A stretch of DNA of 64,000 nucleotides from a virus (taxonomy: Duplodnaviria > Caudoviricetes), in IMG/VR virus record IMGVR_UViG_3300046804_004123, positions 1-64,000 of that record; one strand, given 5' to 3'. Under the pieces are notes generated by a model that saw nothing but the letters and a program-made list of their open reading frames with translations, was not told where the DNA came from and searched no databases. Positions within the stretch are counted from its first letter, which is position 1, and every line of letters starts with the position of its first letter. Made by a program: the position numbers and the translations under genes. This document shows, piece by piece, positions 1 through 64,000 of this stretch.

Positions 1-392
1 ATTACAAATAAAAAAGTTAAAACAGATCCATCTTTATGATAAAAATAAGAACTTTTACTTTTATATTTTGAAACAAAAGTTCTATCATGGTTTGTAGTTA
101 AATAATATCCAAGAAAAGGATTTTCTTTAGATAAATTTTCAAAATCTAGATCATTAATTTTGTTTAAAATATTTAAAACTTTACTATCTTCTCTATTATT
201 TTTAAATATTGTATCTAAATCAAAAGAAATAGTATTATGATTTTCATATAAAGGACAATGATGTTTATCTAAACATTTTATAGATTCATCATAGTTCATG
301 ATTTCATCTATAATTAAATCCAATTCAATTTGTTCAAAAAAATTGTTAATAATAGTATGATGAAAAGGATAATTAAAATGAATAATTTTCAT
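1..392 (-). CDS. 2OG-Fe(II) oxygenase-like protein, C-terminus runs off the window
   Basis: Hand translation from ATG at 392: MKIIHFNYPFHHTIINNFF...TFVSKYKSKSSYFYHKDGSVLTFLFV, with an HxD motif followed by a hydrophobic strand. ATGA overlap with the upstream gene. Confidence 0.6.
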   Translation of the reverse strand, partial: MKIIHFNYPFHHTIINNFFEQIELDLIIDEIMNYDESIKCLDKHHCPLYENHNTISFDLDTIFKNNREDSKVLNILNKINDLDFENLSKENPFLGYYLTTNHDRTFVSKYKSKSSYFYHKDGSVLTFLFV

Positions 393-1129
393 TTAGGATC
401 TTTTTCTCCATAAAAATTTCTATCATTCCATAATTGAACATAATCATTGATTCCAACCATACCAAAATCAGAAACGTTTACACTATGCCAAGCACATTTA
501 TGTTGAGCAATTACACTGCCATTATCTAATACATATGATCTATTTTTATTATTGTGAAATGGAGTTAATTGTTGAAATGTTCCTTCGGAAACTTTATTAA
601 TTTGTAATCCGTATTTTAAATAACATAATCCAAAAACTCCAGGTCCAGTTGGAGCACACGTTCCATCACCATAAAATTTTGTTTTACAATTTTTTACAAC
701 AGTTTCTATACATTTTTCTATCACTATATTCTTTTTTTTAGTATAATATAATGCTGGTTGCAATCCAAATTTTGGGCGATTTGGTTGTGTGCTGCCATGA
801 TCGTAAAAACATATAAAATCAAATTCTGAATAATTATCTACTCTAGAAAGCATCCTGATTGTACTATCAACATACCAACCACCCTTAATATAAGTTATAC
901 AATACCTTGCTAGATCTGATTTAGATGTATATGCTTTTAAATTATCATATGCCCATAAAACTTCTCTATCAAAATAATCGGATATAAAACTCCTGATCAT
1001 TTTATTGTTGTATAAAGTATATTCACATTCTGGATAATTGTATTTTACGGTTCCAGTTGAATATTCAAGAAATTTAGAAAGTTTTTGATTATCTTGAGAT
1101 GATACAAAAATTTGAGTGACGCAATCCAT
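389..1129 (-). CDS. Glycosyltransferase, GT32/OCH1-like (DXD sugar-binding family)
   Basis: SDLARYCITYIKGGWYVDS and PTGPGVF motifs are typical of GT32. The DxD is degenerate (DST). Confidence 0.75.
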   Translation of the reverse strand: MDCVTQIFVSSQDNQKLSKFLEYSTGTVKYNYPECEYTLYNNKMIRSFISDYFDREVLWAYDNLKAYTSKSDLARYCITYIKGGWYVDSTIRMLSRVDNYSEFDFICFYDHGSTQPNRPKFGLQPALYYTKKKNIVIEKCIETVVKNCKTKFYGDGTCAPTGPGVFGLCYLKYGLQINKVSEGTFQQLTPFHNNKNRSYVLDNGSVIAQHKCAWHSVNVSDFGMVGINDYVQLWNDRNFYGEKDPK

Positions 1130-1130
1130 T

Positions 1131-1817
1131 TTATTCTAATTCAACATTCATGGAAAAAATAATTCTAGATTTTTTAGATTGATTTGGTTCAGTATAATGC
1201 ATTATATTTGAAGGGAAAATTAGCATCGTTCCTTCTGTTACTTTTTCAGAATGATTTAAAAAATTTCCTCTCAACGTATCTTGATAAGGACTAATAAATT
1301 GAGTTGATGTGTGTTCTTTTTCATCATACTCCAAGAAACAAATTACAGAAAGTCCATTCATTCCATGAATATGTGGTCCATGATACATGTTTTCTTTTTG
1401 CTCTTGAAACCAAGCATCTAATATATTTGCTTTTTTATCTGGATATTTTTCACTACCAAAAACTTCGTAAATTAAGTGAAGTTCTTCATTAAAAATTTCT
1501 GTTATTTTTTCAATAAAATTTTGATATGAATCGGAATAATTTTCTTTATTATAAGAACTTAAAACATTTCCTCTTCTCAATACTTTATCTTGATATTCAT
1601 TAAGAATCTTTAATAAATTATTCTTCTTTTCTTCCCAATTTGATAACTTTGAAATAGTAAAAAATGGAATAGAAAATACTGGTTTAACAAAAATTTCATT
1701 ATTTGAAAATTTTTTTGCAACTAATTCAGTATAATTTATTTTTTGTTCTATGTTTCCTAAAGGTTTTGAATAATCTTCCTCTTCTTTTTTATTAAATGTA
1801 AATCCTATCTGTTTCAT
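1131..1817 (-). CDS. Putative 2OG-Fe(II) oxygenase (TIGR02466-like)
   Basis: AW...YHGPHIHG...LSVICFL...EGTMLIFPSNIMHYTEPN...RIIFSMN. Confidence 0.75.
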   Translation of the reverse strand: MKQIGFTFNKKEEEDYSKPLGNIEQKINYTELVAKKFSNNEIFVKPVFSIPFFTISKLSNWEEKKNNLLKILNEYQDKVLRRGNVLSSYNKENYSDSYQNFIEKITEIFNEELHLIYEVFGSEKYPDKKANILDAWFQEQKENMYHGPHIHGMNGLSVICFLEYDEKEHTSTQFISPYQDTLRGNFLNHSEKVTEGTMLIFPSNIMHYTEPNQSKKSRIIFSMNVELE

Positions 1818-1828
1818 AAATTTTAAAA

Positions 1829-2065
1829 TTAATTTTTTTGTTTAAATTCTTTTTCAAGTTCTTTTGCAAGTTTCATAGCCCTTCTCCACATCATGTATTT
1901 TACAATAGGATTTGTTGGATTGTAAAACAACCACCACTTTGCTTTTTCATATTCCACTCTTGCAAGTTGAGTCACCATGTAAAATCCTTTTGCAACTGAT
2001 TGATCAGTAATAATCAAATAAGCAACACAAAAGAATATAATAAAATATATGTAAGATGCACTCAT
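1829..2065 (-). CDS. Hypothetical membrane-anchored phage protein
   Basis: ORF track; hydrophobic N-terminus; overlaps the neighbouring stop codon. Confidence 0.7.
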   Translation of the reverse strand: MSASYIYFIIFFCVAYLIITDQSVAKGFYMVTQLARVEYEKAKWWLFYNPTNPIVKYMMWRRAMKLAKELEKEFKQKN

Positions 2066-2238
2066 TTTCTTATAGTTTTAAGATATTCTAGCACATGCTC
2101 ACGAACTTCCATAAGTTCGTTGTAACATTTCTGATTATGAGCACACTGGCGAAGTTCAGAATCTGGTTTGTGAACACTTTCTACAAACAAATCCAATCCG
2201 CGATTCCATTTTTGATCCTGTGTTTCATTTTCGTACAT
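2062..2238 (-). CDS. Small hypothetical protein (58 aa)
   Basis: Hand translation: MYENETQDQKWNRGLDLFVESVHKPDSELRQCAHNQKCYNELMEVREHVLEYLKTIRK. ATGA coupling to the next gene. Confidence 0.7.
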   Translation of the reverse strand: MYENETQDQKWNRGLDLFVESVHKPDSELRQCAHNQKCYNELMEVREHVLEYLKTIRK

Positions 2239-2398
2239 TTGATTTAATTACCAAAGGGCAAGAAGGAACAACTTGTTTCAGTTCCAAAAGAATTTCTGTT
2301 TTTTGTTGAGGACTTAATAACTTAACGTTTACTAATCTGTTTGCGATCATAACAATTTCCGAACAAGATAGAATTGTTGTGATAAACAGAGTCGCCAT
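2225..2398 (-). CDS. Small hypothetical protein (57 aa, two Cys, hydrophobic N-terminus)
   Basis: Hand translation: MATLFITTILSCSEIVMIANRLVNVKLLSPQQKTEILLELKQVVPSCPLVIKSNVRK. Late-promoter-like ATAAATA just upstream. Confidence 0.6.
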   Translation of the reverse strand: MATLFITTILSCSEIVMIANRLVNVKLLSPQQKTEILLELKQVVPSCPLVIKSNVRK

Positions 2399-2422
2399 AA
2401 GTTTGCCCTGCGATAAAATTAT

Positions 2423-2641
2423 TTATTGAGAAAATCCAGAACCCTTTACCTTTTCTTTGGTTTTCTTTTTGTCTTTTACAATTACATAATTCAAAAAATC
2501 TGGAATTTGATTGTTCTGGAACCAATACTTCTGAACATCTTCCCAGTGTTCAAAAAATTGGTTTTTACCACTTTTCAGGACAACTTCATAAGTGTGTCTA
2601 TCATAAAGATCATCAGATGTGCAAGTGAACATTTGAGTCAT
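2423..2641 (-). CDS. Hypothetical cyanophage protein
   Basis: ORF track; tight operon packing. Confidence 0.7.
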   Translation of the reverse strand: MTQMFTCTSDDLYDRHTYEVVLKSGKNQFFEHWEDVQKYWFQNNQIPDFLNYVIVKDKKKTKEKVKGSGFSQ

Positions 2642-2862
2642 AGAAATTCATCCAAACTAGAAACCGATGCACCTTTTGCGGACTTTTCAATGTACCTTTT
2701 TGCGGAGTTATAGTTGTTGCAAGTATGCACTTGTTGCCCTTTATAAACAATAATAAACTTCTTTCCCCAAGGAAGTGCTGCCCACATTCCGTCCTTGGTT
2801 ACATAACCATTTGGATCTCCTGGATTAGGATCCAAAAGAGTTTCGTTCTGAATGTTATTCAT
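2638..2862 (-). CDS. Hypothetical cyanophage protein
   Basis: ORF track; overlaps both neighbours. Confidence 0.7.
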   Translation of the reverse strand: MNNIQNETLLDPNPGDPNGYVTKDGMWAALPWGKKFIIVYKGQQVHTCNNYNSAKRYIEKSAKGASVSSLDEFL

Positions 2863-3400
2863 TTTTACAATATTTTAGAGCAATTGAAAATCTATGATAA
2901 TTTTTAAAACTTGTTGCTTTGTGTAATATACTACCATCAAAAAGAACCATCCTATTTGGAATTGGAGGAACCCCATATATTGTTCTATTTAAATAGAATT
3001 GAGTTTCTCCCCCATCATCAAGATTCCAATTTTCATTTATATAATACAAACAAGTATATAATTGAGATACATTTTCTGGAGTATCTATATGAAATCTTGG
3101 ATTTTCTCCAGGAGCAAAGCAATTAACATACATTCTTTGTAAATCAAGATTTTTTAGAACAGAAAATTGAAAACGACATTTACTATCAATTAAATTTAAA
3201 ATTTTATTATTTAAATTGTTGGATGGAAATATTTGATGTGTCATTCCAGTAACATATTTTAAAATATTTTCTCCAGAAGGAATGGCACTGTAATCATCAA
3301 CCTCACCGTAATTATACGATGCATTTTTACAATAATTACTTACATTTTGAAAATCATCATTATTTAAAAAATTGTCTATTACTTCAATATCAAGATTCAT
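2855..3400 (-). CDS. 2OG-Fe(II) oxygenase (prolyl-hydroxylase-like)
   Basis: FHID...LYYINENW...GGETQF...PNRMVLFDGSILHKA...RFSIA: HxD...H plus the 2OG-binding Arg. Confidence 0.85.
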   Translation of the reverse strand: MNLDIEVIDNFLNNDDFQNVSNYCKNASYNYGEVDDYSAIPSGENILKYVTGMTHQIFPSNNLNNKILNLIDSKCRFQFSVLKNLDLQRMYVNCFAPGENPRFHIDTPENVSQLYTCLYYINENWNLDDGGETQFYLNRTIYGVPPIPNRMVLFDGSILHKATSFKNYHRFSIALKYCKNE

Positions 3401-3540
3401 CAGAACTTAACATTCACACCAACCACTTTTGCCTTGGGGTTGCGGGCAATCGCAGTTTCACGGGCATCTTGGGGATTGGATGCCTGAACTTCTTCGTTAA
3501 ACACTTTACCAGCAACGTAGAGTTGAACAACGTACTTCAT
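3400..3540 (-). CDS. Small hypothetical protein (46 aa)
   Basis: Hand translation: MKYVVQLYVAGKVFNEEVQASNPQDARETAIARNPKAKVVGVNVKF. AAGGAG ribosome-binding site. Confidence 0.7.
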   Translation of the reverse strand: MKYVVQLYVAGKVFNEEVQASNPQDARETAIARNPKAKVVGVNVKF

Positions 3541-3579
3541 TTAAAAGACTCCTTTGTGAATTGAATAGTTGAATGAAAA

Positions 3580-4806
3580 TCAGCGGCGAATGGTGCTCAC
3601 CGCAACATCACCTTTTACGAAAATGGTGTCAACCACATTCTGTACGGCACGTGCGGTGTTCGTAGATGCCTTATCAAAGGTGGGGCAGATCACCAGTCCA
3701 TAGGATTTGGTGTATGCCTCCAGATCGCCCGCCTGGAGGGCACCAGAGCGGATTCCAGCAGCATCCTGGGGGTGTAGGCGCAGAGTACGCCCAACCGTCT
3801 GTCCGATGCCCACAACATCCATAGAGCGCATGAATACTACTGCCTCCAGAGCAGAGATGTTGATGCCTTCTGCCAGAATGCTGTGGTGCAGAACCACAAA
3901 CTTCTTGTCGGCATCCTTACCCCAGCGATTGAGAGTGTCAAAGAACACCTCACGGTTTACAATCTTACCATCAATAAAAGCACCGTGCTTGGAAGTAATG
4001 TGCATCACAGAGTAACCCTGCTCTGCCAGTTGATCTGCAAAATCAGTTTCGGAAAGCAAACCAACAATATGTTTGGTTGCCTTGGCACAGATCAGAATCT
4101 TATTGACAGGATGATCTGCAATCGTTTGCAGAAGATACTCACAATCACGCTGGGCAATATCCTCACCCTTGATAGAAAGGCGCATCTCCTTCATCATCAC
4201 CTTGGGAGGAATGATGTAACCACCCTGCACAAGATCAGGAGCAGGAACCTTGGCAATAATCTGCCCATAAACATCAGTATCGTTCATGCCAGGTTTGCCA
4301 ACCACAGAAGAATACTTGGGAGTTGCAGTAAAGAAGTAGCAACGCTTTGCTTCGGAAGCAAAATACTCTGTGGCAGGAAAGAAATTACGCTTGACAGAGT
4401 TGTGTGCCTCGTCAAAGTAAATGGTGTCCACAGTAATACCTGCACATTGCAGTTGCTGCAGAGAGTTGTAGGTAGTAAAGATCAGTTTGTGACCTTCTAC
4501 CTGCTCACACCAGGCACGAATAATGTTAGGGCGAGTGCTGCTGAAGTGATGAGTTTCACCCGTATGAACGTGCATCACATGAGCGTTAGTGATAAACTCA
4601 AGATACTCACTTGACAACTGCTCTGCCAGGAGGATGCGGGGCGAAACCACTACGATGGTTTGAGTAGTATCAGAAAGGAACTGCTCAATCGCATCAAAAA
4701 TACCAACGTTGGTTTTACCACCGCCAGTAGGGAAAACACAGATGCCCTTGGCAACCTGCCGCAGAGCATCAAGAGCAATTTGTTGATGGGGGCGAAGTTG
4801 GAACAA
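3580..4806 (-). CDS. SF2 DEAD/DEAH-box helicase (type III restriction Res-like, no nuclease domain)
   Basis: LRPHQ Q-motif, PTGGGKT Walker A, DEAH, FTATP, ILAEGI, QTVGRTLR. TTG start. Confidence 0.9.
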   Translation of the reverse strand: MFQLRPHQQIALDALRQVAKGICVFPTGGGKTNVGIFDAIEQFLSDTTQTIVVVSPRILLAEQLSSEYLEFITNAHVMHVHTGETHHFSSTRPNIIRAWCEQVEGHKLIFTTYNSLQQLQCAGITVDTIYFDEAHNSVKRNFFPATEYFASEAKRCYFFTATPKYSSVVGKPGMNDTDVYGQIIAKVPAPDLVQGGYIIPPKVMMKEMRLSIKGEDIAQRDCEYLLQTIADHPVNKILICAKATKHIVGLLSETDFADQLAEQGYSVMHITSKHGAFIDGKIVNREVFFDTLNRWGKDADKKFVVLHHSILAEGINISALEAVVFMRSMDVVGIGQTVGRTLRLHPQDAAGIRSGALQAGDLEAYTKSYGLVICPTFDKASTNTARAVQNVVDTIFVKGDVAVSTIRR

Positions 4807-4828
4807 GGTCTCCGTTGCGTATGGGACT

Positions 4829-4886
4829 ATTATAGCAGAAAGGGGTCCTCACGGGGACCCCTTGTGCCACTAGAAAAACTGTTCCA
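4829..4886 (-). promoter_or_regulatory. Promoter module: upstream palindromic box, GC hairpin, extended -10 TGCTATAAT
   Basis: tgccacta-gaaa-aactg box at 4865-4881; aaggggtcc/ggacccctt stem at 4840-4863; TATAAT at 4829-4834. Confidence 0.65.
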
Positions 4887-5280
4887 CTCCCACTGGTTCC
4901 CCAAAGGAATAATCATATGTAAGAGCATCATGGCACACATAATGTGGATGATCAATAGGCACTCCAACTCTCTCACACATTTCTTTATGATTATCTTCCA
5001 TTAACTCAACTGCATACAACATGTTGTTAAGAACATGATCTTCAGAGTGATACTTAATCAATTCATTCTTAAGTGCAAGAATAAAATTGCCAGAACCAGC
5101 AGAATTGTCCAGAAACTTTGAATTTGGATTTTTTCGTTTTTCAAGATCAATCATCTGAACCATTTCTTTACATATTTCCATGGGTGTGAATACTTCTTGA
5201 GTTTCGGCAATTCTTTCATCCGAACGCTCAATATTAGATCCAGTATTCTTATTGTGCTGATTCTTCGTGCCCATTACCAT
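4870..5280 (-). CDS. N6-adenine DNA methyltransferase SAM-binding half (motifs X, I, II; no NPPY)
   Basis: EVFTP, FLDNSAGSGNF, LYAVEL, DAL. The ORF ends before motif IV. Confidence 0.75.
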   Translation of the reverse strand: MVMGTKNQHNKNTGSNIERSDERIAETQEVFTPMEICKEMVQMIDLEKRKNPNSKFLDNSAGSGNFILALKNELIKYHSEDHVLNNMLYAVELMEDNHKEMCERVGVPIDHPHYVCHDALTYDYSFGEPVGVEQFF

Positions 5281-6637
5281 ATCGTTTTGTATAAATCGTG
5301 ATCAATTTAGTTTTGCCAAGATGAGGAATTCCATTTGTAGTTTCCATAGAAGTATTACGGAAACTATTATCCCCATTTTGCCCAAGAGAAATGATTCGCT
5401 TCAAAATTTCTTCTTTAGTTGTATTCACATCAGGGCGAACACGGATATAGTTGTGACTTGATGATTTCTCATAATCGGTCCATACTTTACCATTCTCATT
5501 TTTTTCACCAGGAAGATACACTTTACCAGAAACACCAGCACCATCACCACCAACAAAAATATCAGCATCATATCGGTGCTCATATTTCAGAAACTCAATA
5601 TGGGGATGTTCCTTATAAGTAGGATCTAGATCTCTTTGTTTTTCTCCAATTTTCCATTCTTGAATACATGCATCAATACTTGCAGCAAAATCATTATCTG
5701 CACAATCTTGGGTTGATACCAGTTCAAGATCACGATTAATTTTATTAAAATTGGCAGAACCTTGTTTCATAGATTTAGGTAGAATTAAAATAATCTGCCC
5801 ATTTTTTGCCCGAACACGTTCAGCAGCATTATTCAAGAAATTAAGTGCTAATCTACCACCTTTACCAAAAGGTGGATTACCAATCACAACATTAAAATCC
5901 ATATTATTGTATTCATCCTCTGTAATATATTTAACACACTCTGGAAGATGCCCGAGTCCAATACACATATCATAATCTTTATCGGTGTAAATATTTGTAA
6001 ATCCAAGATTTGATAATGTGACACAAAAATGACCCCAAGCGTCCATAGGAACATAAATCATAGCATCTTTGGGAAGATTTTTCAATCGTTCGACAATTTC
6101 ATAAACAAGATGCAATTTAGGAGCTCTAGTTGCTTCTGGATTTTTTTCTTTAATTTTTTTAGCATGAGATTCTGGCGTAAATCCATAAACTTTTTCTTGC
6201 TCACGAAAAGTATCACTCATGGCAATAATTTTCTCTCGTAAATAAGATACATGTTCAGAATAAGTTTTTATATAAAGAGGGGCCTCAACTACTTCAGGAG
6301 ATCCACCAAGAGAATTTTTTCTACATCCAGAAGAATATAAAGAATGACGAATATAATGATCCGAAAGATCTGGATGAACTTTCAGAATTACATCATATTC
6401 ACGTTTTTCTGCCCATTTAGAATAATCTGAACGATTATATCTCCCTTTATTATCAAAGGTTTCGTCATCTTTAGTTTGCCCAACAAAAGCGGAAACAGGA
6501 CGACGTCCAAGTTCAATAAGTTCTTTTATTGCTGGTTGTTGGATAATATAAATTAAATTATAATCTTCTTCATCAATTGCTGCACGATAAAAAGGATCTA
6601 CTTGTTCTTGAATAGCAGTCAAAAGTCCGTTGGTCAT
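5249..6637 (-). CDS. Adenine methyltransferase catalytic part (NPPF) with a possible GIY-YIG-like N-terminus
   Basis: DFNVVIGNPPFGKGG...IILILPKS; motif I degenerate (YVPMDAWGHF); N-terminal IYII...VGQTK. Start moved to ATG 6637 because the -10 box lies at 6662-6667. Confidence 0.7.
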   Translation of the reverse strand: MTNGLLTAIQEQVDPFYRAAIDEEDYNLIYIIQQPAIKELIELGRRPVSAFVGQTKDDETFDNKGRYNRSDYSKWAEKREYDVILKVHPDLSDHYIRHSLYSSGCRKNSLGGSPEVVEAPLYIKTYSEHVSYLREKIIAMSDTFREQEKVYGFTPESHAKKIKEKNPEATRAPKLHLVYEIVERLKNLPKDAMIYVPMDAWGHFCVTLSNLGFTNIYTDKDYDMCIGLGHLPECVKYITEDEYNNMDFNVVIGNPPFGKGGRLALNFLNNAAERVRAKNGQIILILPKSMKQGSANFNKINRDLELVSTQDCADNDFAASIDACIQEWKIGEKQRDLDPTYKEHPHIEFLKYEHRYDADIFVGGDGAGVSGKVYLPGEKNENGKVWTDYEKSSSHNYIRVRPDVNTTKEEILKRIISLGQNGDNSFRNTSMETTNGIPHLGKTKLITIYTKRYGNGHEESAQ

Positions 6638-6661
6638 GGATGAATTGGAAGTTATGCAAGT

Positions 6662-6719
6662 ATTATACAGCAAAAAAGGGCTCTGTGTAGAGCCCTTATA
6701 CCAGTTCTTAAAGTGTCAC
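6662..6719 (-). promoter_or_regulatory. Promoter module: palindromic box, hairpin with U-tract, TATAAT
   Basis: taccagtt-ctta-aagtgtcac at 6699-6719; aagggctct/agagccctt stem at 6676-6697; -10 at 6662-6667. Confidence 0.65.
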
Positions 6720-6746
6720 AGTCTCATCTTCAAACCTAACAAAGGT

Positions 6747-6775
6747 ATTCTAATCAGATTTGAGCATTATGTCAA
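6747..6775 (-). promoter_or_regulatory. Sigma70-type promoter
   Basis: TTGACA-N17-TAGAAT. Confidence 0.65.
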
Positions 6776-6778
6776 GTC

Positions 6779-9700
6779 CTAGTACATATCATGCCATGTA
6801 GTTCCATCGTACATTTGATGTTGTTTAGTTGTTTTATTGAATATAAATGCACCTTCAACTGTAGCAAGACCAACTCTTTCTGCAGAAGTTATGGATGGTG
6901 GTAATATAAATCTAAATCTATCTAAAGTTGTTGTTGCAATTCCAACATTAGTCTGATAATTAACTTCTATTGTGGTATTATTACCAGCATTACTAAAATC
7001 TAAAATAGATCTTGCAATAGTAGTTCCAAGACCAACAACTGTAGTAGAATTTGGATCAAATATTTGTAAAGATTTTCCAGATTGATATTGATAATTGGAA
7101 TCTGTGGGGTCATGATTAATGTTAATCGTAACATTGCGATTTAAATTAATAGAACCATCTGTTAGGTATAATGAGTTATTATTCAAAATAATTCCAGATG
7201 CACTAGTTACACCAGATCCAATAATAATACCTTTAGTTAAAATGTTATTATGGGTATATAATGAAGTAAGAGGTAAAGAAGAAGATGTTCCTATACCAAC
7301 AAAATTGTCAAAAGATTCTTGTGTACCAACAAATAATTTACTATAAGAACTGTTTAATTTTATACTAGAAGCAACACTTACATCAGAAAATGTAGTAAGA
7401 CCAACAGTTGAAGTAATATTTAAAGTGTAAACCGTAGTAATTCCAGTAACATTTAAATTTGTTGTTTGTATATTAGATGCATCTATTCTAATAATGTTTG
7501 CAGTTTTTGAATCAATATTACCAGTAATTACATCTGATCCACTAATTGTTGAAGCTGCTCCAGCAGATCCCTTTACAACTAATTGATATCCATTATTAAT
7601 AGTTAAACCTGCACCAACTATAACATCATTAACAAAAAATGTTGAACCTGTGAATTTTATAGGATCTAATACATTTATTGAAGATACACCAACAGATTTT
7701 GCTATAGTTTTAAGATCAATAATATTTTGTGTGGAAACGTCAGTATTTGCTACTAAATTATTAGTTTCTAATCTTGTACATGATATAATTCCAACATTAA
7801 AATTATAATTTGATGGAAAATTAATTGAAGGATTGCCAGTTACGGTTAAATCTCCTTTAATTTTTAGGTTTCCACCAACAAATGAATTTCCAGTTACTGT
7901 TGAAGTACCAACAATTTCTACGGTTTCTAATGGATTTGTTATTCCAATTCCCAACTTACCATTGTAAGTTAAAGACATTAAATCATTATCTTTATATTTC
8001 CAAATATGATCACCAGTATTAATTCCAGAATTTCCAGAGTGTAATTTATTTACAATTGATCCTGGTCCTTGATTTAAAATCGTTAGATTTCTATCTTCTA
8101 ATTCATTAAATTGAATATTTCCTGCTGTTGATCCAGATTTTAAAACTATTGATGGTGTATCTGAAGAACTTCTGGTTCTTACCAATAATGTAATATCACT
8201 ATCATCGGAAATTAAATCTAATGCATTTTCTGGATTAGTGGTTCCTATGCCAACTTTTTTAGTAATATTATTAACAAAGAAAGTTCCTGCTGAAATATTA
8301 TTAGTTACTGTTAATCCACCACCAACTACTAAATTATCATTGACCTGAACAAAATTAGAATTTGATTGTAAAATCAAATCACCAGAAACAGTATCTATTG
8401 TACTTGTGGAAGCAACGGCAATTCTTATATTATTAATATGTGCATTTTCAAAAGAATAATTTAAGGATCCAAGATAACCAGATTTATCAGAAGTTGGAAC
8501 TATACCAGTTGATACGGAAGTAATTCCAGTTAATTCAGTTGTTCCATCAACTTTTAAATTATTAACAACTTTTATTATATTAGAATCAGATTTTAATTTT
8601 AAATCTCCTGATTTTGTTGCAATTGTATTATCATCATCTACTCCTGCACCTATTCTTATATTTCCAACATGAGATTCTGAAAATGCAAGACTAGAAGATC
8701 CAAGATAAGCACCTAAATCGGAATCAGGTAATAATCCTTCTGCAACTGTAGCAATTCCACTTAAATATGATTGCCCATCAACATTCAATGTTTCGGATAC
8801 ACTAAGTTTATCATTAACTGTTACTGTACCGCCAGTTGAATTTAGAGATAGATTTCCACTTCTTGTGTTAATTTCATTTGCAGAAACTCCAAGATTTAAA
8901 TTGCCAACATGTAAAGAACTGAAAGATTTTGCGGATGATCCTAAAGTTGCTCCTCCATCAGAACCTGGTAGTAAACTAGTCCCAACTGTAGCAATTCCAC
9001 TTAAATATGATTGCCCATCAACATTCAAAGATTCATTAATATCTACCTTATCATCAATTTCTACAGTACCATCAGTAGAGTTTAAGCGAAGATTTCCACT
9101 CTTGGTATCAATTTCATTTACTCCACTAACACCTATACGAATATTGTCAATATGAGCTTCAGAAAATGTATTTGATGAATTTCCAATATAAGCACCGTTA
9201 GAATCTGGAAGAATACCAACTCCAATTGTAGTAATTCCAGTTAAATAAGAATCACCATCAACGTTAAGAGACTGATTAATATCTACGTTGTCATCAATTT
9301 CTACAGTACCACCAGTAGAGTTTAAAAGAAGATTTCCAGTTCTTGTGTCGATTACATTTACATCAGTTACTCCTATGCGTATATCATCAATATGCGCTCC
9401 AGCAAAACGAAGTGATGCGGATCCAATAGTAGAAGTAGTATTTGTGCTTGGTATTAAATCAGAACCAACTCTCAAATTATTTGCAATTGTTGCAATTCCA
9501 CTAATTTCTACATTTCTACCTATACTTAAATCTTGAGAAACCGTAACTTTTCTGGTTAAAGAATCTAAAGATAAATTACCAGATCTTGTACTTATAATTC
9601 CAGCAGCACTTGGTAAACCAATTTGAAGTTCATCAATGTGTGCTTCAGAAAATGCTTTTATTGTACTTCCTATTGAAACCGAATTGTTTGAACTTGGTAA

Positions 9701-11770
9701 TAAACTATTTCCAACAGTCGCAATTCCACTCAAATAAGAATCACCATCTACATTAAGAGATTGATTAATATCTACATTATCATCAATTTCTACAGTACCA
9801 CCAGTAGAATTTAAAACTAAATTACCAGATCTAGTATCAATTTGATTTACATTACCTACTCCTAAACGAATGTTATTGATGTGTGCTTCGGTAAATCTTT
9901 TATCTGAAGATCCAAGATAAGCACCATCAGAATCTGGAAGAAGACCAGTTCCAACTGTGGTAATTCCCGTTAGATATACGTTACCATCAACATTCAAAGA
10001 TTCATTAATATCTACATTATCATCAATTTCTACAGTACCACCAGTAGAATCTAAAAGAAGATTTCCACTTCTTGTATCAATTTCTCCGTTTGATGATGAA
10101 CCTATTCTGATATTATTAATATGTGCTTCTGTAAAACTTTTATCTGAAGATCCAAGATAAGCACCATCAGAATCTGGAAGAAGACCAGTTCCAACTGTGG
10201 CAATTCCAGATAAAATTGCAGATCCATCAATATTTAAATTTCCATCCACATCAAGATTATCTTGAACATTGACAGTTCCACCTGTTGAATCTAAAACTAA
10301 ATCACCACTTCCTGTATCAATTTTATTAGTGGCCGATACACCTAAACGAATATCATCAATATAAGCTTCAGTAAATCTTCTATCTGAAGAACCAAGATAA
10401 GCACCATTGGAATCTGGAACAAGACCAGTTTCAACTGTAGCAATACCTGATAAAATTGCTGATCCAGTAACAGATAAATTATCTTGAACTAAAACAGTTT
10501 TTGAATTTGCTCCTAATTTTAAATCTCCAGAAGAAGTTGTTAAAGTATTTGTTTCTTCATTTAACTTAACATTTCCAGAATTTAAAGATGTAATTTTAGC
10601 GTTTGAAGTTACTTCAAGACTTATAGTCTTAATAGATGATGCTGTTGTTACTCCAGTTTGAGAATAAGAAGAATCTAATGTAGTTGTTGTGATAATTCCA
10701 GAATTAATTCTGGTTATTTCATTTGTAGCAGTTGGTGTTCCTGATGTTATTTTAGTAACTGTTAAATTATTAAGATATGAAGTTGAATTAACTCTTAAAT
10801 TATTCGTTGTTGTAAATCCAGTAGCAAAAAAGTTGGTCGAAGTTACTAAACCTGCTGTAATTATTCCAGTTGGTAAAGAAATGTTATTAGACCATGCAAG
10901 GCCATTAGATCCATTAGCAACTAAAAATTGTCCTGCAGATCCGCTATTATTTGCAATGTAGATTCCAGAACCACCAGAAAACTTTAATGATCCTGTAGAA
11001 GAAATTTCTAAAGTTGATGATACTGTTGAAATTCCAGAAAAATTTAAATTTCTTACAGTTATTCCTTTAGTTACTAATCCATGAATATTAAAAGTTGAAA
11101 TTCCAGAAATAGTAGCTCCAGAAGAAACAACTACATCTCTAATTGTTGCTATTCCTGTAGGAAGATTTATTTGAGATGGTAATCTTGCATTATTTAATGT
11201 TCCAGAAGATATGTTAGATGCATTTATTTCTGTAATTCCGCCACCAGGACCAGAAAATTGACCAGCTGTTATAATTCCAGTTGCTTTTATGGAACCAAAT
11301 GAATTAATTCCAACACCACCCGAAGGAATAATTGCTGGATCTACTGTATCTGGATTTCTTCCAACTGTAAAAATGTATGGCAATGAAGCATCAGTTGTTC
11401 CTATACCAACTGATCCTTTTGAATATATACTTACATATGCTGCTGATGGATCAACATCTACCCATTGGGATGTTGGAATATTAGTTAATGTCGACCCATC
11501 CCCATAAAATTTTACAGCACTTACAATACCAGAAGAAGCAGTTAAAGTTATACTATTTCCAACACTTATTTTATTAAATGTTCCTACTCCAGTGACATTT
11601 AAATTTTTTGCTGTTGTAAGACCAGATATTGAAGCATCACCGTATAAATCTAAAGTATATCTTGGAATTGTTGTTCCAATGCCAACCAGTCCATTTGAGT
11701 TGATGAAAAAATTATCTTCATCAACTTGGACGCCATTCCTAAAACTAAATGACTTATTATAATTGGGCAT
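6779..11770 (-). CDS. Long tail fibre / virion structural protein (1663 aa) with about 80-aa tandem repeats
   Basis: VGIGTT motifs, S/T/G/I-rich composition, repeated EAHIxxIRxG...IDTRSGNLxLxSTGGTVEIDD units; late promoter upstream. Confidence 0.85.
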   Translation of the reverse strand: MPNYNKSFSFRNGVQVDEDNFFINSNGLVGIGTTIPRYTLDLYGDASISGLTTAKNLNVTGVGTFNKISVGNSITLTASSGIVSAVKFYGDGSTLTNIPTSQWVDVDPSAAYVSIYSKGSVGIGTTDASLPYIFTVGRNPDTVDPAIIPSGGVGINSFGSIKATGIITAGQFSGPGGGITEINASNISSGTLNNARLPSQINLPTGIATIRDVVVSSGATISGISTFNIHGLVTKGITVRNLNFSGISTVSSTLEISSTGSLKFSGGSGIYIANNSGSAGQFLVANGSNGLAWSNNISLPTGIITAGLVTSTNFFATGFTTTNNLRVNSTSYLNNLTVTKITSGTPTATNEITRINSGIITTTTLDSSYSQTGVTTASSIKTISLEVTSNAKITSLNSGNVKLNEETNTLTTSSGDLKLGANSKTVLVQDNLSVTGSAILSGIATVETGLVPDSNGAYLGSSDRRFTEAYIDDIRLGVSATNKIDTGSGDLVLDSTGGTVNVQDNLDVDGNLNIDGSAILSGIATVGTGLLPDSDGAYLGSSDKSFTEAHINNIRIGSSSNGEIDTRSGNLLLDSTGGTVEIDDNVDINESLNVDGNVYLTGITTVGTGLLPDSDGAYLGSSDKRFTEAHINNIRLGVGNVNQIDTRSGNLVLNSTGGTVEIDDNVDINQSLNVDGDSYLSGIATVGNSLLPSSNNSVSIGSTIKAFSEAHIDELQIGLPSAAGIISTRSGNLSLDSLTRKVTVSQDLSIGRNVEISGIATIANNLRVGSDLIPSTNTTSTIGSASLRFAGAHIDDIRIGVTDVNVIDTRTGNLLLNSTGGTVEIDDNVDINQSLNVDGDSYLTGITTIGVGILPDSNGAYIGNSSNTFSEAHIDNIRIGVSGVNEIDTKSGNLRLNSTDGTVEIDDKVDINESLNVDGQSYLSGIATVGTSLLPGSDGGATLGSSAKSFSSLHVGNLNLGVSANEINTRSGNLSLNSTGGTVTVNDKLSVSETLNVDGQSYLSGIATVAEGLLPDSDLGAYLGSSSLAFSESHVGNIRIGAGVDDDNTIATKSGDLKLKSDSNIIKVVNNLKVDGTTELTGITSVSTGIVPTSDKSGYLGSLNYSFENAHINNIRIAVASTSTIDTVSGDLILQSNSNFVQVNDNLVVGGGLTVTNNISAGTFFVNNITKKVGIGTTNPENALDLISDDSDITLLVRTRSSSDTPSIVLKSGSTAGNIQFNELEDRNLTILNQGPGSIVNKLHSGNSGINTGDHIWKYKDNDLMSLTYNGKLGIGITNPLETVEIVGTSTVTGNSFVGGNLKIKGDLTVTGNPSINFPSNYNFNVGIISCTRLETNNLVANTDVSTQNIIDLKTIAKSVGVSSINVLDPIKFTGSTFFVNDVIVGAGLTINNGYQLVVKGSAGAASTISGSDVITGNIDSKTANIIRIDASNIQTTNLNVTGITTVYTLNITSTVGLTTFSDVSVASSIKLNSSYSKLFVGTQESFDNFVGIGTSSSLPLTSLYTHNNILTKGIIIGSGVTSASGIILNNNSLYLTDGSINLNRNVTININHDPTDSNYQYQSGKSLQIFDPNSTTVVGLGTTIARSILDFSNAGNNTTIEVNYQTNVGIATTTLDRFRFILPPSITSAERVGLATVEGAFIFNKTTKQHQMYDGTTWHDMY
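8400..10500 (-). repeat. About 240-bp (80-aa) tandem repeat array within the fibre gene
   Basis: 9901-9960 and 10141-10200 are identical 60-mers; a variant lies at 10381-10440. Confidence 0.9.
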
Positions 11771-11787
11771 CGTTTATACTTTTTTAG

Positions 11788-14700
11788 TTATTTATCCAAT
11801 AGAGATTGTAATCTATCAACTTTATCATTAAGTTCTTTAATTGCTTCAATAAGTAAAGGAACAATTTTTTCATACTTAACAAGGAGAATATTTTCCCCAT
11901 TGAATTCTCTTTCAATAACTGCTTCTGGAAGAACTTTTTGAACTTCTTGAGCAGAAACACCTACACATGTATCGGATTCATTAAATCCAAGAGAAACTGC
12001 TTTTTCATTCCAAGTATAAGTAAATCCACTTAAAGATAAAACTTTATCTAAAGCATTACTTAATTTTTCTTTATTTTCTTTTAATTTATCATCAGATGAA
12101 GATCCAAAAAATGCAACAATATCACCTTTACAACGCAATTCTGGAGATCCTCCTCCTTGGAATGTTAAAAGATCACCAGAAGTTGTTAAGTTGACTCCTG
12201 TTTGATAAGGTATAGCACCAACTGTGCTTCCTACAATGTTAGTTGCTGTGGTTGCAGTTTTAGCATTTCCATTTAATCCACCATCTGCTTTTATTGAACC
12301 AGTAAAAGTTGATGTTCCACTAACAAATAATGTAGTTTTTACTGTTAATGCTGTACCAACGTTTACAGTTTTTCCTACATAAAGATCATCTTGTATTCCA
12401 GCTCCACCAAAAACAACTAAAGATCCCGAATCAAAACTAGTTGATGGTGTTTTCTTTAATGAGGATCCAATAGTAGCATGGGTTGTTGTGCTGTTTTGAC
12501 CAGTTACAGTTAAATTAGTTGTTGTTGTTGTAGCTTTACAATCTAAATTCCCTTGAATAGTTGTATCACCTTCATCAGTAGTAACTTTGAATTTTTCTTG
12601 TCCAGCACTATTTTGAATAGAAAAAGATTTATTTAAAGATTTTATTACGACATTGTTTGTAAATGTTGTTAAACCAACAACATAAACTTTATCATTACTG
12701 GCATCATTTCCTATGTTTATTTGAGTGTTTGCACTATCAAGAATTAACGGTCCACTTGAAGTTGATAAAATATTGTCATTTAAGACCAATGAATCAATAT
12801 ATGCAGCAGAAAATACTTTTTCAGATTCTCCAAGAGAAACTCCTTGAGTAGTTTTTGGAAGAATATTATTTCCAAGATTCACTTTATTGGTGAATGAAGA
12901 TATACCAGTTACGTCAAGATTTCTTCCAATTATAAAATCAAAATTAGTTTCTACTGCATTACTTGATGCATTTATAACTAAATTTTGTCCAACTCCAGGA
13001 CTAAGACTTTTTGATGAGATTGAGTTATTATCAATAAAAATTTCATCTATGTGTGCTTCAGACCAACCAAGAGCATCAGTTCCCAAAGAAGAACCTTCAT
13101 CAGTTTTTGGAGATATATTTGATCCAAAATATGCAAGAGCTTCAAACGTTGAGACTCCAACAAATTTGGAACCTTGAGTTACTTCAAAACCTCTTAAAAC
13201 ATTAACTTTTGAATTATTTGCATCTAATTTTAAAGTACCAGATTTTGTAGAAATTAAGTTATCATCATCATTAGTAGAACCATCTGTTCCATATGCAATT
13301 TGAATGTTTCCGATATGAGCATCAGAGAATGGTAAATCCGTAGTTCCTATATAAGCACCTAAAGATTCATCAGGTACAATACTTACGTCAATTTGAACAG
13401 ATTTTCTAAATCTGGAAGTTTCATCTACGTTAAGTGTTCCATTAACATCTAAATCATCGTCAACTTCTGTTGTACCAGAATCAGAATTTAAAATTAAATT
13501 TTTACTATTTTTAGTTGTTATTTGATTTTTATCATTAGTTGTTGAAATTTTAATATCACCTATCCACGCTTGACCAAATTGTTTTTCTTCATTTCCAATA
13601 TAAGAAGCATAATTAGTAGCAGGAAGTAATCCAGAAGCGACTGTAGTCAATCCAGCAAGATAAGTTGTACTATCAACATTAAGTGTTTGATTAACATCAA
13701 GTTTATCATCAATTTCAACAGTTCCAAAAGCTGAATCTAAAACTAAGGCACCAGTTCTGGTATCAATTTTATTTACCGCAGAAACTGCTATTCTAATATC
13801 ATCAATATGAGCCTCAGTAAAACGCTTTCCAACAGTTCCAATTCCACATGCTAATTGTGTTGTTGGGAATATTCCGTTTGTAAAAGATGTAAGTCCAGCA
13901 AGAATTGCATTACCATCAACATTTAAATTATTGTTAACATCTAAATTATCATCAACTTCTACAGTTCCATTTGCAGAATCTAAATATAAGTTACCAGTTA
14001 TAGATTTTATTGTTCTATCATTTTGGTCAGTATTAGTTCCTGTAGCAATTCCAATTTCACCAATCCATGCTTCGCTAAATGGTAAAGATACAGTTCCTAA
14101 ATAAGCACCTTCATCTTGGTGAGGGACTAATCCAGTTGCGACAGTGGTAAGACCAGCAAGATAAGTTCTACCATCAACATTAAGTGTTTCATTAACATCA
14201 AGTTTATCATCAATTTCAACTGTTCCGAAATTTGAATCTAGAGTAAGAGATCCAGCTCTAGTATCAATTATTGCTTGACCAGAAACACCTATTCTAATGT
14301 TATCAATCCATGCTTCACTAAATCTTCTATTTTCAAGACCAATTCCACATCCTTCTGTAATTGAAGGAACTATTCCATTAGTTACTGTTACAATTCCAGT
14401 AAATATTGAACTTTCATCAACAGTTAATTTTGCATTGACACTAACTTGGTTTGTAGAAGCATCTAATAAAAGGTCTCCACTTGCAGTATCAATTTTAGTT
14501 GTTTCTGTATAACCTATTCTTATTTCATCAATATGAGCTTCTTTAAACTTTTTAGTTAGACTTCCAAGTGCTGCATTATTAGAAGCTGTTGTTGTGCTTG
14601 GTAAAATATCAGAATCAAAAACCGCAGTATCATTAAATACAACCCCCTCAACAACTTTAAGGGTGTTATTAACGACTAAATCATCATCAATTTCAGTTTT

Positions 14701-17700
14701 TCCTCCAGCAGAATTTAAAATCAAGTTTCCAGATCTTGTGCTTATTTTTGCAGTTCCACCAACACCGATGTTTATTTCGGCAATATGTGCTTCTTTAAAT
14801 GAGGTTGTTGCCGAACCGATATAAGAATTTTCATCACTATCTGGAAGAATTCCAGTATCAATTTGAAGATTTCCTTGTATACGAGAATTACCTTTAACTA
14901 ATAAAGTTTGTCCAACTTCTAAATTGTCAGTAATTGATGTTATTCCTGAAGAAGAATTTAGAATAAGATTTCCAGTTAAACCTCTAATAGTTCTATCTTG
15001 ATCTTCAGTTCCTCCAGGAACACCTTCGGTGGCAATTCCAACACCTGCAATCCAAGCAGATGCCCAAGGTTTATCTGATTGACCAATGTAAGCACTTTCT
15101 ATTGTTTCTGGAATTAATCCAGAATTAAATACAACAGGACCCTCAAATATAGTATTTCCATAAACTCTAAAGTTTTGACCTACGTTTAAATTCTTAAGAA
15201 TTCCAACTCCACCTCTAACAACAAGTGCTCCATTATTAATTGCGGTTGATTGCTCAAGATTATTGAATTTAACTAAACCAGAAGTTACTAATAGTGCATT
15301 AATTTTAATTTGCTCACTATTGAAAATTACATTCTCACTAAAGTTGACTGGTCCATCAAATTGTGATAGAATTTGTTTAGATTTACCACCTTCAACAACG
15401 ATACGTTCTCTAACAATAATTTCATCAAATAATGCACTTAAACGTGTTGGATCTTGCCCAGTAACTGTTGCAACTGGAATATCAAAACTCTTTTCTTCTC
15501 CAGATTGTGCAGAATATTTTGTATTGCCAATAAAGAAATCACCAGCACTATTCATTCCAGTATAAAGTGCAGACCCACCGGATCTTTCTTGTGCTTGAGC
15601 AAGAAAATCTTCTCTTTCAGATAAAGTTTTGACTTGAATTTGAGGCAAACCAGTTGAATAGTTACCAGGTCCATACCCAAGATATTCAAATGTATGTCCA
15701 GATGCTCTTAAAATAGATGGTCTACGAAGTTCAATTGGAATTGGTTTTATTTTCTTAATTAATGCCCCAGTGCCGTGAGTATCTTTTGTAGTACCAAAGT
15801 ATCCTCTAATAGCAGTAATTTTATTATTGCCAGATCCACTTAAAGTACTGCTGGAAATTCTCATGATTTCGCTATCAATCATAATATAACTACCGAGATC
15901 AAATCTAGTAGTAGTAGAAATTCCAGCATTTGGAATAGAAATTGCAAATGTTGCAGTTCCAGAAGATTCTGTAGCACTTATATTTTCACTAAGAATAGCA
16001 TATTCTTTATCATAGAAGTGATGACCTCTAGATCCTATATTTTCATTTGCTGCATTTGAAATAATATCATTTGAGTTTATACCATATTTTAATATTCTAA
16101 CTGCATTATTAAAACTAGTGTTTGTTAGTGCAGTAAATGTATTAACTCCAACGACTTCTCTAACAATATAATCTCCAAGATTATTAGATGCTGAAAAACT
16201 ATCAGCAACAACTTTAAACTTGTTACCAACAACTAATCCATGCCCAAGACCAAATGTAAATGTAGTAATTCCAGTTACTGAAGAATATTGTGTTGTAGAA
16301 GTTACAGTTGATGGACCAACTTGTATTGCAAATTGACCAGGTACAATTTTTGGATCACCTGCTGTTTTAGCTACTGCAATTTCAGTTGTAGATAATACAC
16401 TTTGAATTCTTAATAAGTTATCTGATGCAGTTCCAATTCCAGTAAACTGAATAACATTATTAACTGGAGTTGTTATTGACGCAGATGATAAAGTTATTGT
16501 AGATGGACTAAATCCTTCTACTCTTAAAGTTTGACCAGAAATATATCCACAACCATTATCAGTAATTTGCAAACTTGTTATTGTTCCACCGGAAACAACT
16601 ACAGTTGCAGTTGCACCATTCCAAGTGGTATCTGTATTTGTAAGTCTGACATTATAATATGTTCCATTTGTGAAACCAGAACCAGAACTTAAAGCAGAAT
16701 ACCCAACAATTCCACCAAGTCCATGCTCTCTATTAAAAGTTATATTAGAAATTCCACTAACAGGATCAGTTGCAGAAGAAACAACCATTCCTTCTCCAAA
16801 AGTTTTAATTAAAGTATCTAATGATTCTCGGGTAATACTCTTTTTAAGATCATTAGTTACAACATCGCCTAATGGAGATGATTTTGCAAAAGAGAATGCT
16901 GCTTTTGGATTGTCATCTACATTATCTCTATCTTGTTGAGGATATAAATCAACTACACTTTGACTATACTTATATTCAGTAAAATGATTTGGTACAGGAA
17001 GATCACCTTTTAAAACATAAGCATGATAGATACCATCCTGTGCATTAAAGATGTAGGGACTAATTGTTTCTACTCTATAGACATAAAGATTAGATTGTAA
17101 ATCATTTCTTTCAATTCTTGGCCAATCTCTAGTTTTTTCTGTTGGTGCAGTAAATGTTCCAACATTATGCTCTATACCAAAAATATCAGTTGTTGAATAT
17201 GTGAAGTTTTTATGATCAACTATTGATGCTACTCTAAAATCTCCATTATATCCTTTGTTATCTAATCCAGTTGTATTTGTGCTTGACTTTACATTTTTGA
17301 TGAATATTCTGTCACCAGCATTTAATTTGTGTGGTTTTTCTGTTCTTACAGAAACAACATCACCAGATTCTGAACATACACTAATAAATCTGTAATTTCT
17401 CTTATAATCAAAATTGTTTAATCCAATATTAGATAAAGTAAATTCTGATGTTTCAAGAGCACCAGTTTTATTTGATTCTTGAATTACAAATCCTTCGGAA
17501 GGAGCTTTTGCATTTGGTGCTTCTTTTGGAATAACTATTCTAAGTTTATAAAGACGTTCATCAAGGCTTCTACTATCTGGTATTCTAGAAACATATGTTG
17601 CTTCTGTTCTCGGTTCATTATCAAATCCAGCAGTTCCTAAACTTACAATATTTGGATAAATTGTATTTGCTGGATCTAAATGAACAAACCAGTTTGAATT

Positions 17701-19965
17701 ATTTGGATCATATTGAAGTGGTGACCCAACATCACCACTTTCTTTATCAATTACTCTACTTATAACTTTAAGATTTGCGCCACCACTAACATTAATTGCA
17801 ACACCATTGATAGCATTTGTAAGTGAAGTTGCTACTTTTAATTCTGTTGTTTGGAATCCAGATCCTCTTATGGCATAATAAACTGTTCCTTGTTGAATAT
17901 TATCTGGAAGTTCTCCAGTATCACTAACAAAAACAATTTTTTCACCAGTTTGTAATTTATGTATAGATGATGTTAATAAAGTATCATATTTTGGAGCAAC
18001 CGCATAAGTTCCTATTGTGTATTCTTTTTGATAACTACTTGATCCATCAATCCATAATGAAGATGGACTGATTGCATTATCAGACATCAAAATTTTTCCA
18101 CTCGTAACAGTTTGTTCTACGCCTGGAAGAGTCAGATAAAGTTTTTCGTCTTTTCTAGCACCAATTTTAGCACCAGAAACTACAGAAGGTGGTGGGTTGT
18201 CTAACGTTTTAAATCCAAAAAGATACAGATGACTTGAAATTCCAACAGAAGTAGTCAATCCAATATCAATTGTCATCCAATCAGTTGTTTGCTCAAATGC
18301 AGTAACTGCTTTTGGTGTTATAATTGAAGTAATATAACCGTAATTATCTTTTGTAAATGCCTCCTTTTTAAATCCATCTGCTAATAATGAAAATTGACCA
18401 AAGTTTGAGTTTGAGTTAGTGATAGATTGGTCACCACCAGAAAATGCTACGAAATGAGCATTAAATCCGATTGCGAAAACAGAAACAACCTGAATAATTG
18501 CATCATTTGAACATTTAATGTGAGAGGTTTCCCATCCTTGACGATAAACTGCATCTGCATCAAGGTGATAAACTGTAGCACTATTAGTTGAAGCAGATTC
18601 TGAAGATAATTTACTACCAATTGATCTTGTAATTGGTATTCCTAGATAAGTTTTACTGAATGGATCATATTTTACAAATGCACGGTCATCTTTTTGAAGT
18701 GAAATTGCAGTAAACTGTGCAACAACCATAGAACGGAAACCAGATGCCTTGCTTCCATCTGTGTGCATTCCGTTCAATCCCCAGACAGAACGTAATGAAC
18801 AGTTAAAGATGTATGGTGAAGCACCTCTAACAGTATCAGTATCAATAACAACGTTTGCCGATCCACCAGGATCTGCAGGAAGATCATTTCTAACAGACTG
18901 TAGTAAATAAGTAAATGTTGTTGGTGTAGGGACTGATTGTACTACTGTCGAAATATTATAATCAAATACATTAACTCCTCTTATTTTAATTGGCGTATCT
19001 ACAGTAAGACCATGTGGAGTTGATGTGGTAACATTTACTATTGCGTTTGGAGTTGCTCTATCTCCAGAATAAATGTCTGTGATTAAAACAGGGTCTGTTC
19101 CAAAAGCACCAACAATTTCCCATTCACTTCTTTGCTTGGAAAATCCTTCTGGTAATAGTGGGAATTTTTGTCCAGATGGAACTTCTCTTCCAGATCCTTC
19201 GTTAAATGCATTTGATAACTTGGCATAATACATATCCAAGTCAGTTATATCATATCCAGAAGGAATATTTACACCATCAACATATTCAAAACAAGTTAAT
19301 TTGTGGTGAGAAAATGTTGGGATTGCCTGATTTCCAGAATTAGCACTGAATACCTGATGATCTGTATAAACTGTCTCTGCAGGATTGGCATCAAAGAAAG
19401 TAAAATTCCAGAAGAAACAATTACCAGTTACTCTAAAAATAGCAGAATTTGGTACATCAACATCTGTTGGATTTGGAATATATTTTGGTCTTATTTTTGT
19501 TTTTCTTAAATCTAAACCAATGATTGAAGTTCCTCTTGGAAGAATAACTCCGCCATTAACACTATTAAATTTATAAAGAACGTTATCTTCTTGAGTTAAA
19601 TCAAAATTAGTTTGTAAATCTAATTTAAAAGTTTCTGAAGCTGGTGTTCTAGTGACTCCAGAAGGAGAAATTGATTCGGCAAGAGCTACTCCTGCCTCTC
19701 TAATTCCAAATCCAGGTCTATTATCTATTAAATGTTCTCCTGGAAAAACAAGAATTGTTGTTCTATCATTTCTATCGTTATTTTCGCCAGGTATAAATGA
19801 GAATCTAGCTGATTCTAAAAGTGCCCTTTGAATTGTTTTGAATGGTTTTGCTAAAGAATTACCCTGATTGGTAATGCTATCTGTTGCATCTAAATCGTTT
19901 GAATTGACATATAGAATTCTACCTTCATAATTCTTGATAAAATTCTCTAGCTTATTAAGAGGCAT
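11788..19965 (-). CDS. Giant tail fibre (2725 aa) with C-terminal intramolecular chaperone (peptidase S74)
   Basis: C-terminal SSDDKLKEN...GVSAQEVQKVLPEAV...YEKIVPLLIEAIKEL; N-terminal beta-helix-like region; same 80-aa repeat family as the neighbouring gene. Confidence 0.85.
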   Translation of the reverse strand: MPLNKLENFIKNYEGRILYVNSNDLDATDSITNQGNSLAKPFKTIQRALLESARFSFIPGENNDRNDRTTILVFPGEHLIDNRPGFGIREAGVALAESISPSGVTRTPASETFKLDLQTNFDLTQEDNVLYKFNSVNGGVILPRGTSIIGLDLRKTKIRPKYIPNPTDVDVPNSAIFRVTGNCFFWNFTFFDANPAETVYTDHQVFSANSGNQAIPTFSHHKLTCFEYVDGVNIPSGYDITDLDMYYAKLSNAFNEGSGREVPSGQKFPLLPEGFSKQRSEWEIVGAFGTDPVLITDIYSGDRATPNAIVNVTTSTPHGLTVDTPIKIRGVNVFDYNISTVVQSVPTPTTFTYLLQSVRNDLPADPGGSANVVIDTDTVRGASPYIFNCSLRSVWGLNGMHTDGSKASGFRSMVVAQFTAISLQKDDRAFVKYDPFSKTYLGIPITRSIGSKLSSESASTNSATVYHLDADAVYRQGWETSHIKCSNDAIIQVVSVFAIGFNAHFVAFSGGDQSITNSNSNFGQFSLLADGFKKEAFTKDNYGYITSIITPKAVTAFEQTTDWMTIDIGLTTSVGISSHLYLFGFKTLDNPPPSVVSGAKIGARKDEKLYLTLPGVEQTVTSGKILMSDNAISPSSLWIDGSSSYQKEYTIGTYAVAPKYDTLLTSSIHKLQTGEKIVFVSDTGELPDNIQQGTVYYAIRGSGFQTTELKVATSLTNAINGVAINVSGGANLKVISRVIDKESGDVGSPLQYDPNNSNWFVHLDPANTIYPNIVSLGTAGFDNEPRTEATYVSRIPDSRSLDERLYKLRIVIPKEAPNAKAPSEGFVIQESNKTGALETSEFTLSNIGLNNFDYKRNYRFISVCSESGDVVSVRTEKPHKLNAGDRIFIKNVKSSTNTTGLDNKGYNGDFRVASIVDHKNFTYSTTDIFGIEHNVGTFTAPTEKTRDWPRIERNDLQSNLYVYRVETISPYIFNAQDGIYHAYVLKGDLPVPNHFTEYKYSQSVVDLYPQQDRDNVDDNPKAAFSFAKSSPLGDVVTNDLKKSITRESLDTLIKTFGEGMVVSSATDPVSGISNITFNREHGLGGIVGYSALSSGSGFTNGTYYNVRLTNTDTTWNGATATVVVSGGTITSLQITDNGCGYISGQTLRVEGFSPSTITLSSASITTPVNNVIQFTGIGTASDNLLRIQSVLSTTEIAVAKTAGDPKIVPGQFAIQVGPSTVTSTTQYSSVTGITTFTFGLGHGLVVGNKFKVVADSFSASNNLGDYIVREVVGVNTFTALTNTSFNNAVRILKYGINSNDIISNAANENIGSRGHHFYDKEYAILSENISATESSGTATFAISIPNAGISTTTRFDLGSYIMIDSEIMRISSSTLSGSGNNKITAIRGYFGTTKDTHGTGALIKKIKPIPIELRRPSILRASGHTFEYLGYGPGNYSTGLPQIQVKTLSEREDFLAQAQERSGGSALYTGMNSAGDFFIGNTKYSAQSGEEKSFDIPVATVTGQDPTRLSALFDEIIVRERIVVEGGKSKQILSQFDGPVNFSENVIFNSEQIKINALLVTSGLVKFNNLEQSTAINNGALVVRGGVGILKNLNVGQNFRVYGNTIFEGPVVFNSGLIPETIESAYIGQSDKPWASAWIAGVGIATEGVPGGTEDQDRTIRGLTGNLILNSSSGITSITDNLEVGQTLLVKGNSRIQGNLQIDTGILPDSDENSYIGSATTSFKEAHIAEINIGVGGTAKISTRSGNLILNSAGGKTEIDDDLVVNNTLKVVEGVVFNDTAVFDSDILPSTTTASNNAALGSLTKKFKEAHIDEIRIGYTETTKIDTASGDLLLDASTNQVSVNAKLTVDESSIFTGIVTVTNGIVPSITEGCGIGLENRRFSEAWIDNIRIGVSGQAIIDTRAGSLTLDSNFGTVEIDDKLDVNETLNVDGRTYLAGLTTVATGLVPHQDEGAYLGTVSLPFSEAWIGEIGIATGTNTDQNDRTIKSITGNLYLDSANGTVEVDDNLDVNNNLNVDGNAILAGLTSFTNGIFPTTQLACGIGTVGKRFTEAHIDDIRIAVSAVNKIDTRTGALVLDSAFGTVEIDDKLDVNQTLNVDSTTYLAGLTTVASGLLPATNYASYIGNEEKQFGQAWIGDIKISTTNDKNQITTKNSKNLILNSDSGTTEVDDDLDVNGTLNVDETSRFRKSVQIDVSIVPDESLGAYIGTTDLPFSDAHIGNIQIAYGTDGSTNDDDNLISTKSGTLKLDANNSKVNVLRGFEVTQGSKFVGVSTFEALAYFGSNISPKTDEGSSLGTDALGWSEAHIDEIFIDNNSISSKSLSPGVGQNLVINASSNAVETNFDFIIGRNLDVTGISSFTNKVNLGNNILPKTTQGVSLGESEKVFSAAYIDSLVLNDNILSTSSGPLILDSANTQINIGNDASNDKVYVVGLTTFTNNVVIKSLNKSFSIQNSAGQEKFKVTTDEGDTTIQGNLDCKATTTTTNLTVTGQNSTTTHATIGSSLKKTPSTSFDSGSLVVFGGAGIQDDLYVGKTVNVGTALTVKTTLFVSGTSTFTGSIKADGGLNGNAKTATTATNIVGSTVGAIPYQTGVNLTTSGDLLTFQGGGSPELRCKGDIVAFFGSSSDDKLKENKEKLSNALDKVLSLSGFTYTWNEKAVSLGFNESDTCVGVSAQEVQKVLPEAVIEREFNGENILLVKYEKIVPLLIEAIKELNDKVDRLQSLLDK

Positions 19966-19997
19966 CGGAGTATATGAACCAATATATTTCTATGTTT

Positions 19998-20004
19998 TAT
20001 TTAG
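19998..20004 (-). promoter_or_regulatory. T4-like late promoter CTAAATA
   Basis: About 33 nt upstream of the fibre start codon; similar sites at 11789, 20328, 52158 and 60740. Confidence 0.6.
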
Positions 20005-20321
20005 TTCAGTAAATCCTCTTCATCAAAAACATAATAGTCTTCATCTGGCATATCTTCAGGATTCTCTAACTCAATTGGAAACAAACAAGGATGTACTTGT
20101 TCATCTATCAAATAAAATGAACTTTTGTATAAATCTTCTGGTTCAAATGACCTTTGTTTATCTGCTTCTCTACAAAGATCTTGATCGTATAAATGCCCGT
20201 CTGGTAGTTCATCAAAAGTAAATGGAACATGATTGATGAAATACATTTTCACAATCATACTGCCATTATTATACCAACAGTATGCGTGATCAATACGATA
20301 AGACATAGGATTTACTCCCAT
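20001..20321 (-). CDS. Conserved hypothetical cyanophage protein
   Basis: ORF track; acidic C-terminus; ATAAATA upstream. Confidence 0.75.
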   Translation of the reverse strand: MGVNPMSYRIDHAYCWYNNGSMIVKMYFINHVPFTFDELPDGHLYDQDLCREADKQRSFEPEDLYKSSFYLIDEQVHPCLFPIELENPEDMPDEDYYVFDEEDLLN

Positions 20322-20338
20322 ATCTTATATTTATTTTA

Positions 20339-20420
20339 TGCCCCCAGTCAGATTTGAACTGACAAGCCTCGTAGGCGGTTGATTTTGAGTCAACTGTGTT
20401 TACCGTTTCACCACAGGGGC
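20339..20420 (-). tRNA. trnL: tRNA-Leu(CAA)
   Basis: GCCCCTG acceptor, GTTGA-CTCAAAA-TCAAC anticodon arm, long variable arm, GTTCAAATC T-loop; CCA not encoded. Confidence 0.92.
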
Positions 20421-20424
20421 AAGG

Positions 20425-20497
20425 TGCTGGTTGCGAGGATCGAACTCGCCTGTATCCGATTATGAGTCGGGTGCTTTCACCAGATAGCTAAACCAGC
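20425..20497 (-). tRNA. tRNA with CAT anticodon (elongator Met or Ile2)
   Basis: GCTGGTT/AACCAGC acceptor, CCGA-CTCATAA-TCGG, GTTCGATCC. G1-C72 is paired, so it is not an initiator tRNA. Confidence 0.9.
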
Positions 20498-20531
20498 ATA
20501 AAAACCAAATCTCATGATTTGGTTATTTTTA

Positions 20532-20726
20532 TCATGAACCTTCTTCATGATCAGTATGTATCCTGGTCAAATCATCTTCTTTTGGTTCGTTATAATCATA
20601 AATTTTGTAAGGCATCAATAGAAAATTACTTTTTTCACCCTCTACAAGAAACTGGTGTCCTTGTTCAACTTGAGAAAAAATGTTGTCAAAATCTTTTTGA
20701 AGTTCTTCTACTGTGATAGTTTTCAT
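20532..20726 (-). CDS. Phd/YefM-like antitoxin-fold protein
   Basis: MKTITVEELQKDFDNIFSQVEQGHQFLV...FLLMPY matches the Phd/YefM N-terminal pattern. Confidence 0.6.
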   Translation of the reverse strand: MKTITVEELQKDFDNIFSQVEQGHQFLVEGEKSNFLLMPYKIYDYNEPKEDDLTRIHTDHEEGS

Positions 20727-20729
20727 ATC

Positions 20730-20921
20730 TTAAAATGGGTTAGAATATACAAGAGTGTCTTCGTTTAATTGAGAGCGTACCACATCCAATACATTCATGA
20801 ATTGTTCTACTGTTTCACACTCTACAATTTTTTCACCACCTTCGCTAGAATATAAGTAAAATTTACGAGCAAGAGTATCAACAACACATCGTGTGAGATA
20901 CTCTTCAGTGTCGGAAGGCAT
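20730..20921 (-). CDS. Conserved hypothetical cyanophage protein
   Basis: ORF track; first gene after a consensus promoter. Confidence 0.75.
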   Translation of the reverse strand: MPSDTEEYLTRCVVDTLARKFYLYSSEGGEKIVECETVEQFMNVLDVVRSQLNEDTLVYSNPF

Positions 20922-20948
20922 GTGGGAATTTTATTTGATTACCCCCAT

Positions 20949-21005
20949 ATTATACGCCCTTGATAATCGGATGTCAAGAGGTGTGTACCAGTTCATCAAC
21001 TGGTA
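20949..21005 (-). promoter_or_regulatory. Consensus sigma70 promoter with upstream palindrome
   Basis: TTGACA-N17-TATAAT at 20977-20949; TACCAGTT-N4-AACTGGTA at 20986-21005. Confidence 0.85.
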
Positions 21006-22642
21006 AACAGAGTATATCTAGACTTTGATGCATTGAAATTTTTAGTAATATCAGATTCACTTAATGCTTTAGCGTATAATCTTATTACTGATATTTTTCC
21101 AGGGAAATATTGATTGATGTATGCATTATTGCAAAAACCAACTCTCATAACACTTCCAGTTTTAGGTGTAGTAATGTATAATGATGTTGTTCCGATACCA
21201 ACTGTATTAGTAGAAGATTCAAGAACACCATTTATGTACAACTTAGACCCCTTATTTTGCTCTCTAACTCCAACAACATGATACCAATAATCAACTTGAA
21301 TTTCTGAGGTACTGTCTAAACTTCCTGATCCTCTTGATCCAAAATTAATCACAGCTTTATCTGCTTCTGGTTCATAAACTTGCAGTCCAATTCCTGCAGT
21401 TGATGCTACTCCAACAATACTTGCGCCTCCAGTAATAATATCAGAAGATAGGTAAGAAGTATTAGTTATCTTTATCCATGCTTCCATACTAAATGAAGCA
21501 TCTCCAAACAAATCAGAAGTCCCACATTCATCAATTCCTTCTCCACTATTTAAAACGTAAGATTTGGGTAAATCAAAATATTTTCCAGTAATTCCATATT
21601 GATTAAACCAAATTGAAGGACCATCTAACGAATCATAAGTTGGTCCTTGATCACCAACAGACACTAAAGATCCATCACTACCTAAATTGTCTATTTTTGT
21701 GACTAAAGTTACTCCAGTTTGACTATTAGTTTTTGTTTTAATACTATATCCTCTACCAGCATCAAAATAAACTAACAACTTATCTAATGCAATTTCTTCT
21801 TGTATATTGGTAAGATTACTAATTGTTGTTTTTAATGCATTTGCTGCAAATTCACTGAAAGTAAAGTTAGATAATGACCATAAAGAAAATTCTGCAGAAG
21901 ATTTAGAAGTCTTAATTGTATTAACTGATGCTATATTAGAATCTCTTTCTTTTCTTAAATTGTCTATTTCTGTGGCAATATCAGAAATGGAATTTGCAAT
22001 TGCCACACATGGTGAAGATATATCCGTTATTGATATAAAATGTCCTATTTCCTGTCCTCCATTTTCTTCTCCAGCATTAGAATATGCTACATCTGCAAAT
22101 CCCTTTCCATAAGTATCATAATCTAATTGTTCTTCCGAAAGTTGATAAACATTTTCTTCTTCAAGATACTCCATATTTTTGTATCTTTTAGCAAAAATTG
22201 TATCTGAATAAACTGTAGATCCTATACCACAAGAAACACAATTAATTAATAATGTGTTTGAATTTTCAACAAACGGTTTAAGATCACAGTTTGAAGAAAC
22301 TGCAGTATTAAAAAGTTCTACTATTTGTAATTTTTTAATGTTTATTTGATTATTTAAAAATTCTATTTTTTTATCGTAAGGAACGCAAAGAGTAGCATAG
22401 TTATTAATTTGCTCTGCTTTTTTATTAAAAGCTTGTAATTGTTTTTGTTCTGCGGTTAGTGATGAAACTTCTTCATAAGTACGGATTTTAGACCAAGTTC
22501 CATCGGGGTTTTGGGTTATTGTATCCTCATAGTATGTGCCAATCTTTGCCGATACATCTATCAATTCAGTTGGAGTTAATTCACTCAATTTTTTATTGAG
22601 CTCATCAACAACCATAGTAAGATTAAAATCTGTTTCGGGCAT
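20996..22642 (-). CDS. Virion protein with coiled-coil N-terminus and C-terminal LamG/concanavalin-A domain
   Basis: FSMEAWIK...WYHVVGV...LYINGVL...FPGKISVIRLYAKALS. Confidence 0.8.
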   Translation of the reverse strand: MPETDFNLTMVVDELNKKLSELTPTELIDVSAKIGTYYEDTITQNPDGTWSKIRTYEEVSSLTAEQKQLQAFNKKAEQINNYATLCVPYDKKIEFLNNQINIKKLQIVELFNTAVSSNCDLKPFVENSNTLLINCVSCGIGSTVYSDTIFAKRYKNMEYLEEENVYQLSEEQLDYDTYGKGFADVAYSNAGEENGGQEIGHFISITDISSPCVAIANSISDIATEIDNLRKERDSNIASVNTIKTSKSSAEFSLWSLSNFTFSEFAANALKTTISNLTNIQEEIALDKLLVYFDAGRGYSIKTKTNSQTGVTLVTKIDNLGSDGSLVSVGDQGPTYDSLDGPSIWFNQYGITGKYFDLPKSYVLNSGEGIDECGTSDLFGDASFSMEAWIKITNTSYLSSDIITGGASIVGVASTAGIGLQVYEPEADKAVINFGSRGSGSLDSTSEIQVDYWYHVVGVREQNKGSKLYINGVLESSTNTVGIGTTSLYITTPKTGSVMRVGFCNNAYINQYFPGKISVIRLYAKALSESDITKNFNASKSRYTLFTS

Positions 22643-22679
22643 CTTATAATAAGTCTAATCTATATTATATGTATTTAAT

Positions 22680-23849
22680 TTAAATATAAACATCTTGATA
22701 TCTTATTGCATAAAAATTAGAATTTCCTGCAGAAACTTGCTTGGCATTAGTAATTGAAGTTATTTGTGTTGGTAAATAAATTTTTTGATTAGCACTATTA
22801 CCAAGACCTAATATATTATCATTATTATTACCCCAAACCCATACGGTTCCATCAGTTTTTATTGCTATTGTATTGTATAATCCACAATGAACTTGCCTCC
22901 AATTTATATCAGTTTCAATTTGAACTAATGTTGAAGAATCACTTATTTCGCTACCAACACCTAATTGACCATAAAAATTTGAACCACATGCCCACATAGT
23001 TCCATCTGTTTTGATTGCTACAGTATGCTCTGCTCCACAAGAAACTTGTCTCCAAATATCAGATCCAACTTGAGAAAAATTAGTGTTTGCTGAATTTGTT
23101 GTTGTACCATTTCCCAATTGACCGTTATTATTTTTTCCACAAGTGTATAAATTTCCACTTGTGGAAATAGCAGCAACATGAGATTCTCCCGCAGAAACTT
23201 GTTTCCACGTTCCTGAAATTGCTGTGGGAGTTGATTTTGAATCCGTATTTCCAATTCCAAGTTGCCCTTTATCATTTATTCCCCAAGAAAGTAATATATT
23301 ATTAAATGTTAATCCAAATGTAAATGATTTTCCGCAAGAAATATATATCCAATTTTTAGATTGTGTAACTTCTCTCATTGGCGTAAGATAAGAATCTCCT
23401 GCTCCATCTCCAAGTTCTCCATTATTTCCAGTTCCCCATAAGTACATATGTCCTTCAGTGGTAATTGCTCCCATATGAGTATGACCACAACTAATATCTT
23501 TCCAAGTATATTGTGAAAATATTTGTATCGGATTGCTTTGATAAGATCCTGTAGATCCATTTCCTAATTTTCCATTTTGTTCATTTCCACAAGTCCATAA
23601 TGAACCATTAGATAAAAGAATAGACATAAAATCAAATCCAGCAGATACTTTTTTTACGTCAAAATTATTTTTATATAATTTTGTAGGGGAAGATCTATTA
23701 TTAGTATCATCAAGTGCTAATTGACCATAAGTGTTATATCCCCAAGAAAACATATCTCCTAGACTAAAAAAATCAATTGGAACAAAAACTTCGTCAAAAA
23801 AATAATAAAGAGTAGAATTAGGTAATTTAAATCTATAATTTACTGGCAT
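22680..23849 (-). CDS. RCC1/BLIP-II repeat beta-propeller protein
   Basis: Repeated WGxNxxGQLG...W..VSCG..HT.AIK.DGT.W. Confidence 0.9.
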   Translation of the reverse strand: MPVNYRFKLPNSTLYYFFDEVFVPIDFFSLGDMFSWGYNTYGQLALDDTNNRSSPTKLYKNNFDVKKVSAGFDFMSILLSNGSLWTCGNEQNGKLGNGSTGSYQSNPIQIFSQYTWKDISCGHTHMGAITTEGHMYLWGTGNNGELGDGAGDSYLTPMREVTQSKNWIYISCGKSFTFGLTFNNILLSWGINDKGQLGIGNTDSKSTPTAISGTWKQVSAGESHVAAISTSGNLYTCGKNNNGQLGNGTTTNSANTNFSQVGSDIWRQVSCGAEHTVAIKTDGTMWACGSNFYGQLGVGSEISDSSTLVQIETDINWRQVHCGLYNTIAIKTDGTVWVWGNNNDNILGLGNSANQKIYLPTQITSITNAKQVSAGNSNFYAIRYQDVYI

Positions 23850-23851
23850 TT

Positions 23852-25099
23852 TTAAATATAGTTATATGTTCTAATTGCACCATATGCAAAAGGATGTGCT
23901 GAAATTTGTTTCCAATTATATGAACTAGATTGTATAACTGGTGCTGAAATACCATTCAATGATGACGTACTAACTTGTTTATCGTTATTATTACCCCAAG
24001 CCCAAAGAGATCCATCAACCATTATTCCAACTGTAAAATCGTAACCACAAGAAATATATTTCCAATATCCTCCATTATTTACCAATGTAAAACTAGACTG
24101 ACTGTCATAATTATTTGTACCTAAAGCACCGTATCCATTATAACCTCTAGAATATAATTTTCCGTCTTGTGATATTGCTGCAACATGTCTAACTCCAACA
24201 GAAACAAACTTCCATTTAATGCTGGATACAAATTTTGTTGGTTCATAATAGCTAGAAGTAGAAGATCCCATTACGTATCCATCATTATCTCCCCAAAACC
24301 ATAAACTTCCATCTGTTTTCAAACCATAAGCAGAAATACTATTAATATCTATCATTTTCCAATCAGTATCAGTTCCTACTTGAGTTGGAATTTTTCTTTG
24401 TGCTGATGTAGAATTTGAATTCATACCTAAAAGATAATTATAATTTGTTCCCCAAGACCATAATGTCCCATCATTTTTGATTGCAAGACTAACTAGATTA
24501 CTAGCAGAAACAGATTTCCAATCATATGAAGAAGTTATTTGAATTGGCGCATTTTTATTAGTTGTATTATTTTGCCCCAATTGATATTCAGAATTTCTTC
24601 CCCAACCCCATAAAGATCCATCATTTTTTATTGCTAGAGTATGCTCCGAACCACATGATACACATTTCCAATTACTAAAAGTTCCATTAGTATTCCCAAC
24701 TATAGATGCTATATTATCATTTGTTAAACCATAAATTGAAGTATTGTTTCCTACGCCTAATTGACCACGATTATTATCTCCCCATGCCCATAAAGTTCCA
24801 TCTGATTTTAATGCCATAGAATGAAATACCGAAGAACTACCACCAGGTCCTCCAATAAGTTTTGAATTAGAAATTTGTTTCCATTCTATTGATGGCAATT
24901 CTATCTGAGTTAAAGAAGGTCTAACATAACTACTACTCGCATATTTTCTAGCTCCTTGCCAAAATAAACCAGATTCTACTAAATATGGTGATAAATGAGG
25001 ATAAACCGATAGAATATAATCTTTTGTAATAAATTTGTCGCCAAGGTCTATACCATCACTAGATTTAAAATTAGTAATAAATCTAATTGGCGTTTCCAT
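23852..25099 (-). CDS. RCC1/BLIP-II repeat beta-propeller protein
   Basis: Same RCC1 repeat signature. Confidence 0.9.
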   Translation of the reverse strand: METPIRFITNFKSSDGIDLGDKFITKDYILSVYPHLSPYLVESGLFWQGARKYASSSYVRPSLTQIELPSIEWKQISNSKLIGGPGGSSSVFHSMALKSDGTLWAWGDNNRGQLGVGNNTSIYGLTNDNIASIVGNTNGTFSNWKCVSCGSEHTLAIKNDGSLWGWGRNSEYQLGQNNTTNKNAPIQITSSYDWKSVSASNLVSLAIKNDGTLWSWGTNYNYLLGMNSNSTSAQRKIPTQVGTDTDWKMIDINSISAYGLKTDGSLWFWGDNDGYVMGSSTSSYYEPTKFVSSIKWKFVSVGVRHVAAISQDGKLYSRGYNGYGALGTNNYDSQSSFTLVNNGGYWKYISCGYDFTVGIMVDGSLWAWGNNNDKQVSTSSLNGISAPVIQSSSYNWKQISAHPFAYGAIRTYNYI

Positions 25100-25108
25100 T
25101 TCTTAAAT

Positions 25109-25768
25109 TTAAACAGATACTTTTGCCGTATTAATAATATTTTTAGGATCAAAAAAATCAATTGATTCAATATCAAATATAGAAGAGCAAGAATCAATTT
25201 GTTTTATTATAGAGTGTTCCCAATCAAAATCAATTTGAACTTTTTCATCTATTTTTGAAATAATATTTTTAATATCTTGTGATGTTATTTCTACCCAATT
25301 AGATCCAAATTTAAAATTATATGGTCCTTCACCAGATGTTAACTTTGTTACTAAAGAAATTCTAGTTTCCCTATCTGTTGATACATTTAAATTAATTTCA
25401 TTTATTGTTATTTCTATTTTACCAAGATTTTCTCTTTTCCATCTCTCAGAAGATATTATATTCTTATAATAATTTTTAACTACTTCAAAATCTTTATTTC
25501 TTTTTTCATATTCAAATATAACTTTATCATCTACTATTATATAATTTGATAAAAATATTTCTTCGGCATTATTATTAAAAGAAGGAATTTGTTTTTCTGC
25601 TTTCAATAACTTAATATCTTGTGTAATTAATATTGGGACATTTAAATAATCTGATGGTGCAATTCTATAATCTAATTCTAAATCTTCTTCTAATGCAGAA
25701 TTAATTAATCTATAATTAAATTCTATTGGTCCTAAAATTAATTGATTTCCGTTTACAAGAGCGAACAT
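25109..25768 (-). CDS. DUF4376-like tail-associated protein
   Basis: C-terminal ISSERWKREN...VSTDRETR...YNFK...WVEIT...F..E pattern. Confidence 0.55.
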   Translation of the reverse strand: MFALVNGNQLILGPIEFNYRLINSALEEDLELDYRIAPSDYLNVPILITQDIKLLKAEKQIPSFNNNAEEIFLSNYIIVDDKVIFEYEKRNKDFEVVKNYYKNIISSERWKRENLGKIEITINEINLNVSTDRETRISLVTKLTSGEGPYNFKFGSNWVEITSQDIKNIISKIDEKVQIDFDWEHSIIKQIDSCSSIFDIESIDFFDPKNIINTAKVSV

Positions 25769-25787
25769 ATCTACAAAAACAAAGATT

Positions 25788-27005
25788 TTAAGAAATATAC
25801 AGTAATGGATTAGATCCAGAAGTAACTGCTGAAGAATGATAAAATCCAGAAGAAACTTGTTTCCAGTTATTTTTAAAATTATTTATGCTTGATGGTAAAA
25901 TGATTGGTTGTGTGCCATCATGAGGAGTTATTGCCGATTGATAATATTCTCTATCTCCCCAAAACCACAGTGTTCCATCTAATTTTAATCCCATCGTGTG
26001 TAATCCACCACAACCAATTTGTTTCCATTCATACAGATTAGAACCGTATACTTCTGTAGGAGAATTTCTATAAATTGGAGTCGTTTCATTTGTTCCTAAT
26101 TGCCCTTTATCATTTCTGCCCCACATCCATAACGATCCATTATTTTTTATTGCTCCACTATGATATGCACCACAATCTACATATTTCCAATTATACTCTA
26201 ATCCAATTCTAGATGGGGTTGAAATAATATCACTAACATCTGAACCAAGACCTAATAATCCATTATTAGGAAAAACGTCTGGATCATTATTTAATCCCCA
26301 AGACCACAAGGATCCATCATTTTTTATTGCTACTGTATGGTATGATCCACAACTTACTTTTTTCCAATCTGTATCAGATCCTATTTGAGTGGGAGATAAT
26401 CTATTATTTGTATCCCCAAGTCCCAATTGTCCTTTATTATTTTTTCCCCAAGACCACAAAGTACCATCATCTTTAATTGCAACTGTATGAAATCCTCCAC
26501 AATAAACAAATCTCCAATTTTTATTACTTCCAACTAATTGAGGTTCTGTTCTATAATTAGTATCATTTAATGCTAATTGACCATCATCATTTAATCCCCA
26601 AGTATATAATTCACCTAAAGAATTTATGGATGCGCTGTGTAAAATACCACAAGAAATAATTTTCCAATTTTTTTGATTACCAATTTGAATTGGATATCCT
26701 CTTGAGTCAGTATCATTTAATCCTAATTGTCCGTTTGAATTATATCCCCAAGACCATAATGTAGAATCAGATTTTAGTGCTATACTGTGAAATCCTCCAC
26801 AACTAACTTGCTTCCAATTATTTCCACCATATAAAGTTTCTATGGGAGTTAATCTACCTAAAGTAGTATCATTAACACCTAATTGGTAATATTGATTATC
26901 TCCCCAGGAAAATAATTTATCTCCCACATATTGATCAATTAACCAATATTCACTAATAAAATATTTTTCTAAATCACCCTCTCTAGACAAAAATTCATTT
27001 GGCAT
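25788..27005 (-). CDS. RCC1/BLIP-II repeat beta-propeller protein
   Basis: About 7 well-formed RCC1 repeats. Confidence 0.92.
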   Translation of the reverse strand: MPNEFLSREGDLEKYFISEYWLIDQYVGDKLFSWGDNQYYQLGVNDTTLGRLTPIETLYGGNNWKQVSCGGFHSIALKSDSTLWSWGYNSNGQLGLNDTDSRGYPIQIGNQKNWKIISCGILHSASINSLGELYTWGLNDDGQLALNDTNYRTEPQLVGSNKNWRFVYCGGFHTVAIKDDGTLWSWGKNNKGQLGLGDTNNRLSPTQIGSDTDWKKVSCGSYHTVAIKNDGSLWSWGLNNDPDVFPNNGLLGLGSDVSDIISTPSRIGLEYNWKYVDCGAYHSGAIKNNGSLWMWGRNDKGQLGTNETTPIYRNSPTEVYGSNLYEWKQIGCGGLHTMGLKLDGTLWFWGDREYYQSAITPHDGTQPIILPSSINNFKNNWKQVSSGFYHSSAVTSGSNPLLYIS

Positions 27006-27006
27006 A

Positions 27007-30000
27007 TTATAAGGACTCTAAATTTACAATTCTTTTCTCATGATCTTTTATTGATTCAATTAAAATAGGAATTAAAGCATCATAATTTACAGTTTTAAAT
27101 CCATTTATATCTGTTTCAATTACTTCAGGTATGACTTTTTCTACTTCTTGAGCAATCAATCCAATTGACGGTTTATTTGTATCTTTCCAATCAAATCTTA
27201 CACCGATTAGTTGTTGTGTTATTCCTATTGGATCTTTTATTTCTTGTATGTTTATTTTCTTTGTTATATCGGATAAAGAAGCAAATGCTGTTGAAGATAA
27301 TGTTCCTGTGCTTTGATTAAATGTTAGTTTGGATGATGATACATAAGTTTCAGTAGTAAATCCTGTTGTTACTGTAACTAAACCAACATATCTTGTTACA
27401 GAAGAACTGGAATTATCATTTACAACTATTGTTCCAGGGTTAGATATTAGTTCACCAATTACCGTAGATATTGCCCAAGTATCATCATTATCAACATCAA
27501 GTTGCAAAAATCTTAAATAAACTCCAGAAAAATTCTTTATTTCGTTTGGAACACCAACAGACACTTTAGTCCAAACATTAGAACTAGAAATATAAGTAGT
27601 ATTTGTAGTATTAGTTCCCGATGACCTATCTATAGTATGAAAAGTTGTCCATGTAGTTTTGTCAAAAGAATATTGTAATACTAAATTTTCTCCACCATCT
27701 GGTGATTCTCCCCATCCATTACCACCTTTATTTACATTAAAAATTAATTTGTTTATATTTGAAAAATATATTTTAGAATTTATTTCACATGTTCTCCTAT
27801 CATCAATATCTAAATCATAGTTATCAAATACGCATATTGAAGAAGATACTGGCACATCACTAGATGATGCCATAGATTTATTAAATAAATCATTATAAGA
27901 ACTTATAGTGTATACTCTCGTTCCTTTGTGTGAAGTAGATGCTTGATTAGAAGAAAAGTCAAAAATTGCATATGATGTGTTATTATTTGAATTAAATGAT
28001 TTAACAATTATGGAAGTGGTTGCCCAATTATCTCCTACTGTTGTATTACCTTGATATAATCTTAAATAAACTCCATCATATGTTTTTGCTTCTTCTGGAA
28101 GTTTAACAACATTTTGAATCCATGTAGAATAATCATTTGCTCCAGGATCCATGGTATGAATACCAACCCAAGATGTTCCATCTTTAGAATATTGTAAAGA
28201 TAATGCTTCAACAAGAAGATCTGGTTCCTCTCCCCAATTACCACCTTCCGAAGTATAAAATTCTATAGTATCAACAGTAGCAAGATAAACTTTTTTAATA
28301 GTTGCAATAGATCTATCCCCACCACCAGAATTTGCATCTGGACCAAAAATAGCTATTGGAGTTTTTCCAGTTACGATTGGTTCTCTAACGGGAATATTAG
28401 GATTAAAATCATCTCTTTTGGTTAAAAGTACTTTATCTAAAACAACCGAAAATTCATTAGATGTATCTAATAAAACTACACTTGAACCAGAAGATCCCCC
28501 ACCACCTCCAGATGAACCACCAGTTGCGATTAAAAGTGGTGAAATTGCCCATCCATCACTATCTCCCCCACTATTTGTAGATTGTATAAATCTTATAAAA
28601 ACTCCTCCATAAGATTTAGCATCTTCTGGAACAGTTACAGTTCTTAAAATCCAATTATTAGAACCAGCTATATCATCTGGATCAATATTTTGTCCAGTAA
28701 ATGTAGTCCAAGAAGTTCCATTTTTAGAATATTGTAATTCTAATGCTTCTCCAACTTCTGGTGCGTCTCCCCATCCAGGGTCATTTGGATCTGGAGGATC
28801 TCCTGCTTTGTTTAAATAAAAATATAGAGTTGATACTGTAGTTAACCAAATTCTTCTGGATGTTTGAATGTATCTAGTTCCATTACCACCACCACTAAAA
28901 ACACATATAGGAGATCCGGCAGGTAAATTATCTGTTGTTGCCATTTTGGAAAGATTGATAGTACCCGCATAACCTCCAATTGTAGTTAAAATTGTATTAA
29001 CAGCATTTAAATCACCACCACTTTCAAAACTCATTACGGTGTACGGTGTAGTAGAAGTTCTTCCCGAAACTCCTTGAGATCCTTGAGATCCTTGTACTGA
29101 ATTTCCAGAGGCTCCAGTGTTTCCTTGAAGACCTTGTAATCCTTGAACTCCTTGCATTCCTTGATTGCCCTGAGTTCCTTGAAGACCTTGAAAACCACTA
29201 CCTTGTACTCCTTGTCTTCCTTGAGTACCTTGTGCTCCTTGTGTTCCTTGAGATCCTTGAATTGATGCACCAGTAAATCCAGTGGCACCTTGATTGCCTT
29301 GCAATCCTTGAAATCCAGCTCCTTGCAATCCCTGCAAACCCTGAACGCCTTGCCTACCTTGAGTGCCTTGCACTCCCTGCGTTCCTTGCCATCCATTTCC
29401 TTGAACACCTTGAAGTCCTTGCCCACCACCACCTTGAACTCCTTGCAATCCTTGAACTCCTTGAGTTCCTTGCAATCCTTGAACTCCTTGAGTTCCTTGA
29501 GTTCCTTGAAAATTTCCTGGAGGTCCTTGAAGACCTTGAAGACCTTGGAGACCTTGAGTTCCTTGAGTTCCTTGGAAATTACTTAAAGAACTTTGAACTC
29601 CCTGAAGTCCTTGTGTTCCTTGAATACCTTGATCACCTTGAAGTCCTTGAACCCCTTGAACTCCTTGATCACCTTGTAAACCTTGAATACCTTGATCACC
29701 CTGAAGTCCTTGAACCCCTTGAACTCCTTGATCACCTTGTAAACCTTGAATACCTTGGTCACCTTGAAGTCCTTGAACTCCTTGCATTCCTTGAACGCCT
29801 TGCCTACCTTGAGTACCTTGCACTCCTTGTCTTCCTTGAGTGCCTTGTGCCCCCTGCGCTCCTTGAGTTCCTTGGAAATTGCTTAAAGAACTTTGAATTC
29901 CCTGCAAACCTTGAGTTCCTTGAACTCCTTGGGATCCTTGGGATCCTTGTCTTCCTTGAAGACCTTGAGTTCCTTGCCTACCTTGAGTACCTTGAGACCC

Positions 30001-30399
30001 TTGATTTCCTTGAGTTCCTTGAGTTCCTTGAAAATTTCCTGGAGGTCCTTGAAGACCTTGAAGACCTTGAGTTCCTTGAACTCCTTGGGATCCTTGTCTT
30101 CCTTGAAGACCTTGAGTACCTTGAAAATTACTTAATGATCCTTGTAATCCTTGAGTTCCTTGTATTCCTGCACCAGCTTGATCTGTTGATTTAACCCAAT
30201 ATCTTTTTCCCTCATGCCCTTCAACAGAAATCAAAACATATTGATCTCCAGAAGGAACAGGATTAACTCCTATGGAAGAAACGCCAACTTTAGGATCTCC
30301 TAAATCTGGTTCTGCTTGCTCTAAACCTAAAAATTCATACCTATCAGAGGTAATGCCTAATCTTCCAAATTTTCTAACTCTATTTGAATTATATTTCAT
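27007..30399 (-). CDS. Tail fibre: Gly-X-Gln collagen-like shaft, three reelin-like domains, S74 chaperone
   Basis: QGTQGLQG repeats; three LQYSxxxxxW...GVxxRxxQ...WA units; C-terminal SLSD...[15 protein letters not shown]. Confidence 0.85.
29060..30170 (-). repeat. 9-bp-period Gly-X-Gln coding repeat
   Basis: ccttg recurs every 9 nt. Confidence 0.95.
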
Positions 30400-30407
30400 G
30401 ATTTATA

Positions 30408-30767
30408 TTATTGCTTTGCCGTTTCTAAAACACTGAGAATAAGATTTAATACTCCGTTTTCATTTGCTTTTATTTTAATAACATCATTCGTTTCAAGTGC
30501 CATTCTCCCATCAGAAACTAAATTAACTCCATCATTTGGTGGTACATAAACAGCATTTGCAAAAACATAGTCTGTTTGAACTTCACTAATTCTGGAATGA
30601 GTTGCCGTAACTGTATATGTGCTTTTTGCGGCACCTTCAGATACATTTGCTACTTGTGATAAAATTACAATAGATGATACTCCAATTGGGCAAGTATATA
30701 TCCCAACATTATTAGTTGTAATACCAACTCTAATTGTTCGGAATTTATTAAGTGCAATTGCTGCCAT
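30408..30767 (-). CDS. Small virion structural protein
   Basis: IYTCPIG..SIVILSQVAN...LETND.IKI...LILSVLET; lies between two fibre genes. Confidence 0.7.
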   Translation of the reverse strand: MAAIALNKFRTIRVGITTNNVGIYTCPIGVSSIVILSQVANVSEGAAKSTYTVTATHSRISEVQTDYVFANAVYVPPNDGVNLVSDGRMALETNDVIKIKANENGVLNLILSVLETAKQ

Positions 30768-30771
30768 ATTT

Positions 30772-33700
30772 TTAACTTAGTGCAATAATTAGAGGGGTTA
30801 CTGTATTTAACAAACTTTGACTGAACGCTCTTCCGGAAATTGTTCCAGTTAACTGATTAATAACAACTCCATCACCAATTTGGAAGTTTCCTGCTTGGTT
30901 TGTACTTGTATAAACAACTTGTCCACCATTTCGTTTATCAACTTCATTTGCTTGAATTGTTATTCCACCCAAGGCAGGTTTTGCCGTATTAATATTTGTT
31001 CCAGATCCAACCCATTCCAATGAAATTGAAGTAGCAATTTGTAAACTTAATCTTGAAAAATAAACTGTTGTTCCAGCACCTATAGTATTATTTAGATTTT
31101 GAGTCAAAACAACTGTAGAAATTCCACTTACTGGTAAAGTTGCAGTAGTAATGGTATAATATAATGGATATAAAACTGCTTCTGCAGTTGCATTTGTTCC
31201 ACTACCAAAAGTATCAGTAATTGTAATTGACGGTGGAGTTAAATATTGACTTCCATTGGCAATTACATCAATTGAAGTTATGGCACCACTTTGATCAACA
31301 TTTGCAGAACCTTCTGCACGAATTCCACTTGGTCCTTCTGGGAATTCAATAGTAATTGTTGGTGGATTTGCTGGATTATAACCACTTCCACCATTTGTAA
31401 CATTTATAGAATTAACTTGATAATACAATTCCCCAAAATAAATTGCCTGCCCATCATAAGGTCTTTGTGTTCCTAATCCAGAAATAGTTACTGTATCAGT
31501 TTCAATTTCTGCAGTTCCAACAGTTTCTCCAGTATATCTGTAGATTGATTTTGAAGTATAATCTCCCACACCATCAGAAACTAGACCATAGTTACCAAAT
31601 GAGCAGTTGGAGTTTGTAATATCACACTGACCACCAGATTTTGTAAATATTCCAATATCATCACAAATTGTAAAGATGGAAACCAATTGAGTATAAGCTC
31701 CATTTGTAATTGAAACACCAATACCACCTTGATTATATTGAGTATATGAGTCAACGCTCATGGTTCCAGTTACACCAATATCATCTTTATCACCTGGTTC
31801 TGCAGAAAATCCATCAACTTTCATTCCTATACTATCTGCAATAAAATTAGTACAGTTTCTTACATAAGGTCCTTGAGTAATTGGACCAACACCTTTAGAG
31901 TATGGTGGAATAACAATACCACCAGAAACATAAGTATGAGCAATACCTGTTGATCCTACATTTACAGTAAATGTATTTTTTTCATTTGATGTTGAAAGAA
32001 CTTCAAAATTATATCCTTTATTTCCAGTTGGGAATATAGTTGTAGTTGCTGCTCCACTTGAACATGCAAATTCAAAATCACGTAATGTTACAATATCACC
32101 AGTTTTTACAGAAATTCCAGGAGCAGTTATTGTAACTATTCCAGTTGTATTGTCATATTTTGCTTCAGAAGCACTTATAGAACGATTAACTACATATCCA
32201 CCAGAAACATAGGTATGCGGAATTGTTGAAACTCCAGTATAAACATCAAATGATTGATCAGAATTAATTTTACTAACATAAAATTCATATCCATAATATC
32301 CAGATGGGAATAATTGAGTTGATACTGGACCTCCAGATGAGCAAGAGAATTTAAGATTTCTAATTTCAATAAAATCTCCAACTTTTACAGGTAAACCAGG
32401 TGCTTTAATTGTAGTTTTTCCAGATGTTTCTTCATATAAAGCACTTGTAACACCAACCAGAGTCTCAAATCCTTTACCACGATTTCCAGGATATGAAGTA
32501 TTAAATCCAACTGTTGAGAATGCTGTTGATCCTAATCCAACAATTGAAGTCACAATTCCAACACAAACCTTCATAGCAGAAGTAACATCAGCACAAGAAC
32601 TAATTACGTTGTTAAATCCTGTTTCTGGATCAACTTGCATAGCAAGATCTTTAATTTGTGTAAATTGATTTTGGAAATTGGTGTATTTTTGAATAGTTCC
32701 TCCAGAAACATAGGTATGAGGAAGAACTGTTTTACCACCAACAAACTCAAATGTATTTGGTCCGACCACAGATTTAACTGGGAAAATATAATTAAACGTT
32801 CCATCTGGGAATGTTGTAGTGGTATAATTTGAAGTTAATGTTCCACCCGTAACGTAAACGTGATCCAAAGTAGACGTTCCAACATTAATTTTAACTTTAT
32901 CAGAAACATATAATGCGGGATATGCACTCATGTTTCCGTTTGTAATTGTTGCTGTAAGAATAGAAATCAAATTATCAATGTTGGTTCTTACATCTGCACA
33001 AGAATCTGGATCTTGATTATCTCCAGTTAAAGGATCTGCAGTAATAGTTAAATCTTTAACATTTAACTGATTTGTAATTGCTTTCTTTGCATAATCACGA
33101 ACCGCATTAAATGCCGTTACGCTTTCCGCAGTTTCTCCGACTAATCCATTTGAAATTGGAGATCCATTCTTATCAAAATATGCTCTGGTTGCCTCACGAA
33201 TAAACTTATTAGTTCCGTATCTAATATCTTTAATTAAAGCATCTACAATATATCCAAGATCTCTACGGCACTTGAGTTCACCAGAAACAAATATACCAGG
33301 GTTATTATAAATTGTATTTAAGGAAGTTAATGATCCCACACTAATTACTGTGGTTACAATTGAAGTTAAAGTATCAAGTGCGTTTTGAACATTTGCACAA
33401 GAATTTGAATCTTGATTGTCATTAGTTAAAGGATCTGCGGTTAATGATAAGTCTTGAATAGTAAGTTGATTTGTAATTGCAGATTTCATCAAGTTTCTTG
33501 CTTGATTGAATGCATATACAGATTCTGTTTCTTCTCCAACTAAACCGTTTGAAATAGGAGATCCATTATTAAAATATTGTTTTACAAATGTAATTGCATA
33601 TGAATTACCACCAGTAAAAATGTCTGTAGAAATTGCATCTACAAAATAACCAAGATCACGCTTGCACTTTGTTTCTGTTCCAGAAATTCCTGGATACTGT

Positions 33701-36700
33701 GAAACTGTTGCACTCCAAGCACTATTAACAATTTCGGTTCTATTTTGTTGTATTAAACGATAAGAATCTCTGAATCTTGAGAATCTTGTGGTTTGAACGT
33801 CATTGGGGAAGTAGAAATCTGGATGTGAAATTGCAATCGCGGCAAGAGATTTGTCTACAATTTCTGTTTTATTTTTTTCTATTAAATTAGAAGCATCAAT
33901 ATAACGATTATCTGCTGTTGCAATTACAGTAAAATCATATCCAAGATTACCTGATGGATAATATGCAGTAGAAGGACCACCACCACTGTTACATTCCCAA
34001 ACAAGATTTTCAATTTTAACTTTCTTACCTGGTTCAATAAAAAGATGTGCTCCTGCGGTAGTTCCTAGTCCAACAGCAGTAATGGTTGCAATTCCTGTGG
34101 TACGATCATAAGATGCTGTAGAAATTCCAAAAATAGGAGTGTAAAGTTTAGTAATTTCTCCACCATATTGATACTTATGATCTAAAGTTGATTTTCCAAC
34201 ATTAACAACAAAAGTTTTAGAATCTAAAATATCCTGAACAGTAAAATCATATCCAAAGTTTCCAGATGGGTAAGCTGCCGTAGAAGGACCACCACCACTA
34301 TTACATTCAAATACAAGATTTTGTAGTTTTACTCGGTCACCAGATTTGATAGGTAAAGCAGATGTTGTTTCAATTGTTGATATTCCAGTTAATCTATCAT
34401 AAGATGCGGTTACAACTCCTACAGGGAATCCAGCAGAACCTGGAGTACATGAATAAGTAAGACCCTGAACTTTAACTGGATCTTTAGTTGATAAACCATG
34501 ATTAATTGCGGTTACTGTTGTAATTCCAGTTTGTGCATCATAAACAGCATTTACAACTGTGGTTCCCAATCCAACAGGATAACCACCCCAAGAACAATTA
34601 TTAATAACCGCACGAGCAATATTGAATGAATAGTCAATTGTAGATATAGTTTGTTTAATTTCATTTGGATTTTTAAGAATACCAGTCTTCAAACTCCAAT
34701 CTTCATTATAATATGCCTTTCCAGCATCAATAGATCTTGAATTTCCACCTCTTGTTATGTCATGAATAATACATTTCCAAACATCTTCAACGTCATCGGC
34801 ACAATCACTACTTTCTAAGGTAACTCCATATCTAACTGCTGGTGCAGTTGAAGTTGATCCCGCACCAATCATATTAGTTACAATTCCAACTAATTGTTTG
34901 ATGGTTGTCCCTACACCTACACATCCACCAGAAACTTGAATAACAGAGAGATTCTTAACTTGAGATATGCTATTTCCAACTCCTTGATAAGAAATTAATG
35001 GTGTTTGGTTGTTAATTACATGAGTTGCAATTCCTGCTGCATAATCAAGAGCAGCAATAGTTGCTTGCGAAACACCAACACCAGTAATATGAATTAGACT
35101 ATTAGAACTATTAAAGTATGAATAACCTGCACCAATTGATTTACGATTACTGTTTGCTTTAAGATCATAAGAAACTGCCTGCATAATGCTAACAATATCT
35201 TCCTTGCAATTTGTATAATCACTATTGTTTAAACTAAAATTATATCCAGATGGAGAAGTTAAGAAACCAACCGTTTCATTTGCAATATAATTTAAGTTTG
35301 AATCAATAAGTTTTGCTGCATCTTGTTCTCTATGACCACCAGCAAATCCACTAAAACCACTGGTTAAAAATCCAACTGCTTCTTTTGAAATATATTTAAG
35401 ATTAAATCTTATCATTCTAGCAGCATCAAAGAATCTGTCAGTTGCAACACCAAGTAAAGGTTGCAAAGAAACAACTGCTGCACCATTTGTCATAGATGGA
35501 CCAATGAAACTTGCATCCGTTATGTGACACCCATTATTAACATGGAACATATCCAGATTTCTATTTCCTGGAGTAATTACAACATTACGAAGTTCTGTTC
35601 CTTCTACAGAAACTGTCTTTGCCAAAACAATTGGATTGTCTTCAACATATGTTCCTGGGAATACTTTAATAGTGTCTCCAAATACTGCTACAGATGCCGC
35701 AGATTTTATAGTTCTCTTTGGATAATTTTCCGCCAATCCAGTATTATTATCATTACCAGTCATAGAAACATAAATTGTTCTACCAACTGGTTTGTAAGAC
35801 TGAATTTCAACCTTACCTTTACCTGGAACTTGAGTTTCAAATATATCAATACCAATTCCAGGAACAATTTGAGTTACGATTCCAACTAAAGTTTCTCCAT
35901 TACCATAATACTTTGTTGCCGTTGCAGTTCCAACAACTGTTAAAGTATTGGTAATTGCACTTGTTCCAATACCAATACTTCCTGTGGAAGGATTATAAAC
36001 TAATTTATTTGGTGAGGATGTTACTGTAGTGATAGCACCACTCTTAACGTTGCTTAAAGTTGGATAGAATAATTTGTTACTTATATTATCTTCAAATAAG
36101 TCAATACTAGATCTTCCTTGAGCCCCTTGTAAACCTTGTACACCTTGCCTTCCTTGAATACCTTGCAATCCCTGCAATCCTTGAACACCTTGTCTTCCTT
36201 GTAATCCTTGAAGACCTTGTAATCCTTGAACGCCTTGTAGTCCCTGAATACCTTGTAATCCTTGAATTCCTTGGACTCCTTGCATTCCTTGAACGCCTTG
36301 TAGTCCCTGTACACCTTGTCTTCCTTGGACTCCTTGCATTCCTTGAACGCCTTGTAGTCCCTGAATACCTTGTAATCCTTGAATTCCTTGAGTTCCTTGA
36401 GTTCCTTGGAAATTGCCAAGAACACCCTGTAATCCTTGTAATCCTTGAACTCCTTGAAATCCTTGAGTTCCTTGAAGACCCTGAGTACCTTGAGTACCTT
36501 GGAAACCTTGTAAACCTTGTACACCTTGTCTCCCTTGAGTTCCTTGAGTACCTTGAAAATTACTTAACGATCCTTGTACTCCTTGACTTCCTTGAAAACC
36601 TTGAAGACCCTGTACACCCTGTCTTCCTTGTAATCCCTGTACTCCTTGTAATCCCTGTACTCCTTGCACTCCTTGTAATCCTTGAATACCTTGAAGACCT

Positions 36701-39700
36701 TGAACTCCTTGAAGACCTTGAACTCCTTGAACGCCCTGTAGTCCCTGTACACCTTGTCTTCCCTGAAGACCTTGAGTTCCTTGATTACCTTGAGTTCCTT
36801 GGAAATTACTTAAAGAACTTTGAACCCCTTGCAATCCTTGAACACCTTGTCTTCCTTGTAGTCCCTGTACTCCCTGTACTCCTTGTAGTCCCTGTACTCC
36901 TTGTAAACCTTGGTTTCCTTGAACTCCTTGAAAATTGCTCAAAGATCCTTGAAGTCCTTGATTACCTTGAGTTCCTTGAGCTCCTTGTAAACCTTGTACA
37001 CCCTGTCTTCCCTGAAGACCTTGAGTTCCTTGATTGCCTTGAGTTCCTTGAAAGTTACTTATTGGTCCTTGAACTCCTTGCATTCCTTGGAAACCTTGCA
37101 TCCCCTGAACGCCTTGAGTTCCCTGAAAACCTTGCAATCCTTGAATTCCTTGAACTCCTTGCATTCCTTGAACACCTTGAGTTCCTTGGAAATTACTAAG
37201 AACTCCTTGAATTCCTTGCCTTCCTTGAACTCCTTGCCTTCCTTGAGTTCCTTGAATTCCTTGAATACCTTGCAATCCTTGAGTTCCTTGGAAATTCCCA
37301 AGAACTCCTTGACTCCCTTGTCTTCCTTGATTACCTTGAGTTCCTTGATTACCTTGAGTACCTTGAGTACCTTGTAGTCCTTGAGTTCCTTGTGTTCCTT
37401 GGAAATTACTAATTACTCCTTGAATTCCTTGCCTTCCTTGCAATCCTTGAGTTCCTTGCCTACCTTGAAGACCTTGGGTTCCTTGAAGACCTTGGGTTCC
37501 TTGGGTTCCTTGAGTTCCCTGACCAGCAAATAATCCATCAATACCTTGAGAACCTTGTGCTCCTTGAGTTCCAGCTCCTTGTAGACCTTGAGTTCCTTGG
37601 AAATTACTCATTGGACCTTGAGTTCCTTGGAAATTTCCTGGTGGTCCTTGAAGTCCTTGTAAACCTTGAGTTCCTTGATTACCAGTTCCTTGATTTCCTT
37701 GTAAACCTTGTGTTCCTTGAGTACCTTGAGCTCCTTGGAATCCTTGAAGACCTTGTGCTCCTTGAGTTCCTTGTCTTCCTTGAGTTCCTTGAGTTCCTTG
37801 GAATCCAGATGGAACAAAAATTACAGATAGTTTTTCAGTATCTGAAAATAATGCAGATCCAGAAACATAATTTACTACAACTTTACCATAACTGTAAGAT
37901 TCTGCACCAGCAGTTACTGTCACTATTGATGTAGAAGTTATATTAAAAACATGATAATCATTATCTAAAATATTTGATGACCCAATCAACAACAAACCTC
38001 TAGAAGTTGGTGTTCCAGTGGTGTTCCAATTATTATAAAAATCTAATCTATTTGTTCCAAGTTTATCAAATGGTGAAAAATATATTTCAGTTATATTTGT
38101 TATTGTAGTATTATTATATCTAATTTCACCATTAACTAATTTATTTCCAACATTAACTCCAGATATTACTGGAATACTAGTGACATCATCAAAATCATAT
38201 AATAAACCTGCCCTATCTCCTATTGTTCCCTGAGTTCCTTGAAAATTTCCTGGTGGTCCTTGAAGTCCTTGTAAACCTTGAGTTCCTTGATTACCAATTC
38301 CTTGATTTCCTTGAAGACCCTGAGTACCTTGAGTACCTTGGAAATTTCCTGGTGGTCCTTGCAGTCCTTGAAGTCCTTGAACTCCTTGAGTTCCTTGTCT
38401 TCCTTGAAGACCCTGAGTACCTTGAGTACCTTGGAAATTTCCTGGAGGCCCTTGAAGACCTTGAAGACCTTGAATACCTTGTCTTCCTTGGAGACCTTGA
38501 ATACCTTGAAAGTTACTAAGAACCCCTTGAGTTCCTTGAGTTCCTTGAGATCCTGCACCAACAAAAATAACAGACAATGTAGTATTATCTGTTGGTATTG
38601 ATCCAGAAACATAATTAACGCCTAATACATAATATCCAGATTGTGCGGTAATACTTGTAATTTTAAAGATATTAACAGTTGTTCCATCTATAAATGTAGA
38701 TTGTAAGTGAAGATATCCTATGAAAGCAAATCCAGTAACAGATCCCCAAGAGTTATACCAAGAAGTTTGATTATTTAAATCCGCATCCTGATTATCAATA
38801 TAAATTTGTGTTACGCTTGAAATTGTAGAACTATTATACTTAACACGACCTAAACCACCACCAGGAACTGTGGTGCTAGGATCACTATTTGTAGTATCAC
38901 TAATCCATACATAAGGAACTCCACCTGTTGATCCAACAGATCCTTTTTCACCTATAGTTCCTTGATTTCCTTGTAAACCTTGAGTTCCTTGAGTACCTTG
39001 ATTTCCTTTATCACCTTTATCACCTTTTGCGGCAAAAGAACCAGGAATACCTTGGGTTCCTTGAAGACCTTGATCACCTTGAAGTCCTTGAGAACCTTGA
39101 GAACCTTGAACACTTTCACCTTGTGTTCCTTGAGTTCCTTGGAAATTACTAATTACTCCTTGAATTCCTTGCCTTCCTTGTAAACCTTGAACACCTTGTA
39201 AACCTTGAACACCTTGTCTTCCTTGAACACCTTGTCTTCCTTGAGTTCCTTGAGTTCCTTGAAAATTGCTTATAACACCCTGAACACCTTGAGCCCCAGG
39301 AGTTCCAGTAATTGTTATTCTTTTATCATTTTCAATATTTTGAGTTGTAATTGCGATTCCAGGTCCAGCAACAAATCTTACTCTATCAAGACCTTCTGCA
39401 ATAAGAGTTGGTTGTCCATCAATATCCCAATATTTAAATGTACTGTTTAGTGCGATTTGTACGGCACCATTACCTAAATCTGTTACATCAAATCCAGAAT
39501 CAGTATCAAAACGTATAGCTTTTACGTTTGTAACTGCTCCTAATATTTGATTACCATTTAAAGTGTCAATTTCACTTACTTCTATACCAACATTAGATAA
39601 ATTAGATCCATCACCATAAAATGCTATTGCACTAACAATACCAACATTTCCGTATATGGTAACTCCAGTACCAACATGAAGATTATCAACCTCTAAATCT

Positions 39701-39750
39701 GTTAGATCCTCGGGTGGTTTGTCGGTATGATAGATTCTAATTTTGGTCAT
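30772..39750 (-). CDS. Giant fibre/structural protein (2992 aa) with collagen-like blocks and repeated domains
   Basis: Three Gly-X-Gln blocks, IYVS..GND...TIKSA beta-helix start, KC.RDLGY helical repeats, YD..TG..TIT repeats. Confidence 0.85.
36115..39300 (-). repeat. Three Gly-X-Gln coding repeat blocks (about 36115-37805, 38220-38550, 38955-39300)
   Basis: 9-nt periodic ccttg with interspersed SNF/GNF units. Confidence 0.95.
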
Positions 39751-40703
39751 GAGTTTCTTCTATCGTATGTCCAACCTGCGATTGAATATGATGAATTATC
39801 ACCCGGATAATCATCTGGAGTTTCACCTTGATATTCGACAATTAATTTTTCACCAAGACGATCCGCCCACACATGATAATAACAATTTATAGATGTTCCA
39901 TTTCCAGACTTAATAATAATTCTTTTACCCCATTCTATTTTTTCAACAATTAAATCCTGACTATGACCAATTTGAGTAAGATTTACAGTAATTGTTTCTG
40001 GATCAATAAGACCATTCCAATAATCTGGAAGTTCAATAATATTATTATTATTTAACACACCACGAAAATAAACTGCTGCTTCTGGACCTTCAACACAAGC
40101 ATGTCTTAATCTATACCCTTGTTTATTTGGATGTTTAATATCAAAATTTTTCTTATTAATTTCCAATCTCAAAATTGATTGTGCAAGATCACCAACCCCA
40201 TCAACAGTTGTTCTTCCACCTAATCTTATTGAAGGTGAATTTATATCAACTTTTGGACCATCAATAGAAATTTTAGTTTCTGAATTAATACTAACACCAC
40301 TTGCACAATTTATAGATAATTTAGCAGAATTTATTTCATATTTAACTGCGCTAACTACAAGATTTTGTCCAGCTATTTCAGTAGCTCCTGGCAATTTTCC
40401 AATTCCACTTCCAGTTGGACCACCATCTGGAGCACCAGTTACTATAAGATCACCAAGTATTGTGGTTCTTCCTAAAAATTTACTTTCTCCAGTTACATTA
40501 AGTGCTTGTGGGTTTGTGGCATTTGCACCAACAGTTAATGAAGCATTTACAACTTTATTAAATGCAGATCCAATAAAGCATTGAAAAATATTTGCCGATC
40601 CTGGAGGAATAAAAGACATTGGAACATTCAAAGCTGCTCCAAGAATTGGATGCGATACTTCTATATAAGAAGTTGAAAAATTGTCAATATTATGAGAACT
40701 CAT
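39747..40703 (-). CDS. gp5-associated baseplate spike protein with chaperone-like C-terminus
   Basis: KNFDIKHP...[17 protein letters not shown]...IELPDYW...VNLT. Confidence 0.65.
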
Positions 40704-40714
40704 ATTTTATCTCC

Positions 40715-41317
40715 TTATTCCATTATTTCTACTTTACCACAAGTTTTAGAAAGTCCTTCAACAAGTTTAGACCAATTTCCAGAAAGTAATTCTTTAATTG
40801 TACTTAATGAACTAACTGGACTATTTTCATTAACTTTTCCATAAAGGTTTATAAAATTTGAACTTACAACATTAACTCCACTTGTTCCAGTTAAACATAA
40901 TCTTGATCCAGCTAAACGAACTTCTTGAGTTGATGCAAGAATAATAAAACCGTTTGAATTTACTAAAAAATTACCTTGTTTTTCTTCTCCTGTTGTTTCT
41001 ATGTGTATATTTTTTGCCTTAAGATATATTGTTCCCCTTTCAGCATTTAAAACAAGATCTCCATTTTGTGCTATGATAGATCTTCCAATTCCACCGTGTT
41101 GAGTTGGATCTAAACTATGACCAGAAACTTCATGACAAGGTCCTTGAATATGCTCAATTTTTGATCCATTTTTATGCCAAACACAATGATTGTTTGCAGA
41201 AGTTACAATTGTAAAATCTCTTTTATCATCAAGTGTACTTGGACCTACAGGACCGCAATGAACAAATGCATGTGGATTATTTACTATTGTAAAATCTGGA
41301 GCTTGTTGTTCGGCCAT
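40715..41317 (-). CDS. gp5 C-terminal-like beta-helix spike segment
   Basis: IIAQNGDLVLNAERGTIYLKAKNIHIE; position within the gp5 cluster. Confidence 0.6.
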   Translation of the reverse strand: MAEQQAPDFTIVNNPHAFVHCGPVGPSTLDDKRDFTIVTSANNHCVWHKNGSKIEHIQGPCHEVSGHSLDPTQHGGIGRSIIAQNGDLVLNAERGTIYLKAKNIHIETTGEEKQGNFLVNSNGFIILASTQEVRLAGSRLCLTGTSGVNVVSSNFINLYGKVNENSPVSSLSTIKELLSGNWSKLVEGLSKTCGKVEIME

Positions 41318-43996
41318 TTATTTTAACACACAATCTACTACTTTTAGAAGTTTATCTGTTCCTATTTTTTGTAATTCTCTTTTACTAAATTTTGATGCTG
41401 GAATAAATCTTAAAATTGGTCTAAATTTTGCACCAACTCCATCTACGGTATTTATCTTAATTTCAGGAAGAGTAGTAAATCCATATCCACCAGATATAAT
41501 TCTGATATCAACTATTTGTCCAATTGGAGTTGTTACTAATTCAAATTCGGCATTATTATTTCCTCCAATTATTTGAACAGTATCACTTGATATATAACCA
41601 CTTCCAGTATCAATAATTTCAATTTCTGAAATTTCAGATATTACATCATTTGAAGTAACAGTACCCTCATCAGTGGGAGTTTGGATGGGTGTTGATAAAG
41701 GAGTTGTTGTAGAAATAATAGGAACAATATTACTAATAATACCACTTAGATTAGATCCTGATGATGTTGGATCAATATTAGCTCCTCCACCACTCGCATC
41801 ACCAGGACCTGATGGAATTGGAAATTGAATAGATGATGGACCACCACCCCCCCCTCCACTTGGACCACTTGGGCCACCTGGACCACTTGGGCCACCTGGA
41901 CCACTTGGGCCACCTGGACCACTTGGGCCATTTGGTCCACCTGGACTAGATCCTCCTCCACTTGGACCGTATGGATCACTCGGAACATCTAAAAATGATC
42001 CAGAAAGATTTGGAATAACTCCATAATCAGCTCCTCCAGGTAATTCTTTATCATCTTCTGCAAGACCAGTTATATCTCCTACCAAAGATAATGATCCTGA
42101 AGGTGACGTTGATGGTGAAAAATTCCAATCTGGTAGAGAAGTTGTTGGTGAAATTATAGTTATTGATGCATTTTTAGTGTCTTTATCTTTTCCCGAAGGA
42201 GCTTTAGAATTAACTGCGGTTAAAACATAAGTATTAATTAAATTTTTTCCATCACTAGGAAATACTAAATTAATCGGTAAAACTAAAGATGCGGAACCAC
42301 TGGCAATTAAATTATCATAAATTGGCACCACTGTTCCAGAAGAATCTAAAATTCCCAATGAAGTGGAAGTTGCATTAGAAGTTGACCATGTAAATTTAAT
42401 AACTTGACCGAGTTCGGCTATTTCTGGTTCGGCACCAAATCCAACTATTTTGGGAGATTCTGATGATACTGGGTCAGTAATATCAGTGGATCCATAACCT
42501 TCTGGAGATGTAACATCAACATCTAAGTAGGAAATAGTTTCTAATGCATCCCACGGAGGAACACTATTTGTTGCAGTAAGAGTAAAAGTTTTAGTAGTAA
42601 TAAATTTACCTGTAGGAAAATCAACATCAGAAGAAGAAATCTTTACTTTTACGCTTCCAACAATCGGAAGATCTGTATAACCAACAATTCCCAAAGAAAC
42701 TTTAGTAGCATTTGTTACTTCCCAATCCAAAGTTATTTCATTTTCTACTTGAATTGGGTTTGGTGTACCAAAAAATTTAGTTATAACTGGTTTTGGTGGA
42801 GATTGATCATTAAATCCAATTCCAGGAGTGTCTATAACAACATCTGTTACTTCTCCAGTATCTGGATCTATTTTAGTATGACCACTTGCATTTTTACCAC
42901 ATCCACCAGGATCAACAAAACTTACAAAAGGAGGTGATGTATATCCAGAACCTCCATAAACTAAATTAACTCCAACAACTTGCCCTATAGTATTAACAAC
43001 TGCGGCACCCACAGCACCAGATCCGCCACCACCAAAAAATTGAACATCAACTCCACATGCAAAATCTCCAGAATAACAACCCCCAGGAGAAACATATGTT
43101 CCGTTTTCATTAGAACCAAAAAAATCATTCATCCATCCATTAGCAGTTTTACCTACATTAGAACTAAAAGAAAAATTAGACCAATTGTCAGTTTTAGTAT
43201 TTTGTGGTTTTCCCCAAGGTCCAGCTGCAAATTCTTTTAATTCGTTGTCACATTCTGGTTTTTCGCACAAAAATCCTTCAAATCCAATTATATAATCTAA
43301 GACTTGGAATACCGATCCCATTACTTGTGAAATTGGTGCTAATACTTTATTAATTTGATCAAAAATTGGTCCCAAAGCATTGTCAATATCATTAAGAAGT
43401 TTATTAAGCAAAGCATTAACAAAATCTTCAACAGCACAAAAAGGTACATTAATGACTTGACCAATTAAAGCATACAAAAAATCTCCAACTAAATTAAATA
43501 ATGCTTTGATAATATCATCAAACTTACAAAATATTTCATCTATAATTCTAGAAAGTAATGCTTTTTTTGGATTTTTTGATTGTGGTGTTTCGGAAGTATA
43601 TAAAAGATCTTCTAACCCTTTTTTAACTTTTTTAAGAACCCATTCTCTAGCTCTATGAACTAATGTTTTTAATACGGCAACTATTTCATTAATTGTTGCT
43701 GTTATTTCTGCCTGAAGATTTGTAATTGCATTTATTGTTTGATTTACATACTTATCAAGATATTTCTTAAGTCCTTTTAATACTATAAAAAATTTTTTTA
43801 AAGATTTATATATTTGACTAACTTTATCATTTCCACAAGCATCTGCTTTTGATTGAGGAGTTTCACAAAGAGCTCGGTAAGACTCTGCAGAAAGAGTATT
43901 ACAATATGCTTCCGTCACTTTAAAAGAAGGATTATTTACATCATATTCCCCTTTAAAATGTGGTAAATCAGCATTAAATACAGGTCCTGTTGTCAT
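41318..43996 (-). CDS. gp5-related baseplate hub protein (middle part) with inserted Ig-like domains and a Gly/Pro linker
   Basis: Helical N-terminus with Cys residues, GGGGSGAVG..V...GSGY repeats, ends VVDCV; no lysozyme motif seen. Confidence 0.7.
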   Translation of the reverse strand: MTTGPVFNADLPHFKGEYDVNNPSFKVTEAYCNTLSAESYRALCETPQSKADACGNDKVSQIYKSLKKFFIVLKGLKKYLDKYVNQTINAITNLQAEITATINEIVAVLKTLVHRAREWVLKKVKKGLEDLLYTSETPQSKNPKKALLSRIIDEIFCKFDDIIKALFNLVGDFLYALIGQVINVPFCAVEDFVNALLNKLLNDIDNALGPIFDQINKVLAPISQVMGSVFQVLDYIIGFEGFLCEKPECDNELKEFAAGPWGKPQNTKTDNWSNFSFSSNVGKTANGWMNDFFGSNENGTYVSPGGCYSGDFACGVDVQFFGGGGSGAVGAAVVNTIGQVVGVNLVYGGSGYTSPPFVSFVDPGGCGKNASGHTKIDPDTGEVTDVVIDTPGIGFNDQSPPKPVITKFFGTPNPIQVENEITLDWEVTNATKVSLGIVGYTDLPIVGSVKVKISSSDVDFPTGKFITTKTFTLTATNSVPPWDALETISYLDVDVTSPEGYGSTDITDPVSSESPKIVGFGAEPEIAELGQVIKFTWSTSNATSTSLGILDSSGTVVPIYDNLIASGSASLVLPINLVFPSDGKNLINTYVLTAVNSKAPSGKDKDTKNASITIISPTTSLPDWNFSPSTSPSGSLSLVGDITGLAEDDKELPGGADYGVIPNLSGSFLDVPSDPYGPSGGGSSPGGPNGPSGPGGPSGPGGPSGPGGPSGPSGGGGGGPSSIQFPIPSGPGDASGGGANIDPTSSGSNLSGIISNIVPIISTTTPLSTPIQTPTDEGTVTSNDVISEISEIEIIDTGSGYISSDTVQIIGGNNNAEFELVTTPIGQIVDIRIISGGYGFTTLPEIKINTVDGVGAKFRPILRFIPASKFSKRELQKIGTDKLLKVVDCVLK
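41861..41930 (-). repeat. 18-bp tandem repeat, about 3.9 copies (GPSGPG)
   Basis: tggaccacttgggccacc repeated exactly; adjacent C8 run at 41847-41854. Confidence 0.95.
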
Positions 43997-44002
43997 ACTT
44001 TC

Positions 44003-44506
44003 TTATTGATTAAAAAAACTTGAAGGTGGTTTTGGAAAAGATTGTGAAGGTTTTTCACCTGGAGCTTTGCTTCCTAATTTATGATATAATTGAGGTTGAA
44101 TAGCGTTATACCAATTTAAAGTTCTTTTAAATTCAGAGCTTTTTTTCTGTTCTGCTTGGGATTGTGTAATTTCATATTTTGGATCACTTCTACCAAACAC
44201 ACCTAAAATTAACGGTATTGGTTTTACGTGAGAATTATTCATAAAAATTCCAACAACCCATTCTCCACCAGTAATACCTATGCTCATTCTATTTAGAGCA
44301 CCATGACTTGTTGATCTTAATATAATTGCCCAGGGCAAATCTTCGTCTTTAATTTTATTTCCTTCAGATGGGTGAAGACCAAGAATTCTAATTTTTACTC
44401 TATCCCCCCACCCGTTTGGATCTTGCATATTAATAGTTTGTCCTAAAGGAACTTGTCCTATAAACCAATTTGGAGGTGATTTTCCAAAAAAACTAGGATC
44501 AAACAT
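44003..44506 (-). CDS. gp5: gp5 N-terminal OB-fold domain
   Basis: WFIGQV...RVKIRILGLH...DEDLPWA...GEWVVGIF...PLILGV. Confidence 0.8.
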   Translation of the reverse strand: MFDPSFFGKSPPNWFIGQVPLGQTINMQDPNGWGDRVKIRILGLHPSEGNKIKDEDLPWAIILRSTSHGALNRMSIGITGGEWVVGIFMNNSHVKPIPLILGVFGRSDPKYEITQSQAEQKKSSEFKRTLNWYNAIQPQLYHKLGSKAPGEKPSQSFPKPPSSFFNQ

Positions 44507-44515
44507 TTTTTTTAT

Positions 44516-45805
44516 TTAACTACTTTTATATATTCCAAATGTATCACGAACTATTCTTAATGATGTATAAGAATATCTTGAAGTAAAATTATGACACAGA
44601 TGAGTAATAAGATATTTTCCACTCTGCAATTGTCCTATTGATCCAGAACTTAAATTTTCGGAAGATATTTTTGCAAATTGACACTCTATAGTATCACCTG
44701 CCTTTAATTTTAAATTACAAGGAATTGTAATATCCAAAACTTGAGACATCAATAAATTATACCTCATTAAAGATTGTGGAAGATAAAATCTTTGATTGTT
44801 AGTAACAACTGTGCTTATACCAGGATCATTAAGACCTGAATCTAATATGAAAAAATTAGTTCTTGTAAAATTTTCATTTTCATTAAAAACTTCAGAATAA
44901 TCAGTATAATTATTCAAAGTTTCAAATCCAAGACTTGATAAATTAATAAATTCTTGTTTATATTCAAAACTACTGAGATCAAAAGATATATTTTTAGTTC
45001 TGAAAAGACCAGATCTCAAATCATTAGTAAGGTTTGAATTGTTTTTATAACTTGGTGAATTTAAAATTCTATAATTAACTTCAGTACCTTCAATATGACT
45101 TTGTGAAATTTGATGATACTTATAAGTTTCTACGGGACTTGATTTTACCAAAGTATCTAATGCTTTGAAATGAAGTCCTTCTTTAGTTTCCCAAAAAAAG
45201 AATCCTGGACCACCAGATGTAGAAACAGATCTAGATGCCATTTCTATACAAATATCAAATGCTCTTTGACCCAAACCATTAATAGAATCACTATTTGATG
45301 TGGAATCAATATCTAATTTATCTTCCGAAACTTTTAATTCATCCACTAAAAGTTTTTTTATGGAACTTGAAATGGTATTATAATATTTTGAATAAATGTT
45401 AGAATTTTCATTATCAATTGAATATTTGGAAACTAATCTAAGAACAACAGATTCTCTCTGATTGTTTTCTTGAAATATAGGAATTGGATTAGAAACATAT
45501 AATGGATTTGAAGTAAAATCAAGTTGACCAGAAGCATTTTCTATTTTAAAAGAAATTTTTTCTCTTCCTCTACCTTGAATGGGAAGTGCCTCTAATAAAG
45601 TTCCCGTTCTCTCCTGAACATCTACAGATTTATTTGATTTAGCAAGATCACCAGTATCAACATAAGTTAAAGACCCAGTAATTACTGGTGAAAAAATACT
45701 TTCATAATATGAGAAATTCACAGTTTTCCAATCTATAAAAATACTAGTATCATCTCTAGTAATTTTAATTTCTTTATATTGAGAAGGTCTTGAAAAACTT
45801 GACAT
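44516..45805 (-). CDS. gp27-like baseplate hub protein
   Basis: YYESIFSP.ITG, FFFWET.EG.HFK, L.AGD.I, SGKYLITHLCH. Confidence 0.75.
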   Translation of the reverse strand: MSSFSRPSQYKEIKITRDDTSIFIDWKTVNFSYYESIFSPVITGSLTYVDTGDLAKSNKSVDVQERTGTLLEALPIQGRGREKISFKIENASGQLDFTSNPLYVSNPIPIFQENNQRESVVLRLVSKYSIDNENSNIYSKYYNTISSSIKKLLVDELKVSEDKLDIDSTSNSDSINGLGQRAFDICIEMASRSVSTSGGPGFFFWETKEGLHFKALDTLVKSSPVETYKYHQISQSHIEGTEVNYRILNSPSYKNNSNLTNDLRSGLFRTKNISFDLSSFEYKQEFINLSSLGFETLNNYTDYSEVFNENENFTRTNFFILDSGLNDPGISTVVTNNQRFYLPQSLMRYNLLMSQVLDITIPCNLKLKAGDTIECQFAKISSENLSSGSIGQLQSGKYLITHLCHNFTSRYSYTSLRIVRDTFGIYKSS

Positions 45806-45809
45806 GTTT

Positions 45810-48599
45810 TTATGAAAGTGTAGATCTTAAACTTCTTGAAGCAGAAGAATTTTGTGAAATATAAATTGGAACTATTTGGGTTGGACCAGGAACAGGTTGT
45901 GGAACAACTTTTTCTATTACTGCCACAGTTGGTCTATCTATGACAGTCACAGAAGCATTTCCACCATCAAAATCATTTTGATGAAGACGCATTTGCTCTA
46001 AAGCTCGTTCTTCAGGACTTTTTCTCTTTTTATTAAGTTCATATTGCAAATAATTTTGTATATCTTTAAGTAATTTTAAATTAGAACCTTTAGTATCATA
46101 AGCAGATTGAAATAATCCTGTTCCAAAAATACCTCTAGTATCTTTAATTTCCAGTTTACCATCTATAATTTCTAAAGATAAATTTTGTTGTCCAAATATT
46201 TTTTTATCTACTCCCAGATCTCTCATTAAATTTGTTATATTAGTTCTTAAAGATTGGGCATTCATTTGTGCCTGTGGAGATCCTGGCTTCAAATTTGGTT
46301 GAGGTTGAGTTGAAGGTTTTAGAATTTCTATTTTTGCATTATCAACAACACCACCACGATCTGGATCTTTTTTAAGAGTTCCTGGTGGAAATCCTTTTAA
46401 CTTTTCCATAGCGGTTGGACTCAAATCCAAAACTCTATCTCCAACATACGGTCCTCTATCAGTAATTGTCACAATTACACTTCTACTACCAGAAGTAATT
46501 TTAACTTTTGTTCCAAATGGAAGTGATTTATGAGCAGCCGTTAATTCATTACCAGTATATACTGATCCACTAGCGGTTCTTTTTCCATAAAATCCTGGAC
46601 CATACCAACTAATTTGTCCACTTAATGTTTGACCAGATGGGACTAAATTTGGTTTTTGTTGAGGAACAGCTCTTGTTCCTCCAGAAGCTCTTAATGAATT
46701 GGCAAATTGTACTAACTCTTGATTGGAAGCTCTAAATCCAACACCATTTAAATGGAGTGAAATGTGTGGATATACACCATTACTTGAACTAATACTTCTA
46801 CCAGAAGCACCTTGATATCCTAATAAAGTTCCTTTTGGGATGACTTCCCCATCATTAGTTCCCTTATAAGGCATATCTCTAAAATGCCCCATAAGAACTT
46901 CATATTCTTTATCCTTTTCTTTAAAGAAATAGGCACCATAAAATCCAAATCCATGCCCAGATGGTCCTAAAGCATCTGGAGTTCCTTGAAGACCAACAGA
47001 TGGTCCACCTTTTGTTCCCTTTTTCTTATAAATTAAATCTCTTGGAGCATAAATTGGTGTTCCTATACCTCCTGGTAAATTCATGTTTAAACCAGTTTGT
47101 TCTCCGTCAGTATCTCCAGGAGGTCCAATCCAGGCACCCGATGCAAATCCGCCAACTGCTCCAGGATCATAATCATCTGGCGACTCTGTTTGATCATTTG
47201 GAGTTCTTCTTGATCCAGAATCTGTATCTTTATATTTCTTTCTTATATCAAGAAGATTATTATAACTCTTCATAAAATCATTCAATAGTTTGAGATTTTT
47301 TTCTTCTCCAATTAACGTTCTTTCTTCCTTATTAACATTATTCTCAAACATCTTAAAATAATTTACAGTTTCTCTTGCCTTTCTTCCTTTTGCAGTTCCT
47401 GCTGGTGATGCGTAAGGACTTGCATAAGACTGCCCACCACTTTTAGTTGTTAAGTTAACATCAGAAGGACTACCTCTTCCAGTTCCTTCTGACGGTGGTA
47501 TATTTCCAATTCCTCTTCCAAAACCAAACATGTTACCAAAGAAGTTTCTAATTGTTCCACCAACAGAAAGTTTTTGAACTTTTTGTGCTTGATTTACTGC
47601 CTGGTATCTTTCTCGTTCTTGCTTGGTAAAACTCGCACTTTGCCAAGAGTTTGGTAATTTATTTGCAGTTCCAGATTTATCATTAGGATCCATAACACCC
47701 ATAATTTTTGTTCCATTACGAGTAATAGGTGCCATAATTAATGGTTTAGCTCCTTTTACTGGTGTATTAGTTCCTGATTGTAATAATAAACTAGTTCCTG
47801 TATTGGGATTATATCCAGGTGCTGGTGCTGCTTGTGCTTTTTGTGCTCTTTGTTGTATTGATTGATTATATTGTTGAGCACCTTTTTTTACTGCAGGGTT
47901 TTGTAGTGCAGTTTTATAATTTGCATAAGTTTTTCCAGTTGTACTTGAATAATATTTCCCTTTACTTCTGGCATATGCTTGTGCCGCTTTTGCTGGTGGT
48001 TTATAACCCAAAAATGTCATTAATGCTTTAATTCCATCATCTAATTGATTGAATAAAGTTATTGCCTTTCCAATTTCTTTTTCTGCAGTTTTTATAGTAT
48101 CAAGTGCAAATTTAAATGAACCACCAATCACGGGCATTAGGGTTTTGGTTAATTCTAAAATACCCATCATACCTTTGGCAATAATATCAAAAGCAAATTT
48201 TAAAACTTTACCTATCCATGGATTATCTTCAAAAAACTTTTTTATTTTTCCTAGTACATCTTGAAGTTTTTTAACTATCATCGGTAAATTGTTTACCAGA
48301 ATTCCTAATAAAATTATTCCAAAAAGTTCTTTTAATTTATCAATAATACTTAATGGTTTTGCCAACAACATTCCACCAATATTTTTTAATGTAGATCCAA
48401 TAGTGCGTGGAGACTCAATTTTTTTCTCTTTCTCTTCAACTTTCTTTTTCTTCATTTGAAATAAAGAAAACTTTTTCTTTTCTTTTTTAATTTTATCTAA
48501 TTTCTTTCTATTAAAAACTAAAAGACTTTTAATGTTAAAAATGTTTAACTTTAGTTTCTTTGTATTTTTTTCTGCTGGTTTTCTTTCTGTTAGTTTCAT
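45810..48599 (-). CDS. Tape-measure-like virion protein with degenerate M23/LytM and RlpA-like lytic transglycosylase domains
   Basis: ISWYGPGFYGKRTASG...TAAHKSLPFGT...DRGPY...LDLS (RlpA DPBB); GTPIYAP...GH...G.QG.SG...PH (M23-like). Confidence 0.75.
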   Translation of the reverse strand: MKLTERKPAEKNTKKLKLNIFNIKSLLVFNRKKLDKIKKEKKKFSLFQMKKKKVEEKEKKIESPRTIGSTLKNIGGMLLAKPLSIIDKLKELFGIILLGILVNNLPMIVKKLQDVLGKIKKFFEDNPWIGKVLKFAFDIIAKGMMGILELTKTLMPVIGGSFKFALDTIKTAEKEIGKAITLFNQLDDGIKALMTFLGYKPPAKAAQAYARSKGKYYSSTTGKTYANYKTALQNPAVKKGAQQYNQSIQQRAQKAQAAPAPGYNPNTGTSLLLQSGTNTPVKGAKPLIMAPITRNGTKIMGVMDPNDKSGTANKLPNSWQSASFTKQERERYQAVNQAQKVQKLSVGGTIRNFFGNMFGFGRGIGNIPPSEGTGRGSPSDVNLTTKSGGQSYASPYASPAGTAKGRKARETVNYFKMFENNVNKEERTLIGEEKNLKLLNDFMKSYNNLLDIRKKYKDTDSGSRRTPNDQTESPDDYDPGAVGGFASGAWIGPPGDTDGEQTGLNMNLPGGIGTPIYAPRDLIYKKKGTKGGPSVGLQGTPDALGPSGHGFGFYGAYFFKEKDKEYEVLMGHFRDMPYKGTNDGEVIPKGTLLGYQGASGRSISSSNGVYPHISLHLNGVGFRASNQELVQFANSLRASGGTRAVPQQKPNLVPSGQTLSGQISWYGPGFYGKRTASGSVYTGNELTAAHKSLPFGTKVKITSGSRSVIVTITDRGPYVGDRVLDLSPTAMEKLKGFPPGTLKKDPDRGGVVDNAKIEILKPSTQPQPNLKPGSPQAQMNAQSLRTNITNLMRDLGVDKKIFGQQNLSLEIIDGKLEIKDTRGIFGTGLFQSAYDTKGSNLKLLKDIQNYLQYELNKKRKSPEERALEQMRLHQNDFDGGNASVTVIDRPTVAVIEKVVPQPVPGPTQIVPIYISQNSSASRSLRSTLS

Positions 48600-48605
48600 G
48601 GTTTA

Positions 48606-51236
48606 TTACACTACTACGATGCCGTACATGGAAGGAGTCATAAACACGTAATCATTACTTTCATCAATAGGAGAAATAGAAGGTACTGATGTTCCAGAAG
48701 GTGATGATGGTGACAAAGGTTTAGATCCAGTAGATCCCAAATTCATGGTCTTTGTTGGTAATGTTATATAATTAATAGATGGTTTTTGTTTAGAAACTTG
48801 ATATTTTGATGTGCCACTAATGGTTTCTTTTACTGGAATAACATATAATTTAGTATTATCAACAAAAGGTTTTTCTGAAAAACCTTTTGTTGGACGTTGA
48901 ATTATTTTTTGAGTTATATCAATTGGATTATTTACAATTACTTTTGGTTCAATAGTTGATATTTGTGGAGGAGTAATTTTTTGCTGTGGTTGAGGAGCAA
49001 TTTTTGAACTATCCGCAGGCATATCAACCTTTGGCATCTTCATCGGTTGAGCATTTTGCGGTAAAGACTGTGTATTAGAAAGAACTGGTGTGTTTGATGA
49101 TTTTCCTCCGCTTCCAAGTGTAGGTCTAATTCCACCACCCCCAGGAGGTCTTCTTGCTGATCTATTTTTTCTTTTTATTTCATTAGACTCTTTATCAAGT
49201 AAATTTTTAAATTCTTCTAAAACCTTATTGAACTCAAAAATTATATCAGATTTCATCGCATTAACAGTATCTTGTCTTTTAACTGCATTTGCAAAACTCT
49301 GCCACAATCTACCAGCATTTTCACTAATATCTTTTAATAATGGTCTAAAAAGCATCGATGGGCGAGTAGGAATAACCTCTTCACCAGGAGCAAGTAATGC
49401 TTTTCCATAATTACCAAGTTGTTTTGCTCCAGATGCAATCATCGCAGGAACACTATCAATTCCTAAAGATCCTGGTCCACCAACAGTTCCACCACCAGCA
49501 AATAATGCAGGAATTGTTCCACCTTTATTGAAAGATAATCCAGAAGTAATAGTATCCCTAATATCTGTAGGAAGATTTACTCCTCTTTTTAAAAGTTGTT
49601 CTGCTGCAACATTTCTAGTTATTTTATTTCTAGATTTTAATAATGTGAGTAATTCATCATCGGATGCATTTGCGTAAAAAGATCTCTCGGCCTTTACAAT
49701 ATCCTGGTCTTGTGATTTATTCAAATTATTTTCTATTTTACGTCTAATTAAAGTTTTATTTACAACTTCTGGATTAAGTTTTTTTTGCGGTCTTATAGTT
49801 TTTGTAGTAGGTTCAGAAACAGTTTGTTCTGGAATAACATTAACTGTTCTCTGTGGTTTTACTGTAGGTTCAGTTGGTTCTGGTGTTAATTTTGGTTTTG
49901 GGAAGGATCTACTAGATTGTGGCAGTCCAGTTCTTCCTCTCAATCTTCCTCCAGGTAAGGCATTTACAAGTGCAAATAATCCTAAAAGTCCTTCAAATCC
50001 TTGGGTAGCATTTTGTTGTTGAGTTGCTCGACCTGGTTGAAAAACAACTTTAGGATTATAATCTCTCTTTGAAAAAACACCAGTTGAATTGGTAGCTTCA
50101 ACTATTATTATATCACCTTGTTTTGTTGTTGTTCTTTGTTGTTTATATCCAGACTGATAATACTGTGTTACAAGATTTTGAACAACTGTTTGAAGATTTT
50201 TAGGAATATTTTGTTGTTTTACTGCAGTAGATGCTGCTAATTGAGGACTAGGAGTAGCTTGATTTTGTTGAACTGCTTGTGTTGCTGTTACGGGAGTTGC
50301 CGCTTGTGGTGGTGGAGGAGCAGCTGCTGGTGCTGGAACTGGTGGTATGGGTAATCCTTTCTGATTTAATAATTTTCTAACGGGTTCAAACGCATTTGTT
50401 GCAATAATCAGGCTAGCAAGAGCCTCAAGCATCGGACCACTTCTTCTAGGATTTCTGACTAAACTATCAATACAATCCTTAAGAGGTAAACAATCATCTA
50501 CATTTTGTGCAGGAGACTTTGGACAATTACAAGGAAGTTTTGGTTTTGATCTGAAGAAATCTATAAGACCTTTAAGTGCATTCGCAACCTTTAATATCTT
50601 TCTAACTAATCCTAATAATTTAATAGCACCAAAAACTATTAAAAGTTCTTTCCAATAATCTTTTAGGAACTGGAAGAACTGCTTAAGTTTCTCTTGGTTT
50701 TCTGGTTTCTGTAACCATCTGAATGCATTATTGATTAAAATACCAGTAAATATTATTGAAAAAAAATCAATTAATTTTTGAAAAATACTTTTTGCTGGTG
50801 CAAGAATAGTGTTAAAAGTTTTTCCTAAAAATCCTTTAAAACCACTTTCTAATTTGTTCTCTTTATCTTTAACTTTTTCTGCGGCAATTTTCTTTTTTGC
50901 TTCTTCTAGATCTTTTTTCTCTTCTTTAATTCTAGAAAGAAAATCTAAAGATAATTGCTCTTTAATTTGAGATAATAATTTATTAGACTGCTCTAATACT
51001 TTCTGTATTCCAAAATTAGACTGTATATACTTTACTAAACCTTCTTTTTTATTTTCGTCAGTCTTATCTGGAATTAAAGACTCTGGAATTAGTTTTGCTA
51101 ATGGTTTAATAAAACTAAATTTTGTTCTCTTTAATTCAACTCCAGGTTTAATGGCACCACTAATTAACGTAGACTTAATATTTCTACGATTTATTTTTGG
51201 AATAGATGGTGCCTTATAAACCTGATCGATTTCCAC
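48606..51236 (-). CDS. Tape-measure-like / baseplate-associated protein
   Basis: Amphipathic helical N-terminus, FNKGG.IP and DSVPAM...PGEEV motifs, Pro-rich tail. Confidence 0.6.
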   Translation of the reverse strand: MEIDQVYKAPSIPKINRRNIKSTLISGAIKPGVELKRTKFSFIKPLAKLIPESLIPDKTDENKKEGLVKYIQSNFGIQKVLEQSNKLLSQIKEQLSLDFLSRIKEEKKDLEEAKKKIAAEKVKDKENKLESGFKGFLGKTFNTILAPAKSIFQKLIDFFSIIFTGILINNAFRWLQKPENQEKLKQFFQFLKDYWKELLIVFGAIKLLGLVRKILKVANALKGLIDFFRSKPKLPCNCPKSPAQNVDDCLPLKDCIDSLVRNPRRSGPMLEALASLIIATNAFEPVRKLLNQKGLPIPPVPAPAAAPPPPQAATPVTATQAVQQNQATPSPQLAASTAVKQQNIPKNLQTVVQNLVTQYYQSGYKQQRTTTKQGDIIIVEATNSTGVFSKRDYNPKVVFQPGRATQQQNATQGFEGLLGLFALVNALPGGRLRGRTGLPQSSRSFPKPKLTPEPTEPTVKPQRTVNVIPEQTVSEPTTKTIRPQKKLNPEVVNKTLIRRKIENNLNKSQDQDIVKAERSFYANASDDELLTLLKSRNKITRNVAAEQLLKRGVNLPTDIRDTITSGLSFNKGGTIPALFAGGGTVGGPGSLGIDSVPAMIASGAKQLGNYGKALLAPGEEVIPTRPSMLFRPLLKDISENAGRLWQSFANAVKRQDTVNAMKSDIIFEFNKVLEEFKNLLDKESNEIKRKNRSARRPPGGGGIRPTLGSGGKSSNTPVLSNTQSLPQNAQPMKMPKVDMPADSSKIAPQPQQKITPPQISTIEPKVIVNNPIDITQKIIQRPTKGFSEKPFVDNTKLYVIPVKETISGTSKYQVSKQKPSINYITLPTKTMNLGSTGSKPLSPSSPSGTSVPSISPIDESNDYVFMTPSMYGIVVV

Positions 51237-51411
51237 TTTGCTGCTGTGCCTTTAAGTTTTCTTCTTCAACGTGTTGTTGTAAAAGAGAAACGTAGATTTC
51301 TCTTTCCCAAGGCATCATATTCTCTAACTCTGTCAAAGAATATTTATGGTGTTGCATCATGGCAAAATTAATTTTGAAATATGACTCAAGACTAGTATGA
51401 GCCATACTCAA
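51214..51411 (-). CDS. gp51: Baseplate hub assembly protein (gp51-like in cyanophage nomenclature)
   Basis: YFKINFAMMQHHKYSLTELENMMPWEREIYV. Confidence 0.8.
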   Translation of the reverse strand: MSMAHTSLESYFKINFAMMQHHKYSLTELENMMPWEREIYVSLLQQHVEEENLKAQQQSGNRSGL

Positions 51412-52130
51412 GTGAAAAAACTGGCAAGACCCTCCAATACGACTTCACTTTCAACTTTAGTTTTTGGATTTTTAACTTGAATTTTATGCGATAATTTTGG
51501 CATGGTGGTAAAGAAGGTTTCAATCTCCTTCAACTGCTTGGTATTCATCTGATCAACAAATTCTTTCACTTCTTTTTTAGTACAATCTGCTGCAGACCAC
51601 GACTCCTCTTGATTGTAAATCATATCAATACAAGAAACAATCATATCTAAAGATTTATCAACATCATTATTATCACTATTATATTCAAAGTTATTTTCAA
51701 CAAATTGTTCTAGTGATGGATATTTCATCTTCATGGAAAGTTCATCATCTAATCTAACAATTTGAACATGCTCTGGATCTTTTTGAACTTTAATTTCATC
51801 AATACCAATTTCCATCTTAACTTGAGTTTCCCCATCATCTGGGCAAATCACATTAACCTCAACAGTTTCTCCAACTGATTTTGCTCTAACATTTAGGAAA
51901 ATATATTCAATATCAAAAGTTGCAAGATCTGCAATCTTAACACCTTTTGTAAGAATACATTCTGTTAAGATTTGAACAATAGCACTAGTTATCTGCTTCA
52001 TATCTTCAGATTCTAGTGCCATAATAAGAATTTTTTCTTCCCTCACCAAAAAAGGTCTGTATCTTATTTTCTTTCCAGTCGAAGGAATTTCCAACTCATG
52101 AGTTGGAGTATTAATTTTAGGTAAAGGCAT
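51408..52130 (-). CDS. gp26: Baseplate hub subunit gp26
   Basis: MPLPKI.TP...YRPFLVREEKIL...DIEYIFL.VRAKSVGE...LEGLASFF. Confidence 0.9.
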   Translation of the reverse strand: MPLPKINTPTHELEIPSTGKKIRYRPFLVREEKILIMALESEDMKQITSAIVQILTECILTKGVKIADLATFDIEYIFLNVRAKSVGETVEVNVICPDDGETQVKMEIGIDEIKVQKDPEHVQIVRLDDELSMKMKYPSLEQFVENNFEYNSDNNDVDKSLDMIVSCIDMIYNQEESWSAADCTKKEVKEFVDQMNTKQLKEIETFFTTMPKLSHKIQVKNPKTKVESEVVLEGLASFFT

Positions 52131-52160
52131 AATCCTTTAATACAATTCAGGTATGATTAT

Positions 52161-52982
52161 TTAGGGAACTAGGTTTCCATATGGATCCAACTGATATGTT
52201 GGACCATATGGACCATATGGTTTATATTGTTGGGTATATTGTTCAACTCCCGAAAGCAAGTTTGCGATAGGATCATTAGCAGCGTTTTCTTCAACAACAA
52301 GAGGAGCAAATTCTCTTCTCATAATATAACGATCATAATTCATAGTAACAGTAACTTTCATAATTTCTGCTTCTCCGTAAGCAACTGGTATTGATGTAAC
52401 GGACTTAGGAAAAGCATTAACTAATTGGAAAGATATATTTGTGGCTTGAGAAGATGCAAAATCTCTCTCAAATTTCTTTATAAAAAAACCATCAGTTTTA
52501 TAATATTTTGGATAATTATATCTTCTATAATATCCAGGAGTTGGAGAATTATCTCCTTGTATTTGGGGAACAATTCCACCAGCAGCCCCAGAAATAAAAT
52601 CCATCCAAGCCTCAAAAAATCCTAAAACTTTATATTGCCTATCAATATAAAAAGTAAAATCAATATCAGTATTAATTCTTGTATGTGCAAATTCTTGAGC
52701 AACTCCCATATAATTATCCTTTACTTCGGCAGTTGCATATGAAGAAGTTGGAAGAGATGCTTCAGAACATAACAGACCTAATTTATTACCAAAATCTAAA
52801 GTAAAATCAATAGATCCATATTGCGTTCCATTTTTTAAAAATTGTAAAAAAGAAGTTGTATTACTGGGTGATAACCAAGATGGAGTAATTGAAACTTCAA
52901 ATAAATTTGTTCTTGCCAATCCACCGTCTAGGAGAATAGGCAAAGTACTCATATTAACTGTGCCAATCTCTGGTACTTTCAT
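52161..52982 (-). CDS. Tail-tube-like baseplate protein (gp54/gp19-like)
   Basis: LCSEASLP, FTFYID, FFEAW.DFI, L.NAFP.S...V.YG...VTVT..Y. Confidence 0.7.
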   Translation of the reverse strand: MKVPEIGTVNMSTLPILLDGGLARTNLFEVSITPSWLSPSNTTSFLQFLKNGTQYGSIDFTLDFGNKLGLLCSEASLPTSSYATAEVKDNYMGVAQEFAHTRINTDIDFTFYIDRQYKVLGFFEAWMDFISGAAGGIVPQIQGDNSPTPGYYRRYNYPKYYKTDGFFIKKFERDFASSQATNISFQLVNAFPKSVTSIPVAYGEAEIMKVTVTMNYDRYIMRREFAPLVVEENAANDPIANLLSGVEQYTQQYKPYGPYGPTYQLDPYGNLVP

Positions 52983-52984
52983 TT

Positions 52985-53022
52985 CTAAATATCTATAAGA
53001 TACTATGTTATGAATTATTTAG
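52985..53022. promoter_or_regulatory. Two opposed late promoters (CTAAATA on each strand)
   Basis: CTAAATA on + at 52985-52991 and on - at 53016-53022, at the strand switch. Confidence 0.7.
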
Positions 53023-53454
53023 ATGTCATATAAGGGAAAATATAAACCATCATATCCACAAAAATACAAAGGAGATCCTACAAATATTATATACAGATCT
53101 TTGTGGGAAAGAAAGTTCATGGTTTATTGTGATACCAGAGAAAATATTTTAGAATGGGGATCTGAAGAAATTTGTCTCCCATACCGTTCTCCTGTGGATA
53201 ATCGCATTCACAGATATTTTCCAGATTTCTATATTAAAGTAAATGAAAATGGGACGATTAAAAAATATTTAATTGAAGTAAAACCAAAGAAGCAAACGAT
53301 AGAACCAAAAGTTCAAAAAAGAAAAACAAAAGGATACATCTACGAAGTTGTAGAGTATGCAAAAAATCAGGCAAAATGGAGAGCAGCAAGAGAATTCTGC
53401 GAAGATCGTCAGTGGCAATTTAAAATTATCACAGAAGATGAACTAGGTATTTAA
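53023..53454 (+). CDS. gp4: Head completion nuclease gp4
   Basis: KYKGDPTNIIYRSLWERKFM...YFPDF...EVKP...NQAKW.AA. Confidence 0.93.
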   Translation: MSYKGKYKPSYPQKYKGDPTNIIYRSLWERKFMVYCDTRENILEWGSEEICLPYRSPVDNRIHRYFPDFYIKVNENGTIKKYLIEVKPKKQTIEPKVQKRKTKGYIYEVVEYAKNQAKWRAAREFCEDRQWQFKIITEDELGI

Positions 53455-53455
53455 A

Positions 53456-53860
53456 ATGCCAAGAAAAACAATTAAACAAAGAAAAAAAACTAATACTGAT
53501 ACTGATGATAATATTAATAGGATTCGTAATGTAACTAATAATTTAATTGGGAACGAAGATCCAGATGATTTAATGCTTGAGATAATTGATGCATTAACAG
53601 AGAGTGAAAAAGTTCCAAAGACTGGAAAGTATTATGTGTTTGTATATAATCCAAAAACTCCAAATATTCAATATGATCAAAACCCATTAGTTGCGGTTAC
53701 TGATGTTTTTTCATGGGGATTTAGGGGAATTAATTTTCACTGGAGAGAAGTTCGTCAATATACATGGGATGAAATTGCTGGAGGAATTTATGAAGTATAT
53801 CCTTCAGAATTAAAAGACTTACAAACCATTCCATTTGGAAAATTTCGTCTAAATAATTAA
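53456..53860 (+). CDS. gp2-like DNA end protector-related protein
   Basis: YYVFVY.PKT...YDQ.PLV...GF.GINFHW. Confidence 0.6.
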   Translation: MPRKTIKQRKKTNTDTDDNINRIRNVTNNLIGNEDPDDLMLEIIDALTESEKVPKTGKYYVFVYNPKTPNIQYDQNPLVAVTDVFSWGFRGINFHWREVRQYTWDEIAGGIYEVYPSELKDLQTIPFGKFRLNN

Positions 53861-53872
53861 AAAATAGCCAAA

Positions 53873-54739
53873 ATGGCAGAAGAAACAGACCAATTAAGAT
53901 ATCCTGCAGATTTTACAATTGAAAAACAGACTGATTATTTTGAAATTCAAGTTAAATCATATTCCAGAAAAGAAGGTGAGTTTATTAATAGTGCTTTAAT
54001 TGGAGAGATAAAAAAAACAATTTATTTACCTATGCCATCCAACATTCAAGATGCGAATGCTGTTGGTTGGGGTGAAGAAAAAATGAATAACATAACCGCA
54101 GGAGCATTAAAAGCTATTGAAGGTGCAATGGGAATTAATGTATTTGATTTACCAACCAGTGTTGAACAAGCAAAAGATAAAATAAACAAAGCAATAACAG
54201 ATTCTGGAATAACTGGACAAGATGCATCAAAATTATTTAATAGGTCTCTTGCTGCAGAAGCAGTTAATATTTTTGGTGCAAATGTGAGTGTTGATCAAAT
54301 ATTAGCACGTCAATCTGGAAAAATATTTAATCCAAATTTGGAATTATTATTTAGCGGAGTAACTCTTCGTGATTTTAGATTTTCATTTAAAATGACTCCT
54401 AGAGATGAACAAGAATCTAAGAATATAAAAGAAATTATAAGAACTCTTAAAAAATATATGTCTGCAAATAGAGCAGGTAAAGAAAATCTTTATTTAAGCA
54501 CTCCATATGTTTTTCAACCAGTTTATAAAACTGGTAGTGAAAACCATAAATTTTTACACAGATTTAAACCATGTGCATTAAAAGGAGTGTCTGTTAATTA
54601 TACTGGAGAAAATGTTTATGCAACATACTATGATGGAACTCCAATATCACTAATAATGGATTTAAATTTCCAAGAACTACAACCGTTCTATAGTGATGAA
54701 TATGATAGTGGAGAAGGAGCATTAGGAGTAGGATACTAA
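53873..54739 (+). CDS. gp48: Baseplate tail-tube cap gp48
   Basis: IYLPMP, NPNLELLFSGVTLR.F.F.FK.TPR, FKPCAL..V.VNY, L.FQEL.P. Confidence 0.9.
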   Translation: MAEETDQLRYPADFTIEKQTDYFEIQVKSYSRKEGEFINSALIGEIKKTIYLPMPSNIQDANAVGWGEEKMNNITAGALKAIEGAMGINVFDLPTSVEQAKDKINKAITDSGITGQDASKLFNRSLAAEAVNIFGANVSVDQILARQSGKIFNPNLELLFSGVTLRDFRFSFKMTPRDEQESKNIKEIIRTLKKYMSANRAGKENLYLSTPYVFQPVYKTGSENHKFLHRFKPCALKGVSVNYTGENVYATYYDGTPISLIMDLNFQELQPFYSDEYDSGEGALGVGY

Positions 54740-54740
54740 G

Positions 54741-55442
54741 ATGGGATACTTTAGAGAACTACCAAATTTAGAATACCCTTCACCACTAGTTGATAGAAAT
54801 TCTTCTTTAGATTACGTTGAAGCTAAAAATCTTTTTAGAAGAGTTAGAGTAAGACCTGATTTTGAAAATGTTTATACTGCATTTGATAATTATACAATAT
54901 TAGAAGACACAAGGCCAGATCAAGTTGCAAACGAATTGTATGGTTCTCCAAATTTAGACTGGGTAGTTTTAATATCAGCAGATATTAAAAATATAAGGAA
55001 TGAATGGCCATTATCAAATAGGAATTTATATGATTATGCATATTCCATATATGGAGATAATATAAATTCTGTGAAATATTACGAAACAAAAGAAATAAAA
55101 GATTCTAAGGGAAGAATAATAGTACCTGCTGGACAAATAGTAAATCAAAACTACAAATTACCAACTCCAAAAATAGATACTCTTCCTACACAATCATATG
55201 TAACATATTATGACGAAGAAACAAATTCATACAAAACCATTTACAATATAGTTAATTCTGTTACAAATCTTGACTACGAAGTGCAAAAAAATGATGAGAA
55301 AAGAAAAATTTTAGTTCTTAGAAAAACATATTTGGAAATGTTCTTAAATGATATGAGAAGAGAAATGAAATACAAAAAGTCTTCTCAGTATATAAATGAA
55401 TATCTAATAAGAGGAGAAAATTTAAGAATTACATCACCATAA
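54741..55442 (+). CDS. gp53: Baseplate wedge subunit gp53
   Basis: YFRELP, KNLFRR, RPDQVA.ELYG...LDWVVL...EWP. Confidence 0.9.
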   Translation: MGYFRELPNLEYPSPLVDRNSSLDYVEAKNLFRRVRVRPDFENVYTAFDNYTILEDTRPDQVANELYGSPNLDWVVLISADIKNIRNEWPLSNRNLYDYAYSIYGDNINSVKYYETKEIKDSKGRIIVPAGQIVNQNYKLPTPKIDTLPTQSYVTYYDEETNSYKTIYNIVNSVTNLDYEVQKNDEKRKILVLRKTYLEMFLNDMRREMKYKKSSQYINEYLIRGENLRITSP

Positions 55443-56021
55443 GAGTTCTAAGTTTTTATCAAACATCATCACATATCGGTGTTTGCGGGAGCGTTCTTTC
55501 CATTCTCCTGCAGCACCTTTAATTTTGCCTCTAGAGTGTTTAGTTCCGTCTGCATAGTAGAAATCTTTCTTTGGGTCTGTGAGTCCGCAATATTTAAAAT
55601 TACAAGCACGATAGATTGTACCATTATGAAAATCACTATCAGCGTAAGAGATGATTGCTTTAACTTCAGTATCCTTCCGTAACTGTCTAATCGATCTTGA
55701 AACAAACCAAGAAGTGATATTATGCTCGCCAGATTGGGTGTCTGGGTGAATGCAGAGCCGCGAAAGTTCAAATAATCCTTGCTGTTCATTTCTTTCTAAA
55801 CCAAAGGCACCCTTTGCGATTTCGGGGACTGGCAGTCCAGTAAAAATACAAACTCCCAGAAGACCACCAACATTCAAAGGACTGAAATCATTCTTCTTAA
55901 AAAGACCGTAATTATAACCAGATTTAAATCCTTTTGAAAAATCTTTGAGATAGTGGTATTCTAGGAGTAGTTCTTCTGCCTGTTTTTTGGAAATCCTTTC
56001 AATATAATAATCAGATTTCAT
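55434..56021 (-). CDS. Mom-like GNAT-fold adenine modification protein
   Basis: HYL, ELSRL, IISYAD...H.GTIY.A.NF.Y.G, terminal KHRY: the Mu Mom family pattern. Confidence 0.75.
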   Translation of the reverse strand: MKSDYYIERISKKQAEELLLEYHYLKDFSKGFKSGYNYGLFKKNDFSPLNVGGLLGVCIFTGLPVPEIAKGAFGLERNEQQGLFELSRLCIHPDTQSGEHNITSWFVSRSIRQLRKDTEVKAIISYADSDFHNGTIYRACNFKYCGLTDPKKDFYYADGTKHSRGKIKGAAGEWKERSRKHRYVMMFDKNLELLW

Positions 56022-56022
56022 T

Positions 56023-56045
56023 AAAAAAGGGGGATTTCTCCCCCC
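56023..56045 (-). terminator. Intrinsic terminator after gp32
   Basis: GGGGGA-GAAA-TCCCCC followed by TTTTTT. Confidence 0.8.
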
Positions 56046-56059
56046 ATTATAGCACCTAA

Positions 56060-56989
56060 TCAGTCTTCTGCCAAGCGGGCGAAGTAGGAAAGGGCATCAT
56101 CGTCTTCATCCTCTTCCGCAGGTGCAGCAGCACGGCGGGTAGGTTGAAGGTTGTTGATTTCTGAACGAAGATCTTCAGTCAGTTCGCGGGTAGAACCACG
56201 AGTGTTATCTTCTTCTTCAAACTCTTCAGGATCTTGATAACGAGGAGTACCTTTAGTACCAAGAACATATTCAAGACGCTTCTTCAGTTCATCATAAGAT
56301 TTGAACTGGTCGGCAGCAGTCAGTTCGGCAAGAGAATACTGCTTTTTCCACACTTCTTCCATTGCATCATCATCATCTAGAAGAGCACCCTGTTTACCAA
56401 ACTCGCTGGAGTCATAGTTGCGATATCCAGCAACATTCTTTGCCTTCAGTTTAAAGTTAGCACCTTGCCAGAAGTCAAACGGATCAATTGCTTCCTCATC
56501 TTCAAATTCAGGTTGCATTGCTTCGGTAATTTTATCAAAGATTTTCTTACCGTATTTGAAGAGGAAAACTTTACCTTCGTTTTCAGGATTAGCAGGATCC
56601 TTGACAACGTAGATGTTAGAAATATAAGTCAGTTTACGCTTTTGCTTACGTGCCTGTTCTTTTCCAGCATCAGTGCCGTTGTTCCACAGCAAAGTATTGT
56701 GCTCGGAAACAGGATCTTTTTGCCCCAGAGTGGTGAGAGAATTTTCAATATACCAACCACCAGTGCCTTGGAATGCGTGACTGTAGAGTTTTACGAACGG
56801 AAGGTCTTCACCGTTAGGTGCAGGAAGGAAACGGATCACGGCATAACCATTGCCGCTTTTATCTACATCCAGTTTCCACACACGGTCATCACTAGAACCG
56901 CTACTAGTATTCATTTTTTCAACTTCTTTCACCAGTTTAGCGGTGAGAGAACCCAGTTTGGATTGTTTCTTAAGATCTGCGAAAGACAT
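56060..56989 (-). CDS. gp32: Single-stranded DNA-binding protein gp32
   Basis: GNGYAVIRFLP, WYIENSLTTLG, YGKKIFDKI, NYDSSEF, acidic tail. Confidence 0.97.
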   Translation of the reverse strand: MSFADLKKQSKLGSLTAKLVKEVEKMNTSSGSSDDRVWKLDVDKSGNGYAVIRFLPAPNGEDLPFVKLYSHAFQGTGGWYIENSLTTLGQKDPVSEHNTLLWNNGTDAGKEQARKQKRKLTYISNIYVVKDPANPENEGKVFLFKYGKKIFDKITEAMQPEFEDEEAIDPFDFWQGANFKLKAKNVAGYRNYDSSEFGKQGALLDDDDAMEEVWKKQYSLAELTAADQFKSYDELKKRLEYVLGTKGTPRYQDPEEFEEEDNTRGSTRELTEDLRSEINNLQPTRRAAAPAEEDEDDDALSYFARLAED

Positions 56990-57031
56990 TAGATTACCTC
57001 GGATTAATTGGATTTGGAGGATTACTTTGAT

Positions 57032-57060
57032 AGTATAACAGGGTTTCCTTCAGGCGTCAA
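57032..57060 (-). promoter_or_regulatory. Sigma70-type promoter of gp32
   Basis: TTGACG-N17-TATACT. Confidence 0.7.
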
Positions 57061-57388
57061 GGTATTGCTTGAGGGATTCAATTGTTTTGTTCATACTACT
57101 GAACAATAAATTCATATCAGTTTCTGGTGGAAATCCCATCAGAGCAACTGATTTTCTCAAATTCTCTTTCATTTCAACTGCTTGTGGATCATCGGAAAGA
57201 GACAAACGTGTATACATTACACGTTGCTTTTCAAGAAGTTCCGTAAGCTTTTCAATATGTTCCAGTTTATCTTCACGAGTCATCATTCCGAAAGTAAGAA
57301 TACTTCCGTAAATTTTTTCTTGTAATTTGTTGATTTCTCTCAATTCTTCCTGAATAATATCAGAATCAAAAAAACTACTCATCAACAA
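57050..57388 (-). CDS. DUF1825-like protein (start likely ATG 57382)
   Basis: FFDS.IIQEE...EHIEKL.EL.EKQR.MY.RL.LSDDP.A. Confidence 0.75.
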   Translation of the reverse strand: MLMSSFFDSDIIQEELREINKLQEKIYGSILTFGMMTREDKLEHIEKLTELLEKQRVMYTRLSLSDDPQAVEMKENLRKSVALMGFPPETDMNLLFSSMNKTIESLKQYLDA

Positions 57389-57965
57389 TTCTCCTCAAAA
57401 TTTTCTTAAACTGGAATACATCAATATTTAGGAATGGATTATATTTTTTAACTTTCAAACTTACGGTTTCCCACACTGGATCAAGCAGTTTCTTATCAAA
57501 ATCTTTTGAAAAAGAAAAGATTTTGTCGTAGATTACGAATGTTTCTAGTGATAATTTCCCGCTTAGAAATTTTTTGAGAACTAGTGGATGTCCTTTGGAA
57601 CAACTCAATACATCCTCTAATTTTGTTTCCGAGAACAATTCTTCCGATTGTTCTTTGAACAAGTAAGTCAAACTCTGCTGTCTCCGCATCCAATCTGCGT
57701 AAGTTCTTTCTCCAGAATTGATAATTTCGCCAATCCATAAGTTTGAAGGGTTATCTGCGGAAACAAAATTTGAAAGTAAAAAATCTATTACTTCTTTATC
57801 TGAATATTTACGACTGGTTTTCTCAAACCAATATTTATCTTTTCTTTTGTTAAATGATGTAATTGTTGCTCTTGACTTACCACCATACTTAAAAAAGTCA
57901 TATTTACTGTTAGTAAAATGACTTTTCATAGAAAGATAAGTTTGATATGTCTCAAAAGGACTCAT
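57375..57965 (-). CDS. gp59: Helicase loader gp59
   Basis: Y..YL.MK.HF...YDF.KY.GK...F.KRKD.Y.F.K; synteny with gp32 and gp33. Confidence 0.9.
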   Translation of the reverse strand: MSPFETYQTYLSMKSHFTNSKYDFFKYGGKSRATITSFNKRKDKYWFEKTSRKYSDKEVIDFLLSNFVSADNPSNLWIGEIINSGERTYADWMRRQQSLTYLFKEQSEELFSETKLEDVLSCSKGHPLVLKKFLSGKLSLETFVIYDKIFSFSKDFDKKLLDPVWETVSLKVKKYNPFLNIDVFQFKKILRRIVDE

Positions 57966-58222
57966 AGAGGAAGTTTAGCACGGGAAGTTTTTTTCATAAA
58001 ATTAAGACGAGTTGCGTCCCATTTTAACTTTTCTTTCAAAGGTTTTGAAATTATTTTAGTAATTGATTCTATTTCAATCTCATTAACTTCACAATAATGT
58101 ACAATAGCATCAATATAATTGATTTTTTCTATCGTCACTATTTTTTCAATTTCTAACGCAAATTTAGATGGTGTTAGAAATTTATTTTCTATTACCTTTT
58201 CTATTTCTTTATTTTGTTCCAT
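57962..58222 (-). CDS. gp33: Late transcription coactivator gp33
   Basis: F..EIE.IV...YIDAIVHYCE.NEIE.E...K.ISK.LKEK; start reassigned to the ATG of MEQNK. Confidence 0.9.
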   Translation of the reverse strand: MEQNKEIEKVIENKFLTPSKFALEIEKIVTIEKINYIDAIVHYCEVNEIEIESITKIISKPLKEKLKWDATRLNFMKKTSRAKLPL

Positions 58223-58895
58223 ACAGTTCCAGTTTATCTCTAACAAACTCTCTAATGTATTCGGTGAGTAGTTTGATGTACTTTGATTTGTCTCTTTCTT
58301 CATAAACAATGCATTCTCCATTTTCGCAAGCCATGATAATTACAAGTTTTTTTACGGGAATACCTGTGAGTTCATAGAACATACAAGCATAAGCAGCACA
58401 CTGAACAAAATAGTGCTCAATCCACTCCCGTGGTTTTGGTTTTTTAGATGTTTTAAAGTCGATTATTGCTAATTCGCCATCAAACTCTGCAATACAATCT
58501 ACAGTTCCCGCTACTCCAAGAATTTTGCTGTATAAGGAACTTTCAAGAGCATGAATATTATTTATACGATTTAAATCTGGTTTGGCAATTTTAAATAAAA
58601 ATTGTGACAAAGGTTGAACATCTGGAAGATCTTCATTCTTTAGAAGATGTTCAACTAAGGTATGCATATCAGTACCGCGACTGGTTGCCTGCCTAGTAAT
58701 TTTATCTGCTTCTTCTTCTCCAATTTTTTTACGCCAGTTTGCAAAGAACTGGCGATTTTTATGACTGGTGACAGAAGTAATAGAAACTAAACGAAGCAAT
58801 TCTTCTAAATCTGGAACCTTATAATATCTAACACCATCTATGGTCTCCCGTTCAAGTTTAGGGAGATCAACATCAATATGTTTAAAAGTAATCAT
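58209..58895 (-). CDS. PD-(D/E)xK exonuclease (cyanophage exonuclease A-like)
   Basis: SITSV, RGT.MH, AGTVDCIAE, IIDFKTS, YFVQ..AY. Confidence 0.9.
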   Translation of the reverse strand: MITFKHIDVDLPKLERETIDGVRYYKVPDLEELLRLVSITSVTSHKNRQFFANWRKKIGEEEADKITRQATSRGTDMHTLVEHLLKNEDLPDVQPLSQFLFKIAKPDLNRINNIHALESSLYSKILGVAGTVDCIAEFDGELAIIDFKTSKKPKPREWIEHYFVQCAAYACMFYELTGIPVKKLVIIMACENGECIVYEERDKSKYIKLLTEYIREFVRDKLELYGTK

Positions 58896-59701
58896 TTTTC
58901 AATAGCAAAAAAAACTTGGGTCAATCTATCTTCAAAATCGTTAACAAATGCTTCTGTAGCAGTGTGAAAATAAGTAGAATCGTAAATTACTAATCTGTTA
59001 TAAACGTTTTCAAAATTTTTAACTGGTTCAAATTCAGAATCAAAAATATTTTTATAATAAAGATATTTCTTAAGATGTTTTTCTTTTTTAAGAAATGTAT
59101 TATACATTTCTTGATATTCCCAAAATATATTATTTGATGATAAAAAAACATCCTCATTATATTTTTTAAATTTTAGATTAAAAAATAAAGAATAATTAAC
59201 TGGATTAAAAAATTTTATATCCTGTTCTGATGATTGTTTTAATTTAAAAATAGTTGTTCCAGAATTTGGGTTATGAACTTCTTTATTTAAATAAAGAACT
59301 CCAGCATAACATTTCCTATTTAAATTTTTAGACTTATACTGATAATTGTCAGTATGAATAAATCCAGTATTTAATTTAGAATATTTGCTTTTAGAAAATA
59401 ATGGTGTTTTATGAAATGATAACTCTCTAAAAATATAATTATCTGGATTAAATAAACTACACTTTTTTTTTAATACATTTAAAAAATTTATATAATATTT
59501 TTTATACATCACATATTCTTTTATATGTGGGCAACTTTTAAAAGTACGTTTATAATTAAATCCTTGAGTTCTTAAACCAGGATATCCTTCAGTTTTTGAT
59601 CTAAGATAAAAACAATTTTCAGACAAAGCAAAATTTCTAACATCATCGGGATCATCATAAAAATTATCTATGCAAACTGTATCATTGAACCTATACTTCA
59701 T
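58892..59701 (-). CDS. 2OG-Fe(II) oxygenase-like protein (DUF6445-like)
   Basis: IDNFYDDPD.VR, YPG.RT, IHTD, AGVLYL, SGT, NVYNRL.IYD..YFH, RLTQVFF. Confidence 0.75.
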   Translation of the reverse strand: MKYRFNDTVCIDNFYDDPDDVRNFALSENCFYLRSKTEGYPGLRTQGFNYKRTFKSCPHIKEYVMYKKYYINFLNVLKKKCSLFNPDNYIFRELSFHKTPLFSKSKYSKLNTGFIHTDNYQYKSKNLNRKCYAGVLYLNKEVHNPNSGTTIFKLKQSSEQDIKFFNPVNYSLFFNLKFKKYNEDVFLSSNNIFWEYQEMYNTFLKKEKHLKKYLYYKNIFDSEFEPVKNFENVYNRLVIYDSTYFHTATEAFVNDFEDRLTQVFFAIEK

Positions 59702-59707
59702 TATTAA

Positions 59708-60466
59708 TTAAAATCCAGAATCAATTTTTGCAATAATATATTCTTTAACTAATCCAGAACGAACAATATCGTCAACACCAAATTCTATGAGTTCAATAGA
59801 TGGCATAGATCTCAAAATTTTCATAAAATCAATAATTCCATTACGATCATTTGTTTTTTGAAGATCCGATTGTGTCGCATCTCCACAAAACATAATCTTG
59901 GAATTTTCACCAATACGTGTAATTATACTATCCAATTCATGAAAGGTCAAATTCTGAAACTCATCAACAATAACAATAGCATTATCCAAAGTTGTTCCGC
60001 GAAGAAAAGAAGTACTCCAGAATTTAATTGTTTCTTGTGATTTTAAATTACCATAAAGCATTTCAAAATCAGCATCTGTTGGCATTTGGAACATATATTT
60101 GACCATATTCTTATAAGGAATTTGGTAAATATCTGCCTTATCATCATGAGTTCCTGGAAGAAATCCAATTTCACGAGTTGCAACAAGAGAACGAACTAGA
60201 TAAATTTTTTCATAAGGACTACTTTCATCTAGAACATCACATAAAGCATTATAGAGAGTAATGAAAGTTTTGCCAGTTCCTGCACACCCATAAGCAACTA
60301 CATGTTTATTTTGGGCATAAGCATCAAAAAACTTCTTTTGATTATCGGTAACTGGTTCAATATCTAAAAGATATTCTGAACTTAAAGGCTTTCTCCGTTT
60401 CATCTGCTTTGCCGTGAGTCCAACCCCAATAGGTTGCTCTGCAGATCCTCTTTTTCTTCTTGCCAT
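59708..60466 (-). CDS. phoH: PhoH-like ATPase
   Basis: GCAGTGKTF, IGFLPG, FLRG.T, DEFQN, GD..QSD, DIVRSGLV. Confidence 0.97.
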   Translation of the reverse strand: MARRKRGSAEQPIGVGLTAKQMKRRKPLSSEYLLDIEPVTDNQKKFFDAYAQNKHVVAYGCAGTGKTFITLYNALCDVLDESSPYEKIYLVRSLVATREIGFLPGTHDDKADIYQIPYKNMVKYMFQMPTDADFEMLYGNLKSQETIKFWSTSFLRGTTLDNAIVIVDEFQNLTFHELDSIITRIGENSKIMFCGDATQSDLQKTNDRNGIIDFMKILRSMPSIELIEFGVDDIVRSGLVKEYIIAKIDSGF

Positions 60467-60467
60467 A

Positions 60468-60716
60468 CTAGATTTTCTTTACGTTTGATCCAGGCATTTT
60501 TGCAGCACGTCCTAAAACGTCGTTCCATCCTGGGTTTTTACTGATAAGTTTATTCTGCCAATCACCAACCTCCCCTGGTTGAGGGCAAGTTGATGGATCA
60601 GACCAATCACGAATCCAATCTGGATTATCTTTTCTCCACTGGTCCCAAACGTGGATACTCATTTCCACTTCTTTTTGTTCACCAGTTTTTGTATTCACTA
60701 CAGGATATGTTGGCAT
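60468..60716 (-). CDS. Conserved hypothetical (FmdB-like) protein
   Basis: MPTYPV.N..TGE..E...W...NPDW; located immediately upstream of phoH. Confidence 0.75.
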   Translation of the reverse strand: MPTYPVVNTKTGEQKEVEMSIHVWDQWRKDNPDWIRDWSDPSTCPQPGEVGDWQNKLISKNPGWNDVLGRAAKMPGSNVKKI

Positions 60717-60742
60717 AAAGTTACGAATTCAAGATAATTTAT

Positions 60743-61375
60743 TTAGACCCATTCAAGTGCTTCCGCAACTGTTGGAAATTGTTCGGAAAACACCTTCTTA
60801 CATTCCAGAGCAATGTCCATATGCTCTTTCTGTGTTCCATTTTTTTCACGAAGGTTGATATAATGAATCCAACTGCGGCAGGATCCAGTCATATAAATGC
60901 GTGTGGGCGTTGCTAGGGGCAATACAAACCTTGCACATTCCTTTGCTACCCCCTTATCAAGAAGTTCCTTGTAGAGTTCCATAGATGCCTGAAAATGATC
61001 ATTAATCTTCAACCAAAGATCCTGTTTCACATCTTTGGAAAAATCATCAATAGAATTCTGACGATTTTTGGTATCCTGACGGCGGAGATCGGGCACAGGA
61101 ATCTCACCCAATAGAGAAGAATCTGCATAACGTTGAGAAAACTCTTGGAACGTAAACGAACGGTGCCTCAAAATCTGTGCTGCAATCCCACGAGTCGTCT
61201 CAATCTCCAGAGTCATAGAACTTTGTTCAAACACAGACCAATGATTATGCTTAATACAATAAGCAAGCAACTTGGCATAGTTTTCGTTGTCTTGATTCGC
61301 AGGATTGCTAACTCGTGCAATAAACGCCATTGTTTTTTCTGCATCGGGGGTTACACTGATAAGTTTTACAGTCAT
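60743..61375 (-). CDS. thyX: Flavin-dependent thymidylate synthase
   Basis: H.SVFEQ, QILRHRSFTFQEFSQRY, E.AR.VLP. Confidence 0.97.
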   Translation of the reverse strand: MTVKLISVTPDAEKTMAFIARVSNPANQDNENYAKLLAYCIKHNHWSVFEQSSMTLEIETTRGIAAQILRHRSFTFQEFSQRYADSSLLGEIPVPDLRRQDTKNRQNSIDDFSKDVKQDLWLKINDHFQASMELYKELLDKGVAKECARFVLPLATPTRIYMTGSCRSWIHYINLREKNGTQKEHMDIALECKKVFSEQFPTVAEALEWV

Positions 61376-61542
61376 TTCTTTCCAAATCCTTTTGATGTTT
61401 GTGCTTCCAATTTTGCAAGTTCTTCTTTTAATACTCGCAATTCCTCTTTCATTTCTTTACGTCTTTCTTCAGAAAACAAATATCCTTCTTGTTTTAAAAG
61501 TCTTTCTAAAAGTTTTACTAGTTCTTTTGCTCTATTACTCAT
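61372..61542 (-). CDS. Small coiled-coil hypothetical protein (56 aa)
   Basis: Hand translation: MSNRAKELVKLLERLLKQEGYLFSEERRKEMKEELRVLKEELAKLEAQTSKGFGKK. ATGA coupling to thyX. Confidence 0.7.
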   Translation of the reverse strand: MSNRAKELVKLLERLLKQEGYLFSEERRKEMKEELRVLKEELAKLEAQTSKGFGKK

Positions 61543-61705
61543 CTAAATCAGAATCCTCAAATATTTCATCATAATCCAAAATTGGTTTTTTTCCAATCGG
61601 TTTCGTGGGAGTATAGGCAGAAACATCAGAATAAACTTCTGCCTTTAAAGAATCGACCAATAATTCAAGATTACGAACAATAAGTTTTAATTTTTCTTTA
61701 TCCAT
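61535..61705 (-). CDS. Small hypothetical protein (56 aa)
   Basis: Hand translation: MDKEKLKLIVRNLELLVDSLKAEVYSDVSAY...LDYDEIFEDSDLDE. Confidence 0.7.
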   Translation of the reverse strand: MDKEKLKLIVRNLELLVDSLKAEVYSDVSAYTPTKPIGKKPILDYDEIFEDSDLDE

Positions 61706-61711
61706 AAAATA

Positions 61712-62272
61712 TCAAATAGTTTCTGGAATTTTATATGACCAAACAGTTTGGTCATAGTCAACAATTGGATTTGGAATTAATTCATTTACTGCTTCCGTAA
61801 CACCATAGAAATTAGCATAATCATGTCCAGCAATAATTCCACCTGGTTTTACTTTAGGCATCCATGCTTGAATGTCTTTAATGACATCCCAATATTCATG
61901 TGAAGCATCAATATAAACAAAATCTATAGATCTATCTTTAAATTTAGAAGCTGCAGAAAGAGAAGAAACTTTTAAAGGAAAATAATATTTTTCCAACGGT
62001 TTCATGTTTTCCAAAAAAGTATCATATAAAGTTGTCAAACAATCCATTCCCTGATGATCTGGTCCACCTTGCCAAGTATCAACACAATAAAAATCAATAT
62101 CTTTTCCAGAATTAATGATTTCAACAATCATAAAAGAAGAAGATTTTCCTTTCCAAGAACCAACTTCAACAAATTTACTACCACTAGGAAAAGTTTCAAC
62201 TATACTTTTGTAAAAAGTGGAATAATTAAACCAATTTTCACCAAATTGTGGTTCAGTATAAATATGTTCCAT
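61712..62272 (-). CDS. Class I SAM-dependent methyltransferase (Methyltransf_24-like)
   Basis: VEVGSWKGKSS, VDTW, DFVYIDASH.Y, PGG.IAGHDY. Confidence 0.88.
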   Translation of the reverse strand: MEHIYTEPQFGENWFNYSTFYKSIVETFPSGSKFVEVGSWKGKSSSFMIVEIINSGKDIDFYCVDTWQGGPDHQGMDCLTTLYDTFLENMKPLEKYYFPLKVSSLSAASKFKDRSIDFVYIDASHEYWDVIKDIQAWMPKVKPGGIIAGHDYANFYGVTEAVNELIPNPIVDYDQTVWSYKIPETI

Positions 62273-62303
62273 AAAAAGTTATATACATAACACCATTTTA
62301 CAT

Positions 62304-62330
62304 AAAAAAAGGGGGGAAGTCAATCCCCCG
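62304..62330 (-). terminator. Intrinsic terminator overlapping a sigma70 promoter
   Basis: GGGGGA-TTGACT-TCCCCC-C-T7; TTGACT-N17-TAAAAT. Confidence 0.75.
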
Positions 62331-62336
62331 ATGTTA

Positions 62337-62438
62337 TCATGTAACTTGTGGTTGCTTTGCCATATTAATCTGGGCAAGATGAAGGAGTTTTTCTCTCCTT
62401 GCTTTTTGCTTCAGATAACGAACGAAGTAAGTATTCAT
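62337..62438 (-). CDS. Small basic peptide (33 aa)
   Basis: MNTYFVRYLKQKARREKLLHLAQINMAKQPQVT; GGAGG ribosome-binding site; ATGA coupling to the upstream gene. Confidence 0.65.
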   Translation of the reverse strand: MNTYFVRYLKQKARREKLLHLAQINMAKQPQVT

Positions 62439-62599
62439 TTTACACCTCCCTTGGATTTCTCCATGTGAAGTTTGTTACCACTTTCATCAACATAAAACAT
62501 TGTACCACGATATATTTCTACATGTGGTTCAATCTTAAATGTTTGATTTGGGCGATCTGTGGTGTCATATTCAACACCACGATATACGACTTTAGACAT
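62435..62599 (-). CDS. DUF4278-like small protein (54 aa)
   Basis: MSKVVYRGVEYDT...IYRG; TAAGGAG ribosome-binding site; directly downstream of a glutamine-type aptamer. Confidence 0.8.
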   Translation of the reverse strand: MSKVVYRGVEYDTTDRPNQTFKIEPHVEIYRGTMFYVDESGNKLHMEKSKGGVK

Positions 62600-62630
62600 T
62601 AGGTTTCTCCTTAATGGTTTAGGTTAAAGA

Positions 62631-62684
62631 GCGTTCCTTCAGTCGGCGTTTGCGTTCGCTATTTGAGAATAGCGAATGAACGAT
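62631..62684 (-). ncRNA. Glutamine riboswitch-like aptamer (glnA / Downstream-peptide class), copy 2
   Basis: ATCGTTCA-[TTCGCTATT ctca AATAGCGAA]-CGCAAACGCCGACTGAAGGAACGC; P1 CGTTC/GAACG. Confidence 0.75.
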
Positions 62685-62938
62685 CCGTTCCGCGTCGGCT
62701 TACTTCCGTCCTATTCAGTTTTAGCACTTAAGTTTTACAACATCCTTTCGGAGTTCTAATAGCAATCGGTCTTCTCTTCTTTGGTCTACTACATCGTCGT
62801 TTTTAACGATGTCCATTAGTTACCACGCTGCGTCGCAACTTATTGTCACATAATTTGATTTGGCAAGTTGAGGCGTAGAAATAGAAAGAAGCGGAACCCA
62901 TGCCAAAAGCAAAAGTGCTTTAGTCATAGGATGAACGG
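62685..62938 (-). ncRNA. Glutamine riboswitch-like aptamer, copy 1, with an ORF inside the P2 loop
   Basis: CCGTTCA-TCCTAT...(about 210 nt)...ATAGGA-CGGAAGTAAGCCGACGCGGAACGG. Confidence 0.6.
62721..62927 (-). pseudogene. Signal-peptide-bearing 68-codon ORF interrupted by an in-frame TAA
   Basis: MTKALLLLAWVPLLSISTPQLAKSNYVTISCDAAW*LMDIVKNDDVVDQRREDRLLLELRKDVVKLKC; TAA at 62820-62822. Confidence 0.55.
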
Positions 62939-62947
62939 TAGAGGATT

Positions 62948-63000
62948 ATTATACCTCTAGTTACATTATATATGCAACTAATTTTGTAACATTTGTTACA
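62948..63000 (-). promoter_or_regulatory. NtcA-type box plus two candidate -10 hexamers
   Basis: TGTA-ACATTTGT-TACA (GTA-N8-TAC at 62986-62999); TATAAT at 62965-62970 and 62948-62953. Confidence 0.7.
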
Positions 63001-63021
63001 ATTTTATAAAATCTTAAGGGC

Positions 63022-63051
63022 AAAAAAATACCTGGAATTTTTTTTCCAGGT
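63022..63051 (-). terminator. Intrinsic terminator
   Basis: ACCTGGAA/TTCCAGGT stem followed by ATTTTTTT. Confidence 0.7.
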
Positions 63052-63060
63052 CTAGGTAAA

Positions 63061-63420
63061 TTACTTTCGCTTTTTCTTTTCTGGAGATTTGTATCCCCAA
63101 AGTTTTGGATTGGTTCTTCCATATCCAAAGTCAATTTTTTGAATTACATCTGGTCCAAATTTATCATAATAAAGATCAAAAATTCTAGAGCGTGTTCCCC
63201 TACAAAGATCCATGTGAACATCATCCCCAACCTTATACCAAATTAGATATGCATCATTAGGCCAAGAAGAATCTTTGACTTGTTCATGTGTTCCATTTTC
63301 AACCAAAATTTGGCATCCATACCTAGGAGGAAGAGATTCCTTTTCTTCTTTAGTCCATTCAGTCATTTCTTCCTCCTTTCCTTGAGATCTTTCAATTACA
63401 TCACGAAGTTTACTACTCAT
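63061..63420 (-). CDS. Conserved hypothetical cyanophage protein
   Basis: ORF track; probable start MSSKL, with ATGA overlap. Confidence 0.75.
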   Translation of the reverse strand: MSSKLRDVIERSQGKEEEMTEWTKEEKESLPPRYGCQILVENGTHEQVKDSSWPNDAYLIWYKVGDDVHMDLCRGTRSRIFDLYYDKFGPDVIQKIDFGYGRTNPKLWGYKSPEKKKRK

Positions 63421-64000
63421 ACGCGATTGCCCCATTTAATATCAGGATATGCTTCGGATACTACTTCTTTTGAAATTTTATATTTTGTCTCTAATTTTTT
63501 GTCTTTAACTAGAATAAGAATCTCTGCCTCAAGAGGATGAAGACCTTGAAGCATGTTGATAAACATGGTTTCTCTACGAAGAGAACTTAATCCATCATTT
63601 CCACCACGAATGAAGTTATAAAAACGAGTATATTCTTTACGAATTGTGGTTTGTCCTTGGTCATTCATTCCCAGTGAATTAGATCCAAGTTCTTCCATTT
63701 TACCCACTGCATCACGAACTTTATCGCTTACAGTTCCACTAAATGAATTTTGTTCCCCAGTGCTTGCATAAGGAACATCTCCTTCTGGAAGTGAAGAAAT
63801 CAAACTTTCATCAAAATTCCAAATAAAAAGTGCCTTTAGTGAAAGGTCTTCATATCTTTTGAGTAATTCTACTTTTTTAGCATTAGTTTTTTGACTAGAA
63901 ACTAGTTCCAAAACTTCAAATGCAAAAGGATTTGTGGGAAGATCCTCTGATAATTTTTTAGTAGGAGTAGATGCTGTTTTTGGTTTAGTCGTTCTACTCG
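63417..64000 (-). CDS. Conserved T4-like hypothetical protein, N-terminus outside the window
   Basis: Frame is open to the window edge; LP.GDVPY, RRE.MFI.ML.GLHP.EA..L..VKDK.L. Confidence 0.8.
   Translation of the reverse strand, partial: SRTTKPKTASTPTKKLSEDLPTNPFAFEVLELVSSQKTNAKKVELLKRYEDLSLKALFIWNFDESLISSLPEGDVPYASTGEQNSFSGTVSDKVRDAVGKMEELGSNSLGMNDQGQTTIRKEYTRFYNFIRGGNDGLSSLRRETMFINMLQGLHPLEAEILILVKDKKLETKYKISKEVVSEAYPDIKWGNRV

Follow-up and report, generated by a model that had tools for sequence, protein, structure and literature searches.

Can a metabolite-sensing RNA hold an entire protein gene inside one of its helices and remain a sensor, and if so, do the fold of the RNA and the translation of the gene affect each other? 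The question arises from a cyanophage leader on the minus strand of the window, the 64-kb stretch of DNA analyzed here, in which the two halves of a glutamine aptamer (aptamer 1) flank a reading frame.

Architecture of the leader and identity of the split aptamer

Judged from the sequence, a small cyanomyophage operon has its leader here; the unit comprises a promoter, tandem glutamine (glnA-type) aptamers, a DUF4278/IF17-like open reading frame (ORF) of 54 amino acids (aa), a 33-aa ORF, and a terminator. Its features, in the direction of transcription, are as follows.

63022..63051, minus strand: upstream terminator-like hairpin (63051..63030) with T run; ends the upstream gene and marks the 5' border of the unit
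62948..62977, minus strand: putative sigma-70-type promoter; -35 TTGCAT 62977..62972, 18-nt spacer, -10 TATAAT 62953..62948
62926..62938, minus strand: aptamer 1, 5' half; P1 5' strand 62938..62933, unpaired A 62932, P2 5' strand 62931..62926; positions 1-14 of covariance model R1
62721..62927, minus strand: nested family-A small-protein gene; a 68-codon frame broken at codon 36 by TAA (62822..62820)
62723..62919, minus strand: P2 extension helix P2b, 7 bp, 62919..62913 with 62729..62723; RNAalifold consensus of 22 family-A sequences
62791..62812, minus strand: 8-bp hairpin within the nested ORF; codons D-I-V-K-N-D-D-V
62685..62714, minus strand: aptamer 1, 3' half; P2 3' strand 62714..62709, conserved core CGGAAGUAAGCCGACGCG 62708..62691, P1 3' strand 62690..62685
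62628..62684, minus strand: aptamer 2, compact glutamine aptamer; P2 of 9 bp, loop of 4 nt; RF01739, 33.6 bits
62607..62612, minus strand: Shine-Dalgarno-like AAGGAG, presumed to act as such, 7 nt before the ATG of the downstream ORF
62435..62599, minus strand: downstream 54-aa ORF with two YRG motifs, DUF4278/IF17-like; presumed regulated gene
62337..62438, minus strand: 33-aa ORF, overlapping the stop of the 54-aa ORF by 4 bases
62303..62329, minus strand: intrinsic-terminator-like hairpin with T run; closes the unit

The 5' half of aptamer 1 (CCGTTCA plus TCCTAT, 62938..62926, minus strand) and its 3' half (ATAGGA plus CGGAAGTAAGCCGACGCGGAACGG, 62714..62685, minus strand) form two helices of 6 perfect Watson-Crick pairs each, P1 (62938..62933 with 62690..62685) and P2 (62931..62926 with 62714..62709), and the terminal loop of P2 measures 211 nt (62925..62715). 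The nested ATG (62927..62925) shares the 2 last bases of the P2 5' strand, and the final TAA of the nested frame (62723..62721) lies 6 nt upstream of the P2 3' strand. An earlier note on this DNA had described all of this: perfect pairing in P1 and P2, halves about 210 nt apart, an ATG within the P2 5' strand, and a stop 6 nt before the 3' strand. It placed the 5' half correctly, and its coordinate 62715 was off by one, the 3' half starting at 62714.

The same note gave the loop a 68-codon ORF, which does not stand, as the frame is broken by the in-frame TAA at 62822..62820. This leaves two open stretches, one of 35 aa (62927..62820) and one of 31 aa (62816..62721), with one Leu codon between them. 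Codon 36 is GAA in 23/23 family-A loci and Glu in 37/37 aligned proteins, and position 62822 is C, not A, in all 17 covering contigs, which come from 4 sequencing runs (1, 5, 10, and 1 contigs). The highest share of sampled window words found in any one sequencing run was 0.48. Since the TAA is absent from every relative examined and the window derives from a 104-kb metagenome-derived virus record, we take this copy of the nested ORF to be a recent nonsense allele (a pseudogene) or an assembly error within an intact RNA architecture.

The putative promoter has a perfect -10 TATAAT that ends 10 nt before the C of CGTTCA and a -35 TTGCAT with 3/6 consensus matches, hence its absence from the list of a consensus scan. 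Relatives of the same type have TTGACT-17-TATAAT-10 nt-CGTTCA, and TATAAT occurs at ≥5/6 matches within 30 nt upstream in 87 of 120 loci, among the matches listed from the scan described below. Contigs from two RNA libraries span ∼62458-62949, with almost nothing past 62950, and a DNA run continues there; as contigs cannot show a start and RNA libraries may hold DNA, this edge near 62950 hints only weakly, if at all, that transcription begins by the predicted promoter.

Downstream, the 54-aa ORF starts 28 nt after aptamer 2 and matches phrog_5049 (E, 1.5e-8). Its match to Pfam DUF4278 (PF14105; E, 8.1e-4) reaches 20.1 bits, under the curated cut-off of 25.3, and its product is therefore termed DUF4278-like rather than a member. 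A small M..YRG ORF follows aptamer 2 in 92/96 resolved loci among the matches listed. No Pfam or PHROG match was found for the 33-aa ORF.

Several lines of evidence identify aptamer 1 as a complete glutamine (glnA-type, RF01739) aptamer with an ORF in an expanded P2 loop, as the earlier note had proposed. First, we built a covariance model, R1, that tolerates the insert; it was derived from 33 compact aptamer-1 sequences and 9 nested ones with a different ORF family in their loops, with the window and its own ORF family (family A) left out and only P1 and four P2 pairs given as structure. In a search of both strands of the 64-kb window, R1 returned a single match, which covers the whole length of the model and spans 62939..62682 (55.7 bits; E, 8.3e-12), and it also recovered the split aptamer in 23/23 family-A loci outside training (54 to 63 bits) and in phage P-HM2. 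Second, phages S-PM2, S-CREM1, and DSL-LC02 carry a compact aptamer 1 at the same place, and the 3' half in the window is identical over 27 nt to that of the compact aptamer 1 of S-CREM1. Third, the conserved core GGACGGAAGUA ... GGAACG of the split aptamer aligns to the R1 consensus; compact DSL-LC02 has this same core, there aligned to the consensus of Rfam.

That standard covariance searches could miss this architecture had also been anticipated, and Rfam proved blind to it. At gathering scores, Rfam found two tRNAs only in the window, and a permissive search to an E of ≤10 gave no match for aptamer 1; RF01739 did pick up the compact aptamer 2 at 62684..62628 in the permissive search (33.6 bits against a gathering score of 35; E, 7.8e-5). 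Phage P-SSM4, in which both aptamers are split, gave no RF01739 match at an E of ≤0.1. The compact aptamer-1 orthologues scored 35.6 bits in DSL-LC02 and 24.4 in S-PM2, for a threshold of 35.

Recurrence and coding content of the nested reading frames

The earlier note treated the split aptamer as a single case, whereas nested ORFs turned out to be widespread. IMG/VR, scanned with an exact pattern for the 3' half of aptamer 1, gave at least 120 loci; among the matches listed, 79/120 have at least one nested ORF, a proportion that reflects one pattern and hence is not a population frequency. In these 120 listed loci, aptamer 1 has an ORF-bearing loop in 53 (177 to 213 nt), is compact in 60, has a loop of ∼500 nt without an ORF in 2, and is cut by the contig end in 5. 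Aptamer 2 has an ORF-bearing loop in 56 (113 to 176 nt) and is compact in 35; 20 copies were not matched by the pattern used, and 9 were cut. The joint states of aptamer 1 and aptamer 2 were nested/nested in 30, compact/nested in 21, nested/compact (the type of the window) in 16, and compact/compact in 18, the remaining loci being cut by contig ends or not assignable by the pattern. Compact aptamer 1 occurs in 54 distinct forms, with loops that vary in length and sequence.

Isolates have the arrangement too: P-SSM4 (PSSM4_169.2 and 169.3) and P-HM2 (PHM2_179 and 180) carry ORFs in both aptamers, and DSL-LC02 and S-SRM01 carry one in aptamer 2. All of these nested ORFs are annotated as hypothetical proteins. 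Against phage records, blastn with the region of the window gave matches only from 62714 downward, i.e., from the 3' half onward, and the insert alone had no match in 50,697 phage records.

The geometry of starts and stops is closely kept. In 113/113 nested aptamers, the AUG lies 3 to 6 nt past GUUCA, in or beside the P2 5' strand. Stops differ by family. The nested ORFs fall into two blastp clusters, one of 89 members (31 aptamer-1 ORFs, termed family B, and 58 aptamer-2 ORFs) and one of 24 members (family A, including the window). In the first cluster, the stop is a conserved core triplet in 84/89 ORFs, namely, the UGA of GACUGAAGGAACG in 56/58 aptamer-2 ORFs and the UAA of GGAAGUAAGCC in 28/31 family-B ORFs. 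In family A, the stop lies 4 to 16 nt before the P2-closing base, outside the core, in 23/23 loci.

Purifying selection acts on the nested ORFs, which encode small two-Cys proteins predicted to fold as helix-loop-helix. Their median dN/dS is 0.33 in family A, 0.20 in family B, and 0.56 in the aptamer-2 ORFs, with third-position changes in excess, and median dS ranges from 0.37 to 1.3 across the groups. Overall, the ORFs encode 50 to 72 aa. Family A comprises 253 protein clusters of 63 to 72 aa in a large protein collection, all unnamed or "hypothetical" except for one row labelled site-specific recombinase XerC by a source. In 185,579 species genomes, family A had one match, on a 3.8-kb contig of a metagenome-assembled genome labelled Acetobacteraceae, which is probably binned phage DNA.

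By hhalign, family B is related to the aptamer-2 ORFs (probability, 91.5%; E, 8.7e-7). Each group matches a PHROG family without annotated function, phrog_6471 in the case of family B (E, 1.6e-30) and phrog_504 in that of the aptamer-2 ORFs (E down to 5.6e-16). In 54 diverged proteins of this larger group, two Cys residues are the only invariant columns. AlphaFold predicts a helix-loop-helix for the phrog_504 type, with helices at 11-23 and 29-46 and Cys11 and Cys51 at their outer ends (pLDDT, 82.2). For family A, it predicts helices at 31-43 and 49-66, Cys31 and Cys68 at the outer ends, and an extra hydrophobic N-terminal helix, at a low mean pLDDT of 56.6. Family A shares with the phrog_504 and phrog_6471 proteins a pattern only (hydrophobic start, Cys, two helices, Cys); a relationship to those groups was rejected, as hhalign E values of 0.011 to 0.17 are not significant, and its representative L104 had no PHROG match at an E of ≤0.01. 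Our guess is that the start of family A (MTK and a hydrophobic run) is a Sec signal peptide.

Searches of Pfam with the nested proteins gave nothing above noise, and Foldseek found no match in the PDB at an E of ≤0.001 and only uncharacterized cyanophage proteins among viral models; the best score in the ESM Atlas, 0.87, was to an unnamed viral cluster. NblA is a small helix-loop-helix protein induced by nitrogen starvation. An NblA-like role and a CP12-like role were both considered for the nested proteins and rejected, there being no sequence or fold match to either.

Conservation and folding of the P2 helix

Is P2, the helix that the nested ORF has stretched apart, kept by selection? The shuffle test, run on distinct haplotypes with 3' strands permuted among loci, argues that it is. 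Mean contiguous P2 was 5.3 bp in nested aptamer 1, against 4.23 ± 0.21 bp with shuffled 3' strands, and 7.18 bp in nested aptamer 2, against 4.09 ± 0.32 bp; in each case, 0/2,000 shuffles reached the observed value. Compensated pairs are seen in UCCGA/UCGGA versus UCCAA/UUGGA and in UCCUUA/UAAGGA versus UCCUCA/UGAGGA. In the latter, the 3' strand is coding, and a Lys/Glu/Gly codon near the end of the ORF covaries with the paired leader base. In alignment A1, the fourth P2 pair is CG in 24 sequences, UA in 9, AU in 4, GC in 1, UG in 1, and other in 2; P1 and the first P2 pair are invariant and the second and third P2 pairs have one one-sided change each, but P1 and the first three P2 pairs are uninformative on covariation because the sample was picked by an exact 3'-half pattern. 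The compensated pairs and the changes at the fourth pair bear out the check that the earlier note had proposed, P2 covariation in homologues with and without the insert. In 18/55 nested aptamer-1 copies, only 3 P2 pairs are contiguous, at least some of these helices resuming, by eye, after a mismatch or bulge. Nested P2 is longer than compact P2, and some aptamer-2 helices reach 14 to 15 bp. Taken together, these comparisons indicate that the P2 helix is maintained by selection across the nested ORF.

Further helices are predicted within the insert. RNAalifold on family A predicts P1 and P2 in 22/22 sequences and adds P2b, which links codons 3 to 6 to the last codons and the first stop-codon base. 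Its variation in the 22 family-A sequences is limited to one-sided A-U/G-U changes, and it also forms in the fold of the window when P1 and P2 are enforced. The 8-bp hairpin inside the ORF is paired in 22/22 family-A sequences, with one compensatory C-G to U-A change (locus L094), and is present in the single-sequence minimum free energy (MFE) fold of the window.

Folding of the window sequence on its own gives a less simple picture. In the single-sequence MFE fold, P1 forms and P2 does not, the P2 5' strand and the AUG being paired in a local hairpin with codons 9 and 10; in the ligand-free ensemble, the P1 probability is 0.94 to 0.99 and that of P2 is ∼0.10. With local AUG pairing in the MFE fold and little P2 in the ligand-free state, the AUG may be occluded in both states, and these models do not establish the picture in which an unfolded aptamer equals a free AUG. 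No Shine-Dalgarno sequence precedes the nested AUG in the window sequence. The fold with P1 and P2 enforced has an energy of −67.3 kcal/mol, compared to −68.0 for the MFE; a gap of 0.7 kcal/mol is one that a ligand could tip and is compatible with a switch. The fold z-score of the region in the window is −2.0.

Aptamer folding, nested translation, and alternative explanations

The ligand-binding core has nucleotides in common with the AUG and the stop region, and if the predicted promoter is used, transcription probably begins no more than a few bases ahead of P1. From these two circumstances, we infer that a glutamine-bound fold and a ribosome on the nested ORF would exclude each other, and mutual exclusion of aptamer folding and nested-ORF translation is plausible on these grounds; in the two related families, termination would place the ribosome on the ligand-binding core. 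When glutamine is low, the nested protein would be made. At high glutamine, P1 and P2 would lock the nested AUG, and the tandem aptamers would switch on the DUF4278-like gene. According to Klahn et al. (2018; PMC6212724), a glutamine riboswitch turns gifB translation on in cyanobacteria, which makes reciprocal expression the simplest logic here; by this analogy, low glutamine would most likely favor the nested protein, and high glutamine the DUF4278-like one.

The explanation that we favor overall, with a confidence slightly better than even, is thus an intact aptamer with a nested gene in a cyanomyophage operon, in which aptamer fold and ORF translation are mutually exclusive and expression is reciprocal. 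That a single glutamine aptamer acts as a two-way translational toggle between the nested two-Cys protein and the DUF4278-like protein is a tentative proposal, which we think possible but on the whole doubtful.

Alternatively, the P2 loop could simply be permissive and house a small phage gene that uses the riboswitch promoter, the aptamer controlling only the DUF4278-like gene, with no coupling between the two. Compact aptamer-1 loops, free in length and sequence in 54 distinct forms, suggest that the loop is unconstrained, the existence of all four compact/nested combinations suggests that the ORFs are dispensable, and compact phage genomes commonly have starts and stops that overlap. Further, the ORF of the window is broken and its RNA intact, and if the TAA is real, coupling is not needed for the existence of this genome. 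Nevertheless, an AUG in or beside the P2 5' strand in 113/113 cases and a stop that is a core triplet in 84/89 argue that ribosome and fold are not independent, and nested aptamers have the longer P2 (up to 15 bp), with the conserved P2b added in family A. We judge this uncoupled arrangement unlikely, though a serious competitor.

It is improbable that the insertion killed aptamer 1, with only the compact aptamer 2 working in the window and the two halves persisting because the event is recent. The low predicted ligand-free occupancy of P2, the weak contiguous P2 of some nested copies, and the failure of Rfam to recognize the split form would all fit such a loss, but the split form is neither recent nor uniform (it includes two to three ORF families, with a median dS of 0.37 to 1.3), its core is kept, and its P2 changes are compensated. 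Moreover, both aptamers are split in 30/120 listed loci, where the operon would be left without a working sensor. Least probable of all is a noncoding expansion, in which the insert is a structured RNA domain (P2b and internal hairpins) and its open frame is incidental: conserved helices, a compensatory change that replaces Val by Ile in the protein (L094), the fold z-score of −2.0, and tolerance of a stop codon in the window could be read in this way, but the frame is open in 23/23 relatives, gaps in the coding part are multiples of three, dN/dS is <1 with a third-position excess, family A amounts to 253 protein clusters of 63 to 72 aa, two Cys are invariant across 54 diverged proteins, and a helix-loop-helix is modeled with confidence for the related group (pLDDT, 82).

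The favored reading, an intact aptamer around a nested gene, has partial parallels. In T4, group I introns carry homing-endonuclease ORFs looped out of peripheral stems. These introns resemble the cyanophage leader in that, in a T4-like phage, a structured functional RNA carries a protein gene in a terminal loop, with long-range closing helices and a start codon that can be hidden. Here, in contrast, the host RNA is a metabolite sensor rather than a ribozyme, the ORF is much shorter than any nuclease would require, signs of mobility are absent, and start and stop are fused to functional helices. A second parallel is mgtL, a leader ORF in the Mg2+ leader of Salmonella mgtA. An upstream ORF (uORF) is likewise linked to a B12 riboswitch in Mycobacterium tuberculosis (PMC11260477). 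Both are ORFs in ligand-sensing leaders in which ribosome occupancy and RNA fold can affect each other, but they are short and cis acting, with a peptide that is not the product, and lie in the expression platform or between stems. The cyanophage ORFs, unlike these, encode 50 to 72 aa, evolve as proteins, and are looped out inside the aptamer. Cis-acting leader peptides were also considered as an identity for the nested ORFs and rejected, given their length of 50 to 72 aa, a dN/dS of 0.20 to 0.56, and the two invariant Cys.

The closest known system is the tandem glutamine riboswitch (RF01739) upstream of cyanobacterial gifB/DUF4278, with which the leader shares P1, P2, core, tandem layout, and a small downstream gene of the YRG/DUF4278-like type. 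The cyanophage form differs in a P2 loop of 113 to 213 nt that encodes a conserved protein, with its start in P2 and often its stop in the core, and in the blindness of the Rfam model to ORF-bearing copies. Tandem glnA RNAs were noted by Weinberg (2010; PMC2864571), and 157 glnA doublets were counted in PMC9481103, where the count covers only arrangements without an intervening ORF; McCown (2017; PMC5473149) reported only two glutamine aptamers in cyanophage genomes. Both the ORF-free criterion and the low cyanophage count bear on why the architecture may have been missed. No description of an ORF inside a glutamine aptamer was found in the available portions of the full-text literature (including PMC9964418, PMC9004378, PMC12379486, PMC2864571, PMC6212724, PMC5473149, PMC7760959, and PMC9481103); supplements lie outside this scope and might mention long P2 inserts. 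With respect to these sources, the glutamine riboswitch class is known and the protein gene inside the aptamer P2 loop is new.

Covariance-model surveys have reported almost no phage riboswitches, and split aptamers escape such surveys. If the two-way toggle were true, a riboswitch aptamer would double as coding sequence, P-HM2 and P-SSM4, with both aptamers nested, would gate three small proteins in sequence by one metabolite, and phage riboswitches would be greatly undercounted, since models cannot span the ORF. The nested arrangement is the majority state in the sampled cyanomyophage loci, among the matches listed, and model phages carry it (P-HM2, of Prochlorococcus MED4, and P-SSM4, of NATL2A), making it directly testable. 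Aptamers are usually taken as compact noncoding domains; here, a helix of the aptamer loops out a conserved gene whose start, and in many cases stop, overlaps nucleotides of the sensor. The finding bears on how phages read host nitrogen status, and we propose it as a possible natural blueprint by which a single ligand could control two proteins reciprocally.

Putative promoter and neighborhood of the riboswitch unit

The putative −10 element (TATAAT) of the riboswitch unit, which comprises a promoter, tandem glutamine aptamers and two small downstream ORFs, is flanked by the arms of an inverted repeat:

62940..62958 (−), inverted repeat AGAGG ... CCTCT

At other loci compared, the sequence of the arms around the −10 element varies while their complementarity is kept (GGTC/GACC, GGGAG/CTCC, and AGGGG/CCCCT). 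The repeat could be an operator or could form an RNA hairpin in read-through transcripts.

Further features lie downstream of the unit or elsewhere in the window:

62337..62438 (−), 33-aa ORF, with a four-base overlap with the stop of the YRG ORF (the presumed regulated gene)
60743..61375 (−), 210-aa ORF, ThyX-like by a motif in its translation
20339..20497 (−), pair of adjacent tRNA genes (54.6 and 53.6 bits)

In S-PM2 and S-SRM01, the position corresponding to that of the 33-aa ORF is likewise occupied by a small ORF. Judged by this motif, the 210-aa ORF resembles flavin-dependent thymidylate synthase (ThyX). In S-PM2, P-TIM68, and S-SRM01, too, the riboswitch unit is closely followed downstream by a thymidylate synthase gene. 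In P-SSM4 (L004), the split tandem aptamers are preceded, at a distance of ∼90 nt, by a manA RNA (RF01745, 184.1 bits; L004:119-304).

Possible atypical aptamer arrangements and a match in a MAG

Among the matches listed, two loci (L018 and L100) have candidate aptamer 1 halves ∼500 nt apart, and the intervening stretch lacks an ATG at P2, the long-range helix that closes the loop; this stretch may contain a different insert or reflect false pairing of the candidate halves. In 20 IMG/VR loci among the matches listed (e.g., L006, L012, L017, and L022), an ATG follows the 5′ half of aptamer 2, but pattern searching found no 3′ half within 700 nt. These loci may be arranged differently, or their 3′ half may have diverged.

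A scan of 185,579 species genomes for family A, the family of the window's nested ORF, gave a sole match: a 3.8-kb contig (L126) from a MAG that carries the label Acetobacteraceae, in which residues 23 to 68 are 100% identical. This contig is probably of phage origin and assigned to the MAG in binning.

RNA and protein constraints within nested ORFs

The most conserved peptide stretch of the nested ORF is covered by a hairpin:

62791..62812 (−), 8-bp hairpin inside the nested ORF

The hairpin is paired in 22 of 22 relatives, with one compensatory change that also alters an amino acid, and RNA and protein constraints seem to overlap here. In aptamer 2 ORFs (L013, L026, L077, and others), a separate group, the residue preceding the D-A-K-A-D end is Lys, Glu, or Gly, and its codon covaries with the P2-paired leader base. 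At this codon, the helix is a stronger constraint than the protein.
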